In this document: positions 1 through 64,000 of the stretch, piece by piece
Layout of the letters: each line of letters opens with the position of its first letter
How positions within the stretch are numbered: position 1 is the first letter of the stretch
Assembly: GCA_016214745.1 (NCBI GenBank)
Contig: JACRNW010000001.1
Coordinates: 67,150 to 131,149, forward strand
Length of the DNA: 64,000 nt
Origin: Candidatus Falkowbacteria bacterium
Lineage (GTDB): Bacteria; Patescibacteriota; Patescibacteriia; XYB2-FULL-38-15
Direction: 5' to 3'
Translations under genes and position numbers: made by a program
The notes under the pieces: model-generated
The model's database searches: none
What the model saw: only the letters and a program-made list of their open reading frames with translations
Told to the model about the DNA's origin: nothing

Positions 1-1176
1 TAATAATCGCTGAATATAATTTTCAATTTTAAAATCTTCCACTGATTTTGCGGCTGCCTGCCGCATTTTTTGTAATTCATCGCGACTTGAGGCGGCCTGT
101 TTCAGGGCGCGCGCCAAATTTTCGGCGTTGCCTGCTTCAAATGTAAAACCATTTTCGTTATCATGGACAAGTTCAGCCACGCCCCCGATCTTCGCGGCTA
201 AAACCGGCACACCAGCGGCTAAACTTTCATAAATCACACTTGGTGAATTTTCATAGCAGAGCGACGGCACGACTGTTAAATCAACCAAATTAAAAATTTT
301 AACTGCTTCTTCTCCGACTAGTTTCCCGTGAATGACAAATCGCAAATCGTTACCAACCATTTTTTTTAGCTCTTCCATTCTTGATCCGTCGCCGGCAATA
401 TGGAGCTTAAAATCAATGTCTAATTTTTTCAAAACTTCCACTAAAAATAAAATTCCTTTGTGCTCTTCAATCTGGCCAAGATAAAGAAGTTTTAAAATAC
501 TATTATCCATTGGAATGCCGGCCGGATAAATCCGTTCCACCGGATTTGGCAGAACTACTTTTTTTGATTTTTTAAAAAATCCTTTTGATGCGTAAAAACC
601 CAAAAGCCATTTTGACGGCGAGACAACAACATCGGGTGAATCAAATAATTGCCGGCAAGCGGCCTCGTAAATTTTTCTAAGCCAAGTTCTCTGCTCCCAA
701 TTTTTTTCCTGACCGGAAATAATTAGCCCGCTTGGTACGGCGAGTTGCACGTCGTGCAAAGTGTGGATGTGTTTTATTTTTAATTTTCTTATCGCGCGGG
801 GAATTAAAAATCCGATCCCCATCAAATTGTGAGTCAGAACAAGATCTGGTTTTTCTTCGCGCAAAATCTTTTTCACCGCTCTCGCACTCTGGCAATTAAA
901 CATATCCCAAAAGTGCCACTTCGCGCGCCAAAGAGCGTTATGTTTATAATCGTTTAAATAATAAAAAATGTTCGCCGGATAAAAACGGTAAACTTTTATT
1001 CCGCCCTCCGCCGCCGCAACGGGCTTAAACGACGCCCACCCATCCCACGGTTTTGTTGAAATAACAAAAACCTCGTGGCCGGCGGCGGCTAAACCTCGGG
1101 CCACTCGTTCGGCCACTCTTTCCGCTCCCCCGCGGGAAATCGGCGGATACAAATTGGAGATTAGACAAATTTTCAT
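1..1176 (-). CDS. glycosyltransferase family 4 (GT1-type), partial; the C-terminus runs off the window start
   Basis: Not in the ORF track because it is open at the window edge. My translation from the ATG at 1176 (reverse) gives MKICLISNLYPPISRGGAERVAERVARGLAAAGHEVFVISTKPWDGW..., a typical GT4 N-terminal Rossmann domain. Confidence 0.72.
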   Translation of the reverse strand, partial: MKICLISNLYPPISRGGAERVAERVARGLAAAGHEVFVISTKPWDGWASFKPVAAAEGGIKVYRFYPANIFYYLNDYKHNALWRAKWHFWDMFNCQSARAVKKILREEKPDLVLTHNLMGIGFLIPRAIRKLKIKHIHTLHDVQLAVPSGLIISGQEKNWEQRTWLRKIYEAACRQLFDSPDVVVSPSKWLLGFYASKGFFKKSKKVVLPNPVERIYPAGIPMDNSILKLLYLGQIEEHKGILFLVEVLKKLDIDFKLHIAGDGSRMEELKKMVGNDLRFVIHGKLVGEEAVKIFNLVDLTVVPSLCYENSPSVIYESLAAGVPVLAAKIGGVAELVHDNENGFTFEAGNAENLARALKQAASSRDELQKMRQAAAKSVEDFKIENYIQRLL

Positions 1177-1308
1177 AACTGCTACAAATTATAACTCTAC
1201 AAATTACAAATCATTTACAAATATACGAATAACGGCAAGGAACATTTTTTTAAATTAACGCGTTAGCAAGAATTTGTACATTTGTACAAAATTTGTAATT
1301 TGTAGTGC

Positions 1309-2406
1309 CTATTGGCATAAGACTTTTTCTAATCGTTCACCGATTTTTTTCAAATCATATTTTTCTAAAACTCTCTGCCGTCCGTTTTTACCAAAATCTT
1401 TGGCCGCGGCGAAATTGACCAAAACGCTGCCTGACGTTACCGTAAATCCATTCACGCCATATTCAACCACGCTCCGCACGCCGGGCAAATTTGAGGCGAC
1501 TACCGGTTTTCCGGAAGCGCTCGCTTCAATCAAAACTATGCCAAACGCTTCGGACTGGTCAAGCGAAGGCAGGACGACAACATCAGCCAAATTGTAATAA
1601 TCCGGCAAATCTTCCGCCGCGAGCGACCCGGCAAAAATTATCTGATCTTTTAGATTTAGATTCGCCACTATTTTTTCATAATGCGGACGTAAATCGCCGT
1701 CGCCCACCACTAAAACTTTAGCAACTGGCGTTTCGGCTTTAGCCCGAATTAAAACCTCCAACCCTTTAAAATAATGCGCCTTGTCCAGCCCGCCGACGAA
1801 TAAAATCGTTCGGGCGGTAAACAGATTAAACTTTTTAAAAAGATCTTGCTTTGCCTCAGCCGGTGAAAATTTTTCCGCGTCAACTCCAAATGGCACTTCA
1901 AAAAACTTCTCCTGATTTTTTTCTAAAATTTCTTTGATATTGGAATTCTTAGCGTAATCCAGCGACGAAACAATAATTTTATCCGCCGCGCCTAAAATTT
2001 TTGGCATTAAATTTTTCGTGTGCCAGCGAAAAAACTTGCCGAGCAAACCTCGCCCCACGACATCGTGGTGATATGTAATAACAAATTTTATTTTTTTATT
2101 TTTTAATTTTTTATAAACAACCTCCGCGCCGCCAAAAAACGGATAATGTAAATGAATAACATCAAAATTATTTAACTTCCACCAAAGTTGCGGCAAAAAA
2201 GCCGCGTTGCCATATCTTAAAAATGGCCCGAGATGAAAGAGTTTAAATTTTTCTTTTAATTCATGGCCCTGGCCTCCCGGCCGGCGCGGCACAAAAACCG
2301 AAACGTCGTGGCCGCGGCGCGCTAATTCTTCCGCTTCGGTATAAGCGGCTGTTCCGATGCCGCCGCGATACGGCGGAAAAACCGGCGAAATAATAGCTAT
2401 CTTCAT
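1309..2406 (-). CDS. glycosyltransferase family 4
   Basis: MKIAIISPVFPPYRGGIGTAAYTEAEELARRGHDV... is a GT4 N-terminus. The C-terminal half has the EAFGIVLIEA/GKPVVAS GT-B motifs. Confidence 0.8.
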   Translation of the reverse strand: MKIAIISPVFPPYRGGIGTAAYTEAEELARRGHDVSVFVPRRPGGQGHELKEKFKLFHLGPFLRYGNAAFLPQLWWKLNNFDVIHLHYPFFGGAEVVYKKLKNKKIKFVITYHHDVVGRGLLGKFFRWHTKNLMPKILGAADKIIVSSLDYAKNSNIKEILEKNQEKFFEVPFGVDAEKFSPAEAKQDLFKKFNLFTARTILFVGGLDKAHYFKGLEVLIRAKAETPVAKVLVVGDGDLRPHYEKIVANLNLKDQIIFAGSLAAEDLPDYYNLADVVVLPSLDQSEAFGIVLIEASASGKPVVASNLPGVRSVVEYGVNGFTVTSGSVLVNFAAAKDFGKNGRQRVLEKYDLKKIGERLEKVLCQ

Positions 2407-2409
2407 AAT

Positions 2410-3468
2410 CTACCAAAAAATTAAATTTCGGACGACGCGCCAATAAAGATTAAAAACCGGATTAACAATATATTTCAAGATCGGGTTGGCGATTTCTTGA
2501 AATTCCAATTTACCAACAATCAGGCGCGCCAATTCCCTATCTTTTATTTTTCTCAATTTAGCTTTTGCTTTTTTATTCTTAATCATCCGCCGCCAATTTT
2601 TAAAATGAAAAAAATATCCGTAGGCCTTAATTTTTGTCCAAAACATTCCGCGGAGCGCCGCGTAAGCGAGCATTCCGAGTTCCATAAACAAAAATGGCAG
2701 AAAAATTAAAATCAGCGTACCCAACCTATAATTTTCAAACATCATAATCATCCGGTTTCGTTCCATATAATAAAACTGCAAAATGCTCCGGGAAAATTGG
2801 TACTTGTGATACATCACGGATTTTTCCGCTAGCACTATTTTGTACCCAGCCTGCCTCACTCGCCAGGATAAATCCGTATCTTCGTGATACATAAAAAATT
2901 CCGAATCAAAAAGTCCTATCTCGCGCAAAACTTTCACTGGATAAAGAGCAGATGCGCCGGATGCATAAAAAAATTGTCTGGAAATCGGCGGTTTTAAATT
3001 AGAAATTTTTTCTCCATAGCCTTCACAAAATCCAAAACCCAGAAAATGCATCTGGTTGCCGAGCGAATTAATTTTTTCCGTTTCCGGATGAAGCCGGATT
3101 AAAGATTGAATCGCGCCAACGCTCCTATCCGCCTCGGCTGCCGCGACCAATTCGCGGAGCCACTCGGGATCGGCAATCGTATCCATATTAAAAAGAACTA
3201 TGTAATCATAGTTCGCGTCCAATGCCCGGCGCATGGCCAAATTACTTCCTTCGGCAAAACCAGAATTTTTTTCTTCCAAAATAATTTCCGCTTCCGGCGC
3301 CGTAGCGCGGAGATACGCCGCCGTTTCCGGCGTTGTCGCATTATCAACTATAAAAACCTTAAAGCTATCCTTGGGATAGCTTTGATTTCGGAGACTCGCG
3401 AGACATTCCGGAAGATATTTTTTCGCGTAGTCTTTATAATTGATGAGAATTACGGCAACCTTTGGCAT
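2410..3468 (-). CDS. glycosyltransferase family 2
   Basis: VAVILINYKDYAKKYL...FIVDNATTPE and a DxD region. GT-A fold with C-terminal TM helices. Confidence 0.78.
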   Translation of the reverse strand: MPKVAVILINYKDYAKKYLPECLASLRNQSYPKDSFKVFIVDNATTPETAAYLRATAPEAEIILEEKNSGFAEGSNLAMRRALDANYDYIVLFNMDTIADPEWLRELVAAAEADRSVGAIQSLIRLHPETEKINSLGNQMHFLGFGFCEGYGEKISNLKPPISRQFFYASGASALYPVKVLREIGLFDSEFFMYHEDTDLSWRVRQAGYKIVLAEKSVMYHKYQFSRSILQFYYMERNRMIMMFENYRLGTLILIFLPFLFMELGMLAYAALRGMFWTKIKAYGYFFHFKNWRRMIKNKKAKAKLRKIKDRELARLIVGKLEFQEIANPILKYIVNPVFNLYWRVVRNLIFW

Positions 3469-3483
3469 AAATTAACTCACAAT

Positions 3484-3843
3484 CTATGTTTTTTCGTTTG
3501 TCGTCTGCTGCCCATTATTATCCACTTCTTCTTTCATGGCCACTGTTCTGACGACTTTAGTAATATTTCTTTCAATTTTTTCAATTTTAATTGTCATCTG
3601 GAAAATAATGTAAAAAATCAAAACGATGGAAAGATAAACAATCAAATCAGCGCCGCGGCCCACGCCGACAAGCTCTGCCAAGTAACTCGTCGTATCGGGT
3701 AATAAAATAATTATTCCGACCACAAACCAAAACCCAATCCAAAAAATTACGTCTCTGGAAGTCAAAATCCCCTGCCGCCATTTTATAACCACGCGGTAGA
3801 TAATGAGCAAAATTAAAAAACTCAAAAGATACTGGATAAGCAT
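3484..3843 (-). CDS. small integral membrane protein (DUF2304-like, commonly paired with GT2 dolichol-P-sugar synthases)
   Basis: 119 aa with three hydrophobic helices, sitting between two GT2 genes. Confidence 0.5.
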   Translation of the reverse strand: MLIQYLLSFLILLIIYRVVIKWRQGILTSRDVIFWIGFWFVVGIIILLPDTTSYLAELVGVGRGADLIVYLSIVLIFYIIFQMTIKIEKIERNITKVVRTVAMKEEVDNNGQQTTNEKT

Positions 3844-3850
3844 ACAAAAA

Positions 3851-4516
3851 TTACTTTATATTTTTTCCTAAAAATAAATCAAACAAAATTCTTAAATAAT
3901 CGGGCAGACGTTGGCCGCGGCGAACTTGGGGTGAAAAATATTTAACCGTAACCGGAACTTCCTCGTAGCGCAAACTGTGCCGGCCAATTTTTTCCAAAAT
4001 TTCCGATGCATGCGCCATACGATTTTGTTCAATCGTAATTTTCTTTGCCGCCTCGCGCGAAAAAGCCCGAAAACCGTTATGAGTATCAGATAAATTAAGT
4101 CCTGAAGTCAGCCGAGTAAAAATCGTGGCACCTTTCAAAAAAAATCTTTTGACTGGAGGAATGTCTGATTTTCCAAAGCGAGCTCCCAAAACGACGTCGG
4201 CCCGACCTTCCGCCACCGGCTTTACCATGCTGACGATTTCTTCGGCGACAAACTGTCCGTCCGCGTCGTAAGTTATGATAATATCCGCTTCGCGTAAAAG
4301 CGCGATTCTTTTTCCGGTTTCAAGAGCCGCTCCCTGGCCGCGATTTATAAAATGAAAATAAACAATCGCCCCCGCTTTTTTCGCGTGTTCCATGGTGTGA
4401 TCGGTCGAACCATCATCAACCACCACGACTTCATTGACATACTTTTGCACTTCCATCACAACATCGGCAATGGTTCTCTCCTCATTGTAGGCGGGAATAA
4501 CCGCGATTGTTTTCAT
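3851..4516 (-). CDS. GT2 polyprenol-phosphate (dolichyl-P-mannose/glucose synthase-like) glycosyltransferase
   Basis: IAVIPAYNEERTIADVVMEV...VVVVDDGSTDHT is the DPM1-like signature. Confidence 0.8.
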   Translation of the reverse strand: MKTIAVIPAYNEERTIADVVMEVQKYVNEVVVVDDGSTDHTMEHAKKAGAIVYFHFINRGQGAALETGKRIALLREADIIITYDADGQFVAEEIVSMVKPVAEGRADVVLGARFGKSDIPPVKRFFLKGATIFTRLTSGLNLSDTHNGFRAFSREAAKKITIEQNRMAHASEILEKIGRHSLRYEEVPVTVKYFSPQVRRGQRLPDYLRILFDLFLGKNIK

Positions 4517-4536
4517 ATTAAATATTTAAATACTGT

Positions 4537-5562
4537 TTATCTTTGATCAACCATCCCCTGCTGCCGGAGGAGTGGCTTATATGCCTGAGTATAATCAATA
4601 CTTTTTTGCAAACCGTCTTCAAGCCGAACGAGCGGTACCCAACCCAAAAGTTCTTTTGCCTTGCTCGTATCCGGCAAACCGAGCGCCGTCATAAAAAGCA
4701 ATGGTTTTTCAAAAATGATTTTTGATTCAGAGCCGGTCATGACAATAATTTTTTCCGCCACATCAAATAATTTTAAATCTTCATTACTTCCGAGATTCAC
4801 GGGGCCAATGTCGGCCGGCGCGGCCATAAGTTTTATAAGTCCGGAAACGACATCGTCAACATAACAAAGCGAAGTGGAAAAATTCTTATCGCCGTAAATA
4901 ATCAAATCTTTATTGTCCAACGCATCAATGATAAAATCCGGAACCATTTCTCCGTCAAATAATCTTTCTCGCGGACCGTAAGTTCTGAAAATTCTCGCGA
5001 TTTTTGCGTCAAGATTGTGCGCTTCACGGTAGGTACCCACCATTGTTTCAGAAAATCTTTTTCCTTCATCATAACAACCGCGCGGCGTCAAATGATCAAC
5101 GCAACCCAAGTCTCCTTCCTTAAATAATTCCTTATCTTCTTGCCGCGGCCCGTAAACCACTGATGAAGAAGTATGAACAAATTTCGCTTTATATTTTACC
5201 GCTAAATCCAAAACATTCTTCATTCCCACCGAATTCGCCGCGAGCGTCGCTATTTTAAACTTATCAAAATCTTTGGCTGAGGTCGGGCAGGCTAGATTAT
5301 AAATTTCCTGAAGTCCTTGAAATTTTATTTTAAAACGTTCGAGCTCCGGGAAAGATTCTAAATCAATCGGCTCAACTACATCATGGCGGATAAAAGCAAA
5401 ATCCGGATGCTGCAGAAGAAAATCAATATTTGAAACATTGCCTGTGGCAAAATTGTCCAGACAAATTACGCGGCTAGTTTTAATTAATTTTTCGCAAAGA
5501 TGCGAACCGATAAAACCAGCCCCGCCAGTTACTAAAACATTTTTCTTTTCCAACGATGCCAT
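4537..5562 (-). CDS. NAD-dependent epimerase/dehydratase (UDP-glucuronate decarboxylase/UXS-like)
   Basis: VLVTGGAGFIGSHLCEKL Rossmann motif. 341 aa short-chain dehydratase architecture. Confidence 0.72.
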   Translation of the reverse strand: MASLEKKNVLVTGGAGFIGSHLCEKLIKTSRVICLDNFATGNVSNIDFLLQHPDFAFIRHDVVEPIDLESFPELERFKIKFQGLQEIYNLACPTSAKDFDKFKIATLAANSVGMKNVLDLAVKYKAKFVHTSSSVVYGPRQEDKELFKEGDLGCVDHLTPRGCYDEGKRFSETMVGTYREAHNLDAKIARIFRTYGPRERLFDGEMVPDFIIDALDNKDLIIYGDKNFSTSLCYVDDVVSGLIKLMAAPADIGPVNLGSNEDLKLFDVAEKIIVMTGSESKIIFEKPLLFMTALGLPDTSKAKELLGWVPLVRLEDGLQKSIDYTQAYKPLLRQQGMVDQR

Positions 5563-5628
5563 ATTTTTATATTTTATATTTTCTCCGCCATGGGCGGATC
5601 CGCCTCCGGCGGAAATTTAAATTTTAAA

Positions 5629-7848
5629 TTATCTAATTACTCCAACGTTTATGCCGCCCTTAAAATCCTGACTGAAAGAAAAAAATTCTTTGCGCAAAAA
5701 TCCTTTATTGTTGTAAATCTTAATTTGCGGCCCGCTACCCGGCCCGCCGCCAACAATGATTTCAGACACCTTATCACCGTCAAGATCGCCCAAAGCCAAA
5801 GTTACTCCTCCAGTTAAATTAGTGAACGGAGAAAATTTTAATTTCAAGGTCACATATTGTCCGTAAATTCTTACTTCTCCGCCATTGCTCATTTTTGTGA
5901 CGGCAATTTCGGCGATTTGATCGCCATCAGTGTCGCCCGCGGCCACCCGAAGACCGTTTTTGTATTCTTTTTCAAACGCCAAAAATTGAGTATTTAAATT
6001 TCCCCTTGAATCAAAAACTTTAACCATCGGTTCCAAGCCGTTGCCCGGTGCGACAATAATATCTGCCTTGCCGTCGCCGTCAACGTCTCCGGCCGCCACA
6101 TTTACGCCACCGCGGAAAGTTGTGGGGAAAGCCATGAACCCGCCAATCGGTGTGCCGTCCTGGCGGAAAATTCTGACATGCGGCCCGCCGCCTGGTCCGG
6201 CGCCGGTAATGATTTCGCTCTTGCCGTCGCCGTCAACGTCTCCGGCCGCCACATTTACGCCGCCGCGAAAAGTTGTAATATAGGCCATAAACCCGCTAAC
6301 CGGCGTGCCGTCCTGGCGGAAAATTCTGACATGCGGCCCGCCACCCGGTCCGGCGCCGGTAATGATTTCGCCGGCTCCGTCACCATTTAAATCGCCCGAA
6401 GCGAGACTTACTCCGCCCAAAAAACTCGTTGTGTAAGCTAAAAAACTTTTTAAGAAAGATGAATCTTCTTTAAATATTTTTACTTCCGGTTTTAACGCGG
6501 AGGCCGGGGCAACAAAAATATTTCCCCTTCGAAGCGCGAACGGCGAACTCTCCACTGTTAGGGCGGCGGCTTCAATTGTCCGAGTAATATTTAATCGTCC
6601 TTTCCCCAATTTCCCCGCGTATTCCGGATTTAAACTATCAATGTTGTCGGCGTTCACGGTAAGTAAATTTCTCACTTCGGGAACGCCGAGATTTGGATTT
6701 AAAGATTTAATCAACGCGGCAGTTCCGGCGACAAGCGGCGCGGCTACCGACGATCCCGACCAACCGCCGCTATAATATTCAGTAAATTGCGGCATACCAG
6801 GATTGTAAGCAACCGTGCTCCAAATATCAACGCCCGGCGCGGAAACGTCAACGCATTTTGTTCCGTAATTGGAAAACTCCGCTTTTTTATCATCTTTGTC
6901 CGTAGCGGCCACGCCAATCACGACATTTTCCCCGTCGCCACCATAATAGCAAACCGGATAAAGCGGTTCTTCATCTAAATCTTTTCCTGCGCCGCCCTGA
7001 TTTCCCACGGCGGCCACCACAATCACGCCGGCATTGTAAGCCCGCTCCAGTGCGAGAAATAAACTTTTACTGAAACCTGAACCGATAAAACTCAAATTAA
7101 TTACGTCCGCTCCCTTTTCCACGGCATAATCAATACCTTCAATAACAGTTAAGACATCGCCCGAACCGGCTGAATCCAAAACGCGGACCGACATAATCTT
7201 AGATTTCCACGCCACGCCGGCAATGCCTCTCGCGTTATTTCCAACTGCGGCGGCAACTCCGGCAATAATTGTCCCATGATCAATTCCCTCTTTAGTAAAC
7301 CACCATTCTTTAAAATCCGGCCGCGGATTATTGTCGCCGGCGACAAAATCCCAGCCGTTCACGTCGTCAACATAAATATTACCATCATTATCCGCGCCGT
7401 CGTTTGGCACCTCACCTTTGTTGACCCAAATATTATCTTTCAAATCTGGATGATCAAGGTCTACGCCCGTGTCCAAAACGGCAATCACCGTTTCGGGAGA
7501 ACCCGAAGTTTTTTCCCATCCGCCCCACACTCTAACTTTGTCCAAGTACCACTGCTCAACGATGTACGGATCGTTCATGGTAATCGCTTCGGCTGTCATT
7601 TTGTAATTCGGTTCGGCAAATTCAACATCAGCTCGGCTTTCATAAGCAGAAACGGCTCCCAAGACACTCTCGCCCGGCGCGAGCGATATTTTTTCTATCT
7701 GTGGATTGCCTTTAAATTTTACTAAAACTTCACTCAATTCATAGGCCCCGTTTGAAGCAACGTTAAAATCGGCGCTCACAGTCGGAAGTGGCCCTAAAAT
7801 TAGAGCAAATAAACTAAAAATTACCACTAAGTTTAATTTCTTAGCCAT
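5629..7848 (-). CDS. secreted subtilisin-like serine protease (peptidase S8) with C-terminal FG-GAP repeats
   Basis: Signal peptide. Catalytic Asp (VLDTGVDLDHPDL), His (HGTIIAG) and Ser (SGSSVAAPLVAG) motifs. Five or more GDxDGDGxxEIITGAGPGGGPHVRIF FG-GAP repeats. Confidence 0.85.
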   Translation of the reverse strand: MAKKLNLVVIFSLFALILGPLPTVSADFNVASNGAYELSEVLVKFKGNPQIEKISLAPGESVLGAVSAYESRADVEFAEPNYKMTAEAITMNDPYIVEQWYLDKVRVWGGWEKTSGSPETVIAVLDTGVDLDHPDLKDNIWVNKGEVPNDGADNDGNIYVDDVNGWDFVAGDNNPRPDFKEWWFTKEGIDHGTIIAGVAAAVGNNARGIAGVAWKSKIMSVRVLDSAGSGDVLTVIEGIDYAVEKGADVINLSFIGSGFSKSLFLALERAYNAGVIVVAAVGNQGGAGKDLDEEPLYPVCYYGGDGENVVIGVAATDKDDKKAEFSNYGTKCVDVSAPGVDIWSTVAYNPGMPQFTEYYSGGWSGSSVAAPLVAGTAALIKSLNPNLGVPEVRNLLTVNADNIDSLNPEYAGKLGKGRLNITRTIEAAALTVESSPFALRRGNIFVAPASALKPEVKIFKEDSSFLKSFLAYTTSFLGGVSLASGDLNGDGAGEIITGAGPGGGPHVRIFRQDGTPVSGFMAYITTFRGGVNVAAGDVDGDGKSEIITGAGPGGGPHVRIFRQDGTPIGGFMAFPTTFRGGVNVAAGDVDGDGKADIIVAPGNGLEPMVKVFDSRGNLNTQFLAFEKEYKNGLRVAAGDTDGDQIAEIAVTKMSNGGEVRIYGQYVTLKLKFSPFTNLTGGVTLALGDLDGDKVSEIIVGGGPGSGPQIKIYNNKGFLRKEFFSFSQDFKGGINVGVIR

Positions 7849-8132
7849 ACCCCGTTAGAAGCCCTTGGCAAAAAAGAATTTTAAGCGATTGCTGAGATAA
7901 CGTTTTCCCATACCGGATTTAAGATATCTTTCTTGCGCACGAGCGTCTTCTCTATTTAAACATGCTTCATAATAAATTAATTTCCACGGAGCCCCATATT
8001 TAGTTGATTTATTCTTGCGAGAATTATGCCTTAAAATTCTTTTTTCAAATCGCAAGTTGAACCTATATACTTTTTCTTTGTTTTATCGCTAAAAATAAGA
8101 TAAACACACCATATAGGCTTCTAACGGGGCAT
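7846..8132. repeat. element bounded by a 17-18-bp inverted repeat (CATACCCCGTTAGAAGCC ... GGCTTCTAACGGGGCAT) enclosing the GIY-YIG remnant
   Basis: Left arm 7846-7863, right arm 8116-8132 (16 of 17 match as a reverse complement). The left arm overlaps the start codon of the S8 protease gene. Confidence 0.6.
7855..8110 (-). pseudogene. degraded small GIY-YIG nuclease gene (frameshifted, no in-frame start)
   Basis: The ORF gives LRHNSRKNKSTKYGAPWKLIYYEACLNREDARAQERYLKSG, the C-terminal half of the ~90-aa GIY-YIG proteins common in CPR. The N-terminal GIY part (VYLIFSDKTKKKYIGSTCDLKKEF*) lies upstream in another frame. Confidence 0.6.
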
Positions 8133-8154
8133 ATTAAAAGATTATACCACTTTT

Positions 8155-8201
8155 ATTTTAAAAAACAAACCCACCTAATTTCTTAAAGAAAAGACGGGTT
8201 T
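8155..8201 (-). terminator. putative rho-independent terminator downstream of the 8221-10101 gene
   Basis: On the minus strand, AAACCC...GGGTTT stem followed by a T-run. Confidence 0.4.
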
Positions 8202-8220
8202 ATTTGATTTATTTAATGGT

Positions 8221-10101
8221 TTAGTACAAGTCGCTGATCGTCCTTGTGGTCGCCTCAACTGAAACCTTGCTGTAATCCGCGGTTGAACTGACGTCCGCTC
8301 CGGCTACGGCATTGCCGTAATTTGTTTTGTACACTTCCGGCACGGCGATAATTTTCTTTTCCCAATCAGCGCCGTAAAGCGAAGTCGCAACAGAGGCAGA
8401 AGTAATCCAGCGCAATTGGCCCGTGGCAGTTAAGACATAAACCTTTGGATCAAGAACGCGGAAAGGCGTATCCATACTGACAAACTGAACTAGAAAAGTG
8501 CCTGGTTTCGCGAGCACATTGCCGCCAAATGGAACCGACGTCACGATGGTGTGGCTCACAGTTTTAATGGTGGAAAAATTAGTATACCAGGAAAAATAAA
8601 TTGCCTGAGTCGGGAAAACATATCTCTTGCCGTTATCCGCGTAATAATAAACTGCTGTGCTTCCGGCCTCTTTAAACAAATCGCCGTAAACCAAGGTTGA
8701 AGTGCCTGTGAAAGTGACGGTCGTAGTCTGAGAAATTGTTACCCCGTCTGCTATGGCAGTTAGAGTCGCTGTACCAGTCGCTCCTGATCTGACTTGGAAA
8801 GTTGCCTGGCCTGAAGAATTGGTCGTTCCGTCAACGATCGTAATTGCGTCAGATGAACCGCGGTTGGACGACAAGGTTACGGTTTTACCGGAAAGAAGAG
8901 CATCAGAAGCGTCACGAACAGTTACATAAACCACTGAGTAAGAACTGCCGTCGGCCACTACTGAAGCCGGGATCGCGAGAACACTTGACCTTGAGGCGGA
9001 AACAGAACTGGAAACTACTCCGGTGAAGACAACGCTGGCCGTTTGGTCAACTGTTACGCCATCAGCCACCGCAGTAAAAGTGGCGCTGCCCGGCGTGTTG
9101 GAATGAGCTTGAAAATAAGCTTTGCCGGACGCGTCTGTCGTCCCATTAACAATTGCGATTGTGTCAGTCGCTCCACGGCTTGATGACACCGTCACGGTTT
9201 TACCGGAGAGCGCGCTGCCGGAAGAATTTTTTATTGTCGCGATAATTACCGAGACGGAAGAACCATCAGCTGTCACTGATGTTGGGGAAGCGGAAACCGT
9301 TGACAGGCTCGCGGAAACCGCGAGAGCCGGATCAGTGCCAGTTCTAAAACTCCAAGGATTTGTTATCGCGGGAGAGGCGCCGGAAGAAAGTAAATATCCG
9401 ACCAAATCTTCACCGCTCGTTGAAACAGTGATGTTCGTATCATAAGGAGGAGATGTTAATCTTGACCGAGTAACCGTTTTATCACCGTCACTCCAAGCAG
9501 GCATCAACCAACTTCCGGAACTGATGGAAAGCGAAGTCGCACTGGTCTGCATCGGTTCGGAAAAAGTCACTCTAATATATGAAAGCGTAGTGCTGACTCC
9601 AGTTGCTCCGGCCGTCGGGACGGTAGAAATAATAACCGGCGAAGCATTATCGTCAACATTTCTGAGCGGCTGGGTTGGAGCTCCTACACCCGAAACCGTA
9701 ACACTGTCCAAAGTTCCTAAATTTTTGTACTGGAGATCTGCCTGGACATACATAGTTGCCGGGTAGCCGGTTTCATTTGCGTCGCCGGAAACAAGAAGAT
9801 AAAAATAATTTGTTGTGCCGTTACAATCAAAATCTCCGCCCACACCATTTAACCTGCCCGTCGGCGCGGTCAGTCCAATACTTCCGGCGCCCACAGCCCA
9901 ATCGCCCGCTTCAAATTTGCAACTTGTTACCGCTAAATCAAAAGTCACTTTAAGACGGTCGATCGTGCCGTTGTGATCAAAATCCGAAAAAGCGACTGAC
10001 GTTAAAGTCGGCGTCCAGGCGTTTGCCGTTTGCGGTAGCATATTTACCCCGCTTACGGTCAAGACCATCGCGACCATGAGAAAAATTCTAAAGGTTTTCA
10101 T
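8221..10101 (-). CDS. secreted surface protein with two Big_1-like Ig domains and the conserved C-terminal domain (type II)
   Basis: Signal peptide. Two copies of SASPTSVTADGSS...SGKTVT(V/L)SS(S/N)RG...ATF(T/Q). The C-terminal ~170 aa (GDLFKEAGSTAVYYYADNGKRYVFPTQAIYFSWY...) is homologous to the C-termini of 21848-23530 and the N-terminal domain of 25480-29247. Confidence 0.7.
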   Translation of the reverse strand: MKTFRIFLMVAMVLTVSGVNMLPQTANAWTPTLTSVAFSDFDHNGTIDRLKVTFDLAVTSCKFEAGDWAVGAGSIGLTAPTGRLNGVGGDFDCNGTTNYFYLLVSGDANETGYPATMYVQADLQYKNLGTLDSVTVSGVGAPTQPLRNVDDNASPVIISTVPTAGATGVSTTLSYIRVTFSEPMQTSATSLSISSGSWLMPAWSDGDKTVTRSRLTSPPYDTNITVSTSGEDLVGYLLSSGASPAITNPWSFRTGTDPALAVSASLSTVSASPTSVTADGSSVSVIIATIKNSSGSALSGKTVTVSSSRGATDTIAIVNGTTDASGKAYFQAHSNTPGSATFTAVADGVTVDQTASVVFTGVVSSSVSASRSSVLAIPASVVADGSSYSVVYVTVRDASDALLSGKTVTLSSNRGSSDAITIVDGTTNSSGQATFQVRSGATGTATLTAIADGVTISQTTTVTFTGTSTLVYGDLFKEAGSTAVYYYADNGKRYVFPTQAIYFSWYTNFSTIKTVSHTIVTSVPFGGNVLAKPGTFLVQFVSMDTPFRVLDPKVYVLTATGQLRWITSASVATSLYGADWEKKIIAVPEVYKTNYGNAVAGADVSSTADYSKVSVEATTRTISDLY

Positions 10102-10277
10102 AATTTTTAATTAAAATTAAATTAAGATTTAGAAGGCCGCTTTAGGCGACCCCTCTGCTTATATAAGACGAATAATGCGCCTAATTATTTCAATCTCACG
10201 TTAATTTAGTATACCAAAAAATACCGGAACTAAAAAGAGACGGGAACTGCCCATCTCTTTTTTTGCTATAAAATTGG

Positions 10278-12626
10278 CTAGTAAATCTTCATCAGCATTT
10301 CTTCCGCGCCGGTGATATCCGCGCCGTTGGCGTAAGAAAGTGTGGTAGGAATTGCGAGGATATTTTCGCTCCGGAAATTATTGGCGGTGAAACCGGCCGC
10401 GGTGACTTTTCTTTTTTCCGCACCCTGGATGTAGTAGACGTCGGTTGTGCCAGAATATTGGACAAGCGCGCCGGTCGGGTGAGTGTCGGTTGAAATATCG
10501 GAACCAAAAAAATAATCGCCCCAGAAAGCAAGAGGCACATCTATGATCTTCGTCGCCCAGTTGCCGCCGTAGAGAGTTTTAATTCTTGTTTCAGTCGGAA
10601 TCCATCGGAGGAGACCGTTTGGTTCAACCGCGTAGACCTTTGGGTTGGTATCAATTTTCACGAGCACGGTGCCGGGACGAACTGTCACATTCTTGCCCAG
10701 AGGAATGGCCCGAAGTTCCTCGGCCGTGACGCTTTTTACGTTGCTCCAATCCGGATACCAACTCTTGTAAGTTTTCTCATTAGGGAAAATATGGCGCTTG
10801 TTGTCCGAGCCAAAGTAATAAACCGTAGTGCTCAAAGGACTCTTGAAGAGATCCCCCGCCACAAGACCGGCTGGATTTTCCGCCGAAGGTGGGGTCTCTG
10901 CTCCCGGTGGCGGAGGCGTGGTATAAGTAATCGTGAAATCCGCGTCGGAAATATCAGAAGCGACAAAGACGCCACTCTCGTCATGTCCTTCAACTTTAAT
11001 CTTTACCGTACTGCTCGGAACGTTAGGAACTGTCCAAGAATATGTGCCGTCATTATTTTCATTCGTGGCAATTGTATATGGGAAATTCACACCGCGATCT
11101 AGAGAATAATAGATTTTTACTTTAGTAATTGTCGTGCTCGTAGAGGACCAAGTAATGTTCTTGCTCGAGAGACCGGCCCAAGATTCGCCGCCGTTTGGAG
11201 ACAAAACCATGACAGAAGCAGGCAATCCTCCGCCGCCTCCGCCTCCTCCTCCGCCAGCCGCGACAGTGGTGAAGCTGAAGGGATTGGCAACCGGACCGGC
11301 CGCGAGATTGCCATCACCGGCAGCTGCCGAGGCAATTGTTCCAGCCAGAGTAATGGTGTATATCTGCATACCGGCAAAGGCGTCATGAGCAGCGTAGGTT
11401 AAAACTGTGTCGCCAGAAGTCCAACCCGCCGCGCCAAGAGTGAATGAAGGAAGTCTCGTGATCGCGCCAGTAACAGAGGCCTGGGTCATGGCTTCGGAGA
11501 AAGTGATGACCATGCTCGCGTCCAAAGCCACATCCGTGGCGGCACTGGCTGGAGAAGTGGTGACAATCACCGGAGCCGCACTGTCGGTAAAGGCCGGCGA
11601 GGAAGCAGAAGTAATAGTTTTGCTGGCCGCGGTGTTTGTACCATCAGTCACGGAAGTACCAGCGGTATAGGCAAGGGAGAGATCACCGACGTTTGTTTTA
11701 ACAGTGGTGGTTGTAAAACCATAATCGCACTCGTCAGCGGCGGCAGAACCGCTGTTACATTCAACTGTTCCTTCCACAATTCCGGCAAAGTTCGCGGCGG
11801 AAGTAAGTGCCCAATCAGCACTGCCATTGGCCACGGCGCTGATGTTTTCCGACCAGATTACGCCGATAAGGTCGAGTTTTCCGTCGCTACCCATAGCATC
11901 GTAAAAAGTGGTGGAGACGACAGCCGGAGCGGCGCCGTCGACATATGTAGCCTGAGATTGGTTACCAAGTGTTGTGTTAGTATTTGGAACACCGTCAGCC
12001 AAAGAAAAAAGGTTCTGGGTGGAAACTGCGAGGAGGCTGCTCGTATCGTTTGTGATTACGGCAGTCGCTTCTGTGCCGAGGTCAACGTCGGTTGAAGTAA
12101 CGGCGCCGGTGATAAGGTCAGTGGCGTTCGCGCCAAAAGCCGCACCGGTAAAGGAACCGACGTTGCCAAAAACCAGATCATTCGCCCGAAGAACTGAAGA
12201 TGCGGTAACTGTTTCCGAATAGTCAAAGATTATACGATCAATCTTGCCGTCAAGGTCAACATCTTGGTAAGTAATAGTTTTAATCACCGGGGCCGCGCCA
12301 TCAGTGAAGGCCGGAGAGGAAGCAGAAGTAATGGTCTTACTCGCCGCGGTGTTTGTACCATCAGTCACGGAAGTACCGGCAGTATAGGCAAGACTTAGAT
12401 CACCGACGTTTGTTTTAACAGTGGTGGTTGTAAAGGTGTAAGTAACGACATTCATTGGCGGCCGCGGCACCACTGTTGCAAATAACGGCGGTTTCAGTGA
12501 GAGCGGCAAAATTCGCCGCGGAAGAAATCGCCCAATCAGCGCTGCCATCGGCCACGGCGCTGATATTTTCTGACCAGACAACGGTAATACGATCAAGTTT
12601 TCCGTCGTTAGTTGCCGGCGAAGCAT
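10278..12626 (-). CDS. C-terminal portion of a split giant surface-protein gene (locus A). Module M x2, a poly-Gly linker, a PNGGE domain and the conserved C-terminal domain (type I)
   Basis: Overlaps 12415-15054 by ~210 nt in another frame. The homologous in-frame sequence exists internally (ADECDYGFTTTTVK). The true start is probably the upstream ORF. The C-terminus GDLFKSPLSTTVYYFGSDNKRHIFPNEKTYKSWY... is shared with loci B and C. Confidence 0.65.
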   Translation of the reverse strand: MLRRQLTTENLIVLPLSGQKISAPWPMAALIGRFLPRRILPLSLKPPLFATVVPRPPMNVVTYTFTTTTVKTNVGDLSLAYTAGTSVTDGTNTAASKTITSASSPAFTDGAAPVIKTITYQDVDLDGKIDRIIFDYSETVTASSVLRANDLVFGNVGSFTGAAFGANATDLITGAVTSTDVDLGTEATAVITNDTSSLLAVSTQNLFSLADGVPNTNTTLGNQSQATYVDGAAPAVVSTTFYDAMGSDGKLDLIGVIWSENISAVANGSADWALTSAANFAGIVEGTVECNSGSAAADECDYGFTTTTVKTNVGDLSLAYTAGTSVTDGTNTAASKTITSASSPAFTDSAAPVIVTTSPASAATDVALDASMVITFSEAMTQASVTGAITRLPSFTLGAAGWTSGDTVLTYAAHDAFAGMQIYTITLAGTIASAAAGDGNLAAGPVANPFSFTTVAAGGGGGGGGGGLPASVMVLSPNGGESWAGLSSKNITWSSTSTTITKVKIYYSLDRGVNFPYTIATNENNDGTYSWTVPNVPSSTVKIKVEGHDESGVFVASDISDADFTITYTTPPPPGAETPPSAENPAGLVAGDLFKSPLSTTVYYFGSDNKRHIFPNEKTYKSWYPDWSNVKSVTAEELRAIPLGKNVTVRPGTVLVKIDTNPKVYAVEPNGLLRWIPTETRIKTLYGGNWATKIIDVPLAFWGDYFFGSDISTDTHPTGALVQYSGTTDVYYIQGAEKRKVTAAGFTANNFRSENILAIPTTLSYANGADITGAEEMLMKIY
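11566..11712. repeat. diverged third copy of the ~145-bp module-M repeat (internal duplication)
   Basis: ~85 % identical to 12296-12440 by eye. Encodes the second FTTTTVKTNVGDLSLAYTAGTSVTDGTNTAASK module. Confidence 0.7.
12296..12440. repeat. ~145-bp repeat copy 1, identical to 19785-19930. The frameshift sits at its distal end
   Basis: Direct comparison of the two stretches (cagtgaaggccggagaggaagcagaagtaatggtcttactcgccgcggtgtttgtaccatcagtcacgg...gtggttgtaaaggtgtaa). Confidence 0.85.
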
Positions 12627-15054
12627 CGTAGAAAGTGGCAGTAAGGACAGCCGGAGCGGCCAAATCTATCATCGTAGCCGGACCAGTTGTGCCAGCAGGA
12701 TTTAAGGCAGCATCCACAACGCTATTGTTGGTATCATCATTGTCATAGGCAATGGTCGGAGCGGTCGCACTGTTAGTTTCGCCCGCATCGGCTGTGACGG
12801 TAATGTCTTTATCCGTACCAAGACCCGGACTATCAGTTGCAACGGAAAAGGTTGCATTAATATCGCCGCCGACAATTGTCCAATCAACCGCCGTGCTGCC
12901 CGTCATTGTTACGGACTCTGACCAGGTGACGCGAAGTGTATCTATCGCGCCATTCCCATCAATATCGCGATATGAACCACCGATCAAAATTGGCGCAGCG
13001 CCGTCGGTTGAGGCAACAGGCGCCCCATCAGTAGCTATGACATTGCCATAGAGATCTTTTAATTTTGTGTTAACCGTGAGTTGCGTATTTGGCGTCGCAC
13101 CGGTGTCCATTGATCCGCTCTCCGTAAAATTCACCCAAAAAATATTATCATTTGCCGCACCGCCGGTAACATAGGCCTCCCCAGCATAGACGGCCACATC
13201 AAGTGTTATAGTAAAATTATCGTTCAAAGCTTCATCAGTAGTAAAAATAATTCTATCAATCTGGCCGTCGCCGTCAGCATCGGCCGTTACTCTTGAAGTG
13301 ACTACCGGACCCGCTGAGTCAATAGTTTGAGTATTGGCGTTCAAAACCACTGCGTCAGTCGGACCGTCGTTAGTTGAGGACATAAACACACCCACGTCGC
13401 CAGCCGAGCTGGCCACTCCATCAGCGCCCACGTCGTTATAAACCGGAATCTGGAATTTTAATGTTCGGCCATTGGTCGGCGTAATGGTTGTCAAAATTGC
13501 CGCAAAAATTCTTTTTCCGCCAATCGGTATTGCCTGGGTTAGGCCGCTCAACCGCCATTCTTTAGAGTCTCCCGGATTCACAGTCATTGCTCCAAGGCTT
13601 GTATCAACCCCAACCCCCTGAAAAATACCATCTCCGTCGTCAGCCCAAAGAGTAACCGAAGAAATATCAGTTGAGTTGACCGCCGTGCCGGTGTTTTGAA
13701 TACCCATGCCGGCAAGCTGATCGTCTTGCCGGTCCACCACGCTGTTCGGCGCCGCACCGCCGGCCGTTCCTTCGTCTACATAAATACTCTTAGTGGCGTC
13801 AATAGTGCCGGCACCCGTAAATTTACAAACCTGAGTTCCGACGCCGCCGCCATCGCAGTCGGCTACAAAATCAGTTAAGGAATCTCCGGCCGCGACGCCG
13901 CCGCCAACATAAACAGTTACATCAGCCGAAGCGGAGTAAGTAAATTTACCAGCCACGTTTTCAATAAATAAATCATTACCCGGCGTCCAAAGAGCATTGA
14001 CTTCTTTCACCCAACCGGCTGTAGCGGCAACGTTTGTCCCGGTATCGCCATCAGTCGGGGTTCCTAAAACAACGCTCTCCGCAACAATCGCGGTCAAACG
14101 ATTATCACCGGCGCTCACTCCGTTGGCTCCTGAATTATTAATATCGTCATAAACGTATTCCGTGCCTACCGCCCAAATTCCATCACCTCCCGTAACTTTA
14201 CCCTGCGTGAGCGCCTCGATTACTGTGAGGCAATCCGCATCCGCAGGACACGCGACAACAGAACCAACCGCGCCGCCAGCTGTCGCCGTAACTCTCGTAT
14301 CGCCAGTGGTCACCGTGAGACTCGTATCGACGTCAATGTAAACATCTTCAGCGGCATCCCACTGATTTGCCGTGCCGCCAAGCGTTACCGTGGGATTCGT
14401 CAGAGCTGTAAGTGAAAGTGCAATATCACCATTTCCCCCGGCCACTGCGGCTTCGGCGCTTTTATTGGAAATATATCTTAGGTTGGCGTCAGAATCTTGC
14501 CAGACGTTGGTCGGAGTCACCACACTATCGGCTACAACATTATCCCCCCCAACAATATCATACAGGGAATCTCCTCCGCTTAAAGCAGTAGCGCCGGCTG
14601 TATTTGTTGCCGTGCCATCAGCGTCAACCAAAGTATCCGCCGCCGAAGTGTAAACGCTATCCGCATCAAGATCGCGGATGACCGCCTCTGTGTCGCCTCC
14701 TTGGAAACCGGCTGCGCCAGCATCTTTATAACCAACGCCGCTAGTTGTTCCCAAAGCCGGAATCGCGGTTAGCGTACTTCCCTGCCAATAATTAATGCCC
14801 GAATTTTGCATTAAAATATCGGCCGTGTAGGCGCCACTGTTCCAGGCGTCGGGAATAACCACATTCATAACTGCCGTCATACTAGAGGATGGACCAATAG
14901 TTACGGTCGCCGCACCGGTATTTGTGAAATTAACCTGCAACGAAGCCTCGGTGAACAGAATCGGATAAATTAAAAATCCGATCATTGATGCGGCCACCAC
15001 AAAATAGGTCGCCACAAACAAGATCGGAAAACGTTTTCGGATAAACCTTGCCAT
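12415..15054 (-). CDS. N-terminal portion of split locus A. Signal/TM anchor, Thr/Gly/Ala/Asp-rich beta-rich region with DxDxDG Ca-binding-like loops
   Basis: MARFIRKRFPILFVATYFVVAASMIGFLIYPILF signal anchor. Ends ...CNSGAAAANEC then RYLHLYNHHC*, where the paralogous sequence continues DYGFTTTTVK. So it is frameshifted relative to 10278-12626. Confidence 0.65.
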   Translation of the reverse strand: MARFIRKRFPILFVATYFVVAASMIGFLIYPILFTEASLQVNFTNTGAATVTIGPSSSMTAVMNVVIPDAWNSGAYTADILMQNSGINYWQGSTLTAIPALGTTSGVGYKDAGAAGFQGGDTEAVIRDLDADSVYTSAADTLVDADGTATNTAGATALSGGDSLYDIVGGDNVVADSVVTPTNVWQDSDANLRYISNKSAEAAVAGGNGDIALSLTALTNPTVTLGGTANQWDAAEDVYIDVDTSLTVTTGDTRVTATAGGAVGSVVACPADADCLTVIEALTQGKVTGGDGIWAVGTEYVYDDINNSGANGVSAGDNRLTAIVAESVVLGTPTDGDTGTNVAATAGWVKEVNALWTPGNDLFIENVAGKFTYSASADVTVYVGGGVAAGDSLTDFVADCDGGGVGTQVCKFTGAGTIDATKSIYVDEGTAGGAAPNSVVDRQDDQLAGMGIQNTGTAVNSTDISSVTLWADDGDGIFQGVGVDTSLGAMTVNPGDSKEWRLSGLTQAIPIGGKRIFAAILTTITPTNGRTLKFQIPVYNDVGADGVASSAGDVGVFMSSTNDGPTDAVVLNANTQTIDSAGPVVTSRVTADADGDGQIDRIIFTTDEALNDNFTITLDVAVYAGEAYVTGGAANDNIFWVNFTESGSMDTGATPNTQLTVNTKLKDLYGNVIATDGAPVASTDGAAPILIGGSYRDIDGNGAIDTLRVTWSESVTMTGSTAVDWTIVGGDINATFSVATDSPGLGTDKDITVTADAGETNSATAPTIAYDNDDTNNSVVDAALNPAGTTGPATMIDLAAPAVLTATFYDASPATNDGKLDRITVVWSENISAVADGSADWAISSAANFAALTETAVICNSGAAAANECRYLHLYNHHC

Positions 15055-15073
15055 AGTTTTTGAATTTAGAGTT

Positions 15074-15107
15074 TAGAATCTAGACTCTATCAAAGTAGAA
15101 TCTATAA
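15074..15107. promoter_or_regulatory. two copies of the TAGAATCTAGA/TAGAATCTATA motif upstream of locus A
   Basis: Seen at 15074-15084 and 15096-15106. Three more copies sit upstream of locus B at 18038-18072. Confidence 0.4.
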
Positions 15108-15273
15108 ATTAAAATTATTTATATAAAATTTTTATAAATAAAACTAATTGCCCTTTTCAAGAGATTCTATTTTTTTACTATTATACCCATAAACATATTA
15201 TACCAAAAAAATAAAATAACTAAAAGAGGCGGATCTTCCAACCCGCCCCTTTTTTATTCATATCAGGAGTTCT

Positions 15274-18030
15274 CTAATAAATCCTGGACAGGGCCATCTC
15301 TTCTGCGACAAGCGGTGTGCCCAAAGTGTAAGACAGGGCCGTCGATACAGAAAGAACATTTGACAACTGGAAGTGATTTCCTGTAAAGCCGGCGGTGGAG
15401 ATTAGACGCTTTTCCGTGCCCTGGATGTAATATTTTTCAGTTGAACCAGTGTATTGAACCAAGGCGCCGGTCGGATGTTTGTCGGTTGTGACATCACTTC
15501 CAAAAGTGTAGTCAACCCAGAAGATGACTGGGACATCAATGATCTTCGTCGCCCAAGTGGAGCCGTAAAGAGTGGCGGCGCGAGCTTCGGTCGGAACCCA
15601 GCGAAGGAGTCCGCCCGGTTCAACGGCGTAGACTTTGGGATCAGTCTGGATTTTGACTAGAACTGTGCCGGCCCTGACCGTGACGTTATGGCCCAAAGAA
15701 ATGCCCTGGAGTTGAGAGGCGGAAATAGTCTTGATACCGGTGAAATCCACATACCAACTCTTGTAAGTCTTTTCATTTGGGAAGACGTGGCGTTTCCCAT
15801 CAGAACCATAGTAATAAACTGAAGAACTGAGACTGCTCTTAACCAAATCTCCGACGCTCAAAGAAACTGGAGTTTCACCAGGCGTGCCGGGAGCGGCAAA
15901 GGAGACTGAAGCGGTTTGAGTAAGAACCACGCCCGCGGCAGTAGCCGTGTAAGTTGAAGTGCCGGCTGTGCTTGATTTAACTTCAAAGGTGGCAACACCG
16001 TTCGTGCCAGTTGTGCCGGTCACGGTCGTAACCGTATCAGAAGCGCCGCGCGAAGAAGCGAGGGTCACAGTCTTGCCGGAAAGCAAATTAGAACTTGAGT
16101 CTTTGACGGTGACCGTAACAGTTGATTTGGAAGTTCCATTAGCTGTGACTGATGTTGGCGAAGCAACAACCGTGGAATTGGAAACGGAAACCGCGGAAGT
16201 AGAGTAAGTGATAGTAAAATTTGAATCGGAAATATCATTTAAGCTGCCACTCACCACTTTAACCTTTGCCGTGCTTGTGGCAACGTTCGGAACAGTCCAG
16301 GTGTATGAACCATCGTTCGTTTCGTTCGTCGCTATTGTGTTTAGAAAATTAATACCACTGTCGGTTGAATAATAGAGGCTAACCGGGTCGCTATTACTAA
16401 CAGTCGACCAGGTGATATTGTAAGATCCACCTCCGGTCAGAGTTTCACCGCCGTTTGGAGTTGTGACAGTGATAGACGCAGGCAATGATGCGGCACCGCC
16501 TCCACCGCTTGAAGCTCCAACTGTGGTAAAGTCAAAAGGATTGGCCACTGGACCAGCGCCAAGATTTCCGTCAGTCCCAGCCGCTGAAGCGATTGTTCCG
16601 GCTAAGGTGATGATATAATTCTGCATGCCGGCAAAAGCATCGTGAGCAGAGTAAGTAAGAATTGTACTTGCAGCATTCCATGATGCCGCGCCAAGAGTAA
16701 ATGCTGGAGCTCTGGCAATCGCGCCCGTGACGGAAGCTTCAGTCATAGTCTCAGAGAAAGTGATGACCAAGTTCGCATCCAGTGCCACATCTGTGACGTT
16801 GTCTACCGGAGAGGTGGTCGCGATGACCGGGGCCGCGCCATCAACTAAAGATATTGGACCAAAAGTGGGAGTGTTATTACTGCCGCCCCCATCATTAATA
16901 TTATTGGTGTTATTGGTATAAGTAATGGTTGGTTCAATACCTGCTAGCGTTTGCTTACCGGTTCTCGCGGCAGTGGCGTCAACCGTACCAGTGCCAACGT
17001 CAGTGCAAGTAATAGTGGCTAATGTTCCTGAACCCGCGCATTCGGCGAGGGCAAAGTCACCAACAAGTCCAATATCTCCGGCCGTGGAGAATGCCCAATC
17101 CGCGGCAGTAATAGCGGAAAAAGTCGTTATCTCGGAAAAGGCAAAAGCCACGCGGTCAACTTTTCCGTCAGCAGTAGAATCTGAGTAAGTCGCGGAGATC
17201 ATAAACGGCGCGGCGCCATCTATGTATAACGCTTGGGTTTGGCCGGCGAGCGTTGCGTTGGTATTTGGGATACCGTCAACCAAAGAGAACGCATTTTGAG
17301 TGGTGACCAAAAAGCCTGTGGCGTCATTTGTGTCAACAGCAGTTGCCTCAGTACCAAGGTTGACGTCAGTTGAAGTGACGGAACCAGTGATAAGATCTGT
17401 GGCATCAGCGCCAAAAGCCATGCCGGTAAAATCTCCAGCCGTAGTGGATAAATCATTGGCCGCGAGAACTGAAGCGGCAACAACGGTTTCTGTATAAGCA
17501 AATGTCATGCGGTCAATTTTTCCGTCGGCATCAGCGTCTTTGTAAGTAATTGTTTTAATGAATGGTTTTGAAGCGTCAGTAGCCGTGAAGGTTGACGTGC
17601 CGTCATTTGCATCGGCGACTACACTCGCTAATGTACCTTGATTTGTATAAGTAATTTGCGGATCCGTGACTCCACCAGTAGTCTGTGGCGTAGTAATTAC
17701 GCCTACATCAATGTACTCGTCAGTCGTACAAGTAGCGGAATTGGTAAAACCAACAAAGAGGGTTACACCTATCGTTCCGGTCTCAGCTACAGTCCAATCG
17801 CCAGGTTCGTAAGTGCAGGCTGTAACGTCCGTAAAGGTAAGTCTAATATTATCAACTGTTCCATTAGCATCAGCGTCTATGTATGTGGTAGTGAGAGGTG
17901 CCAGGGCAGCCGCTTTTGCCAAATGAACCGGCATGCTGTACCAAACGCCGAGAGAAATGCTTATGATCATGAGCATTACCACCGACCATGGCAATACTTT
18001 GAAAAATCCTTTTTTGATTCTTTCTGCCAT
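15274..18030 (-). CDS. intact giant surface protein (locus B) with the conserved C-terminal domain (type I)
   Basis: MAERIKKGFFKVLPWSVVMLMIISISLG signal anchor. Ca-binding-like DADADGKIDR modules, SPVDNVTDVALDA...ITFSETMT, a poly-Gly linker, a PNGGE domain, a Big-like domain and GDLVKSSLSSSVYYYGSDGKRHVFPNEKTYKSWY...RIY. It lacks module M. Confidence 0.75.
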   Translation of the reverse strand: MAERIKKGFFKVLPWSVVMLMIISISLGVWYSMPVHLAKAAALAPLTTTYIDADANGTVDNIRLTFTDVTACTYEPGDWTVAETGTIGVTLFVGFTNSATCTTDEYIDVGVITTPQTTGGVTDPQITYTNQGTLASVVADANDGTSTFTATDASKPFIKTITYKDADADGKIDRMTFAYTETVVAASVLAANDLSTTAGDFTGMAFGADATDLITGSVTSTDVNLGTEATAVDTNDATGFLVTTQNAFSLVDGIPNTNATLAGQTQALYIDGAAPFMISATYSDSTADGKVDRVAFAFSEITTFSAITAADWAFSTAGDIGLVGDFALAECAGSGTLATITCTDVGTGTVDATAARTGKQTLAGIEPTITYTNNTNNINDGGGSNNTPTFGPISLVDGAAPVIATTSPVDNVTDVALDANLVITFSETMTEASVTGAIARAPAFTLGAASWNAASTILTYSAHDAFAGMQNYIITLAGTIASAAGTDGNLGAGPVANPFDFTTVGASSGGGGAASLPASITVTTPNGGETLTGGGSYNITWSTVSNSDPVSLYYSTDSGINFLNTIATNETNDGSYTWTVPNVATSTAKVKVVSGSLNDISDSNFTITYSTSAVSVSNSTVVASPTSVTANGTSKSTVTVTVKDSSSNLLSGKTVTLASSRGASDTVTTVTGTTGTNGVATFEVKSSTAGTSTYTATAAGVVLTQTASVSFAAPGTPGETPVSLSVGDLVKSSLSSSVYYYGSDGKRHVFPNEKTYKSWYVDFTGIKTISASQLQGISLGHNVTVRAGTVLVKIQTDPKVYAVEPGGLLRWVPTEARAATLYGSTWATKIIDVPVIFWVDYTFGSDVTTDKHPTGALVQYTGSTEKYYIQGTEKRLISTAGFTGNHFQLSNVLSVSTALSYTLGTPLVAEEMALSRIY

Positions 18031-18037
18031 AAATTTG

Positions 18038-18072
18038 AAATCTAGAATCTAGAAAATAGAATCTAGAAGATT
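18038..18072. promoter_or_regulatory. three tandem copies of the AGAATCTAGA motif upstream of locus B
   Basis: gaaatctagaatctagaaaatagaatctagaaga. Confidence 0.4.
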
Positions 18073-18143
18073 AAAATTAGATTATATTATATGAAACGAA
18101 TTATCCACAAGTATATTACACCTAGTCGTCATCATTATACCAT

Positions 18144-18172
18144 AAAAAACCAGACCGGGGAAACCGGCCTGG
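18144..18172 (-). terminator. rho-independent terminator after 18196-19857
   Basis: Minus strand: CCAGGCCGGTTTCCCCGGTCTGG followed by TTTTTT. Confidence 0.55.
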
Positions 18173-18195
18173 TTTTTATCTTATTCTATCTGGTT

Positions 18196-19857
18196 CTAAT
18201 AAATCCTGGTCAACGCTGTCTCCTCGGCAGTGATTGGCGTGCCAAGGGTGTAGGATATAGTAGTCGGAGCAGAGAGAACATTGGACAACAGAAACTTGTT
18301 GGCCGTGAAACCAGCAGTGGAGATCAAGCGTCTTTCCGCGCCCTGGATGTAATACTTGTCCGTTGTGCCAGTGTATTGGATCAGAGCACCGGTCGGATGT
18401 TGATCGGTCGTGATGTCGCTTCCGAAAGTGTAATCAACCCAGAAGATGACTGGGACGTCAATAATCTTTGTCGCCCAAGCAGAGCCGTAAAGAGTCGTGG
18501 CGCGAGCTTCGGTCGGAACCCAGCGGAGAAGTCCGCCTGGTTCAACGGCGTAGACTTTGGGATCAGTCTGAATCTTCACAAGCACGGTGCCGGGACGAAC
18601 TTTAACGTTCGCGCCCAAAGCAATACCTTGCAATTGCGAAGCTGTGACGGACTTGATACCGCTAAAGTCAACATACCATGACTTGTAGGTCTTTTCATTT
18701 GGGAAGACATGGCGTTTATTGTCGGAACCGTAATAGTAGACTGAAGTAGAGAGCGGGCTCTTAATTAAGTCACCGACAGAAAGCGCAGTTGGCGTTTCAC
18801 CAGCGCCAGGCGTAGTTGGCGCGCCCACGGCCGTAAAGACAACGGAGACAGTGCTCGTAAGAACCGTGCCGGCGGCAGTAACCGTGTAGGTTGAAGTACC
18901 GGCCGTGCTTGAGTAGACGTTGAAGGTGGCTTTGCCATCCGCGCCGGTTGTGCCGGTTACGGTTGTAATCGTGTCAGATGAACCACGACTTGAAGCAAGA
19001 GTCACGACTTTGCCCGAGAGCGGCACGCTCGCGGCGTCCTTCACGGTCACGGTGATAATTGAGAAACTCGTGCCATTAGCCACGACTGAAGTTGGGGAAG
19101 CTACGATGGTGGAGTTCGCGACTGAAACCGTGGGTGTTGTGTAGGTAATAGCGAAATTGGAATCTGATATATCATTCAATGAGCCGGCCACTGCTTTTAC
19201 TTTGACAGTGCTGGAAGTGATATTCGGCACGGTCCAAGCGTAAGAGCCATCATTCGTTTCATTCGTAGCAATGGTGTATGGGAAATTAATACCGGAATCA
19301 AGCGAATAGTAGAGATTCACGGTGTCGGTCACACCCGTAGCAGACCAAGTGATGTTGTGGCTTGAACCACCAGCCCAAGATTCGCCGCCGTTTGGAGCGG
19401 TGACTGTCATTGAAGCCGGCAGCCCTCCTCCGCCTCCACCGCCGCCGCTAGAAGCCGCGACGGTCGTAAAGGTGTAAGGATCAGCTACTATGGCTGAATT
19501 ATCAAGAGTGCTGTCTCCTGCGGCCGCCGAATTAATTGATCCTTGGACCAAATCAATTGTATAGATTTGCAGACCAGCCCAAGCATCATGCGAAGCGTAA
19601 GTGACCACCGTGTTGCCAGAAGACCAAACAGCTGAACCGAGGGCAAAAGTAGGAGATCTGCCGAGAGTAGTTGTTGTGATATCAGTCGTAGTCATCGCTT
19701 CCGAGAAAGTGATAGAGAAGCTGGCGTCCAAGGCAACGCTTGTCGCGCCGTCGGCCGGAGAGGTGGAAGCAACAACCGGATTTGCACCGTCAGTGAAGGC
19801 CGGAGAGGAAGCAGAAGTAATGGTCTTACTCGCCGCGGTGTTTGTACCATCAGTCAC
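18196..19857 (-). CDS. C-terminal portion of split locus C. Module M x1, a poly-Gly linker, a PNGGE domain, a Big-like domain and the conserved C-terminal domain (type I)
   Basis: The track starts it at a GTG inside module M (VTDGTNTAASK...). The frame stays open upstream to CYTFTTTTVKTNVGDL inside the 145-bp repeat. No signal peptide, so the N-terminus is supplied by 19884-21434. Confidence 0.65.
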   Translation of the reverse strand: MTDGTNTAASKTITSASSPAFTDGANPVVASTSPADGATSVALDASFSITFSEAMTTTDITTTTLGRSPTFALGSAVWSSGNTVVTYASHDAWAGLQIYTIDLVQGSINSAAAGDSTLDNSAIVADPYTFTTVAASSGGGGGGGGLPASMTVTAPNGGESWAGGSSHNITWSATGVTDTVNLYYSLDSGINFPYTIATNETNDGSYAWTVPNITSSTVKVKAVAGSLNDISDSNFAITYTTPTVSVANSTIVASPTSVVANGTSFSIITVTVKDAASVPLSGKVVTLASSRGSSDTITTVTGTTGADGKATFNVYSSTAGTSTYTVTAAGTVLTSTVSVVFTAVGAPTTPGAGETPTALSVGDLIKSPLSTSVYYYGSDNKRHVFPNEKTYKSWYVDFSGIKSVTASQLQGIALGANVKVRPGTVLVKIQTDPKVYAVEPGGLLRWVPTEARATTLYGSAWATKIIDVPVIFWVDYTFGSDITTDQHPTGALIQYTGTTDKYYIQGAERRLISTAGFTANKFLLSNVLSAPTTISYTLGTPITAEETALTRIY

Positions 19858-19930
19858 GGAAGTACCGGCAGTATAGGCAAGACTTAGATCACCGACGTTT
19901 GTTTTAACAGTGGTGGTTGTAAAGGTGTAA
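19785..19930. repeat. ~145-bp repeat copy 2, identical to 12296-12440. Spans the junction of the two locus-C ORFs
   Basis: Direct comparison. Divergence from copy 1 begins exactly at gttac(ttac)acc. Copy 1 has two TTAC units and copy 2 has one. Confidence 0.85.
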
Positions 19931-21434
19931 CAGCCACGGTTTCAGCATCAGCCATTTCGTTGTTGGCCGGAGAAGTGTCGTCAATCTGACCGGCTGCGGC
20001 AACCGTGTAAGTCGGAGTCACTGTGATGGCGGTGTTAGATGTGGCAGAAACAGTGATGTTTAAATTTAAAATGGCGCTAGCGGTGCCCGCGTAATTAGCG
20101 TTGTCAATAGTAGCCGTGCCGGATGAAGCGACCAGTGTAATGGCCGGGAAGCCATCACCAGCGTTGCCATCAGTCACGTCAGAACTTTCGCTAAAGGTCA
20201 AGACAAGGCGGTCAACCGTACCGTCAGAATTGTTGTCTCCAGTAAGAGCGGAAATGAAAGCCGGAGCGGCGCCATCAGCGCCAACCACGGTCTCGCCATT
20301 GGCCATTTCGTTCACCGTGTCAGAGATGCTGCCCGCGCCAGCTGTGGCATAGGTCGGATCAATCGTGATCGCGGTGTTGCCAGTGGCTGAAACGGAAATA
20401 GTGTAGGTTAAAGTGGTAGTTCCGACCGCGCCATAGACACCGGCGGTGACAGTGGCCGTGCCAGAAGAAGCAACCAAAGTGATATCATCGTCAGTGCCGC
20501 CATCAGTGACAGTCACTGGTTCTGAGAAGGTCATGACTAAGCGGTCAACCGTACCGTCAGAATTGTTGTCTCCAGTAAGAGCGGAAATGAAAGCCGGAGC
20601 GGCGCCGTCGGTGCCAGCTACAGACGCTGTGTTGGCCATTTCGTTGTTGGCCGGGGCGACATCATCAATCTGACCGGCTGGAGCAGTGGTATAGGTTGGA
20701 GTCACGGTTAAGGCCGTATTAGCTGTGACAGAAGTCGTGATGTTTAAAGTCAGGGTAGTCGTAGCGGCGGCGGCGTAGTCAGCGTTGTCAATCGTCGCGG
20801 TGCCAGATGAGGCGGCTAAAGTGATGGCCGGGAAACCGTCGCCAGCGTTGCCGTCAGTCACGTCAGAGCTTTCACTGAAGGTCAAGACAAGGCGATCAAC
20901 TGTGCCGTCGGAGTTAGCGTCGCCGGTAAGAGCGGAAATGAAAGCGGGTTTAGCGCCATCGGCACCAACCACGGTTGCAAGGTTGGCCATTTCAGTGCTC
21001 GTCGCCGTATCTGCAATCAGGCCAGCTGGAGCAGTAGCGTAGGTTGGGTCAATAGTAATGGCAGTGTTGCCTGTTGCGCTCACGGTAATATTTAATGTTA
21101 AAGTTGGAACATTTAGCGCTCCGTAATCAGCGTTGTCAATCGTCGCGGTGCCGGATGAGGCGGCTAAAGTGATAGCCGGGAAACCGTCGCCAGCGTTGCC
21201 GTCAGTGATGTCAACGTTTTCCGAAAAAGTGATTACAAGCCGGTCAACAGTTCCATCCGCGTTATTGTCGACCGTGACAGCTGAACTCATTGTGGGCTGG
21301 GCCGCCAAAGCTGGCAAAACTCCTGGATTTTGAGGGGTTGGCATGGTAAAGGTTGCTACCAAGCCAATCACTAAAAATATTACCACCGACCATGGCAATA
21401 CTTTGAAAAACCCTTTTTTGATCTTTTCTGCCAT
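19884..21434 (-). CDS. N-terminal portion of split locus C. Signal anchor plus four ~114-aa tandem repeats
   Basis: MAEKIKKGFFKVLPWSVVIFLVIGLV is near-identical to the locus B N-terminus. Repeats of PAFISALTGD(A/N)NSDGTVDRLV(L/M)TFSE...GNAGDGFPAITL(A/V)ASSGTATIDNA. Ends ...ETVAVTPLQPPLLKQTSVI*, which is a frameshifted read of the module-M repeat. Confidence 0.65.
   Translation of the reverse strand: MAEKIKKGFFKVLPWSVVIFLVIGLVATFTMPTPQNPGVLPALAAQPTMSSAVTVDNNADGTVDRLVITFSENVDITDGNAGDGFPAITLAASSGTATIDNADYGALNVPTLTLNITVSATGNTAITIDPTYATAPAGLIADTATSTEMANLATVVGADGAKPAFISALTGDANSDGTVDRLVLTFSESSDVTDGNAGDGFPAITLAASSGTATIDNADYAAAATTTLTLNITTSVTANTALTVTPTYTTAPAGQIDDVAPANNEMANTASVAGTDGAAPAFISALTGDNNSDGTVDRLVMTFSEPVTVTDGGTDDDITLVASSGTATVTAGVYGAVGTTTLTYTISVSATGNTAITIDPTYATAGAGSISDTVNEMANGETVVGADGAAPAFISALTGDNNSDGTVDRLVLTFSESSDVTDGNAGDGFPAITLVASSGTATIDNANYAGTASAILNLNITVSATSNTAITVTPTYTVAAAGQIDDTSPANNEMADAETVAVTPLQPPLLKQTSVI
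19990..21340. repeat. four tandem ~342-bp coding repeats
   Basis: The spurious plus-strand ORFs at 20101, 20446, 20785 and 21133 all start MSIVAVPDEA.../MTVAVPEEA..., which reveals the period. The protein repeats were aligned by eye. Confidence 0.65.
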
Positions 21435-21466
21435 ATTTTTGAGTTTACGAATTATGAATTGGGAAC

Positions 21467-21488
21467 TGCGAATAAAATTTTATTCGCA
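21467..21488. promoter_or_regulatory. perfect 22-bp palindrome TGCGAATAAAATTTTATTCGCA upstream of locus C
   Basis: Exact reverse-complement symmetry. Sits 33 bp upstream of the 21434 start codon and is flanked by GAATT...AATTC. Confidence 0.45.
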
Positions 21489-21847
21489 ATTAATTCGGCA
21501 ATTCGTCTTTTTATAATTCCTAGCGAGTCCGCAAGCGGTCCGCCTCGGCGGAACATTTGGGACGAGCGACGGAATTTCAAGCGCTGTAGCGCTTATTTTT
21601 CCCGCAAAACAAATGTTCTCGCGGGATAAAGTTATATTTAATTAAATTTATTAGTTAAATTGTCAATTAAACAACAAAAAAATGCCTAAAATTTTAAGCA
21701 TTAACCAAGTCTCTCCCCCTAGAGAAACTTAAAACTAATTCGTTCGTTTGCGAAACGACAAGCACGGGACGATTCATATGAATTTAATCTTCTTTTATTT
21801 TATCACAAAAAAATGAGTCGGTCAAGAGGAAAGTTATCCACAACTTT

Positions 21848-23530
21848 CTAAAATCCTTTATCCTGGTCAATTGTCGCTATCGCCTGCTCTGCCGCTAAAT
21901 TGTAGTCCACGGCGAGATTGATGTCGGCGCCGTAATTGTAGTTCGTAGCAAACACTTCCGGCACGGCAACAATTTTCTTTTCCCAATCCGTACCGAAGAT
22001 CGTGCTCGCCGCATCGGCGGTTTTAACCCAGTGCAAAATTCCGCCGCGGCTTACGGCGTAAACTTTTGGATCCATCACGCGCCAGGGCGTATCCATACTG
22101 ACAACCTGGACCAACTTTCCGGGCCGCACCGTGACGTTGCCGCTTGTCGGCACAGCGGCAAGATCCGCGTCGGAGATTGTTTTAATGGAAGAAAAACCGG
22201 TGAACCATGAGGAATAAATCGCGGCGGTCGGAAAAATGTATCGTCTTCCATCGGAGGCGTAATAGTAAACGGCTGTGCTCGCAGTTCCTTTAATTAAGTC
22301 TCCAGCATGAAAAGAAACGGCGGTAAAAGTTAAAGTCGGTTTTTGGTCTAAAGTCACGACGCCGACTTTCGCGGTCAAAGTTGAAACGCCCGCCGCGGTT
22401 CCCGTGACTTCAAAAGTGGCCAGGCCGTCCGCGCCGGTTAATTCTTTGGTGGCTCTAATATTGTCAGTTGAACGATCGGAAGTTAAGGAGACAGTTTTTC
22501 CTGAAAGCGCGTTGCCGGCTAAATTTTTAACTAATACCGTGACAAATGCTCTTGTCGCGCCGTCGGCCGGAAGAATGGCAGGCGTGACAGAAACCGTGGA
22601 AGCGGCGGCCGAGGCCGAGACTGTCGCGGTTTGATCAACCGTTACAATAGTCCCCTGCCCGATGGTTTCGGCGTTGCCGAGCCAGTCGGCGCCTTGCGTT
22701 TTGATCGTGTAAGTTCCATCCGTAATATTTGTCCAGTTATATTCCCAGTCTGAATAATTGGTGCCGGTGTTTGTAACATCAACCCAAGAACCAGCCGAAC
22801 TGCCGGAACTTATCAAAATTTGGAGTGAAGCCAGAGTTGAACCGCCCTGATCGCGCGCCACGCCAATAATTTTGAAACTTGAAGTGGTGATAATCGTTCC
22901 TGCCGAGGGAGATGTAATCACGGTTTTGGGCGCGCTCGTATCATAGTTTGAAACCCAAATAGTTTGAATATATGGATTTATAATTCCATCCGCGACACCG
23001 GTTGCTCCGGCTAAAAACAAACCCGAATCACCGAGGTCAAACCGACCAACCGTTCCACCGTCAATAAGGAGAGGCACTTTCATTTGGACCGATTTATTCG
23101 CCACGATCGCGCCTTTTGTTCCGGTTTCAATGCTCACAAAAATCCGAAGACCGGAAGCAGGCACGGCTTTTTGCAATCCTGATAAATACCAATAACCGCC
23201 GGTTTCGTAGCGAGTCGCCTCGCCCAATTTTTCATCAACCGCCATGCCCTGAAAACCGGATGCTCCGGCGTCTGTCCAAACGACAACTTTTCCAAAATCC
23301 CAACCCCGGGCCGTGCCGTCATTTTGCAAAGTCAGGGCGTTTAAAACATCAGCCGACCCGTCGGCTCGCGCGACGGTAAAATCCATAACCAGTTTGTCAA
23401 ACTCCGAAGGATAAAAAATCGCGACCGGCGCGCCGGTGTTTGTGACGGTGATTGTTTCAGCGGCGGAGACGGGGAGGAGAGCAAAAACGAATAAAATAAT
23501 TAAAAAAATGGAAATTCTTTTTGACACCAT
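21848..23530 (-). CDS. secreted surface protein with a Big_1-like domain and the conserved C-terminal domain (type II)
   Basis: MVSKRISIFLIILFVFALLPVSA signal peptide. ...SGKTVSLTSDRSTDNIRATKELTGADGLATFEVTG (Big_1). C-terminus GDLIKGTASTAVYYYASDGRRYIFPTAAIYSSWF... Confidence 0.7.
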   Translation of the reverse strand: MVSKRISIFLIILFVFALLPVSAAETITVTNTGAPVAIFYPSEFDKLVMDFTVARADGSADVLNALTLQNDGTARGWDFGKVVVWTDAGASGFQGMAVDEKLGEATRYETGGYWYLSGLQKAVPASGLRIFVSIETGTKGAIVANKSVQMKVPLLIDGGTVGRFDLGDSGLFLAGATGVADGIINPYIQTIWVSNYDTSAPKTVITSPSAGTIITTSSFKIIGVARDQGGSTLASLQILISSGSSAGSWVDVTNTGTNYSDWEYNWTNITDGTYTIKTQGADWLGNAETIGQGTIVTVDQTATVSASAAASTVSVTPAILPADGATRAFVTVLVKNLAGNALSGKTVSLTSDRSTDNIRATKELTGADGLATFEVTGTAAGVSTLTAKVGVVTLDQKPTLTFTAVSFHAGDLIKGTASTAVYYYASDGRRYIFPTAAIYSSWFTGFSSIKTISDADLAAVPTSGNVTVRPGKLVQVVSMDTPWRVMDPKVYAVSRGGILHWVKTADAASTIFGTDWEKKIVAVPEVFATNYNYGADINLAVDYNLAAEQAIATIDQDKGF

Positions 23531-23582
23531 AGAGTTTAAAGTGAAAAGTTAAAAGTTAAAAATTACAATTAAAAATTAAAAG

Positions 23583-23960
23583 TTATTTACGGCCCTTAAA
23601 TTTCAAAATACTTGACCCCAAAAGATTTGCAATTTCCGTAACTTCGACCAATAACTTATTGATTGCGACCCTGTCTCCCTTACCGCTGTCGCGAAGTAAT
23701 GCCAACCAATATTTTGTTTCATTGGCAGATTTTAACGCGATATTTATAAAATTGGTGAAATCTTTTTTAGATCCACAGGCCTGTGCTTCAATAATATTTG
23801 CTCCAATGCTCGTTGCGCTACGAAGCATTTGTCTAACTATTACTTGGACGGAAAAATCCTTCTTATCAAGTTGATCTATAAATCGAATAATAGCCAAAGA
23901 AAACCTATAAACTTTTTCTTTTAGAAAAGTTTTATATTCTTTATTGTCCATAACTTTCAA
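23583..23960 (-). CDS. four-helix-bundle protein (23S rRNA intervening-sequence protein family, PF05635)
   Basis: Family-typical FSLAIIRFIDQL...RQMLRSATSIGANIIEAQAC...ALKSANETKYWLALL. Confidence 0.7.
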   Translation of the reverse strand: MKVMDNKEYKTFLKEKVYRFSLAIIRFIDQLDKKDFSVQVIVRQMLRSATSIGANIIEAQACGSKKDFTNFINIALKSANETKYWLALLRDSGKGDRVAINKLLVEVTEIANLLGSSILKFKGRK

Positions 23961-23998
23961 CTTTTAACTGTAACTTTACATTTTACAATTTTAACTTT

Positions 23999-24658
23999 TC
24001 ACTTTTTCAATTCCTCCAGCTCGTTCTTCGCCGTGGTGTTTTCCGGATCAAGTTCAATCAACCGCTCATACCAGCGGATCGCCTCTTCTTCCGGTCCAAA
24101 ATCTTTGTAATAAATGGCAAGCGGCCCGACAAAATAAAGTTCATTTTCTGAATTGGCCTCCAGTCCTCTCTTTAAAATGCTCGGGATTTCAATTTTTCTT
24201 TCCGGCATTTGATAGCGGTAAAGATCAGCCAAACTGCGATAAGCGGCAAGCCACTTTGGATCACTTTCCATAACTTTCACGTAGGCGCCGGCGGCCTCGG
24301 CGTATTGTTCATTTCTGGTATAAAGTTCGGCAATATTCATTAAAAGCAATGTGTCGTCCGGCTTCACTTCTAGTGCTGATTCGTAAAGTTTAATCGCGTC
24401 TTCCAATTTGCCATTATCTTTTTTCCAGGCGGCAATTTTTATGTAAGCGCTTGTGTCTGACGGATCATTTTTTAAAGTGTCATAAGCCGCTTGAATATCC
24501 GCCGGCAGTTCTTCTTTTTCGCCGGAAAATAAAGAAACAACATAATTTCTAAGATCCCCCATCTTTCCCTGCCAACTCCAGGTTTTCCATGCAAATAAAC
24601 CGCCCGCGATTAAAATAATAACGACGACAATCAAAATAATTTTCAATTTTTTGGTCAT
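23999..24658 (-). CDS. membrane-anchored TPR-repeat protein
   Basis: N-terminal TM helix followed by several AxxxYxxAlxxxP TPR-like repeats. Confidence 0.6.
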   Translation of the reverse strand: MTKKLKIILIVVVIILIAGGLFAWKTWSWQGKMGDLRNYVVSLFSGEKEELPADIQAAYDTLKNDPSDTSAYIKIAAWKKDNGKLEDAIKLYESALEVKPDDTLLLMNIAELYTRNEQYAEAAGAYVKVMESDPKWLAAYRSLADLYRYQMPERKIEIPSILKRGLEANSENELYFVGPLAIYYKDFGPEEEAIRWYERLIELDPENTTAKNELEELKK

Positions 24659-24692
24659 AGGTTTTTGGATTTAGTTTATTTTTTAATATTTT

Positions 24693-24750
24693 GGGAGTCC
24701 TGCCTTTAGGCAGAGACTGGAGTTTGTCTCGCCCTAAAGGGCGGTCTCCG
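24693..24750. repeat. REP-like hairpin pair (types A and B) flanking the RAYT gene
   Basis: GGAGTCCTGCCTTTAGGCAGAGAC and GTCTCGCCCTAAAGGGCGGTCTCC. Each folds as a GC stem with a TTTA/TAAA loop. Type B is roughly the reverse complement of type A. Confidence 0.6.
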
Positions 24751-25285
24751 GTTCGTTAGTTATAAAATCAACAATCGGATATAATTCAAAACACGAGTCA
24801 AACCACTCTTCTCCTTTTATTTTACTCCAACTTTTCGCGCTTGAAAAGGGATAACCAAAAACGCCGACCAAATTTTTACAAAACCCATGTTTTATTGGAT
24901 TTTGGTGAATGTAATTAAAATGTTTCCAAAAATCCGCTTCGTCGCGGATTGAATGGTCAAAATATTGATACCAGATTTTACGGCCTTTCTCATTTTCCGA
25001 TTTATTTAATTCAAAAGAGCTTTTGCCGTTAATGAAGTTAATAAATTTAGATAAATTTTCTCCGTTAAAAATTTTAAACAACAAATGGAAATGATTATCT
25101 AACAACACCCAGGCGTATAAATGAATCTCAAATTTTCGGAGTCCTGCCTTTAGGCAGAGACAAAATAATTTCTTTTTAGAATCCATGTCAAAATATGGTT
25201 TCCGGTCCACAGTTCTCGCGGTAATAGAATAAATTGTGTTGTCGAAAAAAATATGTGGCGGATGGTGATGTTGCGAGTGAAGCAT
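24734..25285 (-). CDS. REP-associated tyrosine transposase (RAYT; IS200/IS605 Y1-transposase-like)
   Basis: IHLYAWVLLDNHFHLLF is the HuH motif. 183 aa, flanked by REP hairpins. Confidence 0.68.
   Translation of the reverse strand: MLHSQHHHPPHIFFDNTIYSITARTVDRKPYFDMDSKKKLFCLCLKAGLRKFEIHLYAWVLLDNHFHLLFKIFNGENLSKFINFINGKSSFELNKSENEKGRKIWYQYFDHSIRDEADFWKHFNYIHQNPIKHGFCKNLVGVFGYPFSSAKSWSKIKGEEWFDSCFELYPIVDFITNEPETAL
25139..25162. repeat. REP type-A copy lying inside the RAYT coding sequence (in frame, encodes LFCLCLKAGL)
   Basis: The 24-nt ggagtcctgcctttaggcagagac is identical to 24694-24717. Confidence 0.6.
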
Positions 25286-25293
25286 ATGGTTTT

Positions 25294-25401
25294 GGTCTCG
25301 CCCTAAAGGGCGGACTCCGGTGAAATTGAGAGACGGACTCCGGCTTGGAGTCCTGGCTTTAGCCAGAGACCATTGTCGTCTCGCCCTAAAGGGCGGCCTC
25401 C
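25294..25401. repeat. REP-like hairpin cluster (B, A-variant, B) on the other side of the RAYT gene
   Basis: ggtctcgccctaaagggcggactcc ... ggagtcctggctttagccagagac ... gtctcgccctaaagggcggcctcc, plus the GGACTCCggcttGGAGTCC palindrome. Confidence 0.6.
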
Positions 25402-25479
25402 AATTTTATTTTACCACAAAATCAAAGCGACCCGGTCGAATGACCGGGCCGCTTTTTTCTATATCAACGAATTCGGAGA

Positions 25480-28400
25480 TTAGTAGCTCAAGCTTCCGCC
25501 AGAGAGAGGCAGATTCTTGGTCGCTGGATACGTGCTTGACGCTGAACCAGTCCTATCGCCGACATCGGTGCCAGAGCTGTCACGATATGTCACACCATAA
25601 ACGGTGGTCATATTCGTGCCATCTGGACCAACAGTCATCTGGTAGGTCTTGGTTGAGAGAGCGCCAGTTGTGTCACCAAAGATTCTGATGACTTTCGTGG
25701 TGCCAGCCGCAACTTGGAGGTTGTTATCCGTAGTCCAAGCGCCAGCGCACAGATCGCCAGTGCCGTCAGCCGCGCCGACCGTACAACCGAAGATACCGAT
25801 TGATATTGTCGCAGCGGACTCAAGGCAGACGTTCGCAGACGCGCTGTAAGTGTTACAGTTCGCGCCTGTTAACGTGGCATAAGTTGTGCCAAGATCATCG
25901 CTCTTCACAGTGAGAGTGTCAGTACCAGTGATAGTCGCGGTACCGCCATTCTTCAATTCCAGTTCTCTGATGGTGACATCATCGCCAGTGGCAGTAAGGT
26001 TCAGTCTTAAGACTTCCTTATTGGAACCAGCGGTTTGAGTGCCGGAAGGTGAAGAAGCGTTCAAGCTGACAGTCAAGATACCTTTGTGAGCGCTGAAGCC
26101 GTTTGAACCGAAGTTCTGGGAGACGGCCGTCGTACCAACGCTGTTAATGGTATTTTTGTCAATCGTCGCGCCTGAAGATTGGCCAGTGGCGATTATCCAG
26201 TAGTCGCCGTTCACACCAGCCGCATCGGCCCAAGTATTATCTTTATTCTGGGTCGTACCAGCAGCGCCAGCGCACTCAATACCAATCTGGATGACAGCGC
26301 CGGAAGAAGTCGTCACCTGAGTCTTGTCAGGCAAATCGGCCTTCAGGGTGATAGTCTTGTAGCTATCCTTTGGAATGACCAAAGTTCCGCTATCCAAGAC
26401 GACTGAAGCGCGGCCGTTGGCATCCAAAGTGTAACCCGAGGTGTTGCCAACTAAGGCGCCGTCAGCGTAAACATAAAGTTTCGCGATGTTGCCTAAAGTG
26501 CAGGCAGTGCCAGCCTGGGCGTTATTACCGCAGTAGAGGCCGATTGTCGTCACGTCAACTGGCTCATATTGAGTGGTGAATTTGTATTTCGCCACTTCAT
26601 TGGCCATTGAAGACGAAACGAGCTGCGCGGCAGACGGCATATCAGCCGCCTTTTCAACCTTCAAAGTGCCTGACGCGCGGAGCGTCTGGGCTTGGCCAGC
26701 GCCAGTGACAGACTTGCTGGCAGTGTTGCCAGTTGTCGCGCCAATGGCTGTAACATCGCCACCTGCGGCGACGTTGAAGGCGTGAGTATCAGCAGTGCCG
26801 TCAGTATCCGCATCGTAGGCGGTTGTGACGTCAGCTTTCAAAGTCAAGCGAGAAATCGCAGTCTTTGAAACGACGATCGGGGTCTGGAAGGTGAAGGTCG
26901 TGGTGAGACCATTGGTCGCCGTTGAGTTGGAAGTGGCTAAGCGTTCGTTGACCACTGTGGCGTCAGTGTTGTCCGGATCGCCCCAGAGTTCAAGGTTGTT
27001 CAAACCAGTGTAGAGAGTGCAGGTCACAGGACCAGCAGCGGCAACGCAAGTGTCAGTCACTTTAACGGAGCTGACTCTAATATTTTCACCGCCGGCTGAA
27101 GCGTCAAGATCAAGATAAGCAAAGATCTGATCTTGAGCGTTAATCACCATGCTGCCAACGACCGGGGTCGCGGCTGTGGTAATTGCTAAGACCGGACCCT
27201 GCAAGGTCATAGTGTTGCCAGTAATAGCAGTAGCCGGAGGAACAACAGCGCCAGTTGAAGTGGTGTAAGTGGTTTTGCCGGAATTCGCGCCTTTGCCCGT
27301 AATAGCAGTGACCGCCATAGAAACAACAATCGTGTTGCCAGCAGTCATGTTCGTGGACAAATTCGCTTTGGCATAGACCACAGTTGTGCCAATCGGCAAG
27401 GTATAACCATCGGTGACGGTTAAAGTTTCCGCGCCCACGCTTGTGTGGGTGGTATCACCGTCTTTTGGACCAGCCAAAATGGTGCCATCAGCCTTGACCA
27501 ACGTGAAATTCGTCACGTTTGTTCTGATACCAGTGCCGGCAGTGCCCGTGCCATCAGCAGTAGTGTAGGTCACTATTGTCTGAGTGACATTGATCGGCTC
27601 GCCAGCCACGGTGAAATCAAAGGCCATCAAAGAAACGTTCGTTCCGCCGACCGGAATTTTACCGGTGGCTGGAGCTGAAGCGCTCTTTGAAACTGTTAAG
27701 TAGCCCTGATTGATGGTCTGTCTTTGACAGGTGTAATCGGTCACACCAGTGTCGCAGAAAGCAGTCGTATTGGTAAAGGTCGGAGCAATACCAAAGTTAA
27801 AGGTTCCGCCCTTTATCATGCCGGCGAATGATGTGCCATCATGAACGTCAAAGCCAATTGTTCTGCCAGAACCGCCAGCCATATCAGCCTTAATTGACAA
27901 TTCAACATAGGCGCCTTTGGCCACTGTCAAGTTCAGGCTTGAAAACACAGCTTTGCTGTTTGAATCCAAACCAGTGACAGTTCCTAAAGAAGTGCCAGCT
28001 GTATCATTGAAGAGTTCAATATTCTTGACATCGGTATTGGCAGCTGTGCCATTCTTGATGGCAGTGATCTGCTCAATAACCAACGGTTCGGTTGAACCAG
28101 CAGCGATTCTGATCTGTGAGAATCTGAAACCAACCGCGGCCGGATCAATTCCGACATCGCCTGACGAGGCGCCCGGATTTAACGGACCGCCAGAAATCGT
28201 GGCGCTGCCGATTGAAGTGTTGACCAAAGACATTGTGTTGCCGTTAACCGGGAATGTTCCGGAAACGGTCGCAGTGGTCGTAATGTCTGACGCGAGGGCA
28301 ATGCCCAAGACGTGCTGGTCAAACGCCGTCGCGACGGCAATATCAGCACCCAAAACAACCGCTTTTGTGGTGCCGGCCGAAACGACGATCGGGTTTGAAG

Positions 28401-29247
28401 TCAGAGAAAAGGTTGCTTGATGGACTGAACCTAAGCTCTGTGAAGTGCCGCGTTGCACGCCGTCAACAAAAAGTTTGATGGCGCTCAAGTTCGCGTCAAT
28501 ACCAAGTCCTGATCTCGTCACCTTGAGGCCGGTGATTGTTGCATCAGCCGCGCCCGCGGTGAAATTAACTTTCGTGAAGTAAACGTTAGCCGCGCCTTTC
28601 GGTACTGAAGCGGCTGCCGGAGTGTCTGAAGCTAAAGCAATCGATAAGCCGCCCGTTCCGGAAACGCCGGTCAAACCTTTGCACTCATTGATTGAGGCAA
28701 CGGCCTGTTGAGTGGCTAAAGTGTAGTCTCCAGCAGCGTTGATTTCCGCGCCAATTGTGTAATTGGTGAGGAGCGCTTCTGGAATAGCGACAATCTGTGA
28801 TTCCCAAGTCGCGCCAAAGATAGCGACAGCGACGTCCGCGGTTTTAACCCAGCGGAGAACATTGTCTTTTTCAACGGCGTAAACTTTAGGATCCATTACC
28901 ATCCACGGAGAATCCATGCTGACGACCTGGGCTAATTTGCCCGGGCGAACAGTCACGTTACCGCCGAAAGGAATGGCAATTAAATCTGCGTCAGTCATAG
29001 TGGTGACGCCACTGAAAGTGGAGCCATACCATGAGGAATACGCAGCCTGATACGGGAATACGTATCTCTTCGCGTCCGCACCGTAGTAATAAACGGCGGT
29101 GCCAGTGCCCTTAATCAAATCGCCAGAAGTCACGGCGTTAGCAGTCAATGGCAAAGCCAAAGCGCCAACTCCGATTGACCAGACGATTGTTGTAAAGACA
29201 ACGGCGAAAGTAAATACTTTCTTCCCAGTCTTAATCAAATCGTTCAT
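25480..29247 (-). CDS. giant (~1255 aa) secreted surface protein. The conserved domain (type II) is N-terminal here, followed by a long Thr/Gly/Ala-rich beta-rich region
   Basis: Likely start at MNDLIKTGKKVFTFAVVFTTIVWSIGVGALA (signal anchor), then SGDLIKGTGTAVYYYGADAKRYVFPYQAAYSSWY... Confidence 0.68.
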   Translation of the reverse strand: MNDLIKTGKKVFTFAVVFTTIVWSIGVGALALPLTANAVTSGDLIKGTGTAVYYYGADAKRYVFPYQAAYSSWYGSTFSGVTTMTDADLIAIPFGGNVTVRPGKLAQVVSMDSPWMVMDPKVYAVEKDNVLRWVKTADVAVAIFGATWESQIVAIPEALLTNYTIGAEINAAGDYTLATQQAVASINECKGLTGVSGTGGLSIALASDTPAAASVPKGAANVYFTKVNFTAGAADATITGLKVTRSGLGIDANLSAIKLFVDGVQRGTSQSLGSVHQATFSLTSNPIVVSAGTTKAVVLGADIAVATAFDQHVLGIALASDITTTATVSGTFPVNGNTMSLVNTSIGSATISGGPLNPGASSGDVGIDPAAVGFRFSQIRIAAGSTEPLVIEQITAIKNGTAANTDVKNIELFNDTAGTSLGTVTGLDSNSKAVFSSLNLTVAKGAYVELSIKADMAGGSGRTIGFDVHDGTSFAGMIKGGTFNFGIAPTFTNTTAFCDTGVTDYTCQRQTINQGYLTVSKSASAPATGKIPVGGTNVSLMAFDFTVAGEPINVTQTIVTYTTADGTGTAGTGIRTNVTNFTLVKADGTILAGPKDGDTTHTSVGAETLTVTDGYTLPIGTTVVYAKANLSTNMTAGNTIVVSMAVTAITGKGANSGKTTYTTSTGAVVPPATAITGNTMTLQGPVLAITTAATPVVGSMVINAQDQIFAYLDLDASAGGENIRVSSVKVTDTCVAAAGPVTCTLYTGLNNLELWGDPDNTDATVVNERLATSNSTATNGLTTTFTFQTPIVVSKTAISRLTLKADVTTAYDADTDGTADTHAFNVAAGGDVTAIGATTGNTASKSVTGAGQAQTLRASGTLKVEKAADMPSAAQLVSSSMANEVAKYKFTTQYEPVDVTTIGLYCGNNAQAGTACTLGNIAKLYVYADGALVGNTSGYTLDANGRASVVLDSGTLVIPKDSYKTITLKADLPDKTQVTTSSGAVIQIGIECAGAAGTTQNKDNTWADAAGVNGDYWIIATGQSSGATIDKNTINSVGTTAVSQNFGSNGFSAHKGILTVSLNASSPSGTQTAGSNKEVLRLNLTATGDDVTIRELELKNGGTATITGTDTLTVKSDDLGTTYATLTGANCNTYSASANVCLESAATISIGIFGCTVGAADGTGDLCAGAWTTDNNLQVAAGTTKVIRIFGDTTGALSTKTYQMTVGPDGTNMTTVYGVTYRDSSGTDVGDRTGSASSTYPATKNLPLSGGSLSY

Positions 29248-29406
29248 AAAGTAAATTTCTTTTTTTGCCACGAACCAAACTAAGAACAAACTTGCGTTTA
29301 TTTCTTGGTTTTCAATTCGTGTTTATTTTTTATTAATGACAAAAGCCCCATTTGGGTCGACCTTTATGCTTTTATCGATTTATAAATTAAGAATTAAAAC
29401 TTAAAA

Positions 29407-30669
29407 TTATTGCGTGGCCGACGGATCCTGTGTTAAATCAATTCCTACTTTTAACGTACTTTCATCAATCACTGGTTCGGGCGGCGGAGGCGGCGGGACA
29501 ACTTTAACTGGCGTATAAACTTTTACCGTGTTTGTATTTGTTTCAGGAGTAACATTAACATCCGGATTTGTATTACCCAAGGATTCCGGCGAATTTGTCA
29601 GATCGGGATTTTCATTGACACTGCATCCTTCGCAAGGGGCCGGCAGAAGATTCGCGGCAACCGTAATGGCATCAGCGGCAATCTGCTCGGCCTGTTTAAC
29701 CAATTCTTTGCTTTCAATTGTTTTAGTCAAGGCAATTTCCAAATCTTTTTGATCCAACGCTTCTTTTGCTTCACCCAAAACAACCTTTGCCTGGTCGGCC
29801 GTTTGCTGGGCGACAAGAGTCGCGGCCGGATCAACCGGTAAAGTTAAATCACTAACTTGTCCCTGAACTTCCGCCACTTTAACTTCAACTATTCCAATTT
29901 TTTCTCCCACTCTCTCTAAAACATCCTCTTCCATCTCTCCCGAGAAAATCATTTCTCCCTGCGTGTGTTTTTCCACAATCATAGCAAGAGCTGCGTCACT
30001 CGTTTCATCCGCTAAATCTAAACTTTGATTTATGTTCTGCGTCGCATCATTAAGTTCTGGCAATTCATTCGTAGCCTGAACTAAATCTTCTTGATATTCA
30101 GTTGCTTTATTATCAACAATTTTGGCCACTTCAACCGTGGTTTCGGCAGATGACTCATTCTTCAAACTTTCTAATTTATTTTGGACTGTGGAAATTTCTT
30201 CTTTAAATTTATCCATGGCTACATTAATCTTTTGAATCTTTTTCTGGTCGGAATCAGTATTTCCTTTTATCTGTTTTATTTCATTAATTCTCTTTCCGGC
30301 CAATTCAACGTGGATTTTAGCCGATTCCTTTTTATCAAACGTCAGTGCCACTTGGACTTTTTCTGAAGCAATTTTCAAACCATAAAGCGCGTCGCCCGGC
30401 AAAGCCAGTTGGGAAGCGCTAACCGATAAACCGCTGCCTAAAACAAGCGCCACAACCGAAACAAGCGCCAAGACCGGCCGCGCCGCCAATTTCATCACTC
30501 TCCACGGAAAAACTATTTTTGATAATTCCAGAGCCCATTTTTCTCCAGCCGTGCTATCCTGCAAACTCCTTTTAACTTCAGACATCAAAAACTCCCGATT
30601 GGATTTTTTCCATTCGGTTCTTGGTCCGGAATTTCTAAGCGCTTTAAGTTGTTTAGTTATATCGGACAT
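29407..30669 (-). CDS. putative anti-sigma factor-like single-pass membrane protein (DUF5667-like) with a coiled coil and a Pro-rich tail
   Basis: Immediately downstream of the ECF sigma gene. TM helix LAARPVLALVSVVALVLGSGL. Long coiled-coil region and a PPPPPPEP tail. Confidence 0.4.
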   Translation of the reverse strand: MSDITKQLKALRNSGPRTEWKKSNREFLMSEVKRSLQDSTAGEKWALELSKIVFPWRVMKLAARPVLALVSVVALVLGSGLSVSASQLALPGDALYGLKIASEKVQVALTFDKKESAKIHVELAGKRINEIKQIKGNTDSDQKKIQKINVAMDKFKEEISTVQNKLESLKNESSAETTVEVAKIVDNKATEYQEDLVQATNELPELNDATQNINQSLDLADETSDAALAMIVEKHTQGEMIFSGEMEEDVLERVGEKIGIVEVKVAEVQGQVSDLTLPVDPAATLVAQQTADQAKVVLGEAKEALDQKDLEIALTKTIESKELVKQAEQIAADAITVAANLLPAPCEGCSVNENPDLTNSPESLGNTNPDVNVTPETNTNTVKVYTPVKVVPPPPPPEPVIDESTLKVGIDLTQDPSATQ

Positions 30670-30672
30670 AAT

Positions 30673-31254
30673 TTAATTTTTTTGCGCTACTTTTTCTTTT
30701 AAGGCGGCGACTGCCCGATGGAGCAGAACTCGGACCGCGCCTTCTGATTTTCCGAGTATCTCTGCCGTTTCTTTAACACTCATTTCTTCAATGAACCTCA
30801 GAACAATTACTTCACGATACTCGTCTCTTATTTTTTGTAAAGATTTTTTAACGTCTTCAAGGTCAGAAGCCAGATTAATTTTTTCCACCAAATCCTGTTT
30901 TGTATCAATGATTTCAACTCGCGGCTTTTCTTCTTCACACGCTTCTTGCGGCAAGGCAATAAATTCTTTCTGATCTTTTGACCGGTAAAAATCTATCACT
31001 GCGTTTCTCGCCGCCTGGTAAAGAAAGGCCCGCAAATTTTCAATGACCTCAGAACCCATTTCATTTATGTATTGCCACGTTTTCAAAAAAACATCTGCGG
31101 TTAAATCTTCCGCTTCTTCCTTTCGGCCAACCTTGAAATAAACAAACCGGTAAATCTGATCAACATAAATATCGTAAAGTTTGCCGTAGACTTCTGGGTC
31201 ACGGGTAGCGCGGAGTTTAAGGAATAAATATTGTTCTTTCAAACTTCTACTCAT
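30673..31254 (-). CDS. RNA polymerase sigma-70 factor, ECF subfamily
   Basis: Region 2 (DLTADVFLKTWQYI...FLYQAARNAVIDFYR) and region 4 (REVIVLRFIEEMSVKETAEILGKSEGAVRVLLHRA). Confidence 0.85.
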   Translation of the reverse strand: MSRSLKEQYLFLKLRATRDPEVYGKLYDIYVDQIYRFVYFKVGRKEEAEDLTADVFLKTWQYINEMGSEVIENLRAFLYQAARNAVIDFYRSKDQKEFIALPQEACEEEKPRVEIIDTKQDLVEKINLASDLEDVKKSLQKIRDEYREVIVLRFIEEMSVKETAEILGKSEGAVRVLLHRAVAALKEKVAQKN

Positions 31255-31601
31255 TGAGACGTTTTTTTAGAATTTTGTTACAGCCCTATTATAGAAAAAA
31301 ACCGCTAAAATTACAAATAATTTGGTTGTTGCTCCTTTCGGATTTCTTGACCTTTCACTGGTCTTTGTGTTAAAGTTATTGTATACAAAATGTTTAGATT
31401 AATATTATCTTATTTATCCACACCCCATATCTTTACAAATAAAATCAATGTTTTATAATAGAAATGTGAATATTAATTTATACATTACCTTAACAATATT
31501 ATAAACTTTTGGCAAGGTATAAATCATTAATTTAAATCATTAAATTTAATAAAATAATTAATAAAAATAAATAATTTTAATTTACACATTATTATCAACT
31601 T

Positions 31602-31877
31602 ATGGCCAACCAAAACCCAATTCGCGTTTCCGTATCCGAAGCCGCCCGCCTCTTTGGCATTAATCCCCTAACTGTCCGTCGGGCGATAAAAGATCAGCAA
31701 CTCCGCTATGTCGTGGTTCGCGGAAGATACAAAATTGACTTCGCGAGTCTCGTTAAATGGTCTCAACAGCGGCCGCTTGTCAAATACAAAACCGAAACCA
31801 AAGGACTGGGACAATACGTAGAAAAATGGCGAATTAAAAATACTCTTTATTCTCCAAATCCCAAATCTTCTGAATAA
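31602..31877 (+). CDS. small helix-turn-helix DNA-binding protein (excisionase/MerR-like HTH_17)
   Basis: VSVSEAARLFGINPLTVRRAIKDQQL HTH. Divergently oriented from the sigma gene across a >80 % AT spacer. Confidence 0.5.
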   Translation: MANQNPIRVSVSEAARLFGINPLTVRRAIKDQQLRYVVVRGRYKIDFASLVKWSQQRPLVKYKTETKGLGQYVEKWRIKNTLYSPNPKSSE

Positions 31878-31946
31878 ACATTTTAATTTAAAAAGACTGC
31901 GGGTGATTGCCCCCAGTCTTTTTATTATCCATGAATGGATTTATTT

Positions 31947-33080
31947 TTAGCGCGAACCAAGATAAATCTTTTTAATTTCAGAAACCACATACTCCCAATT
32001 ATAATTCGCGGCAACAAATTTCTTGGCCTCATTTCCTTTTTCTCCCAAATCCCTTCTCGCCAAAACTTCCTTAAGTCGCAAAGTTAAATCAGAAACATTT
32101 TTATTTTGGAAACTAAAACCATAATCTTTTATCAACTCCATATTTTCCGGAATATCAGAAGCCAAAACAACTTTTCCGTAACTCATGGCTTCAAGTACGG
32201 CAATCGGCAATCCTTCTGACTCTGAAGGATGCACAACTGCGAGAGAATTTAAAAACAAATCCTCAAGCGGCCGGCCGGATTGAAAACCGACAAAAATAAT
32301 ATCTAAATCTTCTTTAGCCAAATTTTTAAGTTCTCTGACATAATCGTCGGTAAAAGCCGAATCACCGGCAAGAACCAATTTCAAGCCGCGGAAACTCGCG
32401 TCTTTTTCTTTAAGGTCCTGAAATGCCCGGATCAAATAATGAGCGCCTTTATGGCGAACAAGACGTGATACCATGAGCAAGTATTTATCTTTTTCCAGAT
32501 TATATTTTGCTAAAATCTCTGAAGACGGACTTAAATTCTTTTCCATTACCGTAACTCCGTTTGGAACATAAGAAGTATCTTTATCATAAGCTTCAGAACA
32601 ATATTGCTGAAGGGTTTTGGAAACAGTAATTGTTTCATGGGCAAAACGGCAAGCGGCCCATTCCCCCGCCCGAAGAGTGAGTTTTGCAAAAAGACCCCAC
32701 TTTTGATGTTTGCGATCAATACAATGAAAAGTGGTTACAATTTTAGTTTTGCGGCAAAAAATTCTGGGCAACCAAGAAAGCAGCGACGGTCCAACGCCAT
32801 GGTAATGAATAATATCGTATTTTCCAAACATGGCGTAAATCGTTGCCAAAAAAGTATGCGAAATCGCATCAAAATGTTTAGTTTTTAATGACGGCAAATA
32901 AACTAAATTAATACCTTTATAGCTTTTAGGAAATTCCGATTTGCTTCCATACCACGGCCGGCAAAAAACCGTAACGTCAAAACCGCCCTCGGAAAGGCGA
33001 GTGCTTAATTCCTCTACGTGGCGTTCAATGCCGCCGTAGACGGCCGGTATTCCCTTTTGTCCAACCATGGCGATTTTCAT
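31947..33080 (-). CDS. glycosyltransferase family 4
   Basis: Start moved to MKIAMVGQKGIPAVYGGIERHVEEL. The C-terminal EGLPIAVLEAMSYGKVVLASD motif is present. Confidence 0.8.
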   Translation of the reverse strand: MKIAMVGQKGIPAVYGGIERHVEELSTRLSEGGFDVTVFCRPWYGSKSEFPKSYKGINLVYLPSLKTKHFDAISHTFLATIYAMFGKYDIIHYHGVGPSLLSWLPRIFCRKTKIVTTFHCIDRKHQKWGLFAKLTLRAGEWAACRFAHETITVSKTLQQYCSEAYDKDTSYVPNGVTVMEKNLSPSSEILAKYNLEKDKYLLMVSRLVRHKGAHYLIRAFQDLKEKDASFRGLKLVLAGDSAFTDDYVRELKNLAKEDLDIIFVGFQSGRPLEDLFLNSLAVVHPSESEGLPIAVLEAMSYGKVVLASDIPENMELIKDYGFSFQNKNVSDLTLRLKEVLARRDLGEKGNEAKKFVAANYNWEYVVSEIKKIYLGSR

Positions 33081-33118
33081 AATAAAATAGCTTATTTGCG
33101 TCAGTTTTATGACCCTAC

Positions 33119-33147
33119 AGCTTAGCAAATTTTAAACGTTTTGTCAA
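33119..33147 (-). promoter_or_regulatory. sigma-70-type promoter (TTGACA-17-TAAGCT) for the GT4 gene. The -35 sits inside the small palindrome TTGTCctcTTGACAA
   Basis: Read on the minus strand: cctcTTGACAaaacgtttaaaatttgcTAAGCT. Confidence 0.4.
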
Positions 33148-33221
33148 GAGGACAATTACAAAAACCGACCTTTCGGCCGGCTTTTACCAATTACCAATTA
33201 CTATTTACTAATTACTAATTT

Positions 33222-34541
33222 CTATTTAACCACTTTACTTTTACCTCCCGCTAAACTGTCGTAGATTAAATTAGTCGTGAGATCGGGCGCGTCTTTTTCC
33301 AAAAATTCACCCGTAAATTTATCTTCCCCGTAAACTTTAATTTTACCAAGAAGGGTCGGCTCCTTACCCAACTGCTCGGCGGTCGGCGTCAAGGCCAATT
33401 CAAACGCGACTCCTCGTTTTGGCCAATCTTCGCCGGTGTAATGACCAACGTCCCCCACTTTCCAGGTTATTGTGCGTCTCGTTGAATTATAACTTAACTC
33501 GCCAAGCGTTACGCTCATCTTTTCCGTCCAAAAAACATTTGGCGGCAAAACCGCGGAGACCGAAACATCTGCAAGATCATTTAGATTATTATCAACACTC
33601 AAAAAAATCCAATATCTGGTCGTTTCGCCGACTTTCGGCGGCAAAGGACCAAGGCCCAGCTGATCCCCTTCCTCCGTATAATATCTTGCCAGACTTTCCA
33701 AAAATAAATCTGAATTAAATTTATCTTCCCGCGCTGCGCTTTTGAATTTATAAGCCTGGCCAAAATCACTTTCCAATTTATAAGAAATTTCAATTGAACT
33801 TGAAAGAAGGCTGCCAAATTTCAATGCCAAGGACGGTTCCGCGGCCATATCAGTGCTAATTTTAAACTTTAATTCTCCAGTCGCGCCCGGCGATAATTTT
33901 TTGAAATCAGAAACTTGATCTTTTGTCCAAACAACCGCTCCGCTCCGCAATACGCCTTGCCCCAAAGAAAGTTTATTAAAATCAAGTAACGCTCCCTCTA
34001 AATTAACTTTTACGGCAACATCATAAAGATCCTTATCCCTGCCATTACTATATATGATGGCATACTCCAAATCTTCGCCGGGATTTACAACGATTGATTC
34101 CTGCCCGTTAATTTTCATCTGCGTTTTCAAAAATGATTCGGCGACTGGCCCGGACACAACTCCCTCCCCCGGCAGTTCAGGAAAATTAAACCAAGACAAA
34201 TAATTCCCGGTCATTATGCGGCTCGCAAACAAATATAAATTAAAACCGAAAAGAATTCCGAGCATCCCCAACAAAATCAAATCAATTATAAAATGCTTTC
34301 TTCTCTCTCCATATCGCCGTTCGTGGCTTTCTTTTAAACTTTGGTAAGGCGCCGCGAAAAAATTTATTGTGCCAATCAAAATGCCACCTCTTTTTGTTTG
34401 CGGCAGGGCCGCCTCCTTTGCTTCAACTTTAACCACCTCGCCGCGCGGCGAGCAGACTACTTCTTTTTTATCGGACGACTCCACACAAACCACTTCTTGC
34501 GGCTCCGTTAATTTTTCTTTTTTATTCTTCTTTATTTTCAT
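33222..34541 (-). CDS. hypothetical membrane-anchored extracytoplasmic protein
   Basis: Start moved to MKIKKNKKEK. One TM helix (FIIDLILLGMLGILFGFNLYLFA). No motif recognised. Confidence 0.45.
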   Translation of the reverse strand: MKIKKNKKEKLTEPQEVVCVESSDKKEVVCSPRGEVVKVEAKEAALPQTKRGGILIGTINFFAAPYQSLKESHERRYGERRKHFIIDLILLGMLGILFGFNLYLFASRIMTGNYLSWFNFPELPGEGVVSGPVAESFLKTQMKINGQESIVVNPGEDLEYAIIYSNGRDKDLYDVAVKVNLEGALLDFNKLSLGQGVLRSGAVVWTKDQVSDFKKLSPGATGELKFKISTDMAAEPSLALKFGSLLSSSIEISYKLESDFGQAYKFKSAAREDKFNSDLFLESLARYYTEEGDQLGLGPLPPKVGETTRYWIFLSVDNNLNDLADVSVSAVLPPNVFWTEKMSVTLGELSYNSTRRTITWKVGDVGHYTGEDWPKRGVAFELALTPTAEQLGKEPTLLGKIKVYGEDKFTGEFLEKDAPDLTTNLIYDSLAGGKSKVVK

Positions 34542-34569
34542 ATTTAGATCAAATATTTTAAAAATTATT

Positions 34570-36726
34570 TTACTGGCTGGAAAAAGAAAAAACATCGGTG
34601 GTTGAAGTAATTATTTCCGCCTTGCCATCATTATCCAAATCTTCCGCCGCGACCATTACGCCGCCGCGGCTTTGGGAACTAAAGGCAAAAAATTCGGCTT
34701 TAAGCGAAAAATCTTTCGCGTCAAAAACTTTTACGTCAGGACTGCCGCCGATTCCCGGACCGGTAATAATCTCTGCCCGGCCATTGCCGTCAAGATCAGC
34801 CATTGCCACATTTACTCCGCCGCGAAAAGACGGATCATAGGCAAAAAATCCCGGATGCATTAATTTTCCGCCGCCGGAAAAAACCCTGACATGAGGACCG
34901 CCGCCAAAGCCGGCGCCGGTAATAATTTCCGGCCAGCCGTTGCCGTCGGTATCTCCCACGGCAACAGAAACCCCGCCGCGGAAATTTTTGCCGTAAGCAA
35001 AAAATCCCGGATGGATTAACCGTCCCTGCCAATTAAAAATTCTAACGTGCGGTCCGCCGCCGCGGAGCGTTCCGGTAACGATTTCTAACTTTCCATCGTG
35101 ATTCAAATCACCGACCGCAAAATTTATTCCTTTATTATAATTTTCATCATAAGGATAAAAAGACGAAATCTTTTCTCCTCGGCTATTAAATATTTCCACC
35201 TTTGCGTCGCTTGCCACCACGGTTTCACGAGATCCGTCTTGATTTAAATCAACTGAAGCAACCTGGCTCGCCGGTTTATATTTACTTTCATAAGTAAAGA
35301 AACCCGTTCTTTTAAGTTTTCCGCTGCCGTCAAACACGCGGGCAAAAGAGCCATTTTGAAAATTTGAAACCGTCTTGGCTTCAGTCCGCCGCAGAAGAAT
35401 AATTCCGTCGTTCGGCCCGAGATTCACGCTCGTGACAACTGACCCGTCATTTACCGCCTTATCCTGAATTCCGTGAATTTTTTCAAACTCTTCGTCTAAA
35501 TCAATCGTCTTCGCCGCGCTTCCGGAATTTAGAAGAACTATTCCATTTTGAAAATCTCGACGCCACACTCCGGTTGTAACTTTAGTGCTGCCGGTCAAAA
35601 AATTGTAAGCTGAGTTCAGCGGTTTCCCCAAAAAAACATCATACTCGTCGTACCACCAAAGCTGATTATGGGCCTGGTCGCCGTAATCAAAACTAAAATA
35701 ACCATCGCCCAAAAGAGCGCTCGCGAGACAAAAACGCATTTTTTTATAATCATCCTGCCGGCCTGTATTTTCCGTATTACAATTTAAAATGGTCGTCTTC
35801 GGCGCCTGGCCATTGTTTAAAATGAAAAAATAATTATTCAAAACGTCAACCCATCCGTATCTGTGAAAATGTTCTATGGATATGCCGTTTAAGTTCGCGA
35901 AATAAATCTTACTGCTCGCGCCGCCGGCCTGATTCCCGACAATTATTTTTCCGGGCGCGAGCTCTCTTGTCCGCCGGAAAATTTTATCCATTCCTTCACG
36001 CCATTTTTGATCCGACACGGCCGGCGACTCGGCCTGGCCATCGCGATTTAAATCAATCTCGTTGCCCGAAGGCATCCAAGAAACGCCGTCCCACGCGTTA
36101 TCGTAAAAAACTCCGTCCCAATACGGCTGACTTAAAATTTCTCGCGCTACAAATTCCGGCAAATAATCATTCCACTTTTTCCCGCTTCCGTCGGTCGGAG
36201 AATCTTCCGTGACGTTTAGGAGCCACGTTCCCGGCCACCAAACAAGACGACCGCCGCCAGAAGAATTAAGCCACCAAGAATCGGACATTCCGTTATATAG
36301 TTTTCTCCGCAAACTATTTGATTTCAATTTATAAACGTTGGAGGTAAATTCTTGCGAAGTAATATATGCTAAAATTTTTATCTGCGGATTGTATTCTCTA
36401 ATTTTTTTCAAATTATCCGGCGTGTTGATCTGCGCTTCCATATCAATAACCAAAACATCCCATTTAGCCAATTCTTGCGCTTCGCCGGCAGTAATATCCC
36501 ACTTGAAAAAAAGATTGGCTATCCGGGGATAATTTTCCCCTTCGCTCACCGCCTGAATGGAAAAATCCGGATTTTTTTGATTATAAAAAATAGCCGAGAG
36601 AGCAATCGTCCCGACTACCAAACTCAACGTTAAATATTTTAAATATTTATTTCTAAGCCAAAACAAACCTACTCCCACGCCCGGCGCATCATGATCAATT
36701 TTAATTTTTTGTTTTTGACCCGGCAT
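34570..36726 (-). CDS. putative glycoside-hydrolase-like TIM-barrel protein (GHL family) with C-terminal FG-GAP repeats
   Basis: N-terminal TM. Central W/Y-rich domain resembling hypothetical GH-like families. Four or more GDxDGNGxxEIITGAGFGGGPHVRVF repeats. Confidence 0.45.
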   Translation of the reverse strand: MPGQKQKIKIDHDAPGVGVGLFWLRNKYLKYLTLSLVVGTIALSAIFYNQKNPDFSIQAVSEGENYPRIANLFFKWDITAGEAQELAKWDVLVIDMEAQINTPDNLKKIREYNPQIKILAYITSQEFTSNVYKLKSNSLRRKLYNGMSDSWWLNSSGGGRLVWWPGTWLLNVTEDSPTDGSGKKWNDYLPEFVAREILSQPYWDGVFYDNAWDGVSWMPSGNEIDLNRDGQAESPAVSDQKWREGMDKIFRRTRELAPGKIIVGNQAGGASSKIYFANLNGISIEHFHRYGWVDVLNNYFFILNNGQAPKTTILNCNTENTGRQDDYKKMRFCLASALLGDGYFSFDYGDQAHNQLWWYDEYDVFLGKPLNSAYNFLTGSTKVTTGVWRRDFQNGIVLLNSGSAAKTIDLDEEFEKIHGIQDKAVNDGSVVTSVNLGPNDGIILLRRTEAKTVSNFQNGSFARVFDGSGKLKRTGFFTYESKYKPASQVASVDLNQDGSRETVVASDAKVEIFNSRGEKISSFYPYDENYNKGINFAVGDLNHDGKLEIVTGTLRGGGPHVRIFNWQGRLIHPGFFAYGKNFRGGVSVAVGDTDGNGWPEIITGAGFGGGPHVRVFSGGGKLMHPGFFAYDPSFRGGVNVAMADLDGNGRAEIITGPGIGGSPDVKVFDAKDFSLKAEFFAFSSQSRGGVMVAAEDLDNDGKAEIITSTTDVFSFSSQ

Positions 36727-36768
36727 GCGAACTTACAACTTACGACCAAGAACCACAACTTGCTGTTG

Positions 36769-37986
36769 TTAATCGTTTGTCGTAAGTGTCTCGTAAACTT
36801 TCATTATTTTTTTATAATGATCTTCTGGAGAATTATTTTCCAAAATCATTTCTCTTGCCCGCCGGCCCATTTTTTCGCATAAATCGTTATCGCCGAATAA
36901 CCGTTGTATTTTTTCTCGAAAATCATTCACATCATTTGGCGCGGCCAAAAATCCGTTTTCCCCGTCATAAATAATTTCCGGAATTCCGCCCAGACTGCTC
37001 GCCACTGCCGCCTTGCCCAGAGCGCCGGCCTCAAGCAAAGACATGGGATAGTTTTCATACCAAATTGACGGTAAGACCACAAATTTTGAATCTCTAATCA
37101 AATCATGTAATTCTTTACCACTTTTATGTTCAACAAATTCTACATTAACTTTTAACTTTTCACTTTTAACTTTTAACTTTTCACTTTCCTGTCCGTCGCC
37201 GACAATTTTTAATTTTATGTCCGTATCAGCCAAAGCCCGAAAAAGAATATCTATTCCTTTTTCTTTTGCCAATCTGCCAAAATAAATAACGTAATCGCCT
37301 GGTTCATATTTTGGCAAAAATCGGCTCGCGTCAAGAAAAAGCGGGGTATTTTCCACTTTTGATTTAACTTGCCACGCCGCCAATTTTCCCGCCAAAAATT
37401 TTGATGGCGTAACAAAACACTTTACGCCTTTTTCATAAAATTGGCAAGCCCGGTGAAAAAACATCTCTTTGGCCTCGGCTAAACTTTGGAAACGCGAGTC
37501 GTGAACGCAGCGATGAAACACGGCGTTCCAATATCTATATTTTTTACATCTTTCGCAAACCGCCCCTTCGGTAAATAATTTAAAATTCGGACAAATTAAC
37601 TGATAATCGTGCAAAGTTTGCACCACCGGAATTTTATATTTTTTAAACACGCTAAAAATTGACGGAGAAATATGGTGGGAAATGTTATGCAAATGAGCGA
37701 TGTCCGGTTTTGTCGCAATAATTAATTTTTCTAATTTTTTCTTCGCCTCAAAAGAATAAAGCGAATGGCCAAATTTCTTTAAATCCCGGACTAATCCTTC
37801 CCTCTTCCCAAAATTTATTTCTTCAATAAAAAATTCATCATTCGGCGAAGCGAGATTCGCTCCGGCCTTGGTGCTGAAATGAATAACTTCGTGGCCATTT
37901 TTTTTAAGCAAATCTGCGAGTTCAAAAAAATAAGTCTCGCTGCCTCCGCGCCGATAAAAAAACTTGTTGACCTGAAGAATGCGCAT
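36769..37986 (-). CDS. glycosyltransferase family 4
   Basis: MRILQVNKFFYRRGGSETYFFELADLLKKNGHEV GT4 N-terminus. C-terminal EAGALGKAAVAS motif. Confidence 0.8.
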   Translation of the reverse strand: MRILQVNKFFYRRGGSETYFFELADLLKKNGHEVIHFSTKAGANLASPNDEFFIEEINFGKREGLVRDLKKFGHSLYSFEAKKKLEKLIIATKPDIAHLHNISHHISPSIFSVFKKYKIPVVQTLHDYQLICPNFKLFTEGAVCERCKKYRYWNAVFHRCVHDSRFQSLAEAKEMFFHRACQFYEKGVKCFVTPSKFLAGKLAAWQVKSKVENTPLFLDASRFLPKYEPGDYVIYFGRLAKEKGIDILFRALADTDIKLKIVGDGQESEKLKVKSEKLKVNVEFVEHKSGKELHDLIRDSKFVVLPSIWYENYPMSLLEAGALGKAAVASSLGGIPEIIYDGENGFLAAPNDVNDFREKIQRLFGDNDLCEKMGRRAREMILENNSPEDHYKKIMKVYETLTTND

Positions 37987-38060
37987 ATACTCAAAACAAT
38001 AAATTACTTAATTACCACGAGTTACCGAGTTACCGTCTTTGTAATTAAGTAATTGGGTAA

Positions 38061-39152
38061 CTAAGTAATTTTTTTATTCACTAATTCTTTATAAAGATTC
38101 TCGTATGACCCAACCATTTTTTCCACGCCAAATTTTTCTTCTGCCATTGCTCTTGCCCTCGCCCCCATTTCTTTCGCTTCGGCGGATCCCAAAAGAATAT
38201 GCTCCAAGCCGTCAGCCAAACTTTTAACATTTTTTGGTTCAACTAAAATCCCCGTTCTATCTTCCTCAATTATTTCCGGAATGCCGCCAACCCGAGAAGC
38301 AACAATCGGTTTGCCCGCCGCGGCGGCTTCCAAAACGGCAATGCCCAACCCTTCCCAGAGCGAAGGCAAAACAAAAATATCTATTTGATTTAAAATCTCG
38401 GCGATATTGCGCCTCGCCCCCAAAAAAATTATTCTTTCGCGCAAATTTAAATCTTTAGCCAATCGTTCAAGTTCACTTTTTTTTGAACCGTCACCCACCA
38501 CCCAAAGAATCCAGGGAATAGTTTTAATTAAATTCAATGCCTCAAAAAGATATTTATAACCTTTTTGTTCTTCAAGCCGGCCGACCACTCCAATAATCGG
38601 CGGATCGCCAAAATCTTTTTCCGATGAAGAAATAAATTTCTCCAAATCAATTCCATTTTGAACTACAACTATCTTTTTTGCCCTAATTTTATCATAGACC
38701 ACCGAATAATTTTTAACTGCTTCAGAAACGGCGACAATTTTTTTAGTAAAATGGCTCAAAAACTTTTTTAATTTTCTTTTGGCCCAACCTTCATCCAAAT
38801 TTGTATTGTGCTCCGTTGAAATAATTATTGGCACTCGAGCCAAAACGGCGGCAATCCGTCCCCAAGTATCTCCGCCAAAAAGATGGGTATGAACAATATC
38901 CGGTTTTTCCCGGCGTAAAAATCTCCAAAGTTTAAAAATTAATCCGAGACCGATTTTCCCTCTTTTTTCAAAAATGCGCACCTCTATCCCCGCTTCTTTA
39001 AAATCTTGGACTAATGGCCCGCCCCGAACTGCCGTGGCAACTTTAACTTCAAAATTATCAGCTGAAAGTCGGCGTGCTAAATCAAAAAGCATTGTTTCCG
39101 CGCCGCCAAAAGGTAAACCGGTTATAATATGTATAATTTTTATTTTTCTCAT
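38061..39152 (-). CDS. glycosyltransferase family 4
   Basis: Start moved to MRKIKIIHIITGLPFGGAETMLFDLARRL. C-terminal EGLGIAVLEAAAAGKPIVASRVGGIPEII motif. Confidence 0.8.
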   Translation of the reverse strand: MRKIKIIHIITGLPFGGAETMLFDLARRLSADNFEVKVATAVRGGPLVQDFKEAGIEVRIFEKRGKIGLGLIFKLWRFLRREKPDIVHTHLFGGDTWGRIAAVLARVPIIISTEHNTNLDEGWAKRKLKKFLSHFTKKIVAVSEAVKNYSVVYDKIRAKKIVVVQNGIDLEKFISSSEKDFGDPPIIGVVGRLEEQKGYKYLFEALNLIKTIPWILWVVGDGSKKSELERLAKDLNLRERIIFLGARRNIAEILNQIDIFVLPSLWEGLGIAVLEAAAAGKPIVASRVGGIPEIIEEDRTGILVEPKNVKSLADGLEHILLGSAEAKEMGARARAMAEEKFGVEKMVGSYENLYKELVNKKIT

Positions 39153-39154
39153 AA

Positions 39155-40594
39155 TTACATTTTTACCGCGGGTTTTGCCTCTTCGGCCAACCGCGCCGCG
39201 GCAAGCGCCACACCGAGCGGCAGCCACATTTTAGAAACAAAATAAGAAGTGTTGAAAAGTTGGAAAATAATGCTGCCGGCCGAAGTTAGAATCAGAGCTA
39301 AAAGAATACATTTATAAGGAGAATCTTCCGGCGTTTGTCTGTAAGTTCCAACCAGCCGCCAGATAATGTAACCAAGTAAAGAAAAAAATGTCAAAAAACC
39401 GAGCGCCCCAGTTTCAGCCAAAAGTTTTTGCACCACGCCATGAGCCTCGGACGGACTGCCAAAATCAACAATATACCATCGATTCATCGCCACTTGTTCA
39501 ACAAAAGTTCCGGCGCCGGCGCCGACAATCGGATGTTTAATAAAAGTTTCAAGAGCGATTTTGGTCAGCGCCAAACGATTCATATTAGAACTTCTAACAA
39601 TCTCGCTCGTCATAAAAATGTAGCCGTAAACCAAAAGCGGCGAAAGAATCAGCATAACCACGAGACCGAGTTCAAAATAATTTCTTATATTTTTTCTATA
39701 TTTTATTAAAACCAAAGCTAAAAGTTCAAAGGCCAGAGCAATCCATCCCGTTCTGGAAAAAGTCAGGAGATTAATCGCCGCCATCAAAAGCACGCCGGTT
39801 ATTAAAAGTTTTTTAAGCCAAATCTCTTTGGCTTCCCAAATTAAAATAAAACCGATTGGAATAACACTGATTAAAACTTCGGCAATCAAATTATGATTAG
39901 TCCCAAGAATCGGCACGCCAAAAATTGGCAAAGGCAGAGCGCGCCGCAGAAGCCCGGAATTTTCAGAAAATAAAATTGACCAAAGGCCCATTAGGGCGAC
40001 AAAAATTCCCACCGCGTAAAAAATTCTAAGAACATTTAAAAGAACTTTTTTGGAATTAATAACATTATATGGTAATACAACAAACATCAGATAGAAAAAT
40101 GTCAGCGGCCGGAAAATATACTTTAAACTGTAAAGAATATTTTCCGCGTTGATTAAAGATAGAAGCGAAGCCGCAAAAAATAAAAAGAAAAAGAATAGGC
40201 CGGGAAAATTTTCAAAAGAAAGTTTTGCGCCCCCACCCATCTGTTTTATAAAATGAAGCCCTCCATGAGGCGGAAGAAGCAAAGAACGCAGCGCCCAAGA
40301 GGCAAAAACTACCATGGCAATTAAATCAACGTAAGGAACATTGATATCGCGTCCGATGAACAACTGCAAATAAATAAATGGATAGAGCAGCACCATCAAA
40401 TACAACCCGAGAGTGATAAAACGAAAAAAGAAAAGCAAAATTAAAATTGCCAAGAGAATGCCTAAAACATATTGCCAGGGAGCAAAAAGCGCGACAATCG
40501 TAATTCCAACAATCAAAACCAGCGTCCAAATCAAAAAACGCTTTTGCTCTTCAGGCGTATGCCCGGGAAATAAAGTTTGGCCGAGATGCATCAT
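39155..40594 (-). CDS. O-antigen ligase/polymerase (Wzy_C) family polytopic membrane protein
   Basis: About 10 TM helices. The central loop ...LTFSRTGWIALAFELLAL... is typical of the Wzy_C domain. Confidence 0.62.
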   Translation of the reverse strand: MMHLGQTLFPGHTPEEQKRFLIWTLVLIVGITIVALFAPWQYVLGILLAILILLFFFRFITLGLYLMVLLYPFIYLQLFIGRDINVPYVDLIAMVVFASWALRSLLLPPHGGLHFIKQMGGGAKLSFENFPGLFFFFLFFAASLLSLINAENILYSLKYIFRPLTFFYLMFVVLPYNVINSKKVLLNVLRIFYAVGIFVALMGLWSILFSENSGLLRRALPLPIFGVPILGTNHNLIAEVLISVIPIGFILIWEAKEIWLKKLLITGVLLMAAINLLTFSRTGWIALAFELLALVLIKYRKNIRNYFELGLVVMLILSPLLVYGYIFMTSEIVRSSNMNRLALTKIALETFIKHPIVGAGAGTFVEQVAMNRWYIVDFGSPSEAHGVVQKLLAETGALGFLTFFSLLGYIIWRLVGTYRQTPEDSPYKCILLALILTSAGSIIFQLFNTSYFVSKMWLPLGVALAAARLAEEAKPAVKM

Positions 40595-40612
40595 AAACTT
40601 CCTGTTTTAACC

Positions 40613-41599
40613 CTATCTTTTGAATTTATTTCTAAAAATCCACCAGCCCACCCTAAAAGGGTGATTTTTAATCGCCGTTCTCGCCGTGCAAATCATCCAA
40701 ACATCTTGTTTCGCCTCGCGAACTTTCGCGCGCGCCGCTTCCGCTTCGGGAGAATTCCAAATTTCTTCAAAATTTTTCTCGTGCAAATTACCCATCACGG
40801 CGTTATGCACGACTGACGGATAAACTTTGCCAAACGGATCAAGAAAGAAAAAATCTGTTCCGGCCCGCGAAGGCAGAGCTTGCTTGCCGGTTTTGGCGAA
40901 ATTATAGAGACTATCGGCAAAATAAGTCCGCGCCCATCTCTTCGGCTGCCAACCATGCAACTCTTGTCTAATAACATAATTAAATTGCTCTTTCAAAATA
41001 TTGATATCCGGAGATTCCTGCACTTGTTTGCCTCCGAAGAAAAATTCTGAGCTCTGGGCCAAAGCCAAAGTAAATTGCACACCAAGTTCTCTTGATAAAT
41101 CGTAAACTTTGCTCATGTGCAAAATATTTTGTTTTGAAATAGTAAAAGCTAAACGCAGATTATTCATCCCAACTTCTTCGCGCAATACTTTCACGGTCTT
41201 TGTCGCTAAATTAAATCCTCCGGGAATGCCGCGGATTTTGTCGTGCATTTCACCGATTCCGTCAATTGAAATCCCAACTCCGGCTGTGGGAACATATTTT
41301 AAAATTTCCCGCATTTTTTCTTTAATCAAATCTGTGAGATAACCGTTTGTGGAAATAACAGTTCTCGCCTTTGGGCAGGTTTCGTGCAAAATTCTTACTA
41401 AATCTACGATGTCTTGCCGCAAAAACGGTTCGCCGCCGCTTACATTAATATCGCACAAAGTCGGCGGCAATTTTTTATATTGTTCCAGCTCCAGCTCCGG
41501 CGTATCTTTTAGTTTCCAAATATCGCACATCGTGCAGCGCGAATTACACCGATACGTCACGGCTAAAACACAATCAATGGGGAGATTTACTTTATTCAT
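40613..41599 (-). CDS. radical SAM enzyme
   Basis: CNSRCTMCDIW has the CxxxCxxC motif near the N-terminus. Confidence 0.7.
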   Translation of the reverse strand: MNKVNLPIDCVLAVTYRCNSRCTMCDIWKLKDTPELELEQYKKLPPTLCDINVSGGEPFLRQDIVDLVRILHETCPKARTVISTNGYLTDLIKEKMREILKYVPTAGVGISIDGIGEMHDKIRGIPGGFNLATKTVKVLREEVGMNNLRLAFTISKQNILHMSKVYDLSRELGVQFTLALAQSSEFFFGGKQVQESPDINILKEQFNYVIRQELHGWQPKRWARTYFADSLYNFAKTGKQALPSRAGTDFFFLDPFGKVYPSVVHNAVMGNLHEKNFEEIWNSPEAEAARAKVREAKQDVWMICTARTAIKNHPFRVGWWIFRNKFKR

Positions 41600-41627
41600 A
41601 TATTTATACCATTATAGCATCTCACGA

Positions 41628-41691
41628 GAATAAAAAAAGCGGGCGGGACGCTCTACGTGTCACTTTCTCAACACGTAAAACGCCCGCCCGC
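41628..41691 (-). terminator. rho-independent terminator with a very GC-rich stem at the low-GC/high-GC boundary
   Basis: Minus strand: GCGGGCGGGCGTTTTACGTGTTGAGAAAGTGACACGTAGAGCGTCCCGCCCGC then TTTTTTTATT. Confidence 0.6.
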
Positions 41692-42436
41692 AGCCCCAGT
41701 TCAGGGGCAGCGGATCAGCTGGACCAACTTGCATCGGCCCATTTGACCACATCTCGCACCCCGTCTGCTGGGGTGCAGGGATTTCCGGGGAGGGAGAAAC
41801 GGAAACCCCCACACTCTCCTCCTCGTCCGCCATGTGATGGCGGACTTACGAATTGTCCCTCCGGGAGGTTGCTACGGACGCTGGTTCCGCAGGTTGCAGC
41901 CGCCCAATCGGTTGTCGACGCTCCAGAATGCATCCGGAACGCCGCCAAGCGTGGCGCTGTGAGAACCCTGCAGAGTGCCGGGCGGGTAGGGACCAACGCA
42001 GCCCCAGAACGGCGGCGCAAGTTCGGCCACCGTCTGGTACTCAATGTACCAACCCGGATCGAGGGCCACGCTGAAGCAAACGGAGCTCACGCTCGTCGCC
42101 TCAACCAAGACGCTCCAGGGACCGGTGCAGACAAGACGGCCGTCAAGACCGTCAGTCGGACCCATGGAGATCGTCGTGCCGACGCAGCCTTCGATCGCGA
42201 TCCTCGGAGCGACGGCGCCCGCGTCCCAGCAGTGAGTGTACCTGCCGGGGCCGGTGCAGCCGTCGTCTACGACCGTGTCGCAGTCATCATCCGTCCCGTT
42301 GTCGCAGATCTCGGGGCGGACCACGGAGCAGCTCGTACTGCATCCGTTGTCGATGAAGCCGTCACAGTTGTCGTCCAACCCGTTGCCGCAGATTTCCGGC
42401 GGCACGGGTCCGCAGGTCCCGCAGGAGTTGAGTAAC

Positions 42437-42574
42437 CCTTCGTCGATCGAGCCGTTGCAGTCGTTGTCCACGCCGTCGCAGGTCTCGGGCGAACCCGCGA
42501 TCTCGCCGGCGCAGACGCCCCAGCGACCACCGCTGCAGGTCTGGGTACCACGGGCGCAAGCGCCCATGTCCGTC
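42437..42574. repeat. 138-bp repeat, identical to 43158-43296 (Cys-rich repeat unit)
   Basis: Direct comparison. Encodes ...TDMGACARGTQTCSGGRWGVCAGEIAGSPETCDGVDNDC in the true frame. Confidence 0.8.
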
Positions 42575-43157
42575 CGGCTGAGTGGTGCCGTCGACGCAGG
42601 AGCAACCCTCGTCGATGTCGCCGTCGCAGTCGTTGTCGATCGTGTCGCAGGATTCGGAAGCGGCCGGAGCGACGTAGCCGACGCAGACACCCCAGTAACG
42701 TCCGTCCGTGCACGTCTCGAGCCCACTCACGCAGGCCCCGAGGTCCGTCCCACAAGCTCGGGTTGCCCCGGGCGTGCAGATGCAGTCCTCATTGACGAGA
42801 CCGTTGCAGTTCTCGTCCAACGTGCCGGTGCAAACTTCCGGGGCGGGTCCGACGAAACCGGTGCAAGCGTTCCAGCGGCCCATGACGCAAGTCTGGGTTC
42901 CGCGAGAGCACTCGCCCGTGTCGTCGCCGCAGGGCTGGGCCGTACCGTTCACGCAAGAACAGCCCTCGTCCACTTCGGTGTCGCAGTCGTTGTCCAGCGT
43001 GTCACAGGTCTCGGGGGCAGGAGGCAGGAAGCCCACGCCGCCGCAGTCGGACCACTGTCCGGCTCCGAACCCGTTGTTCAAACAGGTCCGGGTCCCCATG
43101 ACGCACTCGCCGAGGTCGGTACCGCACGACTCGGAAACGCCGATGGTGCAGGTGCAC

Positions 43158-43296
43158 CCTTCGTCGATCGAGCCGTTGCAGTCGTTGTCCACGCCGTCGC
43201 AGGTCTCGGGCGAACCCGCGATCTCGCCGGCGCAGACGCCCCAGCGACCACCGCTGCAGGTCTGGGTACCACGGGCGCAAGCGCCCATGTCCGTCC
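43158..43296. repeat. 138-bp repeat, second copy
   Basis: Identical to 42437-42574. Confidence 0.8.
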
Positions 43297-44766
43297 TCCG
43301 CGAGGAGCGGATCACAGACCTCGGTGTCGGGGGCGATACCCGTGCAGTCGCTCCAGAATCCGCCAATGCAGAACTGGGCACCGAGCGTGCACTCACCCAT
43401 CTCCTCGCCGCAGAGGCGAGAAGAAGTTCCGACGCACTCGCAGCCTTCGTCGATCGTGGTGTCGCAATCGTTATCCACGCCGTCGCAGGTTTCGGAGGCG
43501 GGACCCGTGCCAAGGCACAGTCCCCAGTGACCGCCCATGCAATACTGGAGGCCGGTGGCGCAGGCGCCGATGTCCGTACCGCAGACGCGACCGTCGCCGG
43601 ACCGACATTCGCAGTCTTCGTCGATCGAGCCGTCGCAGTCGTTGTCCGAGCCGTCGCAGTACTCCGGGGTCACGACGCCGCAGGAGCCGCACGCATTGAG
43701 CAGCCCCTCGTCGACGCGACCGTCGCAGTTGTCGTCGAAACCGTTGCAGATCTCGGCCGACGGAAAGTGCTGGGGCTGACATGGGCCGTAACCCGAGTCA
43801 TCCGCCAGACAGAACATCCGACCCTCGGCACAAGCGCCGAGGAATCCCGGAATCATGCAGTCGATCGGCAGGCCGGTGTGATCGCAGGCGCAGCTCTCGT
43901 CGACTCGTCCGTCGCAGTTGTCGTCCACGCGGTTGCCGCAGACTTCCGGATTCTCATCCGGCCGAGTCGTGGGCTCGCAGACGTCGGAGTAACCCGATCC
44001 GTCCGCGAGACACCGCATCTCGCCGACCGCGCAGACGCCGGGAATGAGGGTGTTGCAGGGAATGACGTCGCCCAGGGGGCAAACGCCCTCGCCGCACACA
44101 CCGTCTTCGTCGGTCTCGCCGTCGCAATCGTTGTCCACGCCGTCGCAGGTCTCGGTCGTGCCGGCGCAATCCGGCGTGCCGGCGCAGTGGCCGGTCTCGT
44201 CGCAGTACATGCCGAGCGAACAGTCGATGAACGCATTGCAGATCGCGCGGCACTCGCCGCGGAAGCACTCTCCGACTTCGCAGTCGGAGTCCGAGGTACA
44301 CTCGTACCCCGCGTAGAAGGTGGTGCCCCCGCCGCCGCAGCCGAAGCTCGCGGCGCCGAGCACCGTGGTACACACGCACACCAAGATCCAGTTCGTCCAG
44401 TTCCTCATGTTCTCCCTTTCCATCTTCCTGTCCCTCCTCTTGTGCGGTGGAGCCGCACGCGGCAGATCCGCCGCCAAAAACCGAACTACCAACGTCAATA
44501 CCGTGCCTTGTTTACGGCACGGCAAACTCCTCCGCACGGATGTGCGAAGGAGAGATTACCAAAATTCCTAATTGTCAACGAACAGCAGTTTTTGACCTTT
44601 TATCTTTATTTCACAACAAGAAAGAGGGTTTTTATCCCCCTCCTTCTCGGTCAAAAACCGCACACTATAATTTAACATAAACTACAAATTTGTCAAGAGG
44701 ATAAAACAAAAACAGAGGATTTGACCCCTGCTTTGTTAAAACGTTTTATTCTTTATTTTTTTACTG

Positions 44767-45111
44767 TTATTTTACCGCTTCCGCGATTTTGGCGAAAACC
44801 GCTGGATGGTTTTCCGCCAAATCAGCCAAGATTTTTCTGTCCAAATCAATTTTTGCCTTGCGGAGCGCTCCGGAAAGTTTGCTGTAACTCAAACCGTTAG
44901 CGCGACTCGCGGCCCCTATTTTAATCTGCCAAAGTTGACGGGCAATTCTCTTTTTTGCTCGACGATCACGATAAGCATAAACTCCGGCCTTAAGCATCGC
45001 GACTCTGGCCAATTTTATTTTGCTCTTTCTCCCCCATTTGTAACCCTTAGTTTGTTTCAGAAGATTCTTTCGTCTCTTCAAATGGTTTTTTCCTCTTTTA
45101 ACTCTCGGCAT
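44767..45111 (-). CDS. rplT: 50S ribosomal protein L20
   Basis: MPRVKRGKNHLKRRKNLLKQTKGYKWGRKSKIKLA... Confidence 0.95.
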   Translation of the reverse strand: MPRVKRGKNHLKRRKNLLKQTKGYKWGRKSKIKLARVAMLKAGVYAYRDRRAKKRIARQLWQIKIGAASRANGLSYSKLSGALRKAKIDLDRKILADLAENHPAVFAKIAEAVK

Positions 45112-45136
45112 AAATAAAAATCTAAAAAATTATAAT

Positions 45137-45331
45137 TTAGTACTTATTCAACAATGTCTTAACGGTCTTGTCATAGACTTTGGAAACTTTGGTGTCTCGC
45201 CGTTTTTTTCTTGTTATTTTTCCGGAATCACGAGTATTAAAATGATCCTGACCGGCGTGACGTTTCAAAATCTTTGATTTTTTTGTAATTTTAAATCTCT
45301 TAGCGGCTAATTTATGAGTTTTTATTTTCAT
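45137..45331 (-). CDS. rpmI: 50S ribosomal protein L35
   Basis: MKIKTHKLAAKRFKITKKSKILKRHAG... Confidence 0.9.
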   Translation of the reverse strand: MKIKTHKLAAKRFKITKKSKILKRHAGQDHFNTRDSGKITRKKRRDTKVSKVYDKTVKTLLNKY

Positions 45332-45349
45332 AGTTTCAATAAAATTAAT

Positions 45350-45892
45350 TTACTTCTTGCCAACCGTCACAGAGAGTCGGCCTCCCTGAAAACTTAATGG
45401 TTGTTCAATTTTTGTAGACACTAAATTATTAAGCGCGTTGATAAATTGACTGGCGACTTCCCGTGCCATATTGGCGTATTGTCTTTCTCTGCCTTTCAAA
45501 ATAATTTCTATTTTTACTTTATCACCTGATTCTAAAAAATCTTTGGCCTGATTTAATCTAACGTCGCGATCGTGCGAACTGATACGAAGGGAAAGCCGGA
45601 CGCCCTTAATTTCTACTTTTTTTGCTTTAGCTTTTTGCTTTCTTGCTTCTTTATCCTTTTGATACAAAAATTTTCCGTAGTCAAGAATTTTGGCGATCGG
45701 AGGATCGGCTTTAGGAAAAACTTCTACCAAATCCAGCTCTCGCTCGCGGGCGATCCGCACCGCCTCCGGTACGGCCATCACGCCGAGATTTTGTCCATTC
45801 TCATCAATGACGCGGACCTGGGGCGCCTTTATTTGTTCGTTAATCCAATAATTAACCGTTTGAACTTTAACTTGTTTTCTTGAAATGCGCAA
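45350..45892 (-). CDS. infC: translation initiation factor IF-3
   Basis: INEQIKAPQVRVIDENGQNLGVM...ELDLVEV...KGRERQYANMAREV. The true start may be a non-ATG codon upstream. Confidence 0.85.
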   Translation of the reverse strand: MRISRKQVKVQTVNYWINEQIKAPQVRVIDENGQNLGVMAVPEAVRIARERELDLVEVFPKADPPIAKILDYGKFLYQKDKEARKQKAKAKKVEIKGVRLSLRISSHDRDVRLNQAKDFLESGDKVKIEIILKGRERQYANMAREVASQFINALNNLVSTKIEQPLSFQGGRLSVTVGKK

Positions 45893-45915
45893 GGTTTTTA
45901 ATTTTAATATTAAAT

Positions 45916-45940
45916 TATTTTGGTGGAGATGGCGGGAATT
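45916..45940. repeat. 25-nt direct duplicate of the tmRNA 3' end (tattttggtggagatggcgggaatt)
   Basis: Identical to 46081-46105. Lies ~165 bp downstream of the intact tmRNA 3' end. Confidence 0.7.
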
Positions 45941-46085
45941 TCACTGCTCGCTCACTTCGTTCACTGCGCTTTAAAACTCTGCGGTTTTAATATTTCCGCG
46001 AACGGAAACCTTACGGTTTCCGACCCTTCCCTGGTTCAATTCCCTATCTCAGATAACAAACTATTTTTTAATTTCTAATTTATTT

Positions 46086-46469
46086 TGGTGGAGATGGCGG
46101 GAATTGAACCCGCGTCTAGAAGTCTTCGACAAAACGAATCTACAAGTTTAGCTAAATTAAATTTTTAAAACACAAGGTATAAATTTAGCAAAATCCTTGT
46201 GCCCGAGGCCTATTAATTTTCAAAAATTTCTCTAAGCCAAAGAAATTTTCTATCTCGGTTATGACACCGGGACCCGCCTACCGAGAGTCGGCGGCCGATG
46301 TGCCGCGGCTAGTTAAGCCGTGGCAGGAGCAAAGCTCGGAACGCGAAAAGCGCTCTTTACCTTGTTAAATAAGTTTGCACTTATTGATTTTGCCAAAGTT
46401 TTGCGAGATTGTGGCAATACTCGACTTGCTCATTTTGTAAAGAACTCCTATCGAGGCCTGTCATCCCCA
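46086..46469 (-). ncRNA. ssrA: tmRNA (transfer-messenger RNA)
   Basis: 3' end ...GACGCGGGTTCAATTCCCGCCATCTCCACCA (T-arm plus acceptor with encoded CCA). A candidate 5' end GGGGATGACAGGCCTCGATAGG pairs with the 3' acceptor strand. Directly follows smpB. About 384 nt. I could not resolve the tag reading frame. Confidence 0.6.
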
Positions 46470-46473
46470 AAAA

Positions 46474-46917
46474 TTATTTCTTCATCGCTTCACGAATTTT
46501 TTTGTCTATTTCTCTCTTTTTAATAAGATCTCTTTTCTCGTATTTCTTTTTGCCCCTGCCAATCCCAAATTCAAGTTTTATCTTATTGCCTTTAGTATAA
46601 ACTCTAATCGGCACTAAAGTCAAGCCCTTTTGCTTGATTTTTCCGTAAAGCGAAGATAGCTCTTCTTTTCTAAGAAGCAATTTGCGAGGCCGAGTCGGTT
46701 CATAATTCGGGAGCGCGCCAGCCATTTTATAAGGCGAAACGTGGGCATTAGTAAGCCAGGCTTCGTTTCCTTTTAAAGTAACAAAAGCCCCGGCCAAAGA
46801 TATGTGGCCGGTTTTAATTGATTTGACTTCCTGACCCGTGAGGACTATTCCCGCTTCAAATCGTTCAAGAATTTCATAATCAAAACTGGCTCGTTTGTTG
46901 ACAGAAATTGCTGGCAT
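46474..46917 (-). CDS. smpB: SsrA-binding protein
   Basis: FDYEILERFEAGIVLTGQEVKSIK...KLLLRKEE... Confidence 0.9.
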   Translation of the reverse strand: MPAISVNKRASFDYEILERFEAGIVLTGQEVKSIKTGHISLAGAFVTLKGNEAWLTNAHVSPYKMAGALPNYEPTRPRKLLLRKEELSSLYGKIKQKGLTLVPIRVYTKGNKIKLEFGIGRGKKKYEKRDLIKKREIDKKIREAMKK

Positions 46918-47060
46918 ACCCCGTTAAAAATCTGTTTTTAAAGTTATTAACGTTTCCTTCCAAAAAAATAAAAAATTGATTTTATATCCCGCTTCCTCGA
47001 GCGAAAAATTTTTATAAAAAATTTTAGCCGAGGATTTCTAACGGGGCATAACTTTTATAT
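46915..47060. repeat. second element bounded by the same inverted repeat family (CATACCCCGTTAAAA ... TTCTAACGGGGCAT), with no ORF inside
   Basis: The arms match the 7846-8132 element. The left arm again overlaps a start codon (smpB). Internal taacgtttcc resembles the first element. Confidence 0.5.
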
Positions 47061-47161
47061 TATAAATCAATAATCGATATTTTTCAATAAAAATTCCTTG
47101 CCGCGCTCACAATTTTATGCTATCATTTAATCAATCCATTAACTTATAATCCACTAAAATT

Positions 47162-48184
47162 ATGCCTGACCAAAAACCGACCACCTGGAATATATCCACT
47201 CTGGCAATCGTCAAAATTATTTTAACTTTGCTGATTTTGTATTTTGCTTATTTAATGTGGGACATTCTTGTTTTAATCATTATGGCCATAATTTTAGCCG
47301 TTTTGATTGACCCCTTGGCAGACCGGTTTGAAAAAAGAAAAGTTCCCCGCACTCTGGCCGTTCTCTTGGTTTACATAATTTTAATTTCACTCATCGGCCT
47401 GATTGTTGTTTTAATCGTCCCGCCCATTACCACTCAATTTCAGCAACTAACCGATAATATTCCAAATTATTGGGATCGCCTGAAAGCTCTGGGAGCCGAA
47501 GATCTTTTGGCCAAATACGATCTCTCTGCGCTTCAAAATAGTTTCAAAGCTATTGAGACCAGTCTGACCGAAGGAATTTTCACCGGCTTGGGCGGAATTT
47601 TTGGCGGAGTCGTTTCTTTCTTTTTGGTTTTAGTTCTGACTTTTTACATGGTCGTGGAAGAAAAAGAATTAAAAAACGTCGTTCGCTCGCTCGTCCCGGC
47701 CCATTACCAGCCGTATCTTTCCCAACTTGCCGGACGGATGAAAGAAAAAATGGCTGCCTGGCTCAAGGGACAATTGATTCTCTGTCTCATTATCGGGCTG
47801 GCCGTTTTCACTGGCCTTTCTATTTTGGGAGTCAAGTATGCTTTGGTTCTCGGCCTCATCGCTGGATTTTTGGAAATTATTCCTTACGTTGGCCCGTGGG
47901 TCGCCGCGGCGCTTGCTATCTTTATCGCCCTGGGACAATCCCCGATGCTCGCCCTCTTTACTCTCATTCTTTTTGTCGTGGTGCAATGGTTGGAAAATAA
48001 TCTTTTGGTTCCAAAAATTCTGCAGAAGGCCGTCGGTTTAAACCCGATCATCTCTATCCTCGCGATTATCACGGGCGCCAAACTCGCCGGATTCCTTGGG
48101 GTGCTCTTCGCCATTCCCGTCGCCAGCGCTCTTTCAATTTTACTTCAGGACTTTTTTAGAAACGGCGGAAAACCAAACGTTTAA
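47162..48184 (+). CDS. AI-2E family transporter (UPF0118/PerM)
   Basis: Eight TM helices. C-terminal ...LVPKILQKAVGLNPIISILAIITGAKLAGFLGVLFAIPVAS. Confidence 0.8.
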   Translation: MPDQKPTTWNISTLAIVKIILTLLILYFAYLMWDILVLIIMAIILAVLIDPLADRFEKRKVPRTLAVLLVYIILISLIGLIVVLIVPPITTQFQQLTDNIPNYWDRLKALGAEDLLAKYDLSALQNSFKAIETSLTEGIFTGLGGIFGGVVSFFLVLVLTFYMVVEEKELKNVVRSLVPAHYQPYLSQLAGRMKEKMAAWLKGQLILCLIIGLAVFTGLSILGVKYALVLGLIAGFLEIIPYVGPWVAAALAIFIALGQSPMLALFTLILFVVVQWLENNLLVPKILQKAVGLNPIISILAIITGAKLAGFLGVLFAIPVASALSILLQDFFRNGGKPNV

Positions 48185-48195
48185 CAATTTTTAAA

Positions 48196-48957
48196 ATGAC
48201 TCGCATTAACGATCCTTCCTCTGACCCATGGATCAAAAAAGTTGATGAAAAAGAAAAATTAAAAGACGAAATCCGCGGAGAAGTTGTCAGAGAAATAAAA
48301 ACAAAAAAACGCAAAAAATTTTTTACTTGCTGTTTTTTTGAATTACTAATTATAATTCTGATTTTTGGGGGTCTGGTCGCCGCAGTTGCGAAAACCGGTG
48401 TAATTACTATTCCGATTTTTTCTAAATTATTTTATGATAAACCCGCGCCACAAAGAATCGTTTCAATAAATCCCGATGAAACAAAAAGTTTTGAAGAAAA
48501 AATCGTTGAAAAACTTGAGCAACTCAAATTAAAAACTCCCGCCGTCGGAGAAAATTATGAAGTCGTATTAGAATTTACGGAAGAAGAATTAACTGGTTTT
48601 CTCAAGTCCATGGAAGCGGATGAAAATTCGCCTTTCACTGATTCCCAAGTTTCCGTCAGTCCCGAGGGCGTTGAACTTTTTGGCGAATTGAAAAATTTAA
48701 ACCACGCTTTCTTGACAATCACCCTGAAGCCGGAAATAATAAATAATAATTTTAAAATCTCATTTAAAAAAATAAAACTTGGCAATCTGTCTTTGCCGGC
48801 CTCACTCGGAAATTTTCTGGTGGACAGACTGCTGAAAGATCAATTTGATTCCGCCGAGAAGTCTGTCTCTGAATTTGGAAAACTGGAAAATATAGAACTC
48901 TCCGATGGCAAAATAATTTTCCGCGGCCAATTAAACGCTTCGGCTTTTACTGAATGA
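48196..48957 (+). CDS. hypothetical single-pass membrane protein
   Basis: One TM helix (FFELLIIILIFGGLVAAVA). No motif recognised. Confidence 0.4.
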   Translation: MTRINDPSSDPWIKKVDEKEKLKDEIRGEVVREIKTKKRKKFFTCCFFELLIIILIFGGLVAAVAKTGVITIPIFSKLFYDKPAPQRIVSINPDETKSFEEKIVEKLEQLKLKTPAVGENYEVVLEFTEEELTGFLKSMEADENSPFTDSQVSVSPEGVELFGELKNLNHAFLTITLKPEIINNNFKISFKKIKLGNLSLPASLGNFLVDRLLKDQFDSAEKSVSEFGKLENIELSDGKIIFRGQLNASAFTE

Positions 48958-48961
48958 AAAA

Positions 48962-49729
48962 ATGAAAATAACTAATCGCTTAATTCCCGTCATTACCCCA
49001 GCCCTCATCCTTGCCGGTTTGGAGTTATTTTTTTTGAAACCGCAATTCATTTATTTTATTTTTATTTTTTTAGTTTTGGTAATTATCGGCGCGACCTGGA
49101 AAATTATCGGCAAAGGCCTCATGAATATTGAAGCAAGATGGCTTTATCTTCTGACTCCCCTTTCTTTTCTTACGAGCGGCGTTTTTTTTCTTATGTTTTT
49201 GGAACGGCCATGGGCGAGACATCTTCTCGCTCTTTTCCTGGCGATTTTCTGCGGCGTCTTTCTGGAAAATATTTTTGTTTACATTTACGAACACGCAAAA
49301 TATCAAATCAACTCCTTAGAAAATGTTTCCAATTATCTGAACCTGGCTTCAATGTTTCTTTTTAACTCCAGTCTTTTCGGATTTTCAGTTTTTTTAAATA
49401 TCGCCCTCTGGAAATTATCCCTGATTTCTTTTGTTATTACTTTTGCTCTAACTTTTCAAACGATTTGGATAAATAAAATAAATATCCGGGCGGCACCCAT
49501 TCAAATTTCCGTGATTTGTCTCGTCCTCTTTGAACTTTTTTGGGCTGTTTCTTTCCTGCCGACTGCTTTTTACGTGAATGGCCTGATTATTGCTATTTCT
49601 TTCTATTTGATGAATAATTTAATGCGGCTGCACCTGCTCGATAGTCTAAATAAAAAAGTAATCCGTCGTTATTTTATTCTTTGCAGTTTAATTATTTTCC
49701 TTATACTTTTAACCGCCCAATGGGTTTAA
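48962..49729 (+). CDS. hypothetical polytopic membrane protein
   Basis: Six to eight hydrophobic helices. Confidence 0.4.
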   Translation: MKITNRLIPVITPALILAGLELFFLKPQFIYFIFIFLVLVIIGATWKIIGKGLMNIEARWLYLLTPLSFLTSGVFFLMFLERPWARHLLALFLAIFCGVFLENIFVYIYEHAKYQINSLENVSNYLNLASMFLFNSSLFGFSVFLNIALWKLSLISFVITFALTFQTIWINKINIRAAPIQISVICLVLFELFWAVSFLPTAFYVNGLIIAISFYLMNNLMRLHLLDSLNKKVIRRYFILCSLIIFLILLTAQWV

Positions 49730-49732
49730 AAT

Positions 49733-50848
49733 ATGGAAACAAAATATTCTTCCTTAAAAATTATTATCTTGACCGTCATTTTTGGTTTGGGAGCTGGAGT
49801 TGTCGGGCAGATGCTCGCCGCCGTTTATTTTTTACCTCAAGAAATTTTTATTTCAAGTGAAGAAAACCGCGTTAAACAAATAGCGATTCAGACGGCTGAA
49901 AATGAAAAAATCCTTGAAGCGGAGCGAGCTATTTCCCCCGCGGTTCTTGAAATATATCTTCAAAAACCAACTTCTCATGATCCGCAAAATCAAATATATC
50001 TTCAAAAAAATAGAGTGGCCCTGGGAACGGCTTTGACCTCGGACGGCTGGCTTGTAAGTTATGGCGCTAATCTCGCCGATCCAAAAAATAATTTTGTAAT
50101 TTTGACCGCGGATCAAAAAATATTTTCTCCTAAAAAAATTATTTTTGACGAGGCTACGGAAACTGTTTTTATAAAAATTGACGCGGAAAATTTGGCTGTA
50201 CCAAAGCTCGGCACAACAGAAAATTTATCTTTGGGTGAAAACGTTTTAATCCCGGAAAGCAAACAATCGTTTAAAACTTTTCAAATAGCCGATCTGGCTT
50301 ACGAAAAAGCCAACGAACCGCGGGATCTTTTAAAATCCTCTGAAAAATTTTATAAATTAATTTTACTTGATCAAAACGCCGATGCCGCGGAAATTGGAGC
50401 GCCTCTCGGAAATCTTTCGGGCGAAATAACGGGCCTCATCTCCGGCATTTCACCTGCCACTGTAATGCCAATTGATTTTTGGCGCAACGCCTTTTTGGAC
50501 GTACTGAAAGAAGAAAAAATAACCAGGTCCTTCCTCGGCGTACATTACATTAATTTATCGCGAGCTCCGGGAATTAGCGACGCGTTCAGCCAAGGTAAAA
50601 CTTCTGGTGCTCTAATTTGGAGCGACAAAAATTCAAAAACTTCCGGCGTCATCCGAAATAGCCCGGCGGCCGTCGCTCTCCTCCGAGACGGAGATATTAT
50701 TTTAAAAATAAACCGCGATGAGTTAAATCAAAAAATTGATCTCTCTGAAATAATTTCTGAATATTCGTCGGGTGAAAAAATCCAAATCACTTTCTCGCGG
50801 AACGGCGAAGAAAAAACTGCTGACGTGACGCTCGGTGAAAAATTGTAA
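49733..50848 (+). CDS. membrane-anchored trypsin-like/PDZ-domain protein (HtrA-like, possibly non-catalytic)
   Basis: N-terminal TM. The C-terminal ~90 aa look like a PDZ domain (GALIWSDKNSKTSGVIRNSPAAVALLRDGDIILKINRDELN). No clear GNSGGP motif. Confidence 0.4.
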   Translation: METKYSSLKIIILTVIFGLGAGVVGQMLAAVYFLPQEIFISSEENRVKQIAIQTAENEKILEAERAISPAVLEIYLQKPTSHDPQNQIYLQKNRVALGTALTSDGWLVSYGANLADPKNNFVILTADQKIFSPKKIIFDEATETVFIKIDAENLAVPKLGTTENLSLGENVLIPESKQSFKTFQIADLAYEKANEPRDLLKSSEKFYKLILLDQNADAAEIGAPLGNLSGEITGLISGISPATVMPIDFWRNAFLDVLKEEKITRSFLGVHYINLSRAPGISDAFSQGKTSGALIWSDKNSKTSGVIRNSPAAVALLRDGDIILKINRDELNQKIDLSEIISEYSSGEKIQITFSRNGEEKTADVTLGEKL

Positions 50849-50916
50849 AATGAAATAAAAAAGAGTATAATAAAAATAGTCAATTTCCAATCGTTAACGT
50901 TATTAACGTCATCTCT

Positions 50917-51654
50917 ATGCCTACAAGTTATGTAAAAATTTTAAAAAATGAATGGCGCACAATTTTTTTCATTACCGGCGGAGCTTTGGCGTTAGCTTTA
51001 ATTTTAAGTTTAATCCAGCCATTCCAATACAGCGCCAAAACAAGAATGCTCGTGATCCCTTCCGGCGGCGGGCTTGATGCTTACAGCGCCCTGAAGTCGG
51101 CGGAAGCAATCGGTGAAAATATCGCCCAAGTAATTTACACTACTTCTTTTTTTGACAAAGTTATCCAGGACAATTCAAGTATCCAAAATATCTGGAGTAC
51201 TGATGAAACAAAAAAAAGAAAACAATGGGAAAAAATGATTAAAGCCGAAGTGCTTTATGGGACGGGCATGATTGACATCACGGTCTATCACAAAGACAAA
51301 GCTCAAGCAACTATGCTTGCCTCAACCATTGCCAACGTCTTGTCAAAGGAAGGCCGTAATTATTTTGGTATGCCGGGGCTTCAAATTATCATGGTTTCTT
51401 CGCCCCTACTTTCCAAATACCCGGTTAAGCCAAACATCCTTTTGAATATCTTTATGGGCCTGCTCCTCGGACTTTTAGGCGGCATAACTTTCGCCATTCT
51501 CACTTTTCATCCGGCTATGCGGGGAGAAGCTCCTCCGAGACCGATAAAAGTGGCTGAACCTCCAATGCATTTTCGACCCGAAGAAAAAGAGGAAAGAAAA
51601 ATAAGTGAGGAGCGGGAAATTATCAGCATGCACAACCATTATAATAAACATTAA
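50917..51654 (+). CDS. Wzz/YveK-like polysaccharide chain-length determinant N-terminal domain protein
   Basis: Two TM helices bracket a periplasmic-type domain (...QPFQYSAKTRMLV...). Confidence 0.4.
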   Translation: MPTSYVKILKNEWRTIFFITGGALALALILSLIQPFQYSAKTRMLVIPSGGGLDAYSALKSAEAIGENIAQVIYTTSFFDKVIQDNSSIQNIWSTDETKKRKQWEKMIKAEVLYGTGMIDITVYHKDKAQATMLASTIANVLSKEGRNYFGMPGLQIIMVSSPLLSKYPVKPNILLNIFMGLLLGLLGGITFAILTFHPAMRGEAPPRPIKVAEPPMHFRPEEKEERKISEEREIISMHNHYNKH

Positions 51655-51690
51655 AATTAAAAATAAATAAAATTTTCAATTTTAAAAACT

Positions 51691-51732
51691 CTGTCAACCT
51701 CCCTTGACAGATTTTTTATTTTGTGGTATAGT
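51691..51732 (+). promoter_or_regulatory. near-consensus sigma-70 promoter (TTGACA-17-TGgTATAGT) overlapping the perfect palindrome CTGTCAAcctcccTTGACAG
   Basis: -35 at 51704-51709, extended -10 at 51724-51732. The 7-bp inverted repeat arms span 51691-51710. Confidence 0.55.
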
Positions 51733-52265
51733 TAAATGTCTGATAAAAATAGTTCGTTTTAAACTAAAGGCAAATTGCGTTTTTCCGCTTGAATAAAGGC
51801 CTTTATAGATCCCCGAAGCTGTTTGGCTTGGCAAATTTTAGTGGTAATTGGCTTATATTGAGAAGCCAGATTTACCCTCGTTCTTTATCAATCACCAGGC
51901 CAAACGACTCTGGGGTTCTATGGCAGTACTTTTGCGGCGAACCACAGTTTAAAGAGTAAAAGTTATAAAAAAGTTGAAATGATAGAGAGTGCTTTCTACA
52001 TTAGTCCACTTCTCTTAAACTGCGGTTTCCTGCAAAGGATGGTACTTTGACAAATTGAATAACAACGGGCTTTAGCTCTCCGCCGACGAAGCGGATTGAT
52101 GCGCGCCTGATGAAATAGAGGGATAAAATCCTCTTTCTCAGGCTTAGGCCTGTTGACGATATATAAAACAAAACCCCCGGAGCGTGGTTGTTCCGGAGGT
52201 TACAAGTTTGGACACCATAACCGGCTTCGCGAGACGCGGGGCCAACGAAGGGAAGGAGTTCCTAG

Positions 52266-53090
52266 ATGACGAAGACCTTCGCGACGATGTTCGTGTTCGC
52301 GATGCTCTGCGTCCCGGCGATCGCCGAGGCGCAGCAGCAACTGGCCGATGGCGAGGCGCGTGCGCTCGTTTGCGGACCCGGAGAAATCCAGGTCTGCACC
52401 GAGACGCAGGCCGACGGCTCGGCTCCCCGGGTCATGTACCTGAGGGGAAGCCCGGTCATCGACTGCGTAGTTCGTTCCGAGACCGGAATCCAGCTCGAAT
52501 GTGTGAAATGGGAAGACGCCTGCAAGCGGGAATCCTGCGACAGGCGCGGCGGAAACTGGCACTGGGATGAGAGCTCGTGTCACTGCGACTACGAACGGCC
52601 GAGGGAAAGCCCTCCGCCGTCCGCGCCGCCAGCTCAGCCTCCGGGCCCGACGACGCCTCCGGTTCAACCCGGCCCGACGCCGACCTGCCCGGACTGCAAC
52701 GTGAGCCTCACGGTCTGTCCGAACGAGGAGATCGCGAGACTCGCGAACGAGCTTGCGCCTCTGGCGCAGGTCGCTCCCGAGACCTGGATCGTCCGGTCCG
52801 ACACGGATGAACTGAGGACGCGAGTCCTCTACATCCGCGATCGGGCGGCGGTGTGCGGCGAAGATAGAATCTTCGTCGACGCCGAGCGAGTACTGGCGGC
52901 AATGACGCCGCCGGAACCGAGTACGCTCCCATCGGGACCGCCGATGTCGAGCTACGAGGACGAGGAGAACTTCTGCACCAATTCGTTCGGCGGCGTACTG
53001 GTGTGCATCGTGCTGCCGACCGTGGCGGCCGGTGCCGCCATCTTCCTCGGTGTCTGGTTTGGCACCGAGTGGGAAGCGACCCAGGAGTAG
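52266..53090 (+). CDS. secreted Cys-containing Pro-rich protein with a C-terminal TM anchor
   Basis: GGAAGGAG RBS. Signal peptide MTKTFATMFVFAMLCVPAIAEA. PPPSAPPAQPPGPTTPPVQPGPTP linker. C-terminal TM helix. Confidence 0.55.
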   Translation: MTKTFATMFVFAMLCVPAIAEAQQQLADGEARALVCGPGEIQVCTETQADGSAPRVMYLRGSPVIDCVVRSETGIQLECVKWEDACKRESCDRRGGNWHWDESSCHCDYERPRESPPPSAPPAQPPGPTTPPVQPGPTPTCPDCNVSLTVCPNEEIARLANELAPLAQVAPETWIVRSDTDELRTRVLYIRDRAAVCGEDRIFVDAERVLAAMTPPEPSTLPSGPPMSSYEDEENFCTNSFGGVLVCIVLPTVAAGAAIFLGVWFGTEWEATQE

Positions 53091-53172
53091 TGTTCGTCAA
53101 CCCGGGGTCGGCGAGGCGGAAGCCCGTCGACCCCACAGAAGCTTCTGCCCCGAGAGGGCAGGGAGGGATGAG

Positions 53173-54183
53173 ATGAAGAACGTGAACCTGTTCGGGCTGT
53201 TCGTGTGCGTGATGGTGCTGGCGTCCTGTCAGGACGTCCAGCTCCCCGATCCGATCCACGTGTGTGAGGACAGCAACAACGACGACGTTTGCGACGGCGA
53301 CCAGGACGGCGATTCCGTCCCCTGGCAGTACGACAACTGCCCGCGGGCCGACAACCCCGACCAGGCCGACTGCGACGGCGACGGGATCGGCGACGCCTGC
53401 GACGACTTCGACAACCGGGATGCCGGCGCCGATGCGGACGCGGATGCGGATGCGGATGCGGATGCGGACGACTACGAGGGCGACGAGCCCGGCGAGTGTA
53501 CGGACGACGCGGACAACGACCGCGATGGTCGCTTCGACTGCGACGACCCGGGCTGCGTGAGCGATCCGGCGTGCGTCGCGGCTCCGTTCTGCGGCGATCA
53601 CGCCTGCAACGACAGCGAGACCTGCGCGAGCTGCCCGGCCGACTGCGGCATCTGCTCGGCAACCTGCGGCGACTGGGTATGCAACGGTTCCGAGACGTGC
53701 GCGACCTGCGCTCACGACTGCGGCACCTGCCCGGCGCCGATCTGCGGTGACGGCATGTGCAACGGCACCGAAACCTGCGAGACGTGCGCGTCCGACTGCA
53801 CCGGTTGCGCCGGCGACATCTTCGTCACGATCCGCGTGACCTCGTCTGACGCCTACCCCGCCGAAATTCATGTCTACTTCGCCGCTGATCCCCGGGATGT
53901 GGATGGCACCGACTCGGGCATGGCTCCCTACCAGACCAGTTTGACCCAGGCTCAGGCCTGCGGCCGAGTGGAAGGGGTGGAGGTCAGCGCCCGTCAGTTC
54001 TCGACGGCCGACCGCCCGTGGTACGGAACGCTCGGGATCCTAGGTCGTCTGACGATCCAGGTGAACGGCGTCGCCTACCCGGATGCGGCTGCTGGTCGTG
54101 CGGCTCTGCCGCTGATCGACCAGCCGTGGGGCGACCCCAACATCCATATCTCCCGGGCAGTTCTCCACTGCCCCGGTTCGTAG
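53173..54183 (+). CDS. lipoprotein with thrombospondin type-3 Ca-binding repeats and four CGDxxCNGxETCxxCxxDCGxC Cys-rich repeats
   Basis: Start MKNVNLFGLFVCVMVLASC (LASC lipobox). DGDQDGDSVPWQYDNCPRADNPDQADCDGDGIGDACD is a TSP3 repeat. Contains a (DA)n tract. Confidence 0.62.
   Translation: MKNVNLFGLFVCVMVLASCQDVQLPDPIHVCEDSNNDDVCDGDQDGDSVPWQYDNCPRADNPDQADCDGDGIGDACDDFDNRDAGADADADADADADADDYEGDEPGECTDDADNDRDGRFDCDDPGCVSDPACVAAPFCGDHACNDSETCASCPADCGICSATCGDWVCNGSETCATCAHDCGTCPAPICGDGMCNGTETCETCASDCTGCAGDIFVTIRVTSSDAYPAEIHVYFAADPRDVDGTDSGMAPYQTSLTQAQACGRVEGVEVSARQFSTADRPWYGTLGILGRLTIQVNGVAYPDAAAGRAALPLIDQPWGDPNIHISRAVLHCPGS
53431..53472. repeat. hexanucleotide microsatellite (GATGCG/GACGCG)x7 encoding (DA)n
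   Basis: gatgcggacgcggatgcggatgcggatgcggatgcggacgac. Confidence 0.85.
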
Positions 54184-54295
54184 ACCAACCAACAACTTAC
54201 CTGTTTAGTCCCTTGTCCCGACGCAAGTCGGAACAATAACAGGCAAGTCCAACAACCACAGACGCGACCTAGGGCGGTTGCGACTGCTTCGACAA

Positions 54296-54333
54296 GGCCA
54301 GCTTTCCTCCGGATTGCTGGCCTTCTTTTTTTA
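54296..54333 (+). terminator. rho-independent terminator
   Basis: GGCCAGCtttcctccggattGCTGGCC then TTCTTTTTTTATT. Confidence 0.6.
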
Positions 54334-54452
54334 TTATCAAGCGAGTGAGACCCCGGCAAGGCGGGACGAGCGAGCGCAGATAACACGGAGTATTTAAAAG
54401 TAATATTTTTAATTTAATCTCGTTTTAATACAAACTGGCCAAAACCAGTGTT

Positions 54453-54494
54453 TTGTCACACAACCTTGACAAATCCGGCATTCCGTTGTAATCT
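54453..54494 (+). promoter_or_regulatory. sigma-70-type promoter (TTGACA-17-TAATCT) overlapping the palindrome TTGTCAcacaaccTTGACAA
   Basis: -35 at 54466-54471. A second hairpin CTGGccaaaaCCAG sits just upstream. Confidence 0.45.
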
Positions 54495-54592
54495 ATAATG
54501 TTAGTTCATTGAACAACCCTTGCCGCAAGGCGAGGTAAAAATATAGTAAGTAGTTCACCTAAACTAAACATGCCGTCAAGGAGGGAAACAAG

Positions 54593-56311
54593 ATGGCAGA
54601 GAAGAAGAGTGGTGGCCTGCACTCTCCGATCGACGGCCGGCTAATCGCCGGGCGTTACAAGGTCGTAGATCCCGAACCTATCGGCCGGGGCGGCATGGGT
54701 CTCGTCTATCGCGGTTTCGACATCCGCACGAAGAGATCCGTTGCCATCAAGATTCTGCACGAGCAGTTCCACGGTATGCCCGACGTGGTTGCTCGGTTCC
54801 GCACGGAAACCGATGCGGTGAACCGTGTCGGCCACGAAGGCATTGTTGTCATCCTGGACTGTGCCCAGCCGGAAGAAACTCCGGTCTTCTTCGTCATGGA
54901 GTACCTGGACGGGAAAACGCTCGCCCAAGTGCTCGACGAGAATGGCCAGAGAGGCAAGCCGCTTCACGTCCAGCACATCCGCTACATCGGCTTGAAGCTT
55001 CTCGAGACGCTGGAAGCGGTCCACGAAAGCGGAATTATCCATCGCGACCTGAAGCCGGAAAACGTCTTCATCCTCGGGCTGCTAAGCAAGCGATATCGCG
55101 TCAAGCTTCTCGACTTCGGGATCGCGAAGTTCAAGGAAGCCGATCCCAAGCTGACTCAGGTGGGCACGATAGTGGGCACGCCCCTTTACATGTCACCTGA
55201 ACAGTGTCGGGGCCTCCCCGTCGACTACCGAACCGACCTCTACGCGATCGGCTGCATCCTCTACGAGATGGCAACCGGCCGACCGCCTTTCGTGGGCGAC
55301 CTGAGCGAAGTCCAACAGGGTCACCTCTCTCGTCTCCCGGAAGCTCCGAACGATCTGAACGGGGAAATCCCTCCGGCGCTCAACGCGGTCATCATGACGG
55401 CACTAGCTAAGGAACCGGACAACCGATTCCGCGACGCCGAAACCATGCGCGAAGCGCTCGAAGACGCCGTCCCCGAGGACAAGATGTTCTGGCGGGACAG
55501 CCGGCCGCCTTCGCCGGTGAACGGCAGCAGGGTGCTCGCCACTCCGCCGCGCATTCCAACCGCGATGGAGGATCAGCCAACGTCAGAGCGGCTCGACTCG
55601 TCTAAAACCCCGACTCGTCTGCTCGCTGACAAGCGGCCGCCGGCCGGGATCGCCTTGGCGAAAACCATGACTCCGGCTGACCTGAAACGGGCAGTTGATG
55701 AGGAGACGGCGCACCAGTTCGCCAAGAACTTCGGCGTCTGGATCCTGAAGCCCTCGAGTCGGGCGGCAGTGATCGCGATCGGCAGTACCCTCCTCATCCT
55801 CACCATCGTGTTCGTTCTTCTCGCGGCTTACCCGCCCAACACCGGCAAGCGCGCAAGAACGGCCGACGCTGGCGTCGAGGTCAGCACGACGGCGGTTGTC
55901 GTTTCCGAGAAGGAAACTCCTCCGCAGCCGAGCGGCCAGCCCGACGTCATCGTCCTGCCAGTTCCGGTTCCAGTTCCTCGGGACGACGCGACAACCGACG
56001 AGCCGAACGAAGTCGTCGAGATGGACGCAGTAGAAACTGCGGCCAACGCTGGCCCACCGGACGGCTACGCCGAACTACTCGCGGCGGCGGAACACGCCAG
56101 GAACTGGCGCACGGCCGTCGGAAGACTCGAGGAGGCAACAGAACTCTGGCCTGAAGGACCAGATGCCTGGAAAGAACTGGGCAACGTCTTCATGATGCAT
56201 GGGGAAATTCGGAAGGCCAGAGAAGCCTTCCGGACATGCCTCGACCTTCTGCCTCCGGACGCGTTCGTCCAGCGGGCACAAGTGGAGGGACGACTCAGGG
56301 GCCTGCAATAG
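54593..56311 (+). CDS. Hanks-type serine/threonine protein kinase with a C-terminal TM segment and a TPR-like tail
   Basis: GGAGGG RBS. GRGGMGLVYRG (P-loop), VAIK, HRDLKPENVFI, DFGIAKF, GTPLYMSPEQ. A TM helix near residue 400. Confidence 0.85.
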   Translation: MAEKKSGGLHSPIDGRLIAGRYKVVDPEPIGRGGMGLVYRGFDIRTKRSVAIKILHEQFHGMPDVVARFRTETDAVNRVGHEGIVVILDCAQPEETPVFFVMEYLDGKTLAQVLDENGQRGKPLHVQHIRYIGLKLLETLEAVHESGIIHRDLKPENVFILGLLSKRYRVKLLDFGIAKFKEADPKLTQVGTIVGTPLYMSPEQCRGLPVDYRTDLYAIGCILYEMATGRPPFVGDLSEVQQGHLSRLPEAPNDLNGEIPPALNAVIMTALAKEPDNRFRDAETMREALEDAVPEDKMFWRDSRPPSPVNGSRVLATPPRIPTAMEDQPTSERLDSSKTPTRLLADKRPPAGIALAKTMTPADLKRAVDEETAHQFAKNFGVWILKPSSRAAVIAIGSTLLILTIVFVLLAAYPPNTGKRARTADAGVEVSTTAVVVSEKETPPQPSGQPDVIVLPVPVPVPRDDATTDEPNEVVEMDAVETAANAGPPDGYAELLAAAEHARNWRTAVGRLEEATELWPEGPDAWKELGNVFMMHGEIRKAREAFRTCLDLLPPDAFVQRAQVEGRLRGLQ

Positions 56312-56316
56312 GCCCT

Positions 56317-56368
56317 GGGGCAACCACGCAAGATGTCAAACATCAAGCGTGGCTGCCCCTCTTTTTTA
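56317..56368 (+). terminator. rho-independent terminator
   Basis: GGGGCAaccacgcaagatgtcaaacatcaagcgtggcTGCCCC then TCTTTTTTATTTT. Confidence 0.6.
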
Positions 56369-56383
56369 TTTTATAAAAAAACC

Positions 56384-56412
56384 TTGACAAAAAAATACTT
56401 TTGTGGTTAGAT
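56384..56412 (+). promoter_or_regulatory. putative promoter (CCTTGACA-17-TTAGAT)
   Basis: -35 TTGACA at 56384-56389. The -10 is weak. Confidence 0.35.
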
Positions 56413-56474
56413 ATAAAGTGCTCTAAATGGGCGCAAGGGGGAGGCACGGGGCCTCCCTTAGATTTTAGGAGGGA

Positions 56475-57563
56475 ATGGAGATGAGGTTCATCACCCTGAT
56501 CGTGGCGGTTCTTTTCGCCCAGAACGCGTTTGCCCAGACGTCGGAGTCGACCGAGCAGACGGAGCAGTCCGCTGCGCCGGTCATCCTCGGCGAAGCCGGC
56601 AACGCGGCTCTCACGAGCTGCCTCGAAGCGGACGACGGGACCCAGTGCTGCACCGACTACGGCGACTGCGTGCAGAATTTGGGAGACAACTCCGAGCAGT
56701 GCGCTGCGGTCGCCCGACTGTGCGGGCACCAGGATCTCGACGCCGCCATGCGGGAAGGCTGCCAGCAGCGGAACGCGATCGTACAGGGCAGCGAATGCGC
56801 CTGCGCCGCGGGCTTGAGCTGGAACAACGAAAGCGACAAGGTTTGCTGCACAGCAAACCCCGCCACCTACGAACGCCGGCGAAACGCCTGCGAGCATTCC
56901 GGCGGAACCTACCACTGCAACAGCCGGGGCGGATGGTGCGGCTGCCCACTCGGCATGAGCCACCCGATCGAAGAGGATGGCGATGTCGACTACTCCTCCT
57001 GCACCGGCGAAGCGGTGAACCGCGAACGGCTCCAGGCGATGCGAGACAACATCGCGACTCTTACTGCCGAGGTCGAGGAAGCCGGACAACAGATCGCCGC
57101 CCTCCAAGCCGAGCGTGACGCCCTTCGAGCGCAGCTCGACCAGACTCTCAGTCAGCTGGCCGAGCTGGACAACCTCGAGGACACGGTCGGCGAGATGGAA
57201 CAACGGCTCGCCGAGATGGATGCCGAACTCTCGTTCTTGCGTCACCTGCGCGACCAGTACGAGGAATTCATCGCTCGGCAGGCGCAGACGATCGCCGATC
57301 TTGGCGGAATTCCTCCTCTCCCTCCGGGCATTCCGGAAGAGGATGAACCCCTCCCGGGAACAGCGGCGGCGGTCGCGGAAGCGGCAGGCGGAAGCCGGCC
57401 CGGACCGATGGAGCCACTACCCCCTCCCGAAGAGGAAGAGGGCAACTGGTGCTCCGAAAACGGCTGGGCATGCGCCGGTATCATCATCGGCGCAGCAGCC
57501 GCATTGGCCGGGGCAACCGTCGGGATCGTGGAGGCGACCCGCGACATTCAGGTCACTCAGTAG
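56475..57563 (+). CDS. secreted Cys-rich protein with a long coiled coil and a C-terminal TM anchor
   Basis: Signal peptide MEMRFITLIVAVLFAQNAFA. 16 Cys in the N-terminal domain. Heptad-like region LQAMRDNIATLTAEVEEAGQQIAALQAERDALRAQLDQ... C-terminal GIIIGAAAALAGATVGIV. Confidence 0.55.
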   Translation: MEMRFITLIVAVLFAQNAFAQTSESTEQTEQSAAPVILGEAGNAALTSCLEADDGTQCCTDYGDCVQNLGDNSEQCAAVARLCGHQDLDAAMREGCQQRNAIVQGSECACAAGLSWNNESDKVCCTANPATYERRRNACEHSGGTYHCNSRGGWCGCPLGMSHPIEEDGDVDYSSCTGEAVNRERLQAMRDNIATLTAEVEEAGQQIAALQAERDALRAQLDQTLSQLAELDNLEDTVGEMEQRLAEMDAELSFLRHLRDQYEEFIARQAQTIADLGGIPPLPPGIPEEDEPLPGTAAAVAEAAGGSRPGPMEPLPPPEEEEGNWCSENGWACAGIIIGAAAALAGATVGIVEATRDIQVTQ

Positions 57564-57592
57564 TTCTCGGGATTTCCTCCACCCGAGGACCA

Positions 57593-57641
57593 GGCCGACG
57601 TTTTGAGACAATCGTGTCTCGGACGTCGGCCTTTTTTTATC
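57593..57641 (+). terminator. rho-independent terminator
   Basis: GGCCGACGttttgagacaatcgtgtctcggaCGTCGGCC then TTTTTTTT. Confidence 0.65.
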
Positions 57642-57642
57642 T

Positions 57643-57684
57643 GTCAACTCCCCTTGACAAAACTTAAAAAATATGGTATATTTA
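57643..57684 (+). promoter_or_regulatory. sigma-70-type promoter (TTGACA-17-TATATT) overlapping the palindrome CTGTCAActccccTTGACAa
   Basis: -35 at 57656-57661, -10 at 57679-57684. The element closely matches the 51691 element. Confidence 0.5.
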
Positions 57685-57877
57685 CTTGTTCTGAAACGAA
57701 TGGAAAACAGTATCTACATAAACAAAATTGGATCCTGTAGTAGTTTGGTTTGATACCTGGGTTGCCTCCTCCTCAACCTCTTGGTTTTCAAATCAAACTA
57801 CTCAAGGACCCAACAAAATTGGTCCAAGCAACTCGGGATGGGTCCCGGGTTGAGAGAGTTTGGAAAGGAAAGCGCTG

Positions 57878-58984
57878 ATGGCGAATGGCAACAAGGTCTC
57901 AAGCTCCCTCCAGATTACCGGCCTGAAGCCCGACATCACGGAAGAGAAAATCCGTAGGGCTGTCGGCGAAATCGTCGGAGTGGGGCAGGACGGGATCTCC
58001 AACGTGGATATCCGGCGACGCGAAGATGGCAGGCCCGAGGAGCGAGGCGCGAATGCCGTCGTCGCCTTCAAGGATGTCGCAACGGCGACGGTGGCGAAGG
58101 CGGGACTTGGCGCAGGCAAGCTGTGCAGAATCCCCGACCTGAATCCCGACCGCGAGATCATGGCCGACTTCTACTTTCCTCCGCGGCCGCGCGACGAGAG
58201 GCCGCCGGCCACACCCCCACCCGCCGCACCCTCGATCGATCCGAACCAGCTTACGGCCATTGTGGCCGAACTCGAGGCCAGGCTCAAGGCCGACGCCGGA
58301 TTTCTGGCGAAGGTCAGGGGCAAGGACGGCGTAGCGCCGACGAAGGACGAGATCGTCGCGGCCCTCCGGTCCTTCCTGGTCACCGACCTCAAGGCTGCTC
58401 TGGCCCCGGTGCTGAAGGTTGACCTCAAGAACGACCCGACCTTCCAGGACCTGATCAAGGGCACTCCCGGCAAGGACGGCCCCGCGAAGGATGAAGTCAT
58501 CGCGGCGCTCAAGGCCGACGCCTCCTTCAAGGCGGAAGTCAAGGGCGAGAAGGGCGATGACGCACCCCGGTGGCCTCACTGGGTCTTGGTGGTTTTTGCC
58601 ACCTTGGCGTTCATCGTCATGCTCGGCCACCTCGTCTGCGGAAGCAGCGGCGACCAGGGTCCGCAGGGCGTCCAGGGCCAGGTCGGTCCCCAAGGTCCGC
58701 AAGGGCCCAAGGGCCCGATCGGACCGCGTGGTCCCGAAGGCTCCCAGGGTCCGCAGGGCGAACCCGGAGCCGCGGCGACCACAACGGTCGCACCGGCGCC
58801 GAGCGCGGAGCCGCCCGTCGAACCGGCGGCCACGGCGCCGCCCAGCCAGGCAACGCCGACGGGACGGCCCAACATCACGGAAGTGGATGGGCGCGAGCTC
58901 ATCCGCCACCAGCTGGACGACGTGTCCGTCCTATTCCGTGAGATCGATCGGAGGACCCGGCAACTGGAGGAAGCGCGCCAGTAG
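57878..58984 (+). CDS. membrane-anchored collagen-like (13 x G-X-Y) protein with GKDG...DEIVAAL repeats
   Basis: ATG at 57878 (MANGNK). TM helix [59 protein letters not shown]. Repeated GKDG(V/P)A(P/K)(T)KDE(I/V)(V/I)AAL(R/K) units resemble phage tail-fibre-like repeats. Confidence 0.58.
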
Positions 58985-59010
58985 ACGCGAAGGAGTATCT
59001 ACTGATCCAT

Positions 59011-59061
59011 GGGCGGACGACGTGAGGTGAAGAACCAAACGTCGTCCGCCCGCTTTTTTTA
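59011..59061 (+). terminator. rho-independent terminator closing island 2
   Basis: GGGCGGACGACGtgaggtgaagaaccaaACGTCGTCCGCCC then GCTTTTTTTAT. Confidence 0.65.
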
Positions 59062-59111
59062 TATCAAAAAACGGGCAATGCGCCCGCTTTATATTTTTAA
59101 TCTTCAAACCT

Positions 59112-59504
59112 CTAAATTCCCAACTCTTTCTTTAATTTTTCATAATCATTTTTTGCTTTCTCAAATTCTTCTTCCACTGCGGCCCGATTTCCACCTTTTA
59201 AAAATCCTAAAAACCGACTTAAGAGACTATTGTATTCTTTCAAATTTTTTTCCGCTTTGGCTAGCCGGTATTTGGCAAATTCCAATTTTGCTTTTTGCTC
59301 GTCAGTTAAAACGGAAATAACTGGCGCGGCGTTCGCCTCTACAACCGGTTTAATTCCCGCGGCGGACAAACGGTCTTCCACGGCTTTAATTAGTCGGCTA
59401 GACACTTGATCCAAAAATATTTTTATATTTGGATCCCGGATAACGGTTTGCGCAGTTTGTAAAATTTGATCGGCCATAAAGGGTCTATTCTTTGTTGACG
59501 GCAC
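59112..59504 (-). CDS. hypothetical protein (low GC)
   Basis: 130 aa. No motif recognised. Confidence 0.4.
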   Translation of the reverse strand: MPSTKNRPFMADQILQTAQTVIRDPNIKIFLDQVSSRLIKAVEDRLSAAGIKPVVEANAAPVISVLTDEQKAKLEFAKYRLAKAEKNLKEYNSLLSRFLGFLKGGNRAAVEEEFEKAKNDYEKLKKELGI

Positions 59505-59527
59505 TCGCTCGTCAATAAAAAATCAAA

Positions 59528-62032
59528 TTAAATTCCGTATTTTTTTCTTTCTCTTTGTTCAACGGATTTTATTATCGGCTCAAGTTCTTCTCTGGCCTTC
59601 GCTTCTAACTCCCCCCTGCTCTTTCCTTTATAATCCGGACTTTCTCCAAACTTTTTTACCAACTCGGAAAAAATTCTTCTTCGCTCGTCCGCCAAGGTTT
59701 GCCTGATTATCCGTTCAGTCTCTCTTTTTTTGGCCTCTTCGGGTGTTCTTAATTTTTCTACGGACGGTGCGGCAACCTTAACTTCTTTTTTTGCCGGAGG
59801 TATGATCTCCTCTTTTTTCTCCGCCGATTTTGGGGGTAAAATTATTTCATCCGGCTCAAAAAATCCAAAATAAAATTCTCCACCGCCGTATTTTTGCACG
59901 TCTCTTCCGCCCGGCTTTTTCAAAGTAAGATAAAGTTTCTGGCCGGCTTCAAAATTTTTAGGGACGCTGCGAACAATAACTTTTTTATTATCTGGCGTTA
60001 TAGCCCCCCAATCTCCCTGGGGCGATTTTTCGACAGCCACCCTTATCCGCCGCGGCTCATTATCCAAAAACTTTTTTAATTCCGTTTCGGACCCAGGTTT
60101 AAAATCCGGCGCTAATCTGCCCAATAAATCTCCCAGCGTAACCGTCAATTTTTCCCCGCCCGCTAATTTCAAAAAGAGACTCTTGCGGATTAATCTTCCT
60201 TGCGGCAAACCGGCAAAAATTTTTTCGTCAAGGGTTCCTTTATTTAGGGCTACAAAAAAATTACGATTTTCCGGCGTATAACGAATTACTCCGTCATAGC
60301 CAAGACTCGCCGCGGCCCATTGGCCTTCGCCGCCGATTTTATTTTGCGTATCTACTAAAAATTTCTTGCCGTCTTTAGTGACGACAAACCAATTTTTAGC
60401 TATCAAATCACTGACATCTTCCATCGTTTGCTCTATTACCTTGCGCCGTTCGGCCACATGGTCAACAACTTCTCCGTCTTTCTTTTTATAAATTAAACCA
60501 AATCTTCTCAGGTCTTTTTCATCCAAAATATCCGTAACATCCTTGCCTGATTCGGCAAAACGCAGAAGGGTATCCAAGGTCACAAAAGGAGACTTTAAAA
60601 ATCCCAACATCATCCGGTCGGAGTCTTCAAAATATTTTTCCATATCCGGAAAGCTGAAGTTATCCGACTGCGTTACCCATTCTACGACTTTTTCATATTT
60701 TTCTTGTTCTTTTTCATCTTTAAATTTTAGCAAACCCAACTCCGTTAAAACATTATAAACATTTTTCATAGCCGAAGTGCCACGATCCGAATATGGACCG
60801 TGGTGGTCCATAACCGTAGTAATCTCACTTTTTCGCTCCCCAGTTTTGGGATCTACGGTCTCAGTAGACTCAACCACCAAACCATCTTCATTGCCAGAAT
60901 CAATCGTAACCTGACCCTGCATTTTTTCTCCCGGTGTAAGAAAACCTACTTTACTGATGTCTAATCCTGCCTTTCCCAAAAGCGCAACGGCACATTTACC
61001 ATCCAAATCGGAGTAACGCAGTAAACCTATTTGCTTTTTCTCCTTATCGTATCCAAATCTGCCATGGGTAAACAATTCCCGTGTAGCTAAAAATTTTTTG
61101 GCTGATTCGGCGACCAATTCCCTCTCCGCTCTTTCCCTCGCCTCTTCCGGCTCAATTTTTTCTTTGGCTAAAATTTCTGCCGTTCTTTTTTCCGCGTCTT
61201 CCTCTTTAATTCCCTCCCCGAGAATACTCCTAAATTCTTCCATCTGCACCTTCTGCAATCTTTCTAAGATTGGTTTGCCTTCGCCGTAAGGAAGGCTTAA
61301 AAAGTATTCCCCGAGTCCCAAAACCATTTTATCAATTTCTTCATCGCTAAATTTTTCCGGTGATTTTTTCCGGATTATCTCGTCTAAAAGTTTTTTATGC
61401 GCTTCCTTTTCTTCCGATGAAAATGAAGAAAGAAAATACTGAATATTTTTTTTGGTCAATTCACCAAGCGCGTATTCTCTTAAAATTTTTCTATACCATT
61501 CTTCCGCTGTTTGCTCTGATTTCGCACCAGTCGAGATAGTAATTCCCGGCCTTCTTACAACCTCCACATTTTTTTTCTCATCAACCCATCGCCCTTCTTT
61601 CGGTTCTCTAATTCTTTGAGTCGTAGTTCTTGTACGGGCTATTTTTGCCGGTTCTTGTTTAAGATCTGCTATATCCGCTTTTACCTCCCCCTCTCGAATA
61701 GCTTCAGCGAGTCTTTGATAAGCTTCGTATTCCTCCGCCGAAGGGAAAGTTTTTAAAAAATTAACCAGGGCTTCTTTACTTAGAATACCCTGGTCATATT
61801 TAGTTCGCAAATTAGAATATGTGGCCATTTTTTTGGCCTCTTTTTGTCTTTTCTCTTCTTCCCATTTTTCACCGCCCGCCTCTGCCAATCCCCCTTTCCA
61901 ATCTCTCGATTTTTGGGGGGATTTTTCTGACTTTTTTTCTTCTCGTTCAGCCGCTCGCCTTTCTGCGTCAAGATGAACCAATTTTCCAGATTCGGTTTCT
62001 TCTGCGGCATCTCTTCTGCGAGATTTAGCCAT
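59528..62032 (-). CDS. large Lys/Glu-rich hypothetical protein with a possible DHH-family phosphoesterase core
   Basis: RYSDLDGKCAVALLGKAG (DHH motif I-like) and VMDHHGPYSDRG (DHH motif III) in the middle of 834 aa. Weak. Confidence 0.35.
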   Translation of the reverse strand: MAKSRRRDAAEETESGKLVHLDAERRAAEREEKKSEKSPQKSRDWKGGLAEAGGEKWEEEKRQKEAKKMATYSNLRTKYDQGILSKEALVNFLKTFPSAEEYEAYQRLAEAIREGEVKADIADLKQEPAKIARTRTTTQRIREPKEGRWVDEKKNVEVVRRPGITISTGAKSEQTAEEWYRKILREYALGELTKKNIQYFLSSFSSEEKEAHKKLLDEIIRKKSPEKFSDEEIDKMVLGLGEYFLSLPYGEGKPILERLQKVQMEEFRSILGEGIKEEDAEKRTAEILAKEKIEPEEARERAERELVAESAKKFLATRELFTHGRFGYDKEKKQIGLLRYSDLDGKCAVALLGKAGLDISKVGFLTPGEKMQGQVTIDSGNEDGLVVESTETVDPKTGERKSEITTVMDHHGPYSDRGTSAMKNVYNVLTELGLLKFKDEKEQEKYEKVVEWVTQSDNFSFPDMEKYFEDSDRMMLGFLKSPFVTLDTLLRFAESGKDVTDILDEKDLRRFGLIYKKKDGEVVDHVAERRKVIEQTMEDVSDLIAKNWFVVTKDGKKFLVDTQNKIGGEGQWAAASLGYDGVIRYTPENRNFFVALNKGTLDEKIFAGLPQGRLIRKSLFLKLAGGEKLTVTLGDLLGRLAPDFKPGSETELKKFLDNEPRRIRVAVEKSPQGDWGAITPDNKKVIVRSVPKNFEAGQKLYLTLKKPGGRDVQKYGGGEFYFGFFEPDEIILPPKSAEKKEEIIPPAKKEVKVAAPSVEKLRTPEEAKKRETERIIRQTLADERRRIFSELVKKFGESPDYKGKSRGELEAKAREELEPIIKSVEQRERKKYGI

Positions 62033-62042
62033 ATCTTTAAAA

Positions 62043-62062
62043 ATTTAATGGCGGGTCCGAAG
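62043..62062. repeat. 20-nt direct duplicate of the tRNA-Asp 3' end (cgggtccgaagggatttgaa)
   Basis: Identical to 62181-62200. Sits 138 bp from the intact tRNA end. Confidence 0.7.
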
Positions 62063-62180
62063 GGATTTGAAGACTCCTCGGTGCAATCCTCGGCGCCGCA
62101 AAAAGGATTTAAGGGAGAGTATTCTCTCCAATCTGCTCAATTTGACAAACCAATCGCAAAAGCGATTGCTTTGTCAAAAC

Positions 62181-62256
62181 GGGTCCGAAGGGATTTGAAC
62201 CCTCGATCTTCTCCGTGACAGGGAGACGTGTTAGACCGGGCTACACCACGGACCCA
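62181..62256 (-). tRNA. tRNA-Asp (anticodon GTC)
   Basis: GGGTCCGTGGTGTAGCCCGGTCTAACACGTCTCCCTGTCACGGAGAAGATCGAGGGTTCAAATCCCTTCGGACCCG. 7-bp acceptor, GTGT/ACAC D stem, TCTCC/GGAGA anticodon stem with loop CTGTCAC, T-arm GAGGG-TTCAAAT-CCCTT. CCA is not encoded. Confidence 0.85.
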
Positions 62257-62431
62257 TCTTTATATAAAAAATCAAAAATAAAATATTCTTGATTTATATA
62301 ACTTTACCAGTAAAAATTTTATCTGTCAATGTTTTTTTGATATAAAATGACCCCGGCCTTGGAGCATCTTTGCTCTTCCAGCTCGGGGTCTGGCAGCTAA
62401 ACTGCCGATATCTATGTTCTTCCGCCCTGGA

Positions 62432-62638
62432 CTAGGCGGCTCGTCTTGCCGCAGCGCGGTTGACGTACTGCCGTCCCCGACGCCTCCTTCGGGGCTCCTG
62501 CTTCATGTCCGCGTGGAGGCCGTTGTTCACGACCGCCTCCATGAGCCTCAACGCCCGCCGTTGACGCTTGCAGAAATGCTCCTCCACGATGTTCCCCTCG
62601 TTGTCCCGTACCGTCACCTTCCACTGCGGTCTCGCCAT
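62432..62638 (-). CDS. small basic ORF in high-GC mini-island 3 (hypothetical)
   Basis: MARPQWKVTVRDNEGNIVEEHFCKRQRRALRLMEAVVNNGLHADMKQEPRRRRRGRQY... About 300 bp of ~65 % GC DNA directly 5' of tRNA-Asp. Confidence 0.3.
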   Translation of the reverse strand: MARPQWKVTVRDNEGNIVEEHFCKRQRRALRLMEAVVNNGLHADMKQEPRRRRRGRQYVNRAAARRAA

Positions 62639-62757
62639 TCCTCGATCTCCTTTGGCCTTCCCTCGGCCGGTTTGGGCCCACCCCTCGTGAATGAGCCATA
62701 AACAAAAAGCGACCAATTTCAATCTTAACGTAATATTTGGTCGCCGTCAAGTCTATT

Positions 62758-64000
62758 TTATTTGCTTTTCTTTAATTTTTTCTCTGCCTCTAAAACTCTT
62801 AAAGTCGTCTTCAAAACTGAATCCGGATTTAGAGAAATACTGTCAATTTTATTTTTTACCAAAAATTCCGCAAAGTCGGGAAAATCGGACGGCGCCTGAC
62901 CGCAGATGCCGATCTTTACCTTTTTCTGACGGGCAGTTCTTATAACAGCCTTGATCGCCCGCTTCACGGCTTCATTACGTTCATCAAAAAGACGGCTGAC
63001 CAAACCAGAATCGCGATCCACGCCCAAAATCAGCTGAGTTAAGTCGTTTGAACCGATGCTAAAGCCATCAAAAATTTCGGAAAATTTATCCGCCAAAATT
63101 ACGTTGGACGGTATTTCCACCATCATATAAATTTTTAATGATTTTAATTTCGGTGATTTGCCCAAGCCCGATTCTCTAATCATGGAAACTACTCTTTTGC
63201 CTTCCGGAACCGTGCGGCAAAACGGCACCATCACAATAAGATTATCCAGACCAAAAACTTTGCGAACTTTTTTTATTGCTTCGCATTCCAGAGCGAAAGC
63301 TTTCTCATAATTTTTATCATAATAGCGGGAAGCGCCGCGCCAGCCGAGCATAGGATTCGCTTCTTCGGGCTCAAATCCCGCGCCGCCAATAAGACCGGCG
63401 TATTCATTTGATTTAAAATCTGAAAAACGGACAATCACGGGCTTTGGATAAAAGGCGGCGGCAATTCTTCCCACGCCTTCCGCTAATTTATCCACAAAAA
63501 TTTTGTCTTGTCTTTATACCCGTATGTTAATTTTTCAATTTGATTTTTAACTTTCAACTTTAAATTTTTATTTTTCAATAATGCGAGCGGGTGAATTTTT
63601 ATATAGTTGGAAATAATAAATTCTTCGCGAGCCAAGCCAACTCCATCGTTCGGGATGAATGAAAAATCAAACGCCTGTTCCGGTTCACCAACATTCATCA
63701 TAATTTTCGTTTTCGGCCGCTCTATTTTTTCCAAATTAATTCTTTTAATTTTTACCGGCAGAAGACCGCGATAAATTTTTCCTTCTTCGCCTTCGGCGCA
63801 ACTTACCGTAACTCCTTCGCCATTTTTTAAAATTTTCCGCGCTCCGACCGCTCCAACGACGCAGGGGATTCCGAGTTCTCTTGAAACTATCGCGGCGTGG
63901 CAGGTTCGGCCGCCTGATTCAGTAATGACGGCGCTTGCTTTTTTCATAATCGGCACCCAATCCGGATCAGTCATTTCCGCGACCAAAACCTCGCCGTCTC
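62758..64000 (-). pseudogene. ppsA: phosphoenolpyruvate synthase (PEP-utilising mobile domain plus C-terminal TIM barrel), partial at the window end, frame-broken by a 44-nt insertion
   Basis: GGRTCHAAIVSRELGIPCVVG (phosphohistidine domain) and ...[26 protein letters not shown]...GSNDLTQL (PEP-binding barrel). The frame shift sits at 63452-63495. Confidence 0.7.

Follow-up and report, generated by a model that had tools for sequence, protein, structure and literature searches.

A dyad over the -35 hexamer of three near-consensus promoters, kept at fixed spacing in a GC-rich gene block of Candidatus Falkowbacteria

Class II sites for CRP, FNR and NtcA (TGTGA-N6-TCACA or GTA-N8-TAC) are centred at -41.5, and the lux-type boxes of quorum sensing are 20-bp dyads with a CTGT-N8-ACAG core and a centre at about -42.5. 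The GlnR/TnrA box of Bacillus and Paenibacillus is the inverted repeat TGTNA-N7-TNACA (PMC6191146). We analysed a 64-kb stretch of DNA (the window) from Candidatus Falkowbacteria (Patescibacteria), in which three palindromes are copies of one cis-element whose right arm doubles as the -35 hexamer at P1, P2 and P3, three promoters of the sigma-70 type that are close to consensus. The element is 22 bp long, with the consensus T-Y-TGT(C/T)A-N8-TGACA-R-A; its centre lies at about -38.5 (38-39 bp upstream of the predicted start) and its half-site centres are 13 bp apart.

51690-51711, plus strand: P1 dyad, TCTGTCAA-CCTCCC-TTGACAGA, read directly, a perfect 8+8 repeat with arms TCTGTCAA at 51690-51697 and TTGACAGA at 51704-51711; the -35 (51704-51709) lies within the right arm.
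51712-51722, plus strand: T-run TTTTTTATTTT in the P1 spacer, followed by the extended -10 TGgTATAGT at 51724-51732.
54452-54473, plus strand: P2 dyad, TTTGTCA-CACAACCT-TGACAAA, read directly, with arms TTTGTCA at 54452-54458 and TGACAAA at 54467-54473 around the loop CACAACC(T); -35 at 54466-54471 and -10 TAATCT at 54489-54494.
57640-57661, plus strand: P3 dyad, TCTGTCAA-CTCCCC-TTGACAAA, read directly, with TGTCAA at 57642-57647, loop CTCCCC and TTGACA (the -35) at 57654-57659; the -10 TGgTATATT ends at 57682.

A consensus scan found P1 and P3 as TTGACA-17 nt-TATAGT and TTGACA-17 nt-TATATT, with a TG extension and 11 of 12 hexamer matches. P2, which is absent from the scan list, was found by reading the sequence; it has a perfect -35 in the arrangement TTGACA-17 nt-TAATCT. 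All three are predicted sigma-70-type promoters (TTGACA, a spacer of 17±1 bp, TAnnnT and an optional TG), and the -35 and -10 of the dyad promoters are kept in orthologues. Direct reading and counts bear out the sequence-only reading in its main observation, an inverted repeat at three promoters with the -35 as its right half. Its 7+7 repeat at P1 (51691-51710) is correct and extends to 8+8, its P2 interval (54453-54472) is also correct, and its P3 interval (57643-57662) lay 2 nt too high, the span being 57641-57660.

The dyads are not random. TGTCA-N7-TTGACA has three occurrences in the 64 kb against ~0.05 expected, and in each of them the TTGACA is the -35 of a TTGACA-17-(TG)TAnnnT promoter. 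With the spacing relaxed to N5-9 there are five strand-matches against 0.05 expected, a count of at least five being reached in none of 100 shuffles. Exact TGTCA-N8-TGACA sites number three in the window, all at P1, P2 and P3; TTGACA-N16-18-TAnnnT sites number nine, and only these same three have TGTCA upstream, always at an offset of 7. With three copies only in 64 kb, all at a -35, the element does not behave as an interspersed palindrome of the REP or MITE type, and among 110 loci no further copies were found outside the orthologous promoters, except in unrelated Firmicutes terminators. A weaker relative had been proposed at the GT4 promoter:

33141-33155, minus strand: GT4 promoter site TTGTCCTCTTGACAA, TTGTC-CTCTT-GACAA.

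This site exists, but with an arm spacing of 5 nt against 8 it is not the same element.

Selection on the -35 acts inseparably on the right arm, so the left arm alone carries information, and the pattern that retrieved the P1 orthologues omitted it. In 12 of 12 lineages (T/A)CTGTCA stands exactly 7 nt before the TTGACA of P1; the 7-nt loop shows heavy substitution and no indels, and the sequence 5' of the arm is unalignable. Of 13 lineages with P2, 11 keep the left arm, TTGT(C/T)A, at N7, across six different upstream contexts; the other two (L105 and L107) have a MITE-like insertion of ~102 bp in the -35, which falls between the loop and the hexamer and regenerates TTGACA. The P3 dyad is present in five of eight lineages, L105 and L110 included, where TGTCA is at N7 with a different loop and 80-150 nt of unrelated sequence lies between the arm and the upstream terminator. 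All 28 instances read TGTYA-N8-TGACA, with loop substitutions saturated and not one loop indel. The information content of arm, loop and upstream sequence is 1.93, 1.02 and 0.72 bits at P1 and 1.75, 1.15 and 0.58 bits at P2, the half-site being more conserved in orthologues than its neighbouring sequence at both. Judged from these alignments, the left arm is constrained and its spacing strictly fixed, whereas the loop and the upstream flank are free to drift.

A left arm held at fixed spacing beside a drifting loop and flank is what a site for a dimeric protein predicts. Our preferred reading, held tentatively and with somewhat less than even confidence, is that the dyad is an operator for a putative dimeric protein competing with sigma at very strong promoters. 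We infer that such a DNA-binding protein would recognise both arms at their fixed distance, occupy the -35 and, in competition with sigma region 4, repress promoters that are intrinsically very strong; repression would couple the expression of a leader RNA and Cys-rich genes, a kinase gene and, in some lineages, a collagen-like gene. Repression is favoured because near-consensus promoters need no activator, and the tolerated disruption of P2 by the MITE-like element fits a dispensable negative element. The opposite arrangement, a class-II-like site at which a dimer at about -38.5 recruits RNA polymerase instead of excluding it, appears very improbable. It would account for the overlap with the -35, as at CRP/FNR/NtcA class II sites, and for the fixed spacing to it, but activator-dependent promoters normally have a poor -35, whereas in all three of these TTGACA is perfect, at a spacing of 17 bp, and P1 and P3 add an extended -10; in addition, the dyad centre is ~3 bp nearer the start than -41.5, and the MITE-disrupted P2 retains a complete promoter.

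P1 alone is fully explained by a terminator hairpin. Only here do a stable stem-loop, a U-tract and a co-directional upstream gene come together: the Wzz stop codon (51654) is 36 nt upstream, with no other terminator between it and P1, and the T-run directly 3' of the hairpin has terminator geometry. The 8-bp stem with UUUUUUAUUUU folds at -12.3 kcal/mol (z = -6.8) and was flagged as terminator-like; all 12 orthologues fold at -7.8 to -9.1 kcal/mol, with the T-run invariant. By its sequence, the P1 hairpin with this T-run is also a credible intrinsic terminator of the upstream operon, which makes a pure hairpin reading a serious rival, though a doubtful one. On that reading no regulator is involved: transcribed from the upstream gene, the dyad would work at the RNA level, as an insulator or Rho-independent terminator; the next promoter would take its -35 and spacer from the 3' arm and U-tract of the hairpin, in a compact terminator-promoter overlap, and the hairpins of P2 and P3 would be weaker derivatives, or accessories to the main terminators upstream of them. 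The same architecture recurs elsewhere. On another Patescibacteria contig (L061), TCTGTCA-TATCCT-TGACAGA with the same T-run lies 28 nt after a co-directional S1-like gene, its 7-nt arms set 6 nt apart, which makes the loop 2 nt shorter than the 8 nt of the dyad, and unrelated Firmicutes contigs carry TTGTCAA-N6-TTGACAGA followed by a T-run. Moreover, the flanks of the core change in step (C…G at P1 and T…A at P2, with complementarity in 23 of the 28 instances) and the sole core substitution, C→T, retains a G·U pair. Both are what base pairing predicts and count against an operator, as do the loops, whose composition is asymmetric between strands (C-rich on one strand only), which is unexpected for a symmetric protein site.

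The other two promoters fit termination poorly, each having a terminator of its own:

54434-54449, plus strand: small terminator-like hairpin ACTGG-CCAAAA-CCAGT, its U-tail overlapping the P2 left arm.
57592-57639, plus strand: strong intrinsic terminator for the coiled-coil gene, abutting the 5' side of the P3 dyad; the 88-nt fold reaches -35 kcal/mol.

The stems of P2 and P3 reach only -3.5 to -6 kcal/mol, no U-tract follows them, and each dyad lies directly behind, or far from, its own strong upstream terminator, which counts for an operator. The loop, too, is constant in length over 28 instances despite saturated substitutions, whereas indels are tolerated in the loops of terminators. The P3 arm of L105 and L110 is still at N7 beside the -35 with the terminator 80-150 nt off, which speaks for a constraint on geometry set by the -35 and not by termination. 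In L098 the same promoter core follows the end of a co-directional gene by 4 nt, and the hairpin is absent. Under the operator reading, the P1 dyad with its invariant T-run may additionally serve as Rho-independent terminator of the upstream Wzz operon.

Other observations weigh against an operator. The 13 bp between half-site centres exceed the distance in classical one-turn operators, and the dyad is missing at P3 in three of eight lineages and always at two promoters of the block. Neither the window nor the sequence flanking the block in any of the relatives yielded a cognate regulator, and no DNA-binding gene was found in or beside the block. The HTH_17 protein encoded at 31602-31877, which had been put forward as the cognate regulator, is distributed far more widely than the cassette (>1,000 homologues at 63-98% identity in Magasanikbacteria, Nomurabacteria, Buchananbacteria and others), and the dyad is absent from its own upstream region. 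Of the dimeric regulator first suggested, the part that stands, as far as orthologues can tell, is the constrained left arm at fixed spacing; a regulator was not found, and P1 is also a good terminator.

The genes that these promoters serve lie in one block, together with two promoters that have no dyad:

44667-44696, minus strand: promoter of a GC-rich MopE-repeat gene, …TTGTTTTATCCTC-TTGACA; dyad absent.
51740-52265, plus strand: 5' leader of P1, a structured RNA, ~470-525 nt long and conserved, that precedes the first Cys-rich gene (52266-53090).
54593-56311: Ser/Thr kinase-TPR gene, driven by P2.
56384-56412, plus strand: promoter of the coiled-coil gene (56475-57563); dyad absent, with only a T-rich terminator tail upstream.
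57860-58984: collagen-like gene, driven by P3.

The order SmpB…Wzz, two Cys-rich genes, kinase, coiled-coil, collagen-like…PPDK is syntenic in at least 13 related lineages. Block genes have ~65% GC (GC3 ~0.8) in a genome of 40% GC; their coding sequences are hyperdivergent yet GC-rich, and the AT-rich promoters ahead of them are conserved. The dyads are restricted to this GC-rich block. A recently acquired island, as the sequence-only reading had it, does not agree with a block that is syntenic and GC-rich in all relatives examined, nor does control common to all its genes agree with the dyad-free coiled-coil (56384) and MopE (44696, minus strand) promoters and the three of eight lineages in which P3 lacks the dyad. 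The P1 leader keeps 75-86% DNA identity across relatives, and its consensus fold has 80 pairs, with 96.5% of cells paired and 11 compensatory pairs against 5.5±1.5 in shuffles and 2-6 in slid controls; it has no Rfam match.

The block is also a recombination mosaic, and P1 and P3 share their left arm, C-rich loop, -10 and first transcribed bases (TTAAATGTCTGA and TTTACTTGTTCTGA). The dyad might then have no function of its own, P1 and P3 being paralogous promoters that inherited the palindrome by duplication or gene conversion, with intrastrand template switching against the selected -35 keeping it perfect; in L001 the arms of the P3 palindrome, extended to ~13 nt (AAAGTTTTGTCAA and TTGACAAAACTTT), resemble a template-switch product. 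We consider this improbable. Against it, 12 lineages at P1 and 11 at P2 have an invariant left arm amid neighbouring bases saturated with substitutions, P2 is no copy of P1 in sequence, and P3 of L105 has another loop and flank with the same arm and spacing. Even less can be said for a core site of site-specific recombination, with inverted arms and a 6-8 bp spacer, that exchanges gene cassettes. Although the architecture is like that of tyrosine-recombinase core sites and coding sequences between the conserved promoters are swapped among close relatives, no recombinase lies in or adjoining the block in any lineage, the gene order is invariant, and the spacers differ between sites, which would block strand exchange; this reading, an integron-like cassette site included, is extremely improbable.

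The element itself is ordinary in kind; it is the gene block around it that is unusual, hypervariable and GC-rich. Indeed, the context outranks the dyad in surprise, with hyperdivergent GC-rich genes behind conserved AT-rich promoters and a structured leader of ~470 nt. A wider, unlikely proposal is that the dyad forms one control layer, with the near-consensus promoters and the leader RNA, of a hypervariable host-interaction locus in Patescibacteria. Such a locus would be a fixed array of genes for surface or secreted proteins (Cys-rich, kinase-TPR, coiled-coil and collagen-like), whose coding sequences would be replaced or diverge extremely fast between near-identical strains while the AT-rich promoters and leaders are kept, and a dyad-binding protein would switch the array on and off, like phase or antigenic control.

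Among known systems, terminators that overlap the next promoter in compact genomes share with P1 a stem-loop followed by a U-tract downstream of a co-directional gene, and the same module stands behind the S1-like gene of L061. They differ in that P2 and P3 have separate terminators and no U-tract, the stem has just three G-C pairs and the loop length is fixed. Class II CRP/FNR/NtcA sites resemble the element in a dyad over the -35 region, a fixed distance to the start and half-sites that begin with TGT. They are 16-bp or 14-bp dyads beside a weak -35, whereas the half-site, spacing and centre (about -38.5) are different here, the -35 is perfect and the promoters do not look activator-dependent, so we rejected this assignment. 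Lux-type boxes are likewise dyads of ~20 bp over the -35, and P1 ends in CTGT…ACAG (CTGTCA…TGACAG), but 12 nt separate CTGT from ACAG where the lux core has 8, the -35 of these promoters is a consensus hexamer, and no LuxR-type gene was found. The GlnR/TnrA box, an example of repressor operators that lie across the -35 of strong promoters, differs in its spacer (7 nt, against 8 in all 28 instances, so that the dyad does not form the 17-bp box) and in its targets, since nothing connects the genes here with nitrogen metabolism; nor was a gene like GlnR/TnrA seen. The likeness lies in the inverted 5-nt half-sites TGTNA/TNACA, of which TGTCA/TGACA is a permitted variant, and in the kind of control, in which a dimeric small HTH protein binds sites that can overlap promoter elements and represses.

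Inverted repeats whose right half is the hexamer TTGACA are present at all three promoters on direct reading of the sequence. This is as the sequence-only reading had held, although its coordinates for P3 were 2 nt too high. P1, P2 and P3 precede, respectively, the pair of genes for Cys-rich proteins, the kinase gene and the collagen-like gene of the GC-rich block.

Dyads at the three promoters (window positions; left arm, loop, right arm; direct reading of the sequence)
51690-51711: P1 dyad, TCTGTCAA-CCTCCC-TTGACAGA
54452-54473: P2 dyad, TTTGTCA-CACAACCT-TGACAAA
57640-57661: P3 dyad, TCTGTCAA-CTCCCC-TTGACAAA

P1 and P3 were listed by a consensus promoter scan (TTGACA-17 nt-TATAGT and TTGACA-17 nt-TATATT, with a TG extension), and the P2 promoter reads TTGACA-17 nt-TAATCT. 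Chance occurrence of the half-site upstream of TTGACA, which had been named as the outcome that would undo the proposal, does not describe the window: TGTCA-N5-9-TTGACA gave 5 strand-matches against 0.05 expected, and only three of the nine TTGACA-N16-18-TAnnnT sites (P1, P2 and P3) have TGTCA upstream, at an offset of 7 each time. TGTCA-N8-TGACA occurs at exactly three sites in the 64-kb window. The 'weaker relative' proposed at the GT4 promoter (33141-33155, minus strand) proved to be a different thing, its arms lying 5 nt apart, and the dyad is absent at the promoters of the coiled-coil and MopE genes, where only T-rich terminator tails are found. We rejected two other roles for the left arm. 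As the minus-strand -35 of a divergent promoter it lacks a conserved -10 at 16-18 bp, in the window and in orthologues alike. As an UP-element or a general contact for RNA polymerase it is missing from the other promoter-like sites of the window, those of the tRNA-Asp and GT4 genes among them, and the UP-element reading is also contradicted by the region being C-rich rather than A/T-rich.

To follow the dyad in relatives, we gathered P1 orthologues with patterns made of the -35, spacer and -10, leaving the left arm out of the pattern. A first scan of a genome collection gave about 80 chance or terminator matches in unrelated bacteria, which were used solely as controls. In a metagenome scan, 7 of 10 matches were orthologous P1 promoters followed by GC-rich DNA; each of the seven carried TCTGTCA exactly 7 nt before TTGACA. 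When the pattern-scan orthologues were tallied together with the kinase-anchored loci, the left arm was kept at P1 in 12/12 lineages, at P2, as TTGT(C/T)A, in 11/13, and at P3 in 5/8. The 7-nt loop has many substitutions and a constant length across instances, and the sequence 5′ of the arm is unalignable; the information content of arm, loop and upstream sequence was 1.93, 1.02 and 0.72 bits at P1, and 1.75, 1.15 and 0.58 bits at P2. The consensus of 28 instances is T-Y-TGT(C/T)A-N8-TGACA-R-A, the base before TTGACA always being C. In two relatives (L105 and L110) the P3 arm is still at N7, while the loop and all upstream sequence differ and the terminator is 80-150 nt off.

The P2 exceptions are L105, the closest relative, and L107, in both of which a MITE-like element has inserted into the -35; it measures about 102 bp, and its terminal inverted repeats (CCCCATCCGAGATAAAGGTAA / TTACCTAAATCTCGAACGGGG) are 21 nt long.

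MITE-like element in the TTG of the P2 -35
L105 8434-8543
L107 112-220

The insertion duplicated this TTG, leaving one on either side of the element, and about 110 bp now separate the old P2 left arm from a regenerated TTGACA downstream of it. The two copies are much diverged, the P2 upstream sequences of the two lineages differ, and no copy occurs in the window. GC-rich hairpin repeats (…CCCCTCGCCCC…GGGGAGAGGGTTRGGGTGRGGGGG), recurring in REP-like fashion in block intergenic regions of relatives, are likewise absent from the window.

GC-rich hairpin repeats in relatives
L105 8255-8365
L105 11825-11870
L107 1-35

A promoter core nearly identical to that of P1 also lies in an unrelated context on another Patescibacteria contig, labelled Saccharibacteria (L061 1525-1570, minus strand, the same as L096), where TCTGTCA-TATCCT-TGACAGA-TTTTTTATTTT-gTGaTATAGT stands 28 nt after an S1-like gene. 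At four further loci (L095, L098, L048 and L058) the core occurs without the hairpin.

We tentatively favour an operator, with dual use at P1, where transcription of the operon upstream very probably also ends. A protein reading both arms would best explain a feature common to the three promoters. A dimeric repressor would occupy the dyad, centred near -38.5, over the contact of sigma region 4. Such a repressor is suggested by this position, by the strict arm spacing in independent contexts, by the arm staying beside the -35 wherever the terminator lies, by the weakness of the P2 and P3 hairpins (-3.5 to -6 kcal/mol, without a U-tract), and by promoters that appear strong enough without activation. 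This last point was counted for the operator, and a site for an activator is accordingly a reading to which we give very little credence. That the repeats are a non-functional product of paralogy or template switching we consider improbable, and a recombination site can be set aside almost entirely. A small part of our confidence is given to no particular reading.

The more serious rival, which we nevertheless think unlikely, is that the repeat acts as a hairpin only, that is, as a terminator. At P1 the stem is 7-8 bp long (-8 to -9 kcal/mol) in all lineages and is followed directly by the invariant TTTTTTATTTT; in the window, with flanking A/U pairs, it reaches -12.3 (z = -6.8). The hairpin lies 36 nt after the Wzz stop codon, where any other terminator is absent. 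These arms, the T-run and the -10 recur behind the S1-like gene of L061/L096, with a spacer 2 nt shorter, and the same stem and T-run occur on unrelated Firmicutes contigs. The bases that flank the core are complementary to each other in 23 of the 28 instances, as C…G at P1 and as T…A at P2; the sole change in the core is C→T, which keeps a G·U pair, and the loop is C-rich on one strand.

For the operator that we favour, the candidate regulator put forward earlier, the HTH_17 protein (31602-31877), gained no support: it has more than 1,000 homologues (63-98% identity, in many Patescibacteria classes), no dyad was found upstream of its own gene, and nothing ties it to the sites. No informative relatives with solved structures were found for it. 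Conservation of this 91-aa 'excisionase family' protein is unusually high for a DNA-binding protein of such size; perhaps it serves the whole phylum as a nucleoid protein or regulator. Besides it, the sole sequence-specific DNA-binding factor that the window was found to encode is an ECF sigma, rejected as the factor for these promoters because P1-P3 are not ECF-type. In none of the lineages examined was a DNA-binding gene found within the block or next to it.

Other genes in this part of the window
23583-23960: 23S-rRNA-IVP four-helix protein
24734-25285: IS200-like Y1 transposase
29407-30669: DUF5667 protein
30673-31254, minus strand: ECF-type sigma factor, adjoining the DUF5667 protein gene

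An IVP/bAvd gene related to that at 23583-23960 lies between Wzz and P1 in two relatives (L001 and L108).

Downstream of P1, the leader of the first Cys-rich gene (window 51740-52265) is a conserved RNA, about 470-525 nt long, in which long-range helices are combined with hairpins inserted in particular lineages. We aligned it with orthologues from L001, L003, L004, L077, L078, L097, L100, L101, L105 and L108. The fold has 80 predicted pairs, with 96.5% of cells paired, and compensatory changes at 11 pairs, where shuffles gave 5.5±1.5 and slid controls 2-6. The leader is single-copy in the window and no leader had a match in Rfam; it may represent a new structured RNA or leader class.

The genes behind these promoters had been taken for an island of acquired genes. 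The order SmpB, AI-2E, two hypothetical, PDZ, Wzz, two Cys-rich, kinase, coiled-coil, collagen-like, two hypothetical and PPDK is, however, one syntenic arrangement, found with the GC contrast in all lineages when contexts of kinase relatives were fetched. The block is thus not a recent island, whether next to the tmRNA or otherwise. The window has about 40% GC and the blocks about 61-68%; GC3 is 0.74-0.82 in block genes versus 0.33-0.50 in flanking genes. Their genes specify a MopE-repeat protein, a pair of secreted Cys-rich proteins (one of which matches TSP3 weakly, below threshold), a TPR-repeat Ser/Thr kinase, a coiled-coil membrane protein and a collagen-like protein. The kinase (54593-56311) matches a protein annotated from Candidatus Falkowbacteria at 100% identity; relatives that align over its full length come exclusively from Patescibacteria, and Myxococcota kinases align with the catalytic domain alone, at about 40% identity.

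GC-rich gene regions compared with L001, L003, L004, L100 and L105
window 41872-44537
window 52266-58984

Block proteins are only 24-60% identical to those of relatives; in comparisons with L001 and L004, most flanking proteins reach 83-90% identity, the least conserved about 46-64%. The flanks share 92-96% DNA identity with L105, whereas the block, in this comparison, is a mosaic. Across 300-550 nt, the block's AT-rich promoters and leaders show 75-87% DNA identity. We know of no mechanism behind lasting high GC together with such hyperdivergence.

Several side observations concern the same stretch and its relatives. The MopE-repeat gene (41872-44537, minus strand) is broken up into three ORFs that overlap and differ in frame. 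Within it are a perfect direct repeat of 141 nt (42435-42575 and 43156-43296, 721 nt apart) and units of about 60-80 nt in 7-9 diverged copies; frameshifts, an assembly collapse or variation mediated by the repeats could account for this state. The tmRNA (46086-46468, minus strand; tag ANLFNKVKSAFRVPSFAPATA) adjoins smpB, 5 kb upstream of the block, and no integrase or att-like repeat tying it to the GC-rich genes was found. At 62040-62256 (minus strand), the tRNA-Asp gene is followed by a palindrome with a 16-bp stem (TTGACAAAGCAATCGC / GCGATTGGTTTGTCAA); about 110 nt beyond it, the 3′ end of the tRNA recurs (TTCAAATCCCTTCGGACCCG, now with CCA after it), an arrangement resembling an insertion scar in the tRNA 3′ end. 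OZ246416.1 (L004/L006), an 886-kb chromosome titled 'uncultured Gammaproteobacteria bacterium', has Patescibacteria-type synteny and flanking proteins 84-90% identical to those of the window; its label is probably wrong.

Very few regulators are recognisable in Patescibacteria, most of which are uncultured, and to our knowledge almost nothing is known of transcriptional regulation in this group (CPR). A cis-element kept at defined promoters in 13 or more lineages is a concrete handle on how a surface-protein block, which probably mediates contact with hosts, is controlled in these episymbionts. Its real value is the locus that it marks, in which AT-rich conserved promoters and a big structured leader frame GC-rich, divergent coding sequences. 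The fixed array of hyperdivergent GC-rich genes behind conserved AT-rich promoters, together with the leader of about 470 nt, is more surprising than the dyad. We found no account of the dyad motif, or of GC-rich blocks in Patescibacteria, in the literature.

Among known systems, CRP/FNR/NtcA class II sites and lux-type boxes go with weak -35 boxes, and they differ from the dyad in half-site sequence, spacing and centre. The GlnR/TnrA box, TGTNA-N7-TNACA (PMC6191146), has similar half-sites, but the spacer here is 8 nt in every instance. Because of these mismatches in half-site, spacing or centre, we do not claim membership in any named family. In itself the element is of a conventional kind, whether an operator, a terminator-promoter overlap or both; by analogy, it would work like an operator overlapping the -35 and, at P1, like a terminator overlapping a promoter.

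Follow-up and report, generated by a model that had tools for sequence, protein, structure and literature searches.

A 128-bp non-coding insertion with integration geometry at the T-loop of a tRNA-Asp gene in Candidatus Falkowbacteria

Results

Duplicated 3' end of the tRNA-Asp gene

Comparison with relatives indicates that the tRNA-Asp (GTC) gene in a stretch of 64,000 nucleotides from a Candidatus Falkowbacteria bacterium (GCA_016214745.1 JACRNW010000001.1:67150-131149; hereafter the window, with positions counted from its first letter) carries a 128-bp insertion, made up of 108 unique bp and a 20-nt replacement tRNA end without CCA. The geometry is that of textbook site-specific integration into a tRNA gene, with the target regenerated and the original fragment displaced. 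Our best reading, to which we give a probability of about 0.6, is a miniature or decayed integrative element, similar to a CIME, that entered by site-specific recombination in the T-loop. The features of the locus are listed below.

62301-62329, minus strand: sigma-70-type promoter of tRNA-Asp, TTGACA-17-TAAAGT (kept in L001, L003, L018 and L020)
62180-62255, minus strand: working tRNA-Asp (GTC) gene (Rfam, 64.9 bits; ARAGORN call at 62179-62256, minus strand)
62180-62199, minus strand: putative replacement copy of the last 20 nt of tRNA-Asp, attL-side core (exact repeat)
62072-62179, minus strand: 108-bp non-coding insert, the family A unit (missing at empty sites; homologs in L007, L009, L012 and partly in L004)
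62049-62071, minus strand: displaced ancestral tRNA 3' fragment with CCA, attR-side core (20 nt at 62052-62071, CCA at 62049-62051)
59528-62032, minus strand: conserved hypothetical gene of 834 aa, GC 0.42, the ancestral immediate neighbour of tRNA-Asp

The gene lies on the minus strand, where an earlier sequence-only reading of the window had placed it (62181-62256). That reading had also reported that its 3' 20 nt recur nearby as an insertion scar. The recurrence is exact, at a position 9 nt away from the 62043-62062 first given: the 20-mer CGGGTCCGAAGGGATTTGAA (plus strand) was found at 62052-62071 and 62180-62199, and identity between the two copies ends at 20 nt on both sides. A search of the window for this 20-mer at ≤3 mismatches returned 2 matches, versus 0.00 expected from 100 shuffles. 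On the tRNA strand the repeat reads TTCAAATCCCTTCGGACCCG and runs from the first T-loop base to the discriminator, so that it comprises the T-loop, the 3' strand of the T-stem, the 3' acceptor strand and the discriminator.

The working copy has no encoded CCA; TTTT comes next, within TTTTGACAAAG. The string CCA-TTAAAT...ATGGCTAAA sits behind the displaced copy instead, and the sequence that follows the displaced core, CCATTAAAT...ATGGCTAAA, matches the post-tRNA sequence of four relatives (L001, L003, L018 and L020). Because the ancestral CCA and downstream sequence trail the displaced copy, the copy at 62180-62199 probably came with the insert.

Empty and occupied tRNA-Asp sites

Relatives were obtained by scanning a genome collection with the 834-aa protein and by homolog look-ups, which yielded L001, L002, L003, L018/L019 and L020. 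Each has one core copy at the 3' side of the tRNA, in the arrangement ...TTCAAATCCCTTCGGACCCG-CCA-TTAA...ATGGC. The tRNA 3' end in relatives is ...GGACCCG-CCA, with the next gene directly abutting, and the tRNA-Asp sequence itself is 75-76/76 identical across all relatives. Empty sites, defined by one core, CCA and the next gene, were seen at six loci (L001, L002, L003, L005, L006 and L020); in reads from the source sample, an empty-site junction would have the sequence ...GGACCCGCCATTAAATTTTT. Comparison by blastn against relatives placed the breakpoints exactly at 62071 and 62180. Since these breakpoints enclose the insert and the ancestral CCA string trails the displaced copy, the 128 bp are the inserted segment. 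The trailer of the tRNA separates the two states, being CCA at all empty sites and TTT(T/A/C), CCA-less, at all occupied ones.

Island integration is known to regenerate the target gene while the displaced fragment stays (PMC4383910), and the T-loop is among the symmetric sublocations at which integration is recognised to occur (bioRxiv 10.1101/2020.11.02.365908). The window has the regenerated tRNA and displaced direct repeat by which islands and prophages are identified (20/20, exact), and the proposal that the repeat is an integration-type scar was borne out by the empty-site comparison. A bounded segment that is absent from relatives was found for the 128 bp only; the block from 51.7 to 62 kb is present in them.

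Other states were found at the same site. L010/L011 carry an unrelated insert of ~150 bp with three GC-rich hairpins and a decayed displaced core. In L008 the tRNA is followed by TTTTGAC, equal to the first 7 nt of the unit, and then by ancestral sequence, which looks like a deletion footprint. L018 has a 5' rearrangement. The tRNA-Asp site is, from the states of L010, L011, L008 and L018, an insertion hot spot.

Anatomy of the 108-bp unit

The unit contains the following elements.

62141-62178, minus strand: hairpin 1, 16 bp with a TTTT loop and one conserved internal mismatch
62114-62129, minus strand: hairpin 2, GGAGAG-AATA-CTCTCC, short and within the variable middle (similar GGAGAGAATTCTCCCC in L009)
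62072-62102, minus strand: conserved right end, TTTGCGGCGCCGAGGATTGCACCGAGGAGTC, with two CCGAGGA repeats (78-96% identity among members)

Hairpin 1 begins 2 nt past the tRNA discriminator. Across the window, L012 and L007, 97.9% of its cells are paired and 5/16 pairs show compensatory double changes; in slid registers, no pair with compensatory double changes was obtained in any. The folding z of the whole unit is -4.6 in the window and -2.8 to -4.6 among members. L009 has a hairpin of different sequence at the hairpin-1 position. The middle of the unit is variable (38-67% identity among members).

The last CCGAGGA repeat of the right end mimics the 5' strand of the T-stem (TCGAGGG in the tRNA) on direct reading of the sequence. 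The right end imitates the T-stem, and the junction CCGAGGAG-TC-TTCAAAT-CCCTTCGG therefore reads as an imperfect inverted repeat around the 7-nt T-loop, a layout that looks like that of a recombinase core site.

No ORF was found inside the unit, and no similarity of the unit to the tmRNA insert described below or to the rest of the window. Its ends (TTTTGACAAAG... and ...CACCGAGGAGTC) show no terminal inverted repeats. Rfam over 61900-62800 at E≤10 gave nothing credible, and in the window only tRNA and tmRNA were above thresholds. Three candidate identities were rejected: hairpin 1 is not a canonical terminator, having no U-tract behind it; a weak promoter-like sequence within the insert, TTGTCA-16-GAGAAT, is not conserved in other family members; and the similarity of the insert to the first 56 nt of the tRNA, as for a decayed tRNA copy, was matched by 264/1000 shuffles.

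Family A in other Patescibacteria

Metagenomes were scanned for the core preceded by a non-G base, by which true tRNAs were excluded, and L004 was among the matches listed. Its right end, ...TTTGCACCGAGGAGCA, is followed by an intact displaced core and CCA; a DUF5663 gene lies downstream, in another gene context, and the sequence reaches only 20 nt into the insert. Homologs of this DUF5663 gene were followed to L005 (a 413-kb contig), L006, L007, L008, L009, L010/L011 and L012. L007 has a 108-bp unit homologous to that of the window along its whole length, and homologous units occur in L012 and L009, where the displaced cores are decayed (TATGAATCTCTTCGGGCCTG and TTCAAATCCCTTCGCGCCG). The displaced cores of the window, L004 and L007 are intact; this mixture is as expected for insertions of different ages. 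Unit length among members is ~100-108 bp. A family HMM (nhmmer), run over 377 kb of the window plus loci, matched at tRNA-Asp sites only.

Complete members available for comparison numbered only four. The window and L012, whose tRNA-neighbour proteins share only 38% identity, agree at 95% of hairpin 1. Between L012 and L007, a closer genome pair of the same DUF5663-bearing group, hairpin 1 is 73% identical, and the right end of the window is 96% identical to that of L007. These segment identities form a mosaic that does not track host relatedness, and they are signs of transfer between lineages. In L007 the unit and a core copy are followed by 31 nt beginning like another left end, then by ancestral sequence. 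This looks like tandem accretion, a pattern described for CIME/IME (PMC5704250).

Searches for a recombinase or parent element

Neither Pfam, run on about 50 ORFs, nor tblastn, with XerD and lambda Int as queries, found an integrase in the window or the fetched Patescibacteria loci. IMG/VR was searched for a parent or free attP with displaced-core, hairpin, right-end, tRNA-end and tmRNA patterns; nothing relevant was seen among the matches listed, and those obtained were chance ones inside coding sequences. Phage and plasmid BLAST for a parent element came back empty or with one chance hit, and none was seen among 20 related loci. The window has a Y1_Tnp (IS200-like) gene at 24734-25285, with no link to the unit.

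A parallel insertion at tmRNA

The same scar pattern had been noted at the tmRNA, and a 26-nt exact repeat was indeed present there.

46086-46468, minus strand: tmRNA gene (ARAGORN)
46080-46105, minus strand: putative insert-borne 26-nt copy of the tmRNA 3' end (exact repeat)
45941-46079, minus strand: 139-bp non-coding insert, unrelated in sequence to the tRNA-Asp insert
45915-45940, minus strand: displaced ancestral 26-nt tmRNA 3' fragment (exact repeat)

L016/L017, with SmpB 90% identical, have an empty tmRNA site in which the gene is followed directly by the sequence found behind the displaced copy of the window. By comparison with this empty site, the tmRNA of the window carries a 165-bp insertion of 139 unique bp and the 26-nt repeat. 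In L014/L015, roughly of the same species (SmpB 98% identical), the sequence is ...CATCTCCA|TTGTCGCAAAAACG... and then a PDDEXK_3 gene; the L015 contig stops ~40 nt into the foreign DNA and L014 continues ~540 bp further, through the PDDEXK_3 gene. L014/L015 have different DNA at tmRNA, and the site is therefore polymorphic among close strains. The contig of L013 stops near the tmRNA 3' end. The occupants of these sites argue that recombination at tRNA-Asp and tmRNA is ongoing in the lineage.

As a separate observation, the GC-rich island adjoining tmRNA (island 1) has a positional counterpart in L016, with GC 0.64.

GC-rich DNA around tRNA-Asp

The surroundings of the tRNA-Asp gene include the following.

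62432-62638, minus strand: GC-rich small basic ORF of 68 aa (promoter 62722-62750; terminator 62350-62365)
59112-59504: 130-aa gene, GC 0.40
about 51.9-59.05 kb: GC-rich block, GC 0.62-0.67 versus about 0.41 in the backbone

The sequence-only reading had described two low-GC genes below the tRNA followed by a high-GC island, and a high-GC patch of ~300 bp with a small basic ORF 5' of the tRNA. Both descriptions are accurate, with GC of 0.42 and 0.40 in the two genes and 0.59-0.68 in the patch around the small ORF (62340-62700). From these flanks it had suggested foreign DNA on both sides, and a composite integrated element at tRNA-Asp spanning 51.7-62.2 kb. The GC figures were right, but the DNA appears native and is equally GC-rich in relatives, and the composite element did not survive the comparison: the core copies enclose only 108 bp (62072-62179), the block is syntenic in relatives, and no integrase was found in the window. 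The third att copy proposed near 51.7 kb was absent as well, with none in the window at ≤5 mismatches and only chance-level hits at 6 mismatches, none of them near 51.7 kb.

The 834-aa ORF starts 19 bp below the displaced core. Its product matches HZB93_00655 from a Candidatus Falkowbacteria MAG at 100% identity, which places the source lineage in the Patescibacteria (candidate phyla radiation, CPR), and orthologs (46-64% identity) lie directly behind tRNA-Asp in L001, L002, L003, L018 and L020. The order common to the window and L018/L019 is 834-aa gene, 130-aa gene, collagen-like, coiled-coil, Ser/Thr kinase with TPR repeats, two GC-rich genes, Wzz and PDZ; it is also found in L001, L002 and L013, as far as these loci reach. 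Positional orthologs of the GC-rich genes occur in L001, L002, L013, L016 and L018. On the suggestion that relatives with the same genes and uniform composition would speak against an integrated element, the genes were found in relatives while the composition was not uniform, the odd composition being itself conserved. GC3 of the GC-rich genes is 0.72-0.86 in L018 and 0.74-0.82 in the window, versus 0.34-0.43 in their neighbours. The intergenic spacers of the island have a GC of 0.41-0.46, TTGACA-type promoters and T-run terminators; the promoters between the GC-rich genes are thus AT-rich and of host type.

Homologs of the 68-aa ORF were found at the same position in 8 relatives (25-40% identity), GC-rich wherever measured, with a GC3 of 0.83 in the window, 0.77 in L018 and 0.86 in L005. 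By their conserved positions, this ORF and the 834-aa and 130-aa genes are evidently native. None of the three proteins had a Pfam, NCBIfam or PDB match.

The GC-rich genes diverge unusually fast. Between the window and its close relative L013, six flanking genes have a dS of 0.22-0.34 and a dN of 0.012-0.047, compared with a dS of 0.69-1.58 and a dN of 0.40-0.57 in the GC-rich island genes, and nucleotide identity, at 92-96% in the flanks, is only 65-82% within the island. Position is conserved, yet divergence is 10-30 times faster than in the neighbours. The GC-rich genes fit neither a recent foreign island nor ordinary native genes. Possible causes are allelic replacement from a GC-rich gene pool, or local GC-biased mutation or conversion.

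Discussion

Proposed mechanism

In the reading that we prefer, an att-type recombination with its crossover at the T-loop would have put 128 bp of DNA into the 3' part of tRNA-Asp. The DNA that came in had a CCA-free version of the tRNA's final 20 nt, by which the working gene is now completed, and the original 20 nt with CCA were shifted 128 bp downstream; the comparison with empty sites shows this much. The unit would then amount to an attL arm joined directly to an attR arm, similar to a very small CIME. Because it encodes nothing, it would need a recombinase in trans, or else DNA uptake followed by homologous recombination, with exchange at the invariant tRNA and at the displaced core. Under excision, the circle or tandem junction would read ...CACCGAGGAGTC + TTCAAATCCCTTCGGACCCG + TTTTGACAAAGC. 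As immediate consequences, the tRNA-Asp gene has lost its encoded CCA, and a 128-nt stretch that includes a stable hairpin now separates the tRNA from the co-oriented 834-aa gene.

Integration geometry of this kind is known from tyrosine integrases and, in Dehalococcoides, from a serine recombinase; the event was probably made by a site-specific recombinase. As double-stranded DNA, a 128-bp circle is badly suited to recombination, and it is doubtful whether the unit can cycle autonomously. The failure to find a recombinase, a parent element or a free attP in the sequences searched weighs against the integrative-element reading, as does the small number of complete family members, and two further points do so as well. 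The hairpin is so strictly conserved in structure that it may have a role at the level of RNA or single strands, which an integrase model does not require. Judged on site occupancy alone, an ancestral insertion followed by repeated precise loss is also possible.

Alternative explanations

That the DNA from 51.7 to 62.2 kb is a composite foreign island at tRNA-Asp, with the 20-nt repeat as one of its att scars, is highly improbable. The difference in GC between block and backbone would fit it, as would the divergence of the GC-rich genes, which is far faster than that of the backbone and unlike that of core genes. An island of this extent is at odds with a repeat that spans only 108 bp and has no third copy, with low-GC 834-aa and 130-aa genes that are syntenic in all relatives examined, with GC-rich genes that are positional orthologs behind AT-rich, host-type promoters, and with the failure to find an integrase. 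Scarcely credible is an artefact or trivial duplication, whether through misassembly or as the decayed remnant of a tandem tRNA copy. The source is a metagenome-assembled genome, and in close relatives contigs end at the 3' end of the tmRNA, but homologous units occur in four independent assemblies from different studies, 264/1000 shuffles score as high as the 108 bp do against the first 56 nt of the tRNA, and the boundary of identity is sharp and falls at the T-loop.

Two readings that take the unit as real, and that we consider rather improbable, account for it in other ways. The unit could be an exapted RNA module, in which the hairpin aids 3' processing, stability or termination of the CCA-less tRNA-Asp, and the right end with the displaced tRNA end forms an acceptor/T-like minihelix that keeps a processing site before the 834-aa mRNA. 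The 5 compensatory pairs in the hairpin, with no disruption, agree with this, and RNAalifold predicts a long-range helix, GCGG..CCGAGG / CCTTCGG..CCGC, whose pairing is kept or improved by the changes in the decayed cores of L012 and L009, as read from the sequences. In relatives the downstream gene lies 10-45 nt past the tRNA, and the two are probably co-transcribed. Against an RNA module, the stability of the 3' module does not exceed that of shuffled sequence (z = -0.4 to -1.9), the hairpin lacks the U-tract of a canonical terminator, no Rfam family matches, six relatives do without the unit, and with four sequences only the covariation of the long-range helix is anecdotal. Spread could alternatively have been recombinase-free, through one ancient att-type event and then natural transformation with homologous recombination, the 76-nt tRNA and the 20-23-nt displaced core serving as anchors and the 20-nt repeats mediating loss. 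The near-invariance of the tRNA in all genomes, the mosaic identities that do not follow host relatedness, the negative searches for a recombinase in the window and loci, and a fixed architecture of ~108 bp, which does not resemble independent deletion products, are in keeping with such spread. A 20-nt anchor, however, is at the lower limit for RecA-type exchange, L009 and L012 with their decayed displaced cores do not have that anchor, and unrelated inserts at the same nucleotide position (L010; the tmRNA of the window and of L014) argue for ongoing site-specific activity.

A bolder extension of the integrative-element reading, which is conceivable but unlikely, is that the ~108-bp unit represents a new kind of mobile DNA, non-coding and consisting of att sequences only. 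With its hairpin and T-stem mimic, it would move as a whole between distantly related Patescibacteria, inserting anew at the T-loop of tRNA-Asp; tmRNA would have analogous units, and each insertion would turn a CCA-encoding gene into a CCA-less one. Recognition of such an att-only unit might, as with integron attC, depend on folded single-stranded DNA; alternatively, the unit might also function as a tRNA-trailer RNA.

Comparison with known systems

The locus resembles tRNA and tmRNA islands and prophages of the Islander type in its regenerated target, its displaced 3' repeat and its start at the T-loop, and further in an element-side junction that mimics the T-stem and in alternative occupants of one site within the lineage. 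Unlike tRNA islands, the unit here is 108 bp long, without integrase, cargo or coding capacity, and the nearby GC-rich blocks lie outside it. A recombinase gene inside the element, which islands and prophages have, mostly beside attL, was not found (no ORF in the unit; no integrase in the window).

CIMEs retain attL and attR without integration genes (PMC5704250), and the window agrees, with two intact core copies around a non-coding interior. As in a CIME, both att copies flank the unit, genes for integration and transfer are absent, and L007 shows an accretion-like arrangement. The differences are that described CIMEs stem from identifiable ICEs or IMEs, whereas the unit is ~0.1 kb without a known parent and is conserved as a unit across genomes. 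To our knowledge, no conjugative elements have been described at the tRNA-Asp site in Patescibacteria.

The ssrA islands of Dehalococcoides have a 20-bp repeat and a conserved 15-bp motif just upstream of each displaced repeat (PMC3146451). They share with the unit a 20-bp direct repeat (theirs of the tmRNA 3' end), insertion at the T-loop and a motif upstream of the displaced repeat; their tandem arrays and integrase-less members are a further likeness (PMC3146451). They differ in being kb-sized, in that 16 were described with a serine-recombinase (DsiB) module, and in the collocation of rdhA with the repeats.

With MITEs, REP/REPIN and integron attC the unit has in common a size of ~100 bp, the lack of coding sequence and a structure-conserved hairpin with a conserved internal mismatch. 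It differs from MITEs in having neither terminal inverted repeats nor a short (2-10 bp) target-site duplication, in place of which the 20-nt tRNA end is duplicated, and it is single-copy and confined to tRNA-Asp. REP/REPIN sequences are likewise a poor match, there being one unit copy in 64 kb and 0 off-site copies in 377 kb of related DNA. The integrase and cassette context of integron attC is absent around the unit.

The architecture is thus that of known tRNA integration, and the closest named category is the CIME. New are the size of ~0.1 kb, the lack of a known parent, conservation at the level of the unit with covariation, and the signs of transfer between Patescibacteria lineages; the miniature form is apparently undescribed.

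Implications

A tRNA-end repeat beside DNA of odd composition marks no genomic island here; software that predicts islands from GC content or from tRNA fragments would wrongly annotate about 10 kb of native genes that are conserved. The GC-rich genes themselves point to an unrecognised mode of gene evolution in the lineage, and may outweigh the scar in importance.

In the streamlined Patescibacteria, recombination is active at the 3' ends of tRNA-Asp and tmRNA, where close strains have different occupants, and what persists there are non-coding units of ~100-165 bp. If this is general, such units would offer an easy way to recognise integrase activity, past or present, in a phylum with poorly known mobile elements, and would represent a mechanism that alters the maturation of an essential single-copy tRNA, from an encoded CCA to an added one.

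Rearrangements at tRNA-Asp and tmRNA

Loci from related Patescibacteria genomes carried two further kinds of altered tRNA-Asp, and the tmRNA site varied among strains, at the following positions.

L018/L019 9690-9990: pseudo-tRNA and complete tRNA-Asp
L010 1383-1560, equal to L011 55-232: unrelated second tRNA-Asp insert
Window 45915-46105: tmRNA 3'-end repeat region (tmRNA gene, 46086-46468)
L016/L017 10531-10960 and L014 6616-7175: tmRNA site in relatives

In L018/L019, the native tRNA-Asp promoter is followed by a pseudo-tRNA, the first 29 nt of which match tRNA-Asp exactly. Its anticodon arm is replaced by a GC hairpin, CCCCGCAGTACTGCGGGG, followed by AGATCGAGGG, and its identity to tRNA-Asp breaks at the T-loop. 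Approximately 170 bp containing a 41-aa ORF come next, and then a complete tRNA-Asp with CCA. This is a different rearrangement, on the 5' side, that has the same T-loop boundary as the tRNA-Asp inserts. The tRNA-Asp 3' end of L010/L011 carries a ~150-bp insert unrelated to that of the window, with three GC-rich hairpins, two of which are near-repeats (CCCCG(A/C)GATGAAC(T/G)CGGGG). The displaced core, the ancestral copy of the tRNA 3' end lying downstream of the insert, is decayed there and reads GCAAATCCCGTACGACCCGCCA.

The att-flanked, non-coding tmRNA insert of the window measures 165 bp (139 bp plus a 26-nt repeat) and is absent from L016/L017. At the same point, the near-identical strains L014/L015 hold different DNA with a PDDEXK_3 gene. 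The contigs of L013, a close relative, and L015 end at the tmRNA insertion point or at most about 40 nt from it.

Other features of the window

24734-25285, minus strand: IS200-like Y1 transposase domain protein, 183 aa
23583-23960, minus strand: low-GC pocket feature beside the Y1 transposase gene
Window 54330-54392 and 59486-59513 (inverted), L002 9740-9830, L003 9735-9800: short intergenic hairpin repeat

Beside the Y1 transposase gene are genes for a TPR protein and for a protein of the 23S rRNA-intervening-sequence type. The Y1 gene sits in a low-GC pocket, and the genes flanking this pocket, which encode large Big_1/invasin-like surface proteins, have ~50% GC. The window has copies of the short repeat (...TATCAAGCGAG(C/T)GAGA-(hairpin)-GAGCGAGCGCAGATAACACG(G/A)AGTAT) in several of its intergenic regions; in L002/L003 the repeat has the small ORF on one side and the tRNA-Asp promoter on the other.

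In the window, a -1 frameshift at about 63480-63500 splits the pyruvate phosphate dikinase (PPDK) gene. It falls within a run of T, which is T5 in the window; relatives differ in reading at this point, and L005, L018 and L020 have an intact PPDK of 794 aa. The split could be a homopolymer sequencing or assembly error, or a real pseudogene.

GC-rich coding sequences

Window 41.9-44.6 kb, 52266-58984 and 62432-62638: GC-rich coding sequences
L001 5.2-12.1 kb, L018 13.0-19.9 kb, L013 0.4-4.8 kb, L005 18-20.3 kb: their counterparts
Window 62640-62720, L001 1690-1760, L003 9359-9430: leader of the small GC-rich ORF

The GC-rich set encodes Cys-rich, TSP3 and MopE-motif repeat proteins, a Ser/Thr kinase with TPR repeats, a coiled-coil protein, a collagen-like protein and a 68-aa basic protein. 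The ORF for the last has a conserved 5' leader (GGCTCAT.CCGAGGGATGGGCCAAGCGG...CCGCG), placed between promoter and ribosome-binding site, which might be a regulatory RNA element; it had no match in Rfam.

GC3 was 0.74-0.83 in these coding sequences versus 0.36-0.43 in their neighbors. AT-rich promoters and terminators of host type lie between the genes. Their positions were conserved in every relative examined. Compared with L013, dN was 0.40-0.57 in the GC-rich genes versus 0.012-0.047 in neighbors, and dS 0.69-1.58 versus 0.22-0.34; the GC-rich genes diverge far more quickly than their neighbors. This pattern is not explained by recent horizontal transfer, nor by ordinary vertical descent.
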